Shown: positions 1 through 34,796, counted from the first letter of the stretch. The stretch: DNA of 34,796 nucleotides from Bacteriovoracaceae bacterium (GCA_018649885.1 JABIHA010000122.1:62001-96796); one strand, 5' to 3'. Notes: generated by a model from the sequence alone, not told the origin. A program made the numbers and translations.

Positions 1-290
1 CCATCTACAAGAAATACCAATTTTTCTGAATTCTTTATGTTCTCGGAATATCTTTTGAAGAACCTTTCGGCCTTAGTAGTCAAAACCCAATCTACCTCAA
101 AACTATTTCTGACATCAATGCCCAAGCTGCCATCTGGGAGCATCTTAATTTTATCCGGTAATTGAATGCATTGAAGGTTTGCGGTAATAGCGGATTCAAT
201 GGAAGCCCGTTTCACCCCAGCTGAATAAAGTACCAAACTTATGGTCTCGCTATCTTGCATAGCATCTAATGGCTGAGTATTGTTTTCCAT
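1..290 (-). CDS. 5' part of a gene running off the window edge; possibly DNA-processing protein DprA (by synteny only)
   Basis: Open frame from ATG at 290 (MENNTQPLDAMQDSETISLVLYSAGVKRASIESAITANLQ...) with no stop to base 1. TPR-LysM-dprA is a common gene order, but the catalytic domain is not in view. Confidence 0.45.
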   Translation of the reverse strand, partial: MENNTQPLDAMQDSETISLVLYSAGVKRASIESAITANLQCIQLPDKIKMLPDGSLGIDVRNSFEVDWVLTTKAERFFKRYSENIKNSEKLVFLVD

Positions 291-333
291 TGTAGGCTTA
301 TATCAAAGATAAAACGATAGGGAAAAGTCACTG

Positions 334-355
334 AAAAGGCCTCGGGGAGAAGGCC
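334..355 (-). terminator. Putative intrinsic terminator after the LysM gene
   Basis: Minus strand GGCCT-tctccccg-AGGCC-TTTT directly after the TAG stop. Confidence 0.5.
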
Positions 356-2632
356 CTAAATATCCTTTTTCTTTAGCTTTTTGATTTGCTCCCGCATTTT
401 TTCATACTCATCTGGATCTAAATTTAGCAGCTCGTCAATTTCCTCAAGGTCATTTTCTGAGAGCCCATAGGGATTGTTGTGATCGCTTAGATCTTCATCA
501 AGATATTTAGTACCAAGCTCGGCTTCGAGCTCATTAAGATCAGCAAATGAATCTGGGTGCTGCCTGTGAGCATTGGCCTCAAGGGAATTGAGGTCTTCTT
601 GCTCAAGAAGTTTATCCTCATCAAGCTTTCCTTCATTGAGTTGGGCCTCAGCAGTCTCAAGCTCTTTTTCTAGTTTTTCGAGCTCATGGAGATCTTTTTC
701 CTGCCCTTTAAGTATTGATCTCTCTCTTTCTTGTCTTTCAAGTTCGTCTAACTCATCTTCAGTCAGCTGAATTTTATCTGCTTTTTCTAATAGATCATCA
801 TTAATATCTTTTAAGGTTAGCTCAGTATCTAGCTCTTCAAGACCACGTTTTTCAATTTCATTGATACTTTTCTGAATAGATTTATTTTTGATTCTGCTCT
901 CTCTTGCAGCGGCCTCAATAGTTTTAGAAAGCATAATAGTTCCATTTTCAAACTCGTTGGAACTTTGAGATACTAAAATTGTTGCAAAATTATCTGTTAA
1001 ATTTATAACAGTCCCCTCTCCAACTTTATAAGATGGATCTGCTGTTATTTGCTTATCAGTCCCTCTATCCGTAAATAGATAGGCTTCAAATATATTACCT
1101 AGCTCAACCCCATCGGCCCTTCCTCTATCAATATAGACAACATCTCCAAAGCTAAAAAGGTTTTGACTACTTTCATGGCCAGCAATGACAGCGGCTTCAA
1201 TATTTCGTGGATTAAAGGATTTGGTAATTTTATCAATTTGAGGTGTATAAACGGTTACTCTGTCTCCCCTATTAATATTCCCAGTTACATTAGAAACTTC
1301 ACACTCCCACAAGTGTCCTTTTTTCTCAAAAACAGTAATTTGACCAACGATTGAATATTTATAACCACTACGATCTGAAATATCATGGCCAATTTCGCCG
1401 TGAGGGGCGTAAAGAGAAAACAAATCCCCAGGAACAATTCGAAGGCCTGGATCAAAATTAATATAAATCCTGTCATAATTGTGAAGATTGATACCTTCAT
1501 TTTGAGCATGATCAACGTAGCCAAAATCTTGAACAATATTTGTAGTCACAAATGTATTAAGATAGAAGCCTTCTTTATAACCAAAGGACTCCCTAGCACT
1601 TTTATCAAAGCCAGTGTCTTCAAACTCTAATATCGGTTCATCAAGATTAATAATCTTTTTGGGTGGGCTATATCTTTCATACTCTCTATTGAGAAGTGGA
1701 GCACTAATTTTCTCAAGATCTTTATAGGTATATTCACTTGAAAATTGAACGTATACCCCTTGCTTAATAAGATCTTCTTTTTCCTTTATCCACTTAGGAA
1801 TCGTATTATCCCCCCACTTACTTAAATCCATAGTCAGCTCAACATTTTCAGACCTGCCTTCGATATTTGAATAAGTTTTAGTTGTGCCTTTTTCAAAAGA
1901 TCCAACAGTTACTTGAGGAGGATTAATTGAATCGCCTGTATCAAATATAAGAACCATTCCTGGCTCAATTTGGTGAGGGTTTGTAATATAACTATTGAGA
2001 GACCAAATTTTGGGATAGTAAAATCCAGATCCAAATAGTTTTTGAGCAATTTTCCAGAGATAGTCACCCTCTTCTACTGTATAATGGTCTTCTTTTGCAT
2101 TTGCTGATAGCTCATTCCATTCTTTCTCAGGAATCTTTCTTTGAATAAATTTTGCTGTCTCAAGTAATGCTTCTTCTTCTTTTCCTACATCAAAGACATC
2201 AAATAAAGGTTTGTCTTTCATATATTTTTTATTATTAACAGTTGGGTCACCTGATTGATCGTCTTTCTCACCTGTAATTTCTTGATAAAGAGTTCCACGC
2301 TCTTTTAACTCTTTTACATCATCTGTGAGTTTTTTTCTTTTGAGTTTAAGTGCTTTTTTTCTACTTTCAGTTTTTCTGGCTTCTTCATCAAAATATAGTG
2401 GACCAATATCACCTTTAAGTGCTTCTAGGTCATCCATTTCTTCTAATTCAGAAATATCTAACTCAAGAAGTTTTTCATCGTGTACCCTATTTCTTTCCTC
2501 TGACTCAGCTTCTCTCAAAACTTTCATATCACTTTCTTCATCTAGTTCTAAATTGGGAAATTCATCGGTTTGAGAATAGGTATTCCCAGAAAATGAAAGA
2601 AGAAAAATAAGAAAACTTAAAAATTTAATCAT
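356..2632 (-). CDS. Secreted LysM peptidoglycan-binding protein with acidic N- and C-terminal extensions
   Basis: Signal peptide; LysM motif HYTVEEGDYLWKIAQKLFGSGFYYPKIWSLNSYITNPHQIEPGMVLIF; C-terminal VYIDRGRADGVELGNIF beta-domain typical of this LysM family. Confidence 0.85.
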   Translation of the reverse strand: MIKFLSFLIFLLSFSGNTYSQTDEFPNLELDEESDMKVLREAESEERNRVHDEKLLELDISELEEMDDLEALKGDIGPLYFDEEARKTESRKKALKLKRKKLTDDVKELKERGTLYQEITGEKDDQSGDPTVNNKKYMKDKPLFDVFDVGKEEEALLETAKFIQRKIPEKEWNELSANAKEDHYTVEEGDYLWKIAQKLFGSGFYYPKIWSLNSYITNPHQIEPGMVLIFDTGDSINPPQVTVGSFEKGTTKTYSNIEGRSENVELTMDLSKWGDNTIPKWIKEKEDLIKQGVYVQFSSEYTYKDLEKISAPLLNREYERYSPPKKIINLDEPILEFEDTGFDKSARESFGYKEGFYLNTFVTTNIVQDFGYVDHAQNEGINLHNYDRIYINFDPGLRIVPGDLFSLYAPHGEIGHDISDRSGYKYSIVGQITVFEKKGHLWECEVSNVTGNINRGDRVTVYTPQIDKITKSFNPRNIEAAVIAGHESSQNLFSFGDVVYIDRGRADGVELGNIFEAYLFTDRGTDKQITADPSYKVGEGTVINLTDNFATILVSQSSNEFENGTIMLSKTIEAAARESRIKNKSIQKSINEIEKRGLEELDTELTLKDINDDLLEKADKIQLTEDELDELERQERERSILKGQEKDLHELEKLEKELETAEAQLNEGKLDEDKLLEQEDLNSLEANAHRQHPDSFADLNELEAELGTKYLDEDLSDHNNPYGLSENDLEEIDELLNLDPDEYEKMREQIKKLKKKDI

Positions 2633-2641
2633 CTACTAAAA

Positions 2642-3403
2642 CTATCCCGCCTTAAAAACATCTTTTAATATGGATATATATTGCTCTTTTTTCTGTACCT
2701 GACCTAGTTTATCTGAGCACGCAGCTCCATACTCCAAAGCCTTTATAACAAGCCCTGAATATGCATGGCCTTGAATGATGGAATCAAAAACTTGTTGGGC
2801 CAAATCATATTCTTTTTGAGCAAATAAAAGCACACCTATTTGGAATTTGGCCCTCACTCTTACTTGCTTTGACCTAGAACTTTCGAGGGCCTGAAGGTAT
2901 TTCATGGCCTCGTTGTATTGCTTCTTATCCATATGATCTAGTGCAGTTTCAAGATGCTTGATCTCTGCCCTAAGTACATCTTCATTGATTTGTGTTGCAG
3001 GCCCTACTTGAAATTGTGAGGGAGCTTGTTTTCTTCCGGTTGAAATTCCACTTTTTCCAAAGACATCAACAGTTTCTCCAAGTTGACCCCCTGTTGCAGC
3101 ATTTGCTTCATTTAAATCTTGTAGAAGCTTCGGATCCACTGCTATAGGCCTTGCATTTTTAGCTGTGGGAGCCCCAGCACCTTGATATTGAAGAGCGCGA
3201 TATTTTTTTAACAAATCATTATATTTGTCTCTTGAGACGGGACCCGTCTCTTTTGGTGGGGCACTTGCTGAAGGGGGGGGTTCTGCCTTATCAACTGATG
3301 ATCTATCAGAGCTGATCCACGAACAGGAAGAAGTAAAAACCAATAATAAAATTAGAAATTGTGGACGAATGGGTCCAGAGCAAAAAAGATTCCTTCTTAT
3401 CAC
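2642..3403 (-). CDS. TPR-containing lipoprotein (CpoB/YbgF-like)
   Basis: Lipobox-like VFTSSC; C-terminal TPR helices (AKFQIGVLLFAQKEYDLAQQVFDSII); 9 bp upstream of the LysM gene. Confidence 0.7.
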   Translation of the reverse strand: MIRRNLFCSGPIRPQFLILLLVFTSSCSWISSDRSSVDKAEPPPSASAPPKETGPVSRDKYNDLLKKYRALQYQGAGAPTAKNARPIAVDPKLLQDLNEANAATGGQLGETVDVFGKSGISTGRKQAPSQFQVGPATQINEDVLRAEIKHLETALDHMDKKQYNEAMKYLQALESSRSKQVRVRAKFQIGVLLFAQKEYDLAQQVFDSIIQGHAYSGLVIKALEYGAACSDKLGQVQKKEQYISILKDVFKAG

Positions 3404-3467
3404 AAGCCGTCCTCCTGACAGTTGCAGATCTTCGCCAAACTTTGACTTTCTCTATCTTTTATTTTAA

Positions 3468-3800
3468 TTGATGAATAATCTGAGTCAACGATATAATTTC
3501 AAATACCTGGAGTTAGTACATTTGAGCACTAATCAATTAACCTATCATAATAATAAACTTCTCTATCAATTGGTGCTGAGAACTCCAAAATCTGATTCAA
3601 CATTTTTATATTTCACCCTGGAAGCCAGTGAAGGTCTTTGTTTTTATTCAACTTTAGATTTTGAAGCAGGTAGTCAAACTCGGGATATAATAATCTCTAC
3701 TCCCATTGAACATAAACAGACACTTACTAATTTCTTATCTCCTTTAAAAGATTCCCTGAGTATTCAACTCATAAAAGAACAGACAATTTTGGACCAATAG
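3468..3800 (+). CDS. DUF4911-like small protein (true start may be further downstream)
   Basis: Motif FLYFTLEASEGLCFYSTLD resembles the DUF4911 family as I recall it. Confidence 0.6.
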   Translation: MMNNLSQRYNFKYLELVHLSTNQLTYHNNKLLYQLVLRTPKSDSTFLYFTLEASEGLCFYSTLDFEAGSQTRDIIISTPIEHKQTLTNFLSPLKDSLSIQLIKEQTILDQ

Positions 3801-3863
3801 ACAACAAGACCTACTCGTTACTAAAATAGAACAATTGCACCAACCTCTTTTTGGAGAATCTAA

Positions 3864-4298
3864 ATGAAGTGGACACTTTTAGTTGGAATATTGCTACCAA
3901 TGACGAGCTTTGCTCTATGCCCAGATCTTGCTGGATCTTATAGCTGTCTATCGAGACAGGGAAAACTGGGAGAGATTATTCAAAAAGAAAAGCGTGGAGT
4001 CACAACTTATCAAATAAAAATGAGTGACGGTCAAGACTTTGAGTATATTGCAGACGGCAATTTGAGAGATCTTCCCGATACTCCCGGCATGGTAGACAAC
4101 ACTCTAAAAGTTGATTGCTTTGAAAATAAGATCGAAGTAGAAACTAATTCTAATGCCGCAGATAAGAAAAAGGTAGTTGGACCTGTTAGCTATCAGCAAA
4201 TCTTTGAAGCTCTTGATGATGGTCTTCTTATCAAAACATCTGGTAATTTTTTGGGAAGCGCAATTCCTGAAGAACAAGAAAAATGTATCAGATTATAA
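3864..4298 (+). CDS. Secreted hypothetical protein with four Cys
   Basis: GGAG RBS; signal peptide ending SFA; CPDLAGSYSC N-terminus and a C-terminal Cys. Confidence 0.75.
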   Translation: MKWTLLVGILLPMTSFALCPDLAGSYSCLSRQGKLGEIIQKEKRGVTTYQIKMSDGQDFEYIADGNLRDLPDTPGMVDNTLKVDCFENKIEVETNSNAADKKKVVGPVSYQQIFEALDDGLLIKTSGNFLGSAIPEEQEKCIRL

Positions 4299-6155
4299 AG
4301 AAGGACAGTCTCTATCAGAAAAATCCATTGTGGTATCTAAGTTAGAAAAAGGTGCTCCGTTACCTGTCACTAAATTGTATAAAGATGTACATCTATAAAG
4401 AGAACACCCTAATTCATGGCTTTTTTTCTCAATGTCCTCAGCACTTGTAAACCAATGAGAAGCTAGGACATAACTTTCCCACTCCTGTTTTGCTGCCTTT
4501 TTTCTCTCTTTCATCGCATCTCTTACACGGCTTGAAGCTCTAATAAGTGGCTCGCCTTGGTAAAATACCTCTGCCAGTTTTCTATTGGTACTAGTTGCAT
4601 TACAACTGGCCCTCTCGAACCTTTCGTCCAAATACCTATTCATATATTCAGCTTGCTTAATGGTCATCGAATAACTAGAGCTAGTTTTAAGTATCTTGTA
4701 ATCTTCCATCAGACGACCTAACACAGGACTTGTCTGGTTTCTTATATGAAAGCCCAAAAGTTTTGTATCAAACTCTGCTTTAAGACATCTATCACTTGAA
4801 GTACCCTTTCTTAAAAGACGTGGCATATCAAGAACATAACTAGTTAAGGAAGTGAGCTGAAAGCTATCTGGCGGTTGATCAAGAAATTTTTCTGTGTATT
4901 TTGTAAATGCCCCAAGCTCTTCTTCACTTGGTCTTTGTCCATTTGCACATTTTAGAATAAAAGATGTTACCTCATCACGAGGAATCTTTTTCAAAAAATC
5001 ATTGCAAACCGGTTTATAGCTCAAACGGTGTGACCAAGGATAAGTAATTCTAGCGTGCCCAATATCATATTCAAAATATTCTCTAAACTGCTTTTCAAAA
5101 TTATCCAAAGTACAATTAGGAGCTGCAACCCCTAGACTTTGATCCCTTCCATGACGAGCTAAATTCAATTTATAATAGAGTCCCTGAAGATCGTCCTTAT
5201 ATTGCTCATAAATAGCAATTTTTCCTAGCGCCATACTCATGGCCTCACTAGTTAAATCAAGCGAATCATGTGTATAAGTAATATGACCACCTTTAGTCCG
5301 ATCCAATCCAACATAATCGGGGGCCTCAAATTTCTGGAATGAATCACCAGAGTAAAGATAGAGTGGCCTTCCCATTCTTGTCGCTTCATCTAGTTTATCT
5401 TTAGAAACATAGTCATAACTGCGACTCTGACAACCAAATACTGCAGATTCAATACTGCCTTTCTTAAGATTGATAAATTCGCACTGCTCGTTAACCGAGA
5501 GATCAATTGCAGCGATAGACTGATCAGTGATTGGTGAATGCACCCTTGGAGGTGGATCGGCCCTTTCAGCAATATCCCCTAAATCTTCAACAAAAACATC
5601 AGTCTTCGAATCAATATATTGAGTTAAGTGATCCCAATTTTTACAACCATCTTTTACCGGTTTTATTTTTCTGTGAATCGAAGAAAAAGTGAGACCTGCT
5701 CCTCTTAAGTTACATTGATGAGTAAGACAATCATCAGCTCCCCAATTTTTAATATCACGACACTTGTCTTTATCTGGAAAGTCTCTACTGACAGCTTCCC
5801 ACCAGCTCATAGAACTTGAAGAAAGTGTGGTCTCTTCACAACTTAACTGATTTATTCTTCCCGCATAATACTTAATCATCACTGCAACATAGAGCTCAGC
5901 GATTATTTCACTACACCGAGCTTCAAGGGGGTCATCTAAATTGATTCCCGATTTAAAGGATGTGTATTGAGCAAACTTTGGGCCTTGAGTTCCAGCATAG
6001 ATTTCATCAATTTTATCTGCATTTCTTAGAAAGCTGGTCACTTTTTGTGGATACTGACCATAACATAGCTTTAGCTCATCCTTATCCGGAAGAGAAGCTC
6101 CAAAAAGCTCTGTGGTAATGGTAAAAAATGACAAAAATATAAATAGTATTCGCAC
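4293..6155 (-). CDS. Large secreted Cys-rich hypothetical protein
   Basis: 620-aa ORF, signal peptide, many Cys; stop overlaps the convergent gene by 6 bp. Confidence 0.75.
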   Translation of the reverse strand: MRILFIFLSFFTITTELFGASLPDKDELKLCYGQYPQKVTSFLRNADKIDEIYAGTQGPKFAQYTSFKSGINLDDPLEARCSEIIAELYVAVMIKYYAGRINQLSCEETTLSSSSMSWWEAVSRDFPDKDKCRDIKNWGADDCLTHQCNLRGAGLTFSSIHRKIKPVKDGCKNWDHLTQYIDSKTDVFVEDLGDIAERADPPPRVHSPITDQSIAAIDLSVNEQCEFINLKKGSIESAVFGCQSRSYDYVSKDKLDEATRMGRPLYLYSGDSFQKFEAPDYVGLDRTKGGHITYTHDSLDLTSEAMSMALGKIAIYEQYKDDLQGLYYKLNLARHGRDQSLGVAAPNCTLDNFEKQFREYFEYDIGHARITYPWSHRLSYKPVCNDFLKKIPRDEVTSFILKCANGQRPSEEELGAFTKYTEKFLDQPPDSFQLTSLTSYVLDMPRLLRKGTSSDRCLKAEFDTKLLGFHIRNQTSPVLGRLMEDYKILKTSSSYSMTIKQAEYMNRYLDERFERASCNATSTNRKLAEVFYQGEPLIRASSRVRDAMKERKKAAKQEWESYVLASHWFTSAEDIEKKSHELGCSLYRCTSLYNLVTGNGAPFSNLDTTMDFSDRDCPSL

Positions 6156-6223
6156 AAGGATTCTATCGGTAAATTAGAGAAATTCTGAACAGAAGAAGAG
6201 TAAAAGACTCGGATAGCTTAAGC

Positions 6224-7570
6224 CTATTTCCCAAGCTCTTTTTTACGCCAAGAAAAATAGATATTATCAAAAATCAATCGATTGACCCCAATAAGAGCTA
6301 AAACCTTTGCATAGGCCCACTTAGGATTAAACTGACCAGTACATAAAAGCTTCATAGAAAAAAGATCGATAATAAGACCCTTGGGAAAAATCGCGAGAAG
6401 AGTCGCCCACTTGCTATCAAACAACCATCTTTTAAAGGTTTTATCAGTAAAACTAGAGTTGTCTTCAATATGCTCAGCAATTAGGTATTCAGCAATTTTC
6501 TCTCTTCCCTCTTCAGTTTGTGAAAACTCGCTGAGATCACCAAATTTAATCTCCATCTTGGTCATCTTCTCAAACATTTTATCTGTGGTGTAGAAACTCT
6601 TTATAAGTTCTTCTTCTTTATCTGGATTTTCTTCAAAGTATAATGCAATTGAATCTTGCAACATCTGGGCCTGTCTCAACATTTCAGGATCATCGTGAAA
6701 TTCTTGTGCCTTTCTTTTGGCCTCTTCTTCAGAATACCCATAGAGATAGGTAAATACTGGTGCTTGAATGCCGTACCTTACAAGCTTAAGTCCTAAGAAT
6801 TCAAAGTTTTTGCTAAAGGCAGAGTGTGAGCTTCCCACAATCTTTGAAAATGGTCCCTTAAAAATATAGTCCAAAATAATTGGAATCGCGAGTTCACTAC
6901 CAAGCTTAATTCCAAATTCTTTATTTGCCCCAGCTATTTCAGTATTATTGGTAGCAAATGCATATGAAGTAGTGATAGCTCCCACTCCAAAATATAGTTT
7001 TCCTAAGGAAAAAGCCGCTCTTGTTTTGTGGGCATTTTTCCCTGCAACTTGACAAGCATTTACCACTGAGTTGTGGTGTCCTGCTCTTCTTCTGGCGGCC
7101 CTTTCGGCCTTCCTTAAAAGAGCTTCTGTCGCCCTTTTGGTTTTGCCTGCAAGAGTCAGTTTTTCAACTTCTTTTAAAAGGTACCTTCCTTCAAGTTGAC
7201 TAAATTTTTTCTCCGATTTTGCAAATTTTGCGAGGTAGCTTGAATCAAACCTGGCTCCCGAGTCTGAAAGAGTTGCACTTTTTTCCATAAACTCATGTAT
7301 GGCCATAGATCTTTGTGAACTCTGCTTATGTCTTGAAATATACTCCACAAAACGTGCGAGTTGTTCAAGTTCTTCTTCAGTGTTTAATTTTTCGTAATGC
7401 CTGGAAAGATCCGCTAATTCATCAACCGAAAGAGTATCTAAGAAGCGAATTTCGTCCCAATGTGAATTAGTTTTGATAAGTTCATGAATTGGTAGGCAAA
7501 GGCCTGAGGCCTCAAGATTTTGTGGTGTGAAAACAATGAATAAGATTGATAAAAATACAAGTCTCCACAT
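6224..7570 (-). CDS. Hypothetical exported/membrane-associated helical protein
   Basis: 448-aa ORF, GAGG RBS, signal peptide, moderately hydrophobic segments in the middle and at the C-terminus. Confidence 0.75.
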   Translation of the reverse strand: MWRLVFLSILFIVFTPQNLEASGLCLPIHELIKTNSHWDEIRFLDTLSVDELADLSRHYEKLNTEEELEQLARFVEYISRHKQSSQRSMAIHEFMEKSATLSDSGARFDSSYLAKFAKSEKKFSQLEGRYLLKEVEKLTLAGKTKRATEALLRKAERAARRRAGHHNSVVNACQVAGKNAHKTRAAFSLGKLYFGVGAITTSYAFATNNTEIAGANKEFGIKLGSELAIPIILDYIFKGPFSKIVGSSHSAFSKNFEFLGLKLVRYGIQAPVFTYLYGYSEEEAKRKAQEFHDDPEMLRQAQMLQDSIALYFEENPDKEEELIKSFYTTDKMFEKMTKMEIKFGDLSEFSQTEEGREKIAEYLIAEHIEDNSSFTDKTFKRWLFDSKWATLLAIFPKGLIIDLFSMKLLCTGQFNPKWAYAKVLALIGVNRLIFDNIYFSWRKKELGK

Positions 7571-7694
7571 AATTGGCCCTCATTGAATTGGCCCCACACC
7601 AATTCACTGGCCTATCTCCTTCTAAGTTTCTTTGAATTTGTAATAAGGCCCGATATTGTAGGCCTTTACAATTTCTCATACGTATTATTTAGTT

Positions 7695-9689
7695 TTAGTA
7701 TCCACTACCAATATTATAAAGGTAAAGGTTTTCTCCCATTTCTGTATCTTTAGCTGTTCCAAAACGATCCCAACCTTGCTCATCAGCACCTAGGTGTGAT
7801 CTTGAAAAAGTTGTCTCGTCGAACCATGTATTTAGTAAATCAAAACTTGAGCCTCCTCTCATATCAGAAGCCTTATACCAAGATTTAGTACTCACTTTTT
7901 GAATAAACATCCAGTGTCTGTGTCCATCACCTGCCATTCCCATAGCGTATCCAGGCTTAGTGAATGCATCTGACTTATTAATATAATATGATGATGCCAC
8001 CCATGGTGAAAATGTTGGTTGATAAAAACCCAGTTTCAAATTGAGCATATCAATTTGATACCAATCAGTGTGACGATCTAAGACAGTAGCAATTCTATCC
8101 CAAGCGATTTCTCTTTCACTAAAAATCTTGTAAAATCCATTGTCCTGCTCTTCTTTCATAGTGGCATTCCAGCCATCCATAACATCAGTTACAAGAACAA
8201 CACCTTTAAACTCGTCCGCGATAAGAATTTCAGTTAAAAGCTCTTTATCATCATTTACATTACCTATTTTTCTTTCAAGTTTTGAAATCTTTGTCTGAAG
8301 CTCCCAATCAGCGTTTTCAGGATCAACTTGCGCTTTTAATTTTTCAATTTGTTTCTCTGTAGCGACATTTGATCTCTCCCATTTTGTTAATTGATTGTAG
8401 AGCGGTTTTTCAGCTCTTTTCATTACTGCTTCAAGCTCTTCAGCATCTTCGCCAATCTCTTTTAATTGGGCAATTGAAGCCTTGAGTGTCACGTAGTGCA
8501 TAATAGTACTGTATTGGTTTGAAATAGCGTACTGACCATTTTTTCTCATTGTTTGAACTTTATTTCTAAGCTTGGCCACTGTATCAGCGCCTTTGTCTTC
8601 GACTGTTTCACCTTCGCCTTGAAGTGATTTATCTAAAACAATCATATCAGCAATTCCATCTTTGTTAACATCATCAGTTACAAATACAAGTGATCTTTTA
8701 TAATCTTTCATAAGGTCATTGTATTTTGATGGATAGAAAAAGAGTCTGTATAAACCGGCTTTAGCAAGATTGTATCTTGTCTTAAAAGGCATGGTGAAAT
8801 AGCCTTCACAATCAGCATCAGTTAAAATACTTTTTGGCTTCGCTGTAGTAGGTGTACTGCAGTTTTTAGCATACACTCTTGTATTCCAGATAAAAGCGTT
8901 ACTTTCTAATGACTGAGGCTTGTAGTTTCCGTCACCTCTAAATTCGTTATAATGATTCTTCTCATCATCAGAGCACTCTGTTCCAGCAAAAAATGCAGAA
9001 AGATTAGACTCATAAGTTGGTAGGTCTAGGTACTCATCTGTTGAAAGATAATTTTTTAACATAAATCTATATTCACAAGTTGTAACGGCCTTAACTGAGT
9101 CTTGCTCAAGTGTTAATGAGCTAGTTGTGTTTTCGGTTTGGCCTAGTCTTTCGCGATAAAGCTCTTCGCTAAACTCTACAAGTTCGTGGTAGCCTTCACC
9201 AGTCACTTGCTCCCAAACACCTTTAGCAGGATCGTAAGTTTGCTCCATATCTGGTACCACTGTGATTCTTTCTGCCCAACCAAGTTTTGATTTTAGCATT
9301 GCTAGATCATCTCTAAACTCAGCACATAAAATTGTAAGAAAATTATGGGCATCAACTGTTACAGCTTCAGGTTTTCCTTCAATCTGCTCTGGTTTACATT
9401 TACCTTTTTTCTTTTTCGATCCATAACAAAGTCCATAAACTTTTTGAATATCGCTATACATATAAAAGCTGTCAGGAACGATTTGACTTAGTTTTGCGGC
9501 TGCCGCTGCAATTTCCTCATTTTCATAATTTGGCTTGGGAATAACTGCTGAGTACCGCTCTATGGCCCCACCTCTTGAGCATAAGTCTTGCCACTGAGAG
9601 TTTAAGCTTTGATCTTCAGCAAACAAAGACATTGAAGCCGCTAAAAGAGCACTTGTCCCGGCCAATTTTAAAAAAAGGTGTCGTTTCAT
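7695..9689 (-). CDS. Secreted hypothetical protein with DxNxDG Ca-binding-like loop and coiled-coil insertion
   Basis: 664-aa ORF, GGAG RBS, signal peptide, DVNKDGIAD motif. Confidence 0.8.
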   Translation of the reverse strand: MKRHLFLKLAGTSALLAASMSLFAEDQSLNSQWQDLCSRGGAIERYSAVIPKPNYENEEIAAAAAKLSQIVPDSFYMYSDIQKVYGLCYGSKKKKGKCKPEQIEGKPEAVTVDAHNFLTILCAEFRDDLAMLKSKLGWAERITVVPDMEQTYDPAKGVWEQVTGEGYHELVEFSEELYRERLGQTENTTSSLTLEQDSVKAVTTCEYRFMLKNYLSTDEYLDLPTYESNLSAFFAGTECSDDEKNHYNEFRGDGNYKPQSLESNAFIWNTRVYAKNCSTPTTAKPKSILTDADCEGYFTMPFKTRYNLAKAGLYRLFFYPSKYNDLMKDYKRSLVFVTDDVNKDGIADMIVLDKSLQGEGETVEDKGADTVAKLRNKVQTMRKNGQYAISNQYSTIMHYVTLKASIAQLKEIGEDAEELEAVMKRAEKPLYNQLTKWERSNVATEKQIEKLKAQVDPENADWELQTKISKLERKIGNVNDDKELLTEILIADEFKGVVLVTDVMDGWNATMKEEQDNGFYKIFSEREIAWDRIATVLDRHTDWYQIDMLNLKLGFYQPTFSPWVASSYYINKSDAFTKPGYAMGMAGDGHRHWMFIQKVSTKSWYKASDMRGGSSFDLLNTWFDETTFSRSHLGADEQGWDRFGTAKDTEMGENLYLYNIGSGY

Positions 9690-9855
9690 AATCTATTCTC
9701 CACAAGTAAAGTGTGTTTGAGCAAAGTTTTTTATATGGCGCACAATAGTATCTGTACAATGAGATTTCCAGCTTTTTACATCACCCTTGTATTATCTTCA
9801 TGTTGAATTAACGCTCTTTAAAATAAGAATTTGCAAAGTAACTTTGGTAGTACTC

Positions 9856-9887
9856 AAAAAAAAGGCCAAAATTAATTTGGCCCTTTT
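9856..9887. terminator. Intrinsic terminator, possibly bidirectional, downstream of the DNase I-like gene
   Basis: A8-GGCCAAA-attaa-TTTGGCC-cTTTT hairpin. Confidence 0.75.
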
Positions 9888-9915
9888 ATGTTGAAAAATA
9901 TTGTGTAATTTTTAT

Positions 9916-12306
9916 TTAATCATCATCACTAGCTGTTCCACATTCCATAAAAACTGGAACATGGTCACTAACAACTTCTTTAAAAACTTTAAAAATATCT
10001 TTTGTAGATTGAGATTCATAAACTCTCGCTTGAAACTCAGTTTGAATTTTTTTCATGTGAGCATCTTTGTCTAACTGAAAGATCATTTTCTTAACAGCTT
10101 TTCTAGTAACTTTATGACTGACGACTAACTTCATCTCAATGGCCATTTTTTTCAACTTAAGTTTCTTTTCAAGCTTGCTATTAGCATCAATAAGCGCCTT
10201 GTAAGCGTCAACCAGGGCAGTATAGGCTTCTTTTTTAGGCTTCTCATCTTTTACCCAAGTTACTGAGGCCACTGTTTCAACCCATTCACTGTGGTCATCT
10301 ACTTTGGCCAATCTGCTTACCACTTCCTTTTCACCATAAATTTTCATATAGCTTTCAACTCTTGTCTTAATTTCATCAGCTGAAAGTCCTAGGTACTCTG
10401 TTAGACTATGTATGGGTGAGTTAACATCCATATAAGTAGCATCATCAACGAATGAATAAGGTTGGGCATTGACAGTATCAACACCATTTTCAGACTTCTT
10501 ACATTCTTTAGTATTGGTCAGATCTAATAGATAGTGATCGTAAGAGTTAGCAAGTCCATCTGGTCTTTCATCAGATTCATCAAGTTTTAAACTTGTCTGC
10601 TTTGTAAGAAAGATATTTGATCCCGGCATTTTATCTAAAACAATTGGCCAAAAATCAACACCTTGGATTTCATCATCTTGTCTCAGTTGAGACTGGATTC
10701 TTGAGATAGTATCAGCAGACAGGTCATATTCTTTTTCTAGAGTTTGCCTTGAAGTTGAGGCAACAAACTTTTTAAATTTCTCAGGAAAAAGCGTTTTGTT
10801 ATTATCTTGTAATGCTTTAATTACTTTAGGGTCAGCATATTCAGCTGCTGATAAAAAAGGTAATTTTTTAATGGTGTTAACGACTCTTTCAATTAGGAAA
10901 GGGGTCACATTGTAAGTCTTTGCACTTGCAACCCAATTCTTTTTGATAATAAACTCTTTATAGGTTTTATATTTCGTTACCTTGTCATTTTCTTCCATAA
11001 TTTTAATGATCGTTGGGTCTTTTAATTCTACTGCCGTCAAAAATGGGATATCTAAGTTAAAGTCTCCAACTAATATAATATCCTTTTCTACTTGGGCTTC
11101 TTCTTCCGAAGCGATGGCAGCACCTGTAATAGGACAAATAGAATGCGGAGCCTCTCTCATTTTTTGCATTTGCTCAACATAGAAGCGAGTCTCATAGTAA
11201 CGAGGAAGGTTAATAGTCCAATTAGCAACATAGTAACTTCTTCTTGCTTTAAGAAGTGGAAGAGAAAAAGTCAGTGCCTTTGTAATATCAGCCTCGCTAA
11301 CTTCATATTTTGTCCCATTTATATCGGCAAGGGTTCTCTCTTTTTCACTGAAAGTAATCGTATCATCGGTTTTCTTTTTTATGATTTTATCTAGAAGATT
11401 GCTATTGAGTATTGGCATCCCCAGACCTTCTGGATGAAAGACTGTATCTAGCATTTTATGAATGGCAACTAAACCTGGAGTTCTAAATCTTAAGTGTGTT
11501 GCCAGTAGAGTAAAGTCAAAGTTTCCACTTTTAAAACTTGCTGCAAAAGGAATTCTGGCAGTAAGCTCTTCTTGATCTAACGGCAATGAAAGAATACAGC
11601 CAGCGTTCAGAGGAACACCTTCTTCGGCGGTAGGCAAAACAGGTTCTCTCGTTTTTTCTTCGCCGTTAAAATGCTTAATAATTCCTTTTCTAGTAATAAG
11701 GTTTGCAAGAGCAACTGACTCACAATACTTAGTGGATTCAAGCTGAACCTTGCTCGATCTATAATAAATTGAAGTTAACTCATTTCTTTTACTTTGTTGG
11801 TAAGGAGTCATGATCATTGACCAACTGGGGTCTAACTTTCTTAGCTCAACTAGAAACTTGAGATAAGCTGGCATTTTATAGAGCCTCTTGGCCAGTTCCA
11901 TATTAAATTTGTAGCGCTCGCCCTTAGCAAGTAACTTGATCACTTTTTCGTTGTTAGTGGCATCATCGCCCACAACTCTTTTAATCTCTACGGCCCCAAT
12001 GACGTCCCACTGGTTAACCATTTTTGCATTAACGGCGAAATCTTTATACCTTGATTCGCCACTGCCAATTTCATAGATATTGTAACCGGCGACCTTTACA
12101 GGAGTCAGATCTTCAAGATCTGTCTTCACACCACTTGGGTAGACGTGAAAGAGATCGTTACAAACGGTCTTAATTTCTGTGAATTTTTGATTATTTTGAC
12201 ATTCTTCTAAACCACTTTCATCAAAGTTCTTATAGGCCATTGCGCTCATAGAAAGCGTAAGTCCTAAGATCAGAAAGTGGAGATATACAATCTTACCTAA
12301 TCTCAT
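9916..12306 (-). CDS. Secreted DNase I-like endonuclease/exonuclease/phosphatase (EEP) with large insertions
   Basis: Ordered EEP motifs: AGYNIYE, DVIGAVEI, NELTSIYYRS, RIPFAASFK...TLLATHL, ILVGDFN, NSYDHYLL, VSDHVPVF; signal peptide. Confidence 0.85.
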   Translation of the reverse strand: MRLGKIVYLHFLILGLTLSMSAMAYKNFDESGLEECQNNQKFTEIKTVCNDLFHVYPSGVKTDLEDLTPVKVAGYNIYEIGSGESRYKDFAVNAKMVNQWDVIGAVEIKRVVGDDATNNEKVIKLLAKGERYKFNMELAKRLYKMPAYLKFLVELRKLDPSWSMIMTPYQQSKRNELTSIYYRSSKVQLESTKYCESVALANLITRKGIIKHFNGEEKTREPVLPTAEEGVPLNAGCILSLPLDQEELTARIPFAASFKSGNFDFTLLATHLRFRTPGLVAIHKMLDTVFHPEGLGMPILNSNLLDKIIKKKTDDTITFSEKERTLADINGTKYEVSEADITKALTFSLPLLKARRSYYVANWTINLPRYYETRFYVEQMQKMREAPHSICPITGAAIASEEEAQVEKDIILVGDFNLDIPFLTAVELKDPTIIKIMEENDKVTKYKTYKEFIIKKNWVASAKTYNVTPFLIERVVNTIKKLPFLSAAEYADPKVIKALQDNNKTLFPEKFKKFVASTSRQTLEKEYDLSADTISRIQSQLRQDDEIQGVDFWPIVLDKMPGSNIFLTKQTSLKLDESDERPDGLANSYDHYLLDLTNTKECKKSENGVDTVNAQPYSFVDDATYMDVNSPIHSLTEYLGLSADEIKTRVESYMKIYGEKEVVSRLAKVDDHSEWVETVASVTWVKDEKPKKEAYTALVDAYKALIDANSKLEKKLKLKKMAIEMKLVVSHKVTRKAVKKMIFQLDKDAHMKKIQTEFQARVYESQSTKDIFKVFKEVVSDHVPVFMECGTASDDD

Positions 12307-12478
12307 AGCGGTACCTTTATGATGGTACCTCTGTATTTGTGTGCTAGCGGTTTATACAACATAAACTCCGGCATTGATTATTATTAAGGCCATTTGTAAC
12401 AATTATAAGAATTACAAAAATTAGCTGATAAAAATTAATTTATACCTGGAATTACATGTAAATTATACGTACTTTTAG

Positions 12479-13144
12479 TTACATTTTCTCTGTATTTACA
12501 CCAACTAAGCGCTCATAGAGAGCAAAGTATAGACAAGCGCTAAATGGAACACCTAGCACTGATAAAAGAACAATATATGGAGCTGAAGTAATCATCCCAA
12601 ACTCCATGAAGAAACTGGGAATGGTCCAAATTCCAGCGATCACATTAAAGCCCAATATTTTCATGAAAAATGGTCTCACCAAGTGAGCTGATCTCTCAAG
12701 GGATTCATAAACATCACACTGATAATCAAGGACCATAAAAAAGCATAGAGTGTAGAGATTAAAGATATAAATAAAAGGAATCACCAGTAAAATGAAAGCT
12801 ATGAAAAACCTTACATTTAGAACAATTGTCAAAAAGATCACATCAAAGGCCCTTTTAATTCCACCAAAAAAGACAGAAAAAGAGTAACCCGTCTTTTCAA
12901 CACGACTATGTTTTAAGGCAAAGAATAAGCCCGCAGACAATATGGGGGCCAAAATCAGTTGATAGGCCACATTTAGAGCAATATGAAGATTAGAAATCAT
13001 CTCAAGCAAGGTCACAATCACCATGAAAGGCAGAAATTTCAAGATATGCCGCTGATAAAGGGCCCATGCATCTTTTATAAGAACTTTTAAATGAAGGGAC
13101 TCAACTTCTGTTTCTATTTCCACATATTGATTATCGTGGAACAA
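12479..13144 (-). CDS. Integral membrane protein (DUF975-like, about 5 TM)
   Basis: Several hydrophobic helices; ESLERSAHLV motif typical of the family; overlaps the upstream gene by 14 bp. Confidence 0.65.
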   Translation of the reverse strand: MFHDNQYVEIETEVESLHLKVLIKDAWALYQRHILKFLPFMVIVTLLEMISNLHIALNVAYQLILAPILSAGLFFALKHSRVEKTGYSFSVFFGGIKRAFDVIFLTIVLNVRFFIAFILLVIPFIYIFNLYTLCFFMVLDYQCDVYESLERSAHLVRPFFMKILGFNVIAGIWTIPSFFMEFGMITSAPYIVLLSVLGVPFSACLYFALYERLVGVNTEKM

Positions 13145-14267
13145 CCATCTTTATGACAATAGGAAAGTGATCAGAAAAACCAGCTTTTGCACTTACTGTC
13201 GCACGATGATCATAACGATTAGGTGCTCCGACAACCTCAGAGCCAAAAAGGTAATCTTTTGGCCTGTCATACTTGAAAGTCTTAGTGATAAAGGCGGGTG
13301 TATAGATTTCGTAGGAGCTTAAAATAATATCCACACCCTTTCCATTTACTAGATTTGGGCTGACAAAAAATCTATCAAGTAGGCTCCACGTCATTCCCGG
13401 AGGGTAAAAATAGCTTCCTGGAGGCAGTGCCTTTTTCATATCTCGTGAAATAAACTCTGAGTACATAAAATAGGAATGAATATCCGTAAGTCCATTAGCT
13501 TTGGTAACAAGGCCATCCCAAAACGGATGAGGTCGGTCTTCAGGGACTGTATTAAAATCCCCTAAAATTATAGCAAAATTCTTATCTGATTTGAGAAACC
13601 TCTCAACCTCTTCTTTAACTTGCAAGGCCACACCATGGCGAACTTTTCCCGGAGCTGCCTGAGATGGCCAATGGTTAACAAAAACACCGAGAGTTCTACC
13701 CTTTCCCAGATCAAAGTGAGCTTCCAAAATATTCCTTGTGGGTTTAACACCAAAGGTTGGTCCCTCCATCACATGCTCTGTCATTTTAATAAATTTGAGC
13801 CCTTCTTTTTCGTTGTACAAAACGGCTACATCTATTCCACGCTTGTCTGGACTGGTGGTAATGGCATAATCTTTGTATCCAAGCTCAGCTGCCAACATGG
13901 CCAAAACATTTTCATTTTCAATTTCACTGACACCTAAAACATCGGGCAGAGTTTTTCTCTCTTTTAGTATGACACTTTTAATTTGTGAGAGTTTCATTTT
14001 AAGTTTTTCTGCACTCCAGTCAGACTCAAGGCAGGACTTTTGGTATCGTTTGGGATTATTTTTTGTGCAAGCACTGTGTTTGCCAGCAGCTCCTTTCGGA
14101 AGATAGCCCCAATCATTTTTTCCAGAATCATGAACAGTATCAAAGAGATTTTCCAGGTTGTAACTCATTATTTCGAGGCTTAAAACCCCTGAGCTAGCAC
14201 CCGCAAAACTGCAAACTGAAAAAGTAAGGGCCAATAAGGCCATCAAATATTGCTTTAAGTATTTCAT
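13131..14267 (-). CDS. Secreted EEP-family endonuclease/exonuclease/phosphatase
   Basis: IMSYNLENLFD, GVSEIEN, RGIDVAVLY, VNHWPS, LGDFN, LDRF, SDHFPI; start reassigned to ATG 14267 (MKYLKQ), which follows a GGAGGT RBS and begins a signal peptide. Confidence 0.9.
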   Translation of the reverse strand: MKYLKQYLMALLALTFSVCSFAGASSGVLSLEIMSYNLENLFDTVHDSGKNDWGYLPKGAAGKHSACTKNNPKRYQKSCLESDWSAEKLKMKLSQIKSVILKERKTLPDVLGVSEIENENVLAMLAAELGYKDYAITTSPDKRGIDVAVLYNEKEGLKFIKMTEHVMEGPTFGVKPTRNILEAHFDLGKGRTLGVFVNHWPSQAAPGKVRHGVALQVKEEVERFLKSDKNFAIILGDFNTVPEDRPHPFWDGLVTKANGLTDIHSYFMYSEFISRDMKKALPPGSYFYPPGMTWSLLDRFFVSPNLVNGKGVDIILSSYEIYTPAFITKTFKYDRPKDYLFGSEVVGAPNRYDHRATVSAKAGFSDHFPIVIKMVVPR

Positions 14268-14436
14268 TACGAGAACACCTCCGTACACGTATAAAACTTA
14301 GCCAAACTAATATTACTTATTAGACAAATTAATACAAGTCTTTAATAAAAGGTTAACTGACTCTCAACGAAACCATCATTTTCACTTTAATAGCGCTAAG
14401 CAAACATATTGATTTTATGAAAAAAATGCTGCAGTT

Positions 14437-15261
14437 TTACCAATTATTTCTGAGGCTACGAAGCGTTACAAAAAGCTCCTCATCACTTTCAAAAGGTGTG
14501 GTCCGTTTAGATATTTTTTGAACAGAAGTGCTTACGCTATCAAGATGAGTTCGAAAAAAAGTGTTCACCCCTCTTTCCTCACCAATGGTAGAGACTAGAA
14601 AACCTTTTTGCTCACCATCCCAGTCAACGCTTTCACATTTAGATAAAAGTTCACGGGCCTTGAGGTTTTCGCTCTCAATATGGAGCGTGAAATTCAAATT
14701 ATTTTCAAAATATTCATGGCCTGGATAAATCAAAATGCCATCATCAAGAGTCTTGAATTTGTTAAAAATAGTCTGACACAAAACTCTCGGATCTCCGCCA
14801 TTTCCACAGTTACCTACTCCAGCATTAAAGAGAGTATCTCCAGTGAATACAGCGCATGCTCTATTTTTAGTAGAGGCCAAGAGGCAGAGATGAGCAAAGG
14901 TGTGACCAGGGGTATCTAGTACCTCTAAATACTCCTCATCTCCCAGATCCAAACGGTCCCCAGCTTTTAAATATTGATCCACTGGAAATTTTCCTGCTGC
15001 ATTTTCGTGGGCGTAAATAGATGCCCCTGTTTCCTTTTTTAGAGCTTCATTTCCTTGAATATGATCCCAATGCTCATGGGTATTCACTATTTTTTTGAGC
15101 ACTAGCCCCAACTCACCCAACCTGGTGCAAACCATTTCACTACTAAAGGGATCGAGGCAGATTGCCTCTTTAGATGCTTCGCTCCAAATAATATAAGAGA
15201 AGTTTCTAAGGGAATTACCTACAAAAAGTTGCTCAATCTTCACAATGTTTTCCTTACTCAT
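14437..15261 (-). CDS. gloB: Hydroxyacylglutathione hydrolase (glyoxalase II, metallo-beta-lactamase fold)
   Basis: THEHWDH, TPGHT, FTGDTLF, YPGHEY motifs and C-terminal STIGEERGVNTFFR ... LRSLRNNW. Confidence 0.85.
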   Translation of the reverse strand: MSKENIVKIEQLFVGNSLRNFSYIIWSEASKEAICLDPFSSEMVCTRLGELGLVLKKIVNTHEHWDHIQGNEALKKETGASIYAHENAAGKFPVDQYLKAGDRLDLGDEEYLEVLDTPGHTFAHLCLLASTKNRACAVFTGDTLFNAGVGNCGNGGDPRVLCQTIFNKFKTLDDGILIYPGHEYFENNLNFTLHIESENLKARELLSKCESVDWDGEQKGFLVSTIGEERGVNTFFRTHLDSVSTSVQKISKRTTPFESDEELFVTLRSLRNNW

Positions 15262-15347
15262 GATTCATGGTATTAATATTCTAATAGATCCTCTCATAAA
15301 TTAGATACTACTAAAATGAGGAGATTTATTTAAAGAAAGGAAGAACT

Positions 15348-16598
15348 GTGGACCAGTATATTAGATATGCATTTTATACACTTTTGAGTTTTAAAACTCT
15401 GACGAGTTTCTATCTCAATTTCAGAAATACTCAATATGTTTTGAGGCACCGTGACCAGGTTCCCGAAAACTTTAAAGATATGATCACATTAGAAGAGCAT
15501 CAAAAAGCAGCCGATTACACAATCGAAAAGGCGATCTGGGGTAGAGTTTGCTATCTTGTCGATTTAGTCTTGCTGCTCGCATGGATTGGTGGTGGTCTGA
15601 GCCTTTTAGACGAAACAGTCAGAGGCTTTGGGATTCAAAATGAAATTTTAGTGGGTCTTAGTTTCTTTGGCCTTCTCTCACTAATTTCCATGATCATCAA
15701 TATGCCAATGTCTCTATATAGTACCTTTGTCATAGAAGAGAAATTTGGCTTTAATAAAATGACTATTAAAATGTATTTCATCGATTCTCTAAAACAAATG
15801 GCGCTAGGGCTGGTTTTAGGGGTTCCTCTACTTTGTTTGATTCTCTGGCTAATGCTAAAACTTGAATCAACCTGGTGGATTTGGGCCTTTGTCTCTATGA
15901 CTTCTTTTCAAATAATTTTAATGTGGATTTACCCCACTTTGCTAGCACCTCTATTCAACAAATTTACCCCTCTTGAAGAAGGTGAGTTAAAAGGAAGAAT
16001 TGAAGGGCTCCTTGAAAAAATCAACTTGAAGTTCAAAGGTATTTTGGTAATGGATGCCTCTAAAAGATCTGCCCATGGTAATGCTTACTTTACAGGTTTT
16101 GGGGCCAATAAAAGAATTGTCTTTTTTGATACTCTTTTGAATCAATTATCACCGAGTGAAGCAGAAGCAGTACTCGCTCATGAGTTGGGACACTTCAAAC
16201 ACAAGCATATCCTTAAATCTATAGTGATCTCAATTCTTGGAAGCCTTTTAGCCTTTTATATCCTAGGCCTTCTCTATCACTGGCAACCATTCTACCAAGG
16301 CCACGGTGTTAATCACATTTCGAGCTATATGGGCCTAGCCCTTTTTAGCATGGTTAGTGGAGTTTATACATTTTGGACAACTCCAATTTTTACATGGCTA
16401 TCAAGAAAAAATGAGTTTGAAGCTGATCGCTTTGCTGCCAAGTATTCTTCTGCGGATCAACTGATCGGCTCTTTAATTAAACTCTATAAAGAAAATGCTT
16501 CTACACTCACACCTGATCCCGTATTTAGTGCCTACTATCATTCTCATCCTCCAGCTAGCATCAGAATTAAAACTCTAGAAAAATTAGGAGATACCTAA
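15348..16598 (+). CDS. Ste24-type M48 zinc metallopeptidase
   Basis: GNAYFTGFG..KRIVFFDTL, HELGH, EFEADRFA, HSHPP; multiple TM helices. Confidence 0.93.
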   Translation: MDQYIRYAFYTLLSFKTLTSFYLNFRNTQYVLRHRDQVPENFKDMITLEEHQKAADYTIEKAIWGRVCYLVDLVLLLAWIGGGLSLLDETVRGFGIQNEILVGLSFFGLLSLISMIINMPMSLYSTFVIEEKFGFNKMTIKMYFIDSLKQMALGLVLGVPLLCLILWLMLKLESTWWIWAFVSMTSFQIILMWIYPTLLAPLFNKFTPLEEGELKGRIEGLLEKINLKFKGILVMDASKRSAHGNAYFTGFGANKRIVFFDTLLNQLSPSEAEAVLAHELGHFKHKHILKSIVISILGSLLAFYILGLLYHWQPFYQGHGVNHISSYMGLALFSMVSGVYTFWTTPIFTWLSRKNEFEADRFAAKYSSADQLIGSLIKLYKENASTLTPDPVFSAYYHSHPPASIRIKTLEKLGDT

Positions 16599-17506
16599 TG
16601 CCTTGTTTTGACGAATTCTTAATCTCTATAAATGGAAAGGAGGCCACTACCGAGGGCCCCCATATTTCAGTTTTTGATAGAGGATTTCTATTTGGTGATT
16701 CTGTCTACGAAGTTGCTTGCTCTTATGACGGCGTCTATTTTACACTAACTGATCACATTGAAAGGCTTTGGAACTCTTGTCGTCTCCTCGGGATTCATCC
16801 AACTCAATCAACTGAAGAAATTATCCAGTGGTCAATTGATTTACTTAAGAAGACTAATAAGGAAAAAATCTATTTAAGAACTATACTAACCAGAGGACTC
16901 AGCCTACCCGATATAAAAGTTCCTGAGTCCTACACAACAAATGTCATTATGATGGCAAGACCCCTGAAAGATTATCCTGACTGGTGGCATAGTGATGGAA
17001 TTAGCCTAGTGACCTCCACACTCCATAGAAACCCTAAATCATCAGTTGACCCCAATGCCAAGTCAGGTAATTACCTCAATAATATTCTAGCTGTAGAGCA
17101 GGCCCAAAAAGCAGGCGCAGTGGATAGTATTATGATGAACAAAGAAGGAAAGCTGACAGAGGGAACAACTTTTAATATTTGGTTTGTAAAAGATGGAAAG
17201 CTCCATACTCCCAAATCAAATGTGGGACTATTGACTGGGATTACCAGAAAAATTCTCTTAGAGCTTTGCAAGGAAAACACAATTGATTTGATCGAGGGTG
17301 AATTTATCCGCACTGATTTAGATGGTGTTGATGAAATGTTTATCACCAGTTCGACTAAAGAGATTGTGCCAGTTTCAAGTCTTGACGGTGTAAGTATCGG
17401 AGATGGAAAACCAGGGCCTGTGTATAAAAAAATGTTTCAATATTACATAGACCATGTCAAAGCTCAAATCCAAGGTGCTAAGTCCAAAGGACTTTTGTAC
17501 ACCTAA
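16598..17506 (+). CDS. PLP-dependent class IV aminotransferase (D-amino acid/branched-chain type)
   Basis: DRGFLFGDSVYE, HIERL, KSGNYL (catalytic Lys), EGT, LLTGITR; TAATG overlap with the M48 gene. Confidence 0.9.
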   Translation: MPCFDEFLISINGKEATTEGPHISVFDRGFLFGDSVYEVACSYDGVYFTLTDHIERLWNSCRLLGIHPTQSTEEIIQWSIDLLKKTNKEKIYLRTILTRGLSLPDIKVPESYTTNVIMMARPLKDYPDWWHSDGISLVTSTLHRNPKSSVDPNAKSGNYLNNILAVEQAQKAGAVDSIMMNKEGKLTEGTTFNIWFVKDGKLHTPKSNVGLLTGITRKILLELCKENTIDLIEGEFIRTDLDGVDEMFITSSTKEIVPVSSLDGVSIGDGKPGPVYKKMFQYYIDHVKAQIQGAKSKGLLYT

Positions 17507-17610
17507 GTAAGAATAAAATAATCTAGTCTGACGTTAGCAATAGTGAATATGCTTGGGGAAATCTCCAAAGAGACCATGCCATATAATTTCTCTTTTAATG
17601 ATTATATAAC

Positions 17611-17715
17611 TATACTGATTCCAGTTTGGATTTCAAGTGAGTGGATAACGAAGAAGGCGTGTAGCACACTCCGATGAGGAATACGCCACTTGAAATCCAA
17701 ACTGGGATCAGTATA
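17611..17715. repeat. 105-bp ERIC-like miniature inverted-repeat element
   Basis: 29-bp arms 17611-17639 (TATACTGATTCCAGTTTGGATTTCAAGTG) and 17687-17715 (CACTTGAAATCCAAACTGGGATCAGTATA), one G-T mismatch, 47-nt spacer; TATAC...GTATA termini. Confidence 0.8.
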
Positions 17716-17803
17716 AGTTAGAAAAAGTAAGACGATCCTCTATATACAGGCCATTTTTTTTTGTTGTAGCATGATGCACGCGCTACTTATCACGAAGGAA
17801 TTT

Positions 17804-18063
17804 ATGAAGCACATTTTTATTATGTTGTTTATTTGCCTATCATCTTCAGCATTTGCCCACCAAATAGAATGCAAGGGGCAACTATCATATAGATAGCTAA
17901 CTCTAAAAAAATGAAAAATAGATATGAGGTCATTTTACATGCAAATAGCTATGAAGCTTTTTCAATTATTGGTGATCTCTCTTCGAAAACACATATTGAA
18001 TTTAAGTCAAAAAATTATCGTTCCGGGTCAGCGATGGGATTGATCTGCAAGGACTCACTTTGA
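17804..18063 (+). pseudogene. Frameshifted small secreted protein gene (about 86 aa if repaired)
   Basis: AAGGA RBS + MKHIFIMLFICLSSSAFAHQIECKGQLSYR* (stop 17894-96); the adjacent frame is open 17893-18063 (IANSKKMKNRYEVILHANSYEAF...MGLICKDSL*). Confidence 0.6.
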
Positions 18064-18082
18064 AACTTTGCCAACTAAATTC

Positions 18083-18940
18083 CTAGGCAAATATGTCTTC
18101 AGGCGAAAGAGATTTTACTAAGAAATCCATATAGGGTCTTTTATACTCTTTAACTTCGTTATGCAGCTCGTGGAAGGCTCCGTCTACTTCAAAAACTTGG
18201 GTGTTCTTTTCAAGATCTCTAAAGAATGTTTTTGTTGCACCTGCGCTACAAACTGGGTCGTTGCTTCCATAAGCACAAAATGAAGGGCACTTGATTCTCA
18301 AAGGTCTACTGAACACTCTCGCAGAACGACTAACAAGACCTAGAGCAAGCTTTGTATGCATACTTAAACAGTTAAGAGGATCCTTTTTGTAATCTTCTGC
18401 AACTCGAGGATCGTGTGATAGACCGGCCACATCTACTAATCCTTTGAGATCTAGAGAAAAAGGAACCCCTGCAAGTGCCTCGGTAATTTTCGGTGAAACA
18501 TACTTCATCACCATGCCGCCTGGTCCGGGTAAGCCGATAGGAGGAGCACTTAGGAAAACCTTCTCTGGATAACATTCATCATCTGAAAAATTTTGAATAA
18601 AATCGGCGGTAACTAGGCCACCCATACTATGGCCAAAGAGCACATACTTCTCCATTTTATAATTCTTTTTAAGATGATAAATTATCTCGCCCAAGTCTTT
18701 GGCATAGTCTTCAAATTTTCCTACAAAGGCCCTTTTGCCCTCACTTTGACCATGGCCTCGGAGGTCATAAAACAAGATGTTGTAATTGCTTTTGAAAAGC
18801 TCTACTAAATACTTATGTCGACCCAGATGCTCCCCGACGCCATGGGTTGCAATGATCCACCTTGGTTTCCCATGCTCGATTATCTCCAGATGGAGGGACA
18901 GACCGTCGCGGATTTTTAGCTTCTCTGAATCTGTGTACAT
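18083..18940 (-). CDS. Alpha/beta hydrolase, lysophospholipase/monoglyceride lipase family
   Basis: HGVGEH, DLRGHG, GHSMGG nucleophile elbow, D in GSNDP, FHELHNE. Confidence 0.9.
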   Translation of the reverse strand: MYTDSEKLKIRDGLSLHLEIIEHGKPRWIIATHGVGEHLGRHKYLVELFKSNYNILFYDLRGHGQSEGKRAFVGKFEDYAKDLGEIIYHLKKNYKMEKYVLFGHSMGGLVTADFIQNFSDDECYPEKVFLSAPPIGLPGPGGMVMKYVSPKITEALAGVPFSLDLKGLVDVAGLSHDPRVAEDYKKDPLNCLSMHTKLALGLVSRSARVFSRPLRIKCPSFCAYGSNDPVCSAGATKTFFRDLEKNTQVFEVDGAFHELHNEVKEYKRPYMDFLVKSLSPEDIFA

Positions 18941-19041
18941 GGACTTTTCCTTAATTTTCGAGGTTTAGGCATTTGATCTCACAATAAAGTCATCGTATTA
19001 TAACTTAACTAAGTTGTAATTATCTAAGGAAAAGGCTCCAC

Positions 19042-19419
19042 ATGCCAATGTATTGCCCAGTGTGTCTATCAGAGACTTTGAAGATTACGTCCTCAGGTGT
19101 CATTAATTTGGCCATCAATGGAAAACAGATGGACACGGGAAGGTATCTTTTCAGCATCCCAGAGCAAGTGAAGGGTGAGCTAAGGACAAATCTCAGAAAA
19201 AAAGTTGAAGAATTCTTTAGGTGGCTTGGAGGTTTCCAAAATAAAGCACCCATCACCGAATTCTTACTTTTTACCAGTAATGTTGCATGCACCAAGGGGT
19301 GTAAGGTTCCAATGGGTTCGAAATTCACTGTGGTAGGTATTATTTACACAGAAAAAGAGGTTGCAGAGCTAATAGAAGAGATGGGCAAAAAGCACAATAT
19401 TCAAATCGATTTAGGTTGA
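19042..19419 (+). CDS. Small hypothetical protein, possibly Zn-binding
   Basis: CPVC near the N-terminus and CTKGC; 125 aa. Confidence 0.7.
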   Translation: MPMYCPVCLSETLKITSSGVINLAINGKQMDTGRYLFSIPEQVKGELRTNLRKKVEEFFRWLGGFQNKAPITEFLLFTSNVACTKGCKVPMGSKFTVVGIIYTEKEVAELIEEMGKKHNIQIDLG

Positions 19420-19457
19420 GTATAACTCCTTCAAGAATTCTAAAAAGGAGTATATTT

Positions 19458-20012
19458 ATGCGCTTATTAACAGCGATGATGGTTCTTGCACTAGCTGGAT
19501 CAGTCCAAGCAAAATCACTTAAAAAAGCAAATTTCAATGACAATGTTCAAATCTCTGGAAAGACTTTGACTCTCAATGGCCTTGGTTTAAGGCTAGCTAC
19601 TATTTTTGACATCAATGTTTATGTCGGCAGTCTCTACCTTGAGAAAAAAGAACAAGATGCCACTAAGATCCTCGATTCAAAAGGACCTAAGCTTATTGAG
19701 TTGGCATTTTTAAGAGGCGTTTCAGGCAAAAAACTTCAAGGCGCCTGGAGTGATTGTTTCGAAAACAATGCTGCAAACCCACAAACCTTTAAAGGACAAC
19801 TTGCTCAGCTTAATAGCTCAATGAAAGAAGTTAAAAATGGTGACAGAGTAAGATTTGAATTCGTACCAGCGAATGTTACAGTTAAAATAAATGATATTGT
19901 TACTGGAACAGTGGAAAAGGGCGGAGCAGGTTTTCAAAAAGTTCTTCTCTCTTGTTGGATTGGCCCAAAGCCACCAAATAAGGAATTGAAGTCAGGGATG
20001 TTAGGACTTTAA
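19458..20012 (+). CDS. Secreted chalcone isomerase-like (lipid-binding fold) protein
   Basis: LTLNGLGLR..INVYVGSLYL, LLSCWIGPKPP..LKSGMLG; start reassigned to ATG 19458 after AGGAG. Confidence 0.85.
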   Translation: MRLLTAMMVLALAGSVQAKSLKKANFNDNVQISGKTLTLNGLGLRLATIFDINVYVGSLYLEKKEQDATKILDSKGPKLIELAFLRGVSGKKLQGAWSDCFENNAANPQTFKGQLAQLNSSMKEVKNGDRVRFEFVPANVTVKINDIVTGTVEKGGAGFQKVLLSCWIGPKPPNKELKSGMLGL

Positions 20013-20050
20013 TAAAAAAGCATACCAGTTATAGATAATGGATTAGCTAA

Positions 20051-21550
20051 TTGATTAATGGACTAATAAAACTATTTAATATTAAAGACGACGAGAATTT
20101 TTTCAAAAGAGTTCTCGTCATTTCTTTTTTCTTCCACTTACTTGCAAGTTATTTCTCAAAGGGATTCCATCACTTTGATGAACACTTCCAAATCCTTGAA
20201 TTTATAAATTACAAAATGGGAGCTATCACCTCGGCTGATCTTCCATGGGAATTCCGCTACCAAATAAGAGACTGGATAGCCATATTCATGTTCTATCCAT
20301 TTGCAAAGCTATTTGCCCTGACTGGGCTTGATGGTCCTTTTACCCAGGCCTTTATTTACCGCTTTCTATCTATGATACTAGCGTTTCTGGGAACAAATTA
20401 TTTTATCCTCAAATCAAAAGTTTGGTTTAAGGACAATATCAATTGGAAATTCAGCGCCATTGCCATGAACCTGGCCTGGTTTGCCCCTTATATCCACGCC
20501 AGAACATCCTCAGAAAATCATTCTCTGGCCTTTATGCTGGCAGGGCTTGGAGTCTACCTGGCTCATAAAAATATTAAAGGACTCCTTCTTTCTGGCATCC
20601 TTATCGGCTTCTCTTTTTGGTTTCGCTACCAAATTGGCATGGGCATATTATTTTTTGTGTTATGGGTATTCATTATAGATAGACCAGGAATGAAAAATAT
20701 CTTTGCCCTGGGGCTCGGTGGCCTCGCTGCTTTTGTTATAGGAGTTGGTATAGACTATTGGGGTTACGGCGAGCTTGTCTTCACATTTTACAAGTACTTT
20801 GTAGATGGTGTCATTAACGACAAGGCCTCCTATTTTGGAGTAACCCCGTACTGGGACTATTTAAGACTCCTATTTAATCGAGGAATACCTCCCCTAAGCC
20901 TGACACTGATGCTCACAACAATTTATTTCTGGTATAAAAATCCAAAACACATGCTGAGCTGGATACTACTTCCCTTTTTTATCCTTCATAGCATTGTTCC
21001 TCACAAAGAATTGCGTTTTCTATTTTTCCTGATTGCTCTGTCTCCAATGATGCTGGCCTTAGGCTTTGAGAGCATTCCAGGTGGGATTAGATCATTCTAT
21101 CAGCGCTACCTTGCGAGCAAATGGATCAAAATTGCCACAAATATACTCGTTTTCATGAATATCGTGTTGCTTTTAGCGGTTTGCTTTCGGTCGGCCAATC
21201 GGGCCATGGGCTTCTATGAGTTTCTGTATTACCACGATGAAGTCCCTCAAAAAATTTATAGCCTAGGGGGAGACCCTCAAAAACTAGTCACGCTCTACCC
21301 AAAATTCTATTTAAAAAATATAAGAAATTTCACAGCTATTTCGGACACCACAGCAGTAACAGCTATTGAAGATCAAGAATTTTGGATTTTTACTAATCGT
21401 GGCCACCAGCTCAAAAGCTTAATCAAAGACCATCATTGTGAAATTAAATTTTCCAATTATCCACTTTTTCTCCTGGAATTTAATATTGGTGGCTGGATGA
21501 ATCGCTCTCGGGTGTGGGCTTTATCAAAATGTAATAGCTCTATGGAATAA
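20051..21550 (+). CDS. GT-C fold glycosyltransferase, Alg9/PIG-B-like mannosyltransferase (GT22)
   Basis: HHFDEHFQILE, PWEF..IR, RTSSE, PHKELRFLF motifs; many TM helices. Confidence 0.8.
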   Translation: MINGLIKLFNIKDDENFFKRVLVISFFFHLLASYFSKGFHHFDEHFQILEFINYKMGAITSADLPWEFRYQIRDWIAIFMFYPFAKLFALTGLDGPFTQAFIYRFLSMILAFLGTNYFILKSKVWFKDNINWKFSAIAMNLAWFAPYIHARTSSENHSLAFMLAGLGVYLAHKNIKGLLLSGILIGFSFWFRYQIGMGILFFVLWVFIIDRPGMKNIFALGLGGLAAFVIGVGIDYWGYGELVFTFYKYFVDGVINDKASYFGVTPYWDYLRLLFNRGIPPLSLTLMLTTIYFWYKNPKHMLSWILLPFFILHSIVPHKELRFLFFLIALSPMMLALGFESIPGGIRSFYQRYLASKWIKIATNILVFMNIVLLLAVCFRSANRAMGFYEFLYYHDEVPQKIYSLGGDPQKLVTLYPKFYLKNIRNFTAISDTTAVTAIEDQEFWIFTNRGHQLKSLIKDHHCEIKFSNYPLFLLEFNIGGWMNRSRVWALSKCNSSME

Positions 21551-22544
21551 AACTTTTCACAGTCTCTATTGTCTCTTCTAATATTTTTTTATGCTCTTCA
21601 CTTGCTGGAGTGTACTCTGATAAGTAGGACAGAACTTTTTGAGGTCGATAAATTAGTTGTCCGAGTCTAATTAAGTGGGTTCTTTGTCTCACAAGGGACT
21701 CAAACTTCAGCCCATCTAGAAGATATTGATGGTATATTTTCAAAAAATGGTTTTCAAATTCAACTAATCCCAGTGCATATTCTCTCACCATTTCGAGTCC
21801 AAATTGATCCTGAGGTATTTCATAATTCCACAATTTTCTTAAATCACGATGAAGGCCCTCAATAAAACTGCTCCATTCATCACCCACAAATTCGTTGTAC
21901 ATTTGTGGACATTCTTGTTTTGTAGGAACAATATTTTTAGAGCTGAGTGCCACAAGTGTACTGGCCATCCAACCACCAAGAACTACAATTTCTTTTGTAC
22001 AAGGAGCAAGTACACCACCAGCAAACTTCATCTCCCTTTCATCAAATCCAAGGAGTGGCATCTTTGGATCAGGAGGGGAAATGGGAATTTGTAGAGTCTC
22101 CATCCCCTCTCGGTTTCTTCTACAAAGTTGGAAGCAGCCATGCAGAGAATTGTATATATAACCCTCGATATCTGGCTCTTCAATTTGCTCACTTAAGTCC
22201 TCCCCCCAAACATGAAGGAAATTTTCTTTAAATTTTACAATTCCTTTTTTCTTAACGTCTTTTATATCTCGGGGAATAAGATCAAGGGGAGGAAAAGACA
22301 TTTCAAAAAGAGCATCGTCAATATCATCAAAGAGCTCTTCCTCTTTTTTGGTCATAGGTCTTTTGAGAAAAAGGTAAAGGTCCACATCACTTGAAGGCAC
22401 TTCGTATGAAAGAGCATAGCTGCCAGAGACATAGGAGGATAGAAGGATATCTCCAAATACTGCTCTAAAGAGAATCAAACCACCTTTTATTGTACTATCA
22501 GCAGCTGAATTACCTGTGGAATTTAAAATCTCTACATTTTCCAT
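21540..22544 (-). CDS. Pol-beta superfamily nucleotidyltransferase domain protein
   Basis: YVSGSYA...SSDVDL motif plus a later LDL strand; helical C-terminal domain. Confidence 0.75.
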   Translation of the reverse strand: MENVEILNSTGNSAADSTIKGGLILFRAVFGDILLSSYVSGSYALSYEVPSSDVDLYLFLKRPMTKKEEELFDDIDDALFEMSFPPLDLIPRDIKDVKKKGIVKFKENFLHVWGEDLSEQIEEPDIEGYIYNSLHGCFQLCRRNREGMETLQIPISPPDPKMPLLGFDEREMKFAGGVLAPCTKEIVVLGGWMASTLVALSSKNIVPTKQECPQMYNEFVGDEWSSFIEGLHRDLRKLWNYEIPQDQFGLEMVREYALGLVEFENHFLKIYHQYLLDGLKFESLVRQRTHLIRLGQLIYRPQKVLSYLSEYTPASEEHKKILEETIETVKSFIP

Positions 22545-22549
22545 AAAAT

Positions 22550-22578
22550 AAAAAAAGGAGAAAGCACCGCTTTCTCCT
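22550..22578 (-). terminator. Intrinsic terminator of the PLD gene
   Basis: AGGAGAAAGC-ggt-GCTTTCTCCT perfect 10-bp stem followed by a U-tract on the minus strand. Confidence 0.8.
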
Positions 22579-22604
22579 ATCCAATTTAATAAATATATTT
22601 AATC

Positions 22605-24233
22605 TTAATGACCAATTGAGCTTAACTGCTTATCTTTATTTTTATAGATAGGGTGTCTATCTTGTCTTGTCGCTCTACCTTGTAGAACTTCCCAGCCTGC
22701 TTTATAGGCCTTCACAATAGCAGGAATAGTGATGTAGTAAAACTGCTCGTAATTACCAGAACCATTTACATTTAATGCTGTTCCTGTAAAGTTACCAGCA
22801 CCTTGAAAAAGCGACTTACCATCAGCAACGATAAATTTGTTGTGAAAAAGGTGAGTAGTGGTTTCTGCGTTAGTTTGCATAAAATAAATCTGAGCGTCTC
22901 TTCTCAAAGTTCTATATGCTAGAACATCATGACGGCCAACATCGTGAGCATGACCACCATTAACTTTACTTGATCTAAGGGTATCGTCATCAAAAATGAT
23001 TTTAACATCCACTCCTCTGTAAGCCGCATCTCTAAAAAGTGTTCTGTAGATTTTCCCAGTAGTTAATCTGTGAATGGCCACAAGCACTTCTGAGTCAGCA
23101 TTGTTAATCATATTTGTCATGGCAGTGTATGGCTTAGCAATTCTTGAGCTAGGGACTGCATAGAATTCAATGTCTTTTCTTTTGGGCGCTTTAATTTTCT
23201 TTATACATTCTCTATAAGCTTTTGCGAAAACTCTTCGATCATTTTTTTCCGTAAAAGCTCTGAATACACAAACATTTTGTTGTGCAATGCTAGCACTTGC
23301 ATCTGAACCAAAAAATAACCAGTTTTCAAAGTGAAGAGTTGTTCCATATGAAGACATATTGGCAGATGAAGAAGTCCATCTAAGTTTTGTTCCTGAAATC
23401 TCTTTTAATTCAGCAGCATTCATTTCATGTAGAGGCTTTAAGTTTGCTACTTCTGAGGCCATAAAGATTTTAGAGTGCTGTAAGTGAGCTCCCGAAGATC
23501 CAAATGGACCCTTTCCTTTAGCTATAACTGTAGTATTTTTTGAACACTCATCTAATGCTCTAACATTTGCGTGATACTCATTACCTGAATCGATATAAAC
23601 TGTTACTTTTAAATTTCTAGCCTCGTCTTTAGCAGCAGTACAAAGTGCTTTACGAACACCTTTATTAGAAAATGAAAAATATGAAAGATAGACGGATTTT
23701 ACTTTTGGATCTTTAATCCAAGATTTTAGCTTTGCTTCAACTCCATTTTTCTTAGAAGCTCTATTGGCATCAGTCACCTCACACCATGCATCCTTAGCTT
23801 CGCCTTCATGATCACAATTAGGAAGGTTAAATCGAACTTCCCAATCTAGACCCTTAGAGTTTCCTGAAGCAAAAGGAGCAGAAAACTTAGGTGCCACTGC
23901 AACTGGCTTTTCTTCAGCATCTTGAGCTAAATCTGAATCTTCATTAGAATCTTCAATGGCCGCTGCTGGAGCTTCGATACCTTCTACGGCAGGAGCATCT
24001 TCAGCATCTGCTGTGGCATCAGCTTCAATTGAAGTAGCAGGCGCATCTTCAATGCTCGCCTCTTCGGCTTCGGCTTCGGCGGCATCAGCAGGTTCTTCAA
24101 TCACTGTTGCAGGTGCCTCTTCAGCAACAACATCACCAGATGCTGGCTGCACCGTCTCATCTGCATAAATATTGGTGGTAATAATAGAAGCTGTAAGCAA
24201 AGTTAAAAGCATAAACTTAAAAGGGCTTTTCAT
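22605..24233 (-). CDS. Secreted phospholipase D/nuclease family protein with acidic Ala/Glu-rich N-terminal linker
   Basis: HSKIFMAS...SSANMS and HNKFIVAD...GAGNFT motifs; start reassigned to ATG 24233 (MKSPFKF) after GGAG, giving a signal peptide. Confidence 0.85.
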   Translation of the reverse strand: MKSPFKFMLLTLLTASIITTNIYADETVQPASGDVVAEEAPATVIEEPADAAEAEAEEASIEDAPATSIEADATADAEDAPAVEGIEAPAAAIEDSNEDSDLAQDAEEKPVAVAPKFSAPFASGNSKGLDWEVRFNLPNCDHEGEAKDAWCEVTDANRASKKNGVEAKLKSWIKDPKVKSVYLSYFSFSNKGVRKALCTAAKDEARNLKVTVYIDSGNEYHANVRALDECSKNTTVIAKGKGPFGSSGAHLQHSKIFMASEVANLKPLHEMNAAELKEISGTKLRWTSSSANMSSYGTTLHFENWLFFGSDASASIAQQNVCVFRAFTEKNDRRVFAKAYRECIKKIKAPKRKDIEFYAVPSSRIAKPYTAMTNMINNADSEVLVAIHRLTTGKIYRTLFRDAAYRGVDVKIIFDDDTLRSSKVNGGHAHDVGRHDVLAYRTLRRDAQIYFMQTNAETTTHLFHNKFIVADGKSLFQGAGNFTGTALNVNGSGNYEQFYYITIPAIVKAYKAGWEVLQGRATRQDRHPIYKNKDKQLSSIGH

Positions 24234-24392
24234 GTGGTCTCCCGTCCAAATGATATGATAATCAATCATTAAAAATTCTTTATACAGCGATGTGTTATCA
24301 GATAAAGCCTTGTGTGTAATCAGGGCCTGTACATTTTTCAATTTCGCTATCCTGGCAACAACCCATCGCGTCAATTATTTTTTTCTATTAAG

Positions 24393-24405
24393 AATCAAAG
24401 AGTTG
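24393..24405 (+). promoter_or_regulatory. IHF-consensus site between the divergent PLD genes
   Basis: AATCAA-AGAG-TTG matches WATCAANNNNTTR and is preceded by a T-rich tract. Confidence 0.45.
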
Positions 24406-24429
24406 CTCCATCAAAACTGACTGGATTCG

Positions 24430-24458
24430 TTGACGCTCTGACTGCGTAAAAGTATTCT
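24430..24458 (+). promoter_or_regulatory. Sigma70-type promoter for the + strand PLD gene
   Basis: TTGACG-17 nt-TATTCT. Confidence 0.6.
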
Positions 24459-24480
24459 TAATGGACCAACTTCTCAAGGA

Positions 24481-25878
24481 TTGAGTATGGCCATCACGGA
24501 CCGGTGGATTTTTTTAGCACTTCTAGTATTGTCAGTTTCAGCAAGCGCCGGAAAGGTGCAGGGATTTCCCAAATCTCTCTATATAGATGCCTATTTTAAT
24601 CATCAAGGTACAAATAGATATACTGAGCCTTACAGAAAAATAACCAGAAACGGTGATAATTTTGAAGAAATTATCGCTAGCAGAATTAATAAGGCCAAAA
24701 AGAAGGTTTGGCTCGCTGTTCAGGAGTTTCGTCTTCCCGGAATTGCAAACTCACTTATCGCTGCAAAAAGTAGAGGTGTTGAGATCAAGGTTGTTATTGA
24801 AAATAGCTACCATAATATCTTTAGTGACCTAACTGCAAGAGAAGTATCAAGCCTAAGTGTTTACCAACTACAAAGATATTTAGATTTTGTTAAAATTAGC
24901 GACATAAATTTAGATGGTGTCTCGACTCTTGCAGAGAAAAGAAAAAGTGATGCCATCTATATATTAGAAAATGCTGGCATTAAAATTATTGATGATACTT
25001 TTGATGGTTCAAAGGGCTCGGGTCTAATGCACCATAAATTTGTTGTCATTGATGATGATACAACTATCGTGACCTCAGCAAATTTTACCCAAAGTGATTT
25101 TTTTGGAGACTTCTCTCAAATTGTCAGTAGAGGAAACCCCAACTCTCTAGTAATTTTGAATTCTCCCGACATTAATCAATTTTTTAGTGGTGAATACCAA
25201 GTAATGTGGGGAAATGGTCGCATTGGTGGTTCAAAATTTGGTGTAGATAAACCACACCTCGGAATACCCACCTACTTTTTTCCTAGCGGAGAGAGTGTCA
25301 CTATTTCATTTTCTCCTACCGGTAAAAAAATACCATACGAAAAATCAAGTAATGGCCTTATCAAGAGAACGCTCGAGAGGGCCCGTAAGTCCATTTTCTT
25401 TAATCTTTTCGTGTTTAGTGAGCAAGCTATTGCAAATAGCATGAAAGACAAATTTAGCCTCGGGGTTGATGTACAAGGTGTAATAGAGAAAAACTTTGCC
25501 TACAGAAGCTATAGCGAGCTACTAGATATGCTGGGTGTGAATATGCCTTCAGGAAGGTGTAAAGTAAGTAGGGACAACAATCCATGGAAGAGTACCGCCA
25601 AAAAAGTTGGGGCCAGTAATCTTCCTAGCGGTGATAGACTCCACCATAAGCTAGCGGTAGTTGATGAGAGGCTCATTATAGTGGGTTCACACAATTGGTC
25701 CACTTCTGCCAATCAAAACAATGATGAAACTCTTCTTGTTATAGAAAGCAAACTATTAGGACCAAGGTTTCAAAGTGAGGCCCTAAGCCATATTAATAGA
25801 GGCACATTAGGCCTTACTTCAACAATTTCTAAAAAGATAAGTGACCGAAAACAAAAATGTCGCGGGAAATTTTTATAG
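24481..25878 (+). CDS. Secreted PLD-family (two HKD) nuclease resembling cyanobacterial competence protein ComA, without the HhH tail
   Basis: HHKFVVID..TSANFT and HHKLAVVD..GSHNWS; N-terminal YFNH..YTEPYR..RNGDNFEE and AVQEFRLP; EF-hand-like DINLDG. Confidence 0.85.
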   Translation: MSMAITDRWIFLALLVLSVSASAGKVQGFPKSLYIDAYFNHQGTNRYTEPYRKITRNGDNFEEIIASRINKAKKKVWLAVQEFRLPGIANSLIAAKSRGVEIKVVIENSYHNIFSDLTAREVSSLSVYQLQRYLDFVKISDINLDGVSTLAEKRKSDAIYILENAGIKIIDDTFDGSKGSGLMHHKFVVIDDDTTIVTSANFTQSDFFGDFSQIVSRGNPNSLVILNSPDINQFFSGEYQVMWGNGRIGGSKFGVDKPHLGIPTYFFPSGESVTISFSPTGKKIPYEKSSNGLIKRTLERARKSIFFNLFVFSEQAIANSMKDKFSLGVDVQGVIEKNFAYRSYSELLDMLGVNMPSGRCKVSRDNNPWKSTAKKVGASNLPSGDRLHHKLAVVDERLIIVGSHNWSTSANQNNDETLLVIESKLLGPRFQSEALSHINRGTLGLTSTISKKISDRKQKCRGKFL

Positions 25879-25958
25879 TCTTTTGGTTTTTTTTTCACTT
25901 TGCCATTGCCAATTGATTTCAATTTTGGAATTCTTCACCTCAGTTGGGAGACATTTAT

Positions 25959-26933
25959 ATGAAATTGATTATGGTATGGGCCTTGGCCTTAGGATATTGC
26001 TTTAATATTTCAGCAGAAGAAACTGTGGAAATTGAAATTAAAGAACAAGACGAATCTAAAATCGTTAAAGTTGTTGTTGAGAAAAAAGCTATTGAAATTG
26101 ATATAGATATAGAAGCCGGAGCTGAAGCCGGAGCCGGTGTCCTTATAGAAACAGAAGAAGTTGTGGAAATAGAAGAAGTTGTGGAAACAGAAGAAGCTGT
26201 GGAAACAGAAGAAGCTGTGGAAACAGAAGAAGCTGTGGAAACAGAAGAAGTTGTGGAAACAGAAGAAGCTGTGGAAACAGAAGAAGTTGTGGAGACAGAA
26301 GAAATTGTGGAAATAGAACCACAAGCTGGTACTAAAAAATATGGGTACAAAGACCTTGTACTAAGACTTGGTGGTAAAATTCTTTCTGAAGATGATTATG
26401 AAAGAACAATTGAAGGGTTGCAAAACTATCTTGAAGATATGGGTGTAAAACATTTTGATGCTGAAGAAGTGGCCTTGCCAAAAAATGCGGCCAAAGCAAA
26501 AAAATGCGGTATCACTAATTTACTGCCGCCTAAAGGCCACTGGCTAAGAACTGCTGGTAACGCTCTTTTTGCAGATCTTATAAGAGATGAATTGGGAGAG
26601 GCCGTAACCATGGCCAACCACTATAGAAGCTCATGCTACAACTTAGCGGTTGGTGGTGTTAAAAACTCTGATCATACAAGATCACAGGCCATGGACCTAC
26701 ACTTCAAAAATAAACGCGCTAGAGAAAGGGCACAAAGCTTTTTATGCGAAGATTTCTGGATAGGCGATTATGTCTACTCCCCAGAGTACCAGTCTTCAAA
26801 GCTTGGCCTTGCTGTAGGGCTTGGAAATGCCATGATTCACGTAAGCCTCTTTTCCCCGCTTGGAGAAAGAAGATACTGGTTCTACGAGCAGTACAGCTAC
26901 AGCGCAAATGCCGGTCGCTGCTGGAAGAACTAA
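25959..26933 (+). CDS. Secreted peptidase M15A-family (D-Ala-D-Ala metallopeptidase) with acidic repeat stalk
   Basis: YRSSCYNLAVGG..NSDH-x6-D and MIHV zinc ligands; start ATG 25959 after GGAG; signal peptide. Confidence 0.85.
   Translation: MKLIMVWALALGYCFNISAEETVEIEIKEQDESKIVKVVVEKKAIEIDIDIEAGAEAGAGVLIETEEVVEIEEVVETEEAVETEEAVETEEAVETEEVVETEEAVETEEVVETEEIVEIEPQAGTKKYGYKDLVLRLGGKILSEDDYERTIEGLQNYLEDMGVKHFDAEEVALPKNAAKAKKCGITNLLPPKGHWLRTAGNALFADLIRDELGEAVTMANHYRSSCYNLAVGGVKNSDHTRSQAMDLHFKNKRARERAQSFLCEDFWIGDYVYSPEYQSSKLGLAVGLGNAMIHVSLFSPLGERRYWFYEQYSYSANAGRCWKN
26145..26318 (+). repeat. 18-bp coding tandem repeat, about 9.7 copies (VETEE[A/V])
   Basis: GTGGAAACAGAAGAAG(C/T)T units at 18-bp period. 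Confidence 0.95.
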
Positions 26934-27084
26934 CAAATTGACCACTATAATTGCCAGTCACTATGAAGCCCAAGTGGGCTTAAACTGGCCAATAGCCCCA
27001 AATTACGAAGAATAACAAGTAATCCTAAAATTCTAAAGCATACTTTATCTAAGCACGATTTGTTTAAAATTTGTTGCATGGAGA

Positions 27085-28236
27085 ATGCTCATGAAGAGGT
27101 TTACTAGGGAATCAAAAATACTCAGAAACCAAGCCGGATTTGGTTTAATCCAAGTCCTTATGGCAGCAGGCCTTTTGGGAATGATTGCCCTTGGTACCAT
27201 GCAAATGACCAAAAATATGAGTCGCCAAGCCAGCACAAATCAAAGCTATATGGAAACACATCATGTCACCAATACAATGAGAAATTGGCTCGCTAAAGAT
27301 GAGAAGTGCAAAGAGGCCTTTAAGCCCATTCTCTCAGGTGAATCAAATGAAATAACCTATCCTATAAGTTATCCATCACCCAGCATGAGTGTAAGTGCGC
27401 ACCAACTTGGAAGTATCACCATTGGGGCCAATTCATATCACAGCGGTGAAAAGTATGGAAAACTCTTGGTAGAGGACTATGAATTAACGCTTACAAGAAA
27501 TGGCACTGATGATTATGCTTCAGGAGTTTTAACTGTTGATTTTTCTTTTAAACCCGATGGCAAAACCAATGTTACAAAGAAAGTCACAATCGATAATATC
27601 TACTTCGCTCTACAAGACAACAAAATTACCACCTGCTCCGCTAGTGGTGATTCCGATGAGCACATCTGTGTAGATCTCTTAGGGGGAACTTTTACCGATG
27701 GAAGGTGCAAAGGAATATCGCTAGAAGGTACAACTACAAATAATAGTGTTGTTCAAGATGGTACTTTTAAAGTTCAGTCCCTTTATATTGAAGATGGTGG
27801 AAGCTATGGCAAGGTTACAGTGGCCTGCAAAGAAGTTTCTGTAAATTGCTCTCTTGAAAGAAAAATTAAAACTAAAGCTGCTAAAGTTGATATTGAAAAT
27901 GAAAGTGATCAAGTTATAGAGAGCTCTGACCAAGATGGCAAATCTATCACAATTGATTGTAGCGACTTTGGAGATGGATATGTTTACATGTCGGGAGGGT
28001 GTTCGTGTTACGCGGCCAGTGGAACTGCTGGCTCGAAAGCTAAAAATCACATGTGCAGGATCACTCGAAATAATAAACACGACAGCAAAGAATCCCAATA
28101 CTGCAAAGCCTACAATATGAACAACAATGTACTACGTACTGACAGTAAAGAAACAATGGTTTTAGAAGGCAAAGTCACTTGCATCAACGAAGAGGTTTGC
28201 GATAGCTCAGAAACCTTGTGCTTTTTAGTAAAATAG
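27085..28236 (+). CDS. Type IV pilin-like (minor pilin/pseudopilin) protein with Cys-rich C-terminus
   Basis: Basic leader then NQAG|FGLIQVLMAAGLLGMIALGTMQM class III signal. Confidence 0.75.
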   Translation: MLMKRFTRESKILRNQAGFGLIQVLMAAGLLGMIALGTMQMTKNMSRQASTNQSYMETHHVTNTMRNWLAKDEKCKEAFKPILSGESNEITYPISYPSPSMSVSAHQLGSITIGANSYHSGEKYGKLLVEDYELTLTRNGTDDYASGVLTVDFSFKPDGKTNVTKKVTIDNIYFALQDNKITTCSASGDSDEHICVDLLGGTFTDGRCKGISLEGTTTNNSVVQDGTFKVQSLYIEDGGSYGKVTVACKEVSVNCSLERKIKTKAAKVDIENESDQVIESSDQDGKSITIDCSDFGDGYVYMSGGCSCYAASGTAGSKAKNHMCRITRNNKHDSKESQYCKAYNMNNNVLRTDSKETMVLEGKVTCINEEVCDSSETLCFLVK

Positions 28237-28293
28237 TCCATGTGCTTCACACTTACTGCAAGTCAACTCCCAGTTGAGAAACTCATCGGGATA

Positions 28294-28572
28294 TTATTTT
28301 TTACATCCATCTTTTTTAAAATTTTTTGATAATCCGCACGCCAAATTGTTCATAGACCAATTTGGCTGAAAGATACTCTCAAAATGAACTCCCTTTTTTT
28401 CAACAACACAACCTCTATTGTAATCGTCATAGTTTACCCCAGTACACATTTGAGTCTTAAATAATTCTTCTAATGGACCATTCTAATTTGAAAACTGGTC
28501 TACTTGATTAGAGATATCTAGACCTAAAGAAGAAACGGTTTGCACTTTTAATATTGATTTTATCGACTTGTG
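28294..28572 (-). pseudogene. Possible degraded gene remnant
   Basis: About 92-codon frame with one internal TAG (28483-85): ...VQTVSSLGLDISNQVDQFSN*NGPLEELFKTQMCTGVNYDDYNRGCVVEKK...DGCKK*. Confidence 0.3.
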
Positions 28573-28682
28573 TTAAGGCACTATGCCAAAACACCCTTAT
28601 TATGCACCACAGCTATCGAAAATATCTCTAAAAAAATTGCTCTAAATCATCATATTCTTTTGTACAATAGCTGATACTCCAA

Positions 28683-30857
28683 GTGAAAAAGGGAAGTCAT
28701 ATGGAACTATCTTCAGTAGACGAGTGCGTAGAAAAATTGATTCAAAAAGTGGGGAAAACCCTGCTAGTGGGGACACCACTAGGGGCGGGAAAAGCAAACC
28801 ACATGCTCAATGCCATTTACCACAAGGCCAAAAAAGACTCATCTATTAAGCTCACTATATACACAGCTTTAACACTTCAAAAACCTTCAGGTAGCTCAGA
28901 CCTTGAAAAGAGGTTTTATGGGCCAATGGTCGAGCGAGTATTTGGTGACTACCCAGATCTTCAGTATGAAATTGACCGAGTCAAAGGAAAGCTTCCCTCA
29001 AATATCGATGTAATTGAGTTTTATTTTCCTCCGGGAAAATTTTTGGCCAATAAATATGCTCAACAAAACTATATTTCCAGTAACTACACCCATGCTGCAA
29101 GAGATTTAATTGATGCTGGTGTAAATGTACTAGTTCAACAAGTTTGTAAAAAAGAAGTAGACGGTAGAAATCTTTTTAGCCTGAGTTGTAATCCAGATAT
29201 TACAATGGACATTGTGGCCGGCATGAAAAAAAGACAAGAGCAGGGTCACCCTATGGCCTTCATCGGTCAAGTTAATCAAAATCTTCCATTTATGTATGGT
29301 GATGCTATCGTCAAAGGAAATGAATTTGATTTTGTAGTTGATAACCCCGATCAGTACTACAAGGTATTTGGTCCTCCAAAACTTTCCATTAGTCACGCAG
29401 ATTATATGATTGGTCTTTATGGATCGACACTGATTTGTGATGATGGTGAACTGCAAATTGGTATTGGCTCTCTTGGAGATAGCCTCGCCTACTGTCTCAT
29501 AATGAGACATCTTAACAATCCTCTTTACAGAGAAATTTTAGATAAGCTTGATGTGGAGAGAAAATTTTCAGCTCCCATTAGAAATCTTGGCTCTCTCTAT
29601 CCTTTCAAAAAAGGGCTCTTTGCTGCGACTGAAATGCTAATCGACGCTTTTATGGAGCTATATAAAAATGGTATTTTAAAGAAAAAAGTCTATGACCATG
29701 TAATGCTACAAAGACTGCTCAATAGTGAGAAAATTAGTGAGCACTTTGACAAAGATATCCTCCAAGTGCTTCACCGAAATAAAGTGATCCACCCACATCT
29801 GTGTCAGTCAGATATGGAATTTCTCAAAAAATTCGGTATCCTCAAAACCCAATGCGCCTTAATAGGTGACCAGATCGAGCTTCCAGGGGGAGAGCGAGTC
29901 AAAGCAGATCTCACCAATGAAGAGGCTTATCTTCAAATCATTGAATATGGTCTTGGTGATAAATTACAGGGAGGCGCCATCTCTCACGGTGGATTTTTTC
30001 TTGGGCCTCAAGCGTTTTACGATTTTTTAAGAGAGCTCCCTGAAGAGGAAATTAAATTATTCCTAATGAAACCAGTTAGTAAAATCAATCATCTCTATGG
30101 ACATGAAGAAATTGATCGACTTCAAAGAAAAAATGCCAGGTTTGTTAATACTTGTTTGATGATGACCCTTGCAGGGTCTGCAGTTTCAGATGGGTTAGAA
30201 AATGGGAAAGTCATAAGTGGCGTTGGGGGACAGTACAATTTCGTTTCAATGGCACAAGAGCTTCCCGATGGAAGATCTATTATTCAACTAAGATCAACAA
30301 GGGCCGATAGTAAAGGTGAGCTGAAATCAAATATTGTTTGGAATTACGGTCATATCACAATTCCAAGGCACCTTAGAGATATTGTCATTACAGAGTATGG
30401 GATTGCCAATATCAGAGGAAAAACTGACAGTGAAATAATAAAAAGACTTCTCAATATTGCAGACTCAAGATTTCAAGAATCACTATTAAAACAGGCAAAA
30501 AAAGAAGGGAAAATTGAAGGAAACTATCAAATTCCTGAAAAATTTCGCTCAAACCTTCCTGTGGGTTACGTGGAAGTTTTAAATCACTATAAAAAATTAG
30601 ACCACTTTAAAACCTTCCCCTTCGGAACAGATCTCACTGATTCAGAAATCAGAATTGGAAAGGCGCTGAAATACTTAAAGGCAATCTCTAAGAAAAAAAA
30701 TGTACTCATTAGACATCTTTTTTCTGCTATAGGCTTAAAAAGCATTCCTGATAAGTACTCTCCATTAATGGAAAGAATGAGCTACCATAAAAAAGTAGGA
30801 CTCAGGGCCAAACTTTATCGAAACCTGCTAGTGGTGGCCTTGATGAAAACAGAGTGA
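28683..30857 (+). CDS. Acetyl-CoA hydrolase/transferase family protein (long form)
   Basis: SLSCNPD, LQIGIG, ATEM (catalytic Glu), SGVGGQYNFV, TIPRHLRDIVITEYG; start may be ATG 28701. Confidence 0.88.
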   Translation: MKKGSHMELSSVDECVEKLIQKVGKTLLVGTPLGAGKANHMLNAIYHKAKKDSSIKLTIYTALTLQKPSGSSDLEKRFYGPMVERVFGDYPDLQYEIDRVKGKLPSNIDVIEFYFPPGKFLANKYAQQNYISSNYTHAARDLIDAGVNVLVQQVCKKEVDGRNLFSLSCNPDITMDIVAGMKKRQEQGHPMAFIGQVNQNLPFMYGDAIVKGNEFDFVVDNPDQYYKVFGPPKLSISHADYMIGLYGSTLICDDGELQIGIGSLGDSLAYCLIMRHLNNPLYREILDKLDVERKFSAPIRNLGSLYPFKKGLFAATEMLIDAFMELYKNGILKKKVYDHVMLQRLLNSEKISEHFDKDILQVLHRNKVIHPHLCQSDMEFLKKFGILKTQCALIGDQIELPGGERVKADLTNEEAYLQIIEYGLGDKLQGGAISHGGFFLGPQAFYDFLRELPEEEIKLFLMKPVSKINHLYGHEEIDRLQRKNARFVNTCLMMTLAGSAVSDGLENGKVISGVGGQYNFVSMAQELPDGRSIIQLRSTRADSKGELKSNIVWNYGHITIPRHLRDIVITEYGIANIRGKTDSEIIKRLLNIADSRFQESLLKQAKKEGKIEGNYQIPEKFRSNLPVGYVEVLNHYKKLDHFKTFPFGTDLTDSEIRIGKALKYLKAISKKKNVLIRHLFSAIGLKSIPDKYSPLMERMSYHKKVGLRAKLYRNLLVVALMKTE

Positions 30858-30868
30858 TATTTTTTTTA

Positions 30869-31715
30869 ATGCTCAATAAAAAAAATATATGGATTCCCCT
30901 ACTTGCAACAGTAATGGTTTTTATAGGCACTAGCTGTTCACAAAGGCAAAGCAAGGCCACTCATCTCCATCAGAAATTATTGTCACAAATGCACAATCTA
31001 GAAGTACTCAATCTAGATTCAATTTCTCTTAGCTATCACTATTTTCTGGGCTTTGGAAAAAGACACAAGCAGCTTCAAAGTAAAAACCATACACTCACTC
31101 ATTGGTTAGGCGGGAAAATTACAAGAGCAGACTTCGCCCAAACTCACCGAGGACAACTATCAAAGGCCATCGCCGTGGTGGGTGCCAGCCCCAATACTTT
31201 AATTACATTTAATGATGGTAAAAAAAATTGCAGTAAAAAATCTTATCAAAAAAGTTTTACTAGTTTCAGATACTGAAAAGATCTATCCCCTCAACCGAAG
31301 AGAAAAAAACTATGGAATTGAGTATGGATTTTCACTCTACTCTGCCTGCCACTACTATTCTCATATTGAACTTCCAGAGAAAGAGGCAATACTGGCAAAG
31401 ATATCAAAAAAATTAATCAAAGCCCCGCTCAATACGTCTCTTGAAAATGGCATACATGAGTTAGAAGGCCTGAGCTATTGTTTGCAAAAAGGAATCATAA
31501 GCGGAAAACATTTTGTTGATTATCTAGTGAAATATACCAATATTTTTCTAAGTGACGCCGACTTAAGCGGGCAGCTTTTTCCAAAATCTATTTCAAGCTG
31601 GAACCGTTGCGAAGACCATGACCAAGTATGCAAGCTGGTTGTTAATGCGGGAAAACAGGCCCATATTATAGACCTGATTATGCACAGAGAGGACTTCCAA
31701 AAAATCTGTTTATAA
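30869..31715 (+). pseudogene. Lipoprotein gene split by a frameshift in an A8 run (281 aa if A7)
   Basis: ORFs 30854-31276 and 31212-31715 overlap at A8 31220-31227; removing one A reads ...TFNDGKKIAVKNLIKKVLL...; lipobox-like IGTSC. Confidence 0.7.
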
Positions 31716-31810
31716 CCGCTACAACTATGTTGGAACAATGGGTCACTTGATTCGGACCCAAAGGACACTGTTAACCCATTAATAATGCCTCACGCTGCAC
31801 AGCATATTCA

Positions 31811-31839
31811 TTGACAGCATCGCCTGATATTTCTAATCT
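31811..31839 (+). promoter_or_regulatory. Sigma70-type promoter for the OMP-mscS genes
   Basis: TTGACA-17 nt-TAATCT, followed by a GGAGGT RBS. Confidence 0.65.
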
Positions 31840-31877
31840 CCCCACTCAATCAAAGGGCGACCTTTTGGGAGGTAAAT

Positions 31878-32597
31878 ATGAAATTTTTCATCGCAATACT
31901 TAGCATCCTTTTAATTCAAAACTCAACTCTTGCACAAACAGATACTAGGTTGCCTGAGCTGCGAAAGTCTATGGACACATTTGCTGACAATATGCCAAAT
32001 GAGATCAGACAATTTCATCCTTCAATCTCTCTAGGTTTTGAGCGAACTTCACCAGAGTTTAAAGATGATCAGTCTTACAAAGGTATGGGAAGCCCAAATC
32101 CACTTGGACTTAATATTGCTTTTAATGCTGAGTACATGATGCCCGGATCTTTTTTCTTAAAGGGTGGCCCAAATGCCTCATTTCTATTTGATGCTCTTAA
32201 TGAAAAAGATGATGAATCAAATAGCATTACCTACCAGATCTACAAATTAAACCTATCTCTTGGACGGGCCTTTGATGTATCCAACCTCTTCTTACTTAAA
32301 CCGCACATGGGTGTAGGAATTGGTATCGGAAGAGCTGAAACAGACTATGAAAAGAAAAATGAAGAAATTGAAAGTTCAAAAACTGCTCCAATGATGGAAG
32401 GATTTATAGCTGCTGATCTAGTTTTCGAAAAATACTTCCTTCTTACCCCAACTCTTGGTTACAGAAAATGGTCTATCGATAATTGGGGCCAAGATATTAC
32501 AAAAAATGAAAATGAAACTCAGAAAAATATTAATTTGCCAGGTGACTTTGAGCTAGGCGGACCATTTTTCTCTGTAGCACTTGGATTTAGATTTTAA
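31878..32597 (+). CDS. Outer-membrane beta-barrel protein (about 8 strands)
   Basis: Signal peptide, alternating amphipathic strands, C-terminal beta-signal FSVALGFRF. Confidence 0.8.
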   Translation: MKFFIAILSILLIQNSTLAQTDTRLPELRKSMDTFADNMPNEIRQFHPSISLGFERTSPEFKDDQSYKGMGSPNPLGLNIAFNAEYMMPGSFFLKGGPNASFLFDALNEKDDESNSITYQIYKLNLSLGRAFDVSNLFLLKPHMGVGIGIGRAETDYEKKNEEIESSKTAPMMEGFIAADLVFEKYFLLTPTLGYRKWSIDNWGQDITKNENETQKNINLPGDFELGGPFFSVALGFRF

Positions 32598-32609
32598 GAG
32601 AGACTTCTC

Positions 32610-33422
32610 ATGATAGAAAATTTACCTGAACTCATTACACAATTTACAATTAAGTTAGTTAGCTTTTTAGTGGCCATTTCTGTCACATGGCTGGCTGGTG
32701 GTTTTTTTAGAAAACTATCTGTAACTACTATGAATCGAGCTAAACTTGATAAGTCTCTTGTGGGATTTATCTCCAAGCTTATTAGGTGGTTGATACTTTC
32801 TATTGGTGTAATCTCAAGTTTAGGTATTTTTGGCATCCAAACTGCTAGTTTTGCGGCCCTACTTGCTGGTGCAGGTATGGCCATAGGAATGGCGCTTCAA
32901 GGAACACTTGGAAATTTTGCAGCAGGTGTAATGCTCCTACTTTTTCGCCCATTTAAGCTGGAAGATGTTGTATCAGTTGGTGGACAAACTGGGGTAGTGA
33001 AAGAGATTGATGTTTTCAACACAGTTTTAGATACATTCGATAATAGAAGAATTATCATTCCTAACGGTCAAGTCTTTGGCAGTAAGATCGAAAATATTAC
33101 TTTTCATCCAAATAGAAGAGTGAGCGTGGATGTTGGCTCTGGCTACAATTCGGATTTAGATACAACTAGAAAAATACTTAGGGACGCCGCCCTAAGAATT
33201 GAGGGCATCTTGAAAGATCCTGCTCCCGCTGTAGTACTACTTGAGCTGGGAGAATCCAGTATCAATTGGTCTGTCAGAGTTTGGGCCCCAAAAGAGATTT
33301 TTTGGGATGTTAAAGATTCACTAACAAGAGAGATTAAATACGCTCTCGATAAAGAGGGAATATCAATACCCTACCCACAAATGGATTTACACCTTCAGGA
33401 CATGTCAGGCCAAAAACAATAA
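32610..33422 (+). CDS. mscS: Small-conductance mechanosensitive channel
   Basis: ALLAGAGMAIGMALQGTLGNFAAG, RPFK, IIIPNG, GISIPYPQMDLH. Confidence 0.95.
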   Translation: MIENLPELITQFTIKLVSFLVAISVTWLAGGFFRKLSVTTMNRAKLDKSLVGFISKLIRWLILSIGVISSLGIFGIQTASFAALLAGAGMAIGMALQGTLGNFAAGVMLLLFRPFKLEDVVSVGGQTGVVKEIDVFNTVLDTFDNRRIIIPNGQVFGSKIENITFHPNRRVSVDVGSGYNSDLDTTRKILRDAALRIEGILKDPAPAVVLLELGESSINWSVRVWAPKEIFWDVKDSLTREIKYALDKEGISIPYPQMDLHLQDMSGQKQ

Positions 33423-33539
33423 TACAGAATTTGTTACATTGTTCTTTGGATAAGATGAAAACCAAATTGATCCCAATAGGGGCTACTCGCCCAAGAAAAA
33501 AATCGAAAAATTGTCGCCAAACAACTAAAGTATAAAACG

Positions 33540-34250
33540 AAGAGGTGGTCAGCAGTCCATCTCCTTGTCAAGTGACCACCATTGAAGTTTGACCTTTGTC
33601 TTCTATCGTAACGTCTCCAAATCGTTGTTTGCAGCCTTCAACATGGGTCTTCTGGCCTTCGTTTTAATCCCATGAGGTCGTTGTTATTGAGGTGAATCCA
33701 TTCGCTCACAGTAAAGACTACCGGCTATCTGTAGCCAAAAAGTAAATATTTATCTTTCTGTAGCATCCAAAAAGAAAACCATCCTAATCTTGCCCAGCAT
33801 GGAATGCCGAGCACTAGGCAGGGACTTAATAACTTTCAGATGGCGCTATGGTGATTGCCCTTAACTCAACCGACGTGGCGTTTCCGCTGGGCTTTTCTGA
33901 CCTTCAAGTTCCCAGTGGCCGTTATAATTTTCGTAATCAGATGATCTTTGTCATCCTGGTCCCGGCGTCTGTCGCTCTCGCTACCAAGGTCGTAGCTGCT
34001 TTTGGTTGACGGCGCCCCACGCTGGGTCCACTGCCATAGTTTCATCAGTATTTTTGCATCCATTAAAGAGTTAATTCGTATTTCTCAGGTTTTGAGACCT
34101 TCGAAATAGTATTGCGAATTTTTTACAGATGGCCGGTAGTCTTTCTGCCCGTGAGATATATTGTGATGGCGTTTCTTGGAAGGGATGATGGAGTCGATAC
34201 GATGAATGAGGTTAGTACGCTTTAAAAGGCCTGTGACAGACCTAGCTTGC
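33540..34250 (+). ncRNA. Candidate large structured non-coding RNA (about 700 nt), family unknown
   Basis: More than ten nested helices including a 21-bp stem 33713-33733/34124-34144, with many G-U wobbles on the + strand; no credible ORF; possible promoter TCGAAA-17-TAAAGT at 33503-33531. Confidence 0.6.
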
Positions 34251-34546
34251 AGTAATTAGATATTTTTAAAGGGCCTTTAGAGCTAAATAAAGAGGACCTT
34301 TTAAGGTCCAACGATAATTTAGGGGGCATTTGAGCTAGGAGAGTAGGGAAGTGGTAATGCTAATTTTGCTTTACCCTATTTCTGCTGATTTTTTTCTAAA
34401 TGCCAATTATTACTTGCAAGGTTTCACAAGAATAATTAATCAATTATCTCTAAGCTCCTGTTTTAATTAAATATTAAGAATTCCTTTCTGTAAAATGCCC
34501 CCCTCATGTAACACTTGGGTATGAACTTATACAAGGGGTTAATATT

Positions 34547-34656
34547 TTGAAAATGTTAGTTTGTATTATATTTTCTTTAGTGGTCGTCGATCTAGCGCAT
34601 TCTGGTGTCTTTAAAAATAGAGATAAAAGTAAAAGTAGGATTTTTAAAAGAAATAC
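34547..34656 (+). pseudogene. 5' fragment of a secreted-protein gene interrupted by the IS
   Basis: AAGGGG RBS, TTG start, signal peptide MKMLVCIIFSLVVVDLAHS; the frame runs into IS end repeats after about 37 codons. Confidence 0.5.
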
Positions 34657-34796
34657 GGTCCATTCTCGACACATACTTTACATTTTATTCTCGATACATG
34701 GTTTACACTTTTTAAGGTACTGCAAACAAAGGGGGTTGCATGCCTTGGAAGGAATCTTCGGTTATGAATGAAAGAATGAAATTCGTTATGAGAGCA
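34657..34796 (+). mobile_element. Left end of an IS481-family insertion sequence
   Basis: Tandem subterminal repeats ATTCTCGACACATACTTTACA (34662-82) and ATTCTCGATACATGGTTTACA (34687-707), followed by the transposase start; exact boundary uncertain. Confidence 0.75.
34740..34796 (+). CDS. IS481-family transposase, N-terminus (truncated by the window edge)
   Basis: AGGGGG RBS then MPWKESSVMNERMKFVMRA, the characteristic MPWKE..VM.ER..FV start of IS481-family transposases. Confidence 0.8.
   Translation, partial: MPWKESSVMNERMKFVMRA

Follow-up and report, generated by a model that had tools for sequence, protein, structure and literature searches.

Positions 33540-34250 of the window (the term used here for the whole 34,796-nt stretch of DNA analysed) are occupied by two adjoining copies of one repeat family and not by one RNA of about 700 nt. 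The first copy, of A type, is truncated and the second, of B type, is complete from end to end; both belong to a family of structured mobile elements that is widespread in Bdellovibrionota and apparently has not been catalogued before. The family maintains a fold of about 200-250 nt, composed of a hairpin (Ha), the long-range helices Hb and Hc, a hairpin (Hd), a helix (He), a variable hairpin (Hf) and a pseudoknot. The window was taken from contig C4 (positions 62001-96796) of a Bacteriovoracaceae genome of 5.45 Mb in 151 contigs (GCA_018649885.1), and its end is the end of the contig. Repeat modules were resolved by blastn and nhmmer searches against this genome, in which each module has separate copies elsewhere. 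In a reading made earlier without database searches (the sequence-only reading), the region had been taken for a single structured noncoding RNA of about 700 nt, with a rod-like outer helix and a 21-bp stem closing a multibranch core.

Repeat copies in the window

The repeats begin 58 nt downstream of a gene for an MscS-type mechanosensitive channel (32610-33422, + strand; ORF with Pfam MS_channel_3rd at 1.2e-17 and MS_channel_2nd at 1.9e-17) and share its orientation. The A-type 5' fragment lies at 33477-33712 on the + strand (module about 33461-33712 in the search of the source genome) and was delimited by nhmmer with the full-length family profile, of which it covers positions 3-243 of 417 (E 2e-48), ending exactly where copy B starts. 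Its left terminal repeat, GGGCTACTCGCC, is found at 33480-33491. Copy A is 90% identical to a complete copy on another contig (C63:5835-6069), the identity beginning at the terminal repeat, and scored 97.2 bits with the covariance model R1 described below; besides C63, copies of the module are present on contigs C6 (two), C48, C16, C21, C84, C102 and C93, among others. The 5' domain, helix Ha, hairpin Hd and the 5' strands of Hb, Hc and He are retained; because the copy stops at position 243 of 417, it is without the entire 3' half, which includes the 3' strands of the three last-named helices and the pseudoknot partner. Hairpin Hd of copy A (33641-33674, + strand) has the stem CATGGG/CCCATG and the near-invariant loop TCTTCTGGCCTTCGTTTTAAT.

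Copy B occupies 33713-34144 (432 nt, + strand), is divergent and was recognised through nhmmer copies of the B type. The 21-bp closing stem of the sequence-only reading (33713-33733 with 34124-34144) is real, being 95% complementary, and is the pair of terminal repeats of this copy. The left repeat (33713-33733, + strand) reads AAAGACTACCGGCTATCTGTA and is related to the family end AAAG-N-CTACTCGTG; the right repeat (34124-34144, + strand) forms the 21-nt inverted repeat with it, and the ends, AAAGACTACCGG ... CCGGTAGTCTTT, differ from those of the family by compensated changes. Other B-type copies in the source genome were located at C29:78358-77980, C52:639-186 and C8:50815-50658 and on C146. 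The conserved core of copy B (33845-34038, + strand), with helices Ha, Hb, Hc, Hd, He and Hf, was matched by R1 at 32.4 bits (E 7.8e-8, whole genome) as against 87-181 bits for the other copies of this genome, and was recovered a second time in the R1 match set (L273:1744-1937). Its Hd loop is without the near-invariant TTTAAAC. The pseudoknot of copy B pairs GACC in the Hd loop (33897-33900, + strand) with GGTC in the junction before CCCGG (33957-33960, + strand). Both copies in the window look defective. The inner helices proposed earlier were borne out in part, three of them coinciding with covarying helices of the family: 33642-47/33669-74 is Hd of copy A, 33884-91/33911-18 is approximately Hd of copy B and 33980-84/33992-96 is Hf of copy B.

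Copy B is followed by a unique spacer (34145-34238) that belongs to no repeat family, is without a second copy in the genome by nhmmer or blastn and contains the right arm of the proposed outer helix. Beyond it lies a dispersed repeat, C (34241-34378, + strand, about 138 nt), which is unrelated to A and B and has 16 further genome copies by nhmmer, several of them mutually identical and several at contig ends. The contig is closed by the left end of a multicopy insertion sequence (34657-34796, + strand), which, judged by its N-terminal peptide, may be of the IS481 family. This end was recognised from a jump in depth and from identical ends elsewhere: contig depth at 34657 rises about tenfold, from 4-10 to 40-146, in all four metagenome runs, and the end (105-140 nt) recurs in nine further places at 99-100% identity and in two shorter partial matches. 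The places checked sit at contig ends, and the interior of the insertion sequence is absent from the assembly. The same arrangement of the region was present on DNA contigs of four marine metagenome runs, the junction between A and B being clearly bridged in one of them; no empty site or joint was seen on these contigs. Among the sequencing runs listed as containing the stretch, none is recorded as RNA. A comparison with empty sites in congeneric genomes was blocked, as only one flanking gene is conserved there (64-75% identity).

Two general properties noticed from the sequence were confirmed. Local GC content is 0.44-0.49 in 33650-34250 as against 0.30-0.41 in the flanks, and no known RNA family was detected, the whole window giving no Rfam match at gathering score and, in E-value mode, only four weak sub-threshold matches at chance level. 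At eight external loci with copies of the family, Rfam searches at E up to 1 returned only two tRNAs beside one copy.

Conserved fold and pseudoknot

Pairing was assessed in three sets of sequences. In 12 full-length copies, RNAalifold predicted 50 pairs, with compensatory change in 29. In an alignment of 38 cores made with MAFFT only, pair 84/127 occurred as CG (14), AU (13), GC (7) and UA (3), and pair 132/228 as GC (12), AU (12), CG (5) and UA (5). The covariance model R1 (193 positions, 28 pairs) was built from 15 cores with a hand-checked structure, and its 94 matches (89 distinct) were 88.1% paired, compared with 67.6% after shuffling (none of 500 shuffles reached the observed value), a share that is inflated because the alignment of matches was fitted to the model structure. 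On the same matches, a control with slid partners gave 30-41% paired. Changes on both sides were found for 26 of the 28 pairs, with 513 compensated cells versus 155 in shuffles. The slid controls, the counts from the MAFFT alignment and the pseudoknot, which is not modelled in R1, reduce the concern over fitting and do not remove it. The hairpin Hd is conserved in structure and in its loop of 20 nt, which is near-invariant across the family; its stem covaries between copies (CTAGAG/CTCTAG, CACGAG/CTCGTG, CAGAGG/CCTCTG) and, as helix 4 of alignment A4, is 96.8% paired.

The pseudoknot joins GGCC of the Hd loop to GGCCCC in the junction before He (junction GGCCCCGA). It occurs in at least six Watson-Crick variants, among them GGCC/GGCC, GGGC/GCCC, GGGA/TCCC, GGAC/GTCC and GGTC/GACC, together with the GACC/GGTC of copy B in the window. 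It was 86.3% paired versus 77.7% in shuffles (0 of 500 as high), with 20 compensated cells versus 5.6. The family fold is thus strongly supported by covariation, pseudoknot included.

The excess of G-U over A-C mismatches that had been read as a sign of selection on a single-stranded + strand did not hold up. Over the 28 family pairs in 89 distinct sequences, G-U or U-G was counted 112 times and A-C or C-A 103 times; as the former is not above the latter, the mismatch test picks no strand. In other copies of the family the two strands fold about equally well.

Units, distribution and association with genes

The family unit is about 400 nt in length, is without an ORF and is bounded by terminal inverted repeats, full-length elements measuring 367-421 nt. 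Ten full-length external copies from other genomes and metagenomes have the ends AAAG-N-CTACTCGTG ... CACGAGTAG-N-CTTT. The interior of the B copies in the source genome was matched by an iterated A profile, which makes A and B subfamilies of a single family; the core is common to both, and the 5' domains and ends differ. Sequence conservation tracks base pairing, and indels of any length separate the copies. External copies were collected by pattern. A 29-mer of the 5' domain gave no match in genome contigs; a second pattern, the conserved hairpin loop, gave 118 and 113 stretches in the genome and metagenome collections, mostly by chance. From this second set, 62 loci match the family profile (E up to 0.01) well beyond the motif, and the genome matches of the motif are heavily enriched for Bdellovibrionota according to their record labels. 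In one place, ends resembling those of the family enclose 886 nt with an AbiGi-like ORF and no transposase, which is regarded as an oddity. Visual inspection alone suggested promoter-like boxes (TGnTATAAT followed by TGCCAAAT, in two copies of the same orientation); a consensus scan found no two-hexamer site of sigma-70 type in a full-length copy, and the promoter sites reported in the window were not above shuffle expectation. The element is undescribed in the literature found on Bdellovibrio-type repeats and RNA motifs, which is a weak basis for calling it unpublished.

R1 matched 11 loci in the source genome. Among 150 genomes of the same taxonomic family it matched 55, in 39 of 69 genera and with 1-16 copies each; when these were restricted to genomes of good quality, 43 of 110 were matched. 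In a sample of the phylum, 28 of 150 genomes had matches; these represent 25 of 99 genera and cover the source's own family and eight others of the 25 scored, and occurrence was patchy. BLAST of a 921-nt stretch around the region had found no homologue in 40 relatives, because this search was too insensitive: many of these relatives do carry the family according to the covariance model. The family has been traced so far only in Bdellovibrionota and a few metagenome-assembled genomes with other phylum labels. Viral contigs gave five pattern matches, none of which was confirmed by the model, and no family match was found in plasmid and phage collections.

Recent movement is indicated by one genome (G043), in which three copies with unrelated flanks share 99.3-99.5% identity over 403-406 nt; the unit of about 405 nt is therefore mobile and has moved recently. 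No target-site duplication was found at the ends of these three copies and no target motif was seen. By eye, no end duplication was found at the copies of the source genome either; the boundaries are uncertain by 2-3 nt. Copies are often paired, in tandem or inverted, around ordinary genes (for example in G060, G111 and G145), and the genes between paired elements encode a KatG-type peroxidase, parts of ABC transporters and HTH proteins. The upstream ORF is co-oriented at 12 of 15 copies in the source genome and at 27 of 42 loci in other genomes, a modest bias. Six of 46 loci have a tRNA gene at a distance of up to about 200 nt, co-oriented and upstream in five of the six.

A protein partner was sought beside the elements and in the genomes that carry them. 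At 40 loci, no neighbouring protein was shared. No transposase or parent insertion sequence was found among these loci or between element pairs, no autonomous copy was recognised, and G043 had no pair of ends at kilobase scale. TnpB-type PF07282 had no match in the source genome. The IS110 DEDD domain (PF01548) was present in one of five carrier genomes (G024) and absent from the other four (G000, G060, G044 and G043), the source genome among them. Y1_Tnp was found in 89 of 150 genomes of the taxonomic family and is absent from at least nine carriers (G004, G008, G020, G041, G044, G047, G060, G062 and G063). The source genome has three RAYT-like Y1 genes, each flanked by different short repeats of its own, and a link to RAYT was rejected. 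The association with a reverse transcriptase suggested by the sequence-only reading found no backing, RVT_1 being absent from the near-complete carriers G060 (four copies) and G044 (two copies); the single reverse transcriptase of the source genome is on another contig. A search for RRXRR (IscB) was uninformative, as its control matched nowhere.

Origin and meaning of the family

The window region is best explained, in our estimate probably, as two copies of a non-autonomous, folded, mobile family of ORF-less units of about 400 nt that moves through a single-stranded form. The element itself would be non-autonomous, and its mobilisation may proceed through a transcript or ssDNA whose fold is recognised by a trans-acting enzyme or by host machinery. 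If the fold is recognised during mobilisation, selection would act on the lineages that are still propagating and not on each inserted copy. Such selection at the level of lineages would explain both the compensated pairs between subfamilies and the equal numbers of A-C and G-U mismatches within copies, the latter being read as the decay of individual inserted copies. Most insertions would be in the intergenic DNA 3' of co-oriented genes and tRNA genes, and beside other copies. An earlier proposal, that the region is the RNA or ssDNA component of a mobile system whose protein lies elsewhere, agrees with an ORF-less, mobile and covarying unit bounded by inverted repeats.

Comparison with known systems places the family beside several of them. 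Like miniature inverted-repeat transposable elements (MITEs, for example Correia/NEMIS, ERIC, BOX and Nezha), it is small (about 400 nt), ORF-less, bounded by terminal inverted repeats of 14-21 bp, intergenic and variable in copy number, some copies being nested or truncated and some, nearly identical to each other, standing in unrelated surroundings. Conservation in an ordinary MITE is confined to the two ends, unless the whole element forms a single long hairpin; the present family instead has an interior that folds into a deeply conserved, pseudoknotted structure of several helices, whose loops are invariant and which has persisted in many families of the phylum. It also differs from MITEs in that the three G043 copies are without target-site duplication. 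No parent insertion sequence with the same ends was found at the 40 loci or between element pairs. HEARO and omega-RNAs (IscB, TnpB; IS200/IS605) resemble it as structured RNAs of a few hundred nucleotides with a pseudoknot that are mobile, have ORF-less copies, occur several times per genome and leave no target duplication. Unlike them, the family has no Rfam match (for HEARO, nothing within the region even at an E-value limit of 10), the source genome has no TnpB-type gene and no nuclease gene adjoins the 40 loci; moreover, IS200/IS605 elements are without terminal inverted repeats, which the present family has. The REP/REPIN-RAYT systems share the intergenic, structured repeats without target duplication, and RAYT-like Y1 genes exist in the source genome, but REPs are palindromes of 20-40 nt and the RAYT-like genes here are flanked by other repeats. 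With the bridge (seek) RNAs of IS110/IS1111 the family has in common a non-coding structured RNA of a mobile element and no or tiny duplications, but PF01548 occurs in only one of five carriers and no such gene adjoins any copy. Group II introns and retron ncRNAs differ in that RVT_1 is missing in G060 and G044 and no Rfam match was obtained. OLE, GOLLD, ROOL and raiA are similarly long, elaborately folded, lineage-restricted and found by comparison, whereas the family described here occurs in several copies, has inverted repeats at its ends, is duplicated as a unit and is without an Rfam match.

The strongest competing account, though an unlikely one, is a family of host ncRNA genes, that is, trans-acting or structural RNAs with paralogues, in which the terminal repeats form the stem that closes a stable, processed RNA, and in which duplication and horizontal transfer, not transposition, account for the extra copies. 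Functional RNAs typically have folds of this kind, with several helices, a pseudoknot and long invariant loops; no transposase adjoins any copy, and the modest bias to sites behind co-oriented genes and tRNA genes points the same way. Many genomes have a single copy, including the single-contig genomes G259 and G071, which suits a host gene equally well. The patchy occurrence in 55 of 150 genomes of one taxonomic family, with one to 16 copies, argues against it, as do the three 405-nt units of 99.3-99.5% identity in unrelated contexts and the common truncated and nested copies (in the window and in the pairs of G060, G111 and G145). A-C mismatches as frequent as G-U would also be unusual under selection acting copy by copy.

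The RNA could instead be active in mobility. That the pseudoknotted core itself drives or directs movement, as a ribozyme or as a guide or scaffold for a recombinase encoded elsewhere, is in our judgement slightly less likely again, and would, if true, define an unrecognised class of RNA-dependent ORF-less mobile elements. As an account of the window region, a guide or scaffold RNA or a ribozyme carried on a non-autonomous element with its protein encoded elsewhere is quite unlikely. Conserved unpaired stretches and the pseudoknot are consistent with this account, as is a discrete mobile unit with no target duplication and no internal ORF, and known guide-RNA elements also leave ORF-less RNA copies, the HEARO RNAs. 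Nevertheless, no fitting partner was found among TnpB-type PF07282, IS110 PF01548, RVT_1 and Y1_Tnp, and Rfam, which holds the HEARO and group II intron models, was silent at E up to 1 at the eight loci.

A single structured RNA of about 700 nt across 33540-34250, with a rod-like closing helix and a multibranch core, is very improbable. The minimum-free-energy fold of the + strand does include the outer helix, and the whole region folds better than shuffles on that strand (z -3.63, 0 of 20 as good) as compared with the - strand (z -1.65, 3 of 20). This excess is carried by the 21-bp repeat and vanishes once its arms are left out: copy B without its end repeats (33734-34123) gave z -0.79 on the + strand (16 of 100 shuffles as good) and z -1.38 on the - strand (10 of 100). 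The outer helix beyond the 21-bp stem (33582-33712 with 34145-34225) is marginal and conflicts with the family fold. Its arms form a duplex of -52.9 kcal/mol versus -43.0 +/- 4.4 when the right arm was shuffled 1000 times with its dinucleotides preserved, beating 975 of the shuffles (25 as good), but the bases of the left arm lie in a repeat that has no such partner elsewhere and have other, covarying partners in the family fold, and the right arm is unique DNA. The C63 copy with 90% identity to copy A is without the outer helix and continues into the family's own 3' half, and the 921-nt stretch had no homologue by BLAST in the 40 relatives. A decayed protein gene or chance structure is hardly credible, even with short ORFs of 53 and 65 aa inside the region: in line with the lack of a credible ORF noted from the sequence, none exceeds 65 aa in 33540-34250, blastx against the ORFs of the source genome of 60 aa or more gave only self and one 24-aa match (a short ORF at a paralogous copy), conservation follows pairing, and hundreds of compensated cells cannot arise by chance.

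Within the window there is no 700-nt RNA of the kind that had been proposed. The covariance model R1 can annotate hundreds of intergenic stretches that are now blank in Bdellovibrionota, and copies of the family account for some contig breaks. If the family is as it appears, it is a small mobile element whose interior fold is as elaborate as that of a riboswitch or small ribozyme, and this fold persists in the source's own family and eight other families of predatory bacteria. Folds of this kind in mobile DNA have previously led to RNA-guided nucleases and recombinases. As no protein gene adjoins the present elements, they could indicate a new mode of DNA mobilisation that proceeds through a folded single strand, or a host RNA that behaves like a transposon.

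Repeats downstream of the element

A dispersed repeat of about 138 nt, separate from the element and carrying two small GC hairpins (AAAGGGCCTTT and GAGGACCTTTTAAGGTCC), was located at positions 34241-34378 of the window. Sixteen other copies were found in the same genome, several of them identical to one another; several are placed at contig ends or, on small contigs (C149 and C23), at spacings of 2.3-5 kb. The contig stops within a multicopy insertion sequence (IS), of which only the left end (34657-34796) is present, the interior being missing from the assembly. Stretches of 105-140 nt from this end recur at nine other places with 99-100% identity, and its depth in the metagenome contigs is about tenfold. 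Two direct repeats of 25 nt each (34662-34686 and 34687-34711) lie just inside the IS left end.

RAYT-like Y1 transposase genes

Three RAYT-like Y1 transposase genes, encoding proteins of 188-217 aa, were identified in the genome that carries the window (C65:4292-4924, C118:4352-5002 and C93:3447-4010). At least two of the three are bordered on both sides by inverted arrays of their own short repeats (GAAAAAGGTGCCAG... and GGAACCACGTACGAATAG...). These genes and their arrays are a classic REP-RAYT arrangement and have no relation to the element. In three of the sampled genomes (G076:C24, G150:C8 and G056:C25) a RAYT-like Y1 gene lies approximately 0.2-1.5 kb from an element copy, which may reflect chance clustering in repeat-rich DNA.

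Features within and around element copies

By visual inspection, full-length elements at external loci (e.g., L178:421-841 and L130:122-540) contain two directly oriented TGCCAAAT boxes, one close to the 5' end and the other ~70 nt ahead of the 3' end, each preceded by a -10-like TGnTAnnAT motif. The paired boxes could be two putative promoters or two putative protein-binding sites. Approximately seven tandem copies of GGTTACAAA were observed in the own genome at C6:7400-7560, immediately downstream of a short A-type copy of the element.

Family-like terminal repeats bracket an 886-nt stretch (L262:628-1513, in G018:C5) that contains a 249-aa ORF with a weak match to AbiGi (PF10899, E = 1.8e-5). 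The stretch may be a relative carrying cargo, or else its juxtaposition with a solo end may be accidental.

The copies at L288/L269, L296, L298, L319 and L321 begin 13-165 nt past tRNA genes of the same orientation (Pro, Leu, Gly, Pro and Val). This arrangement hints that the copies are co-transcribed with the tRNAs or that the element prefers sites flanking tRNA genes on their 3' side.
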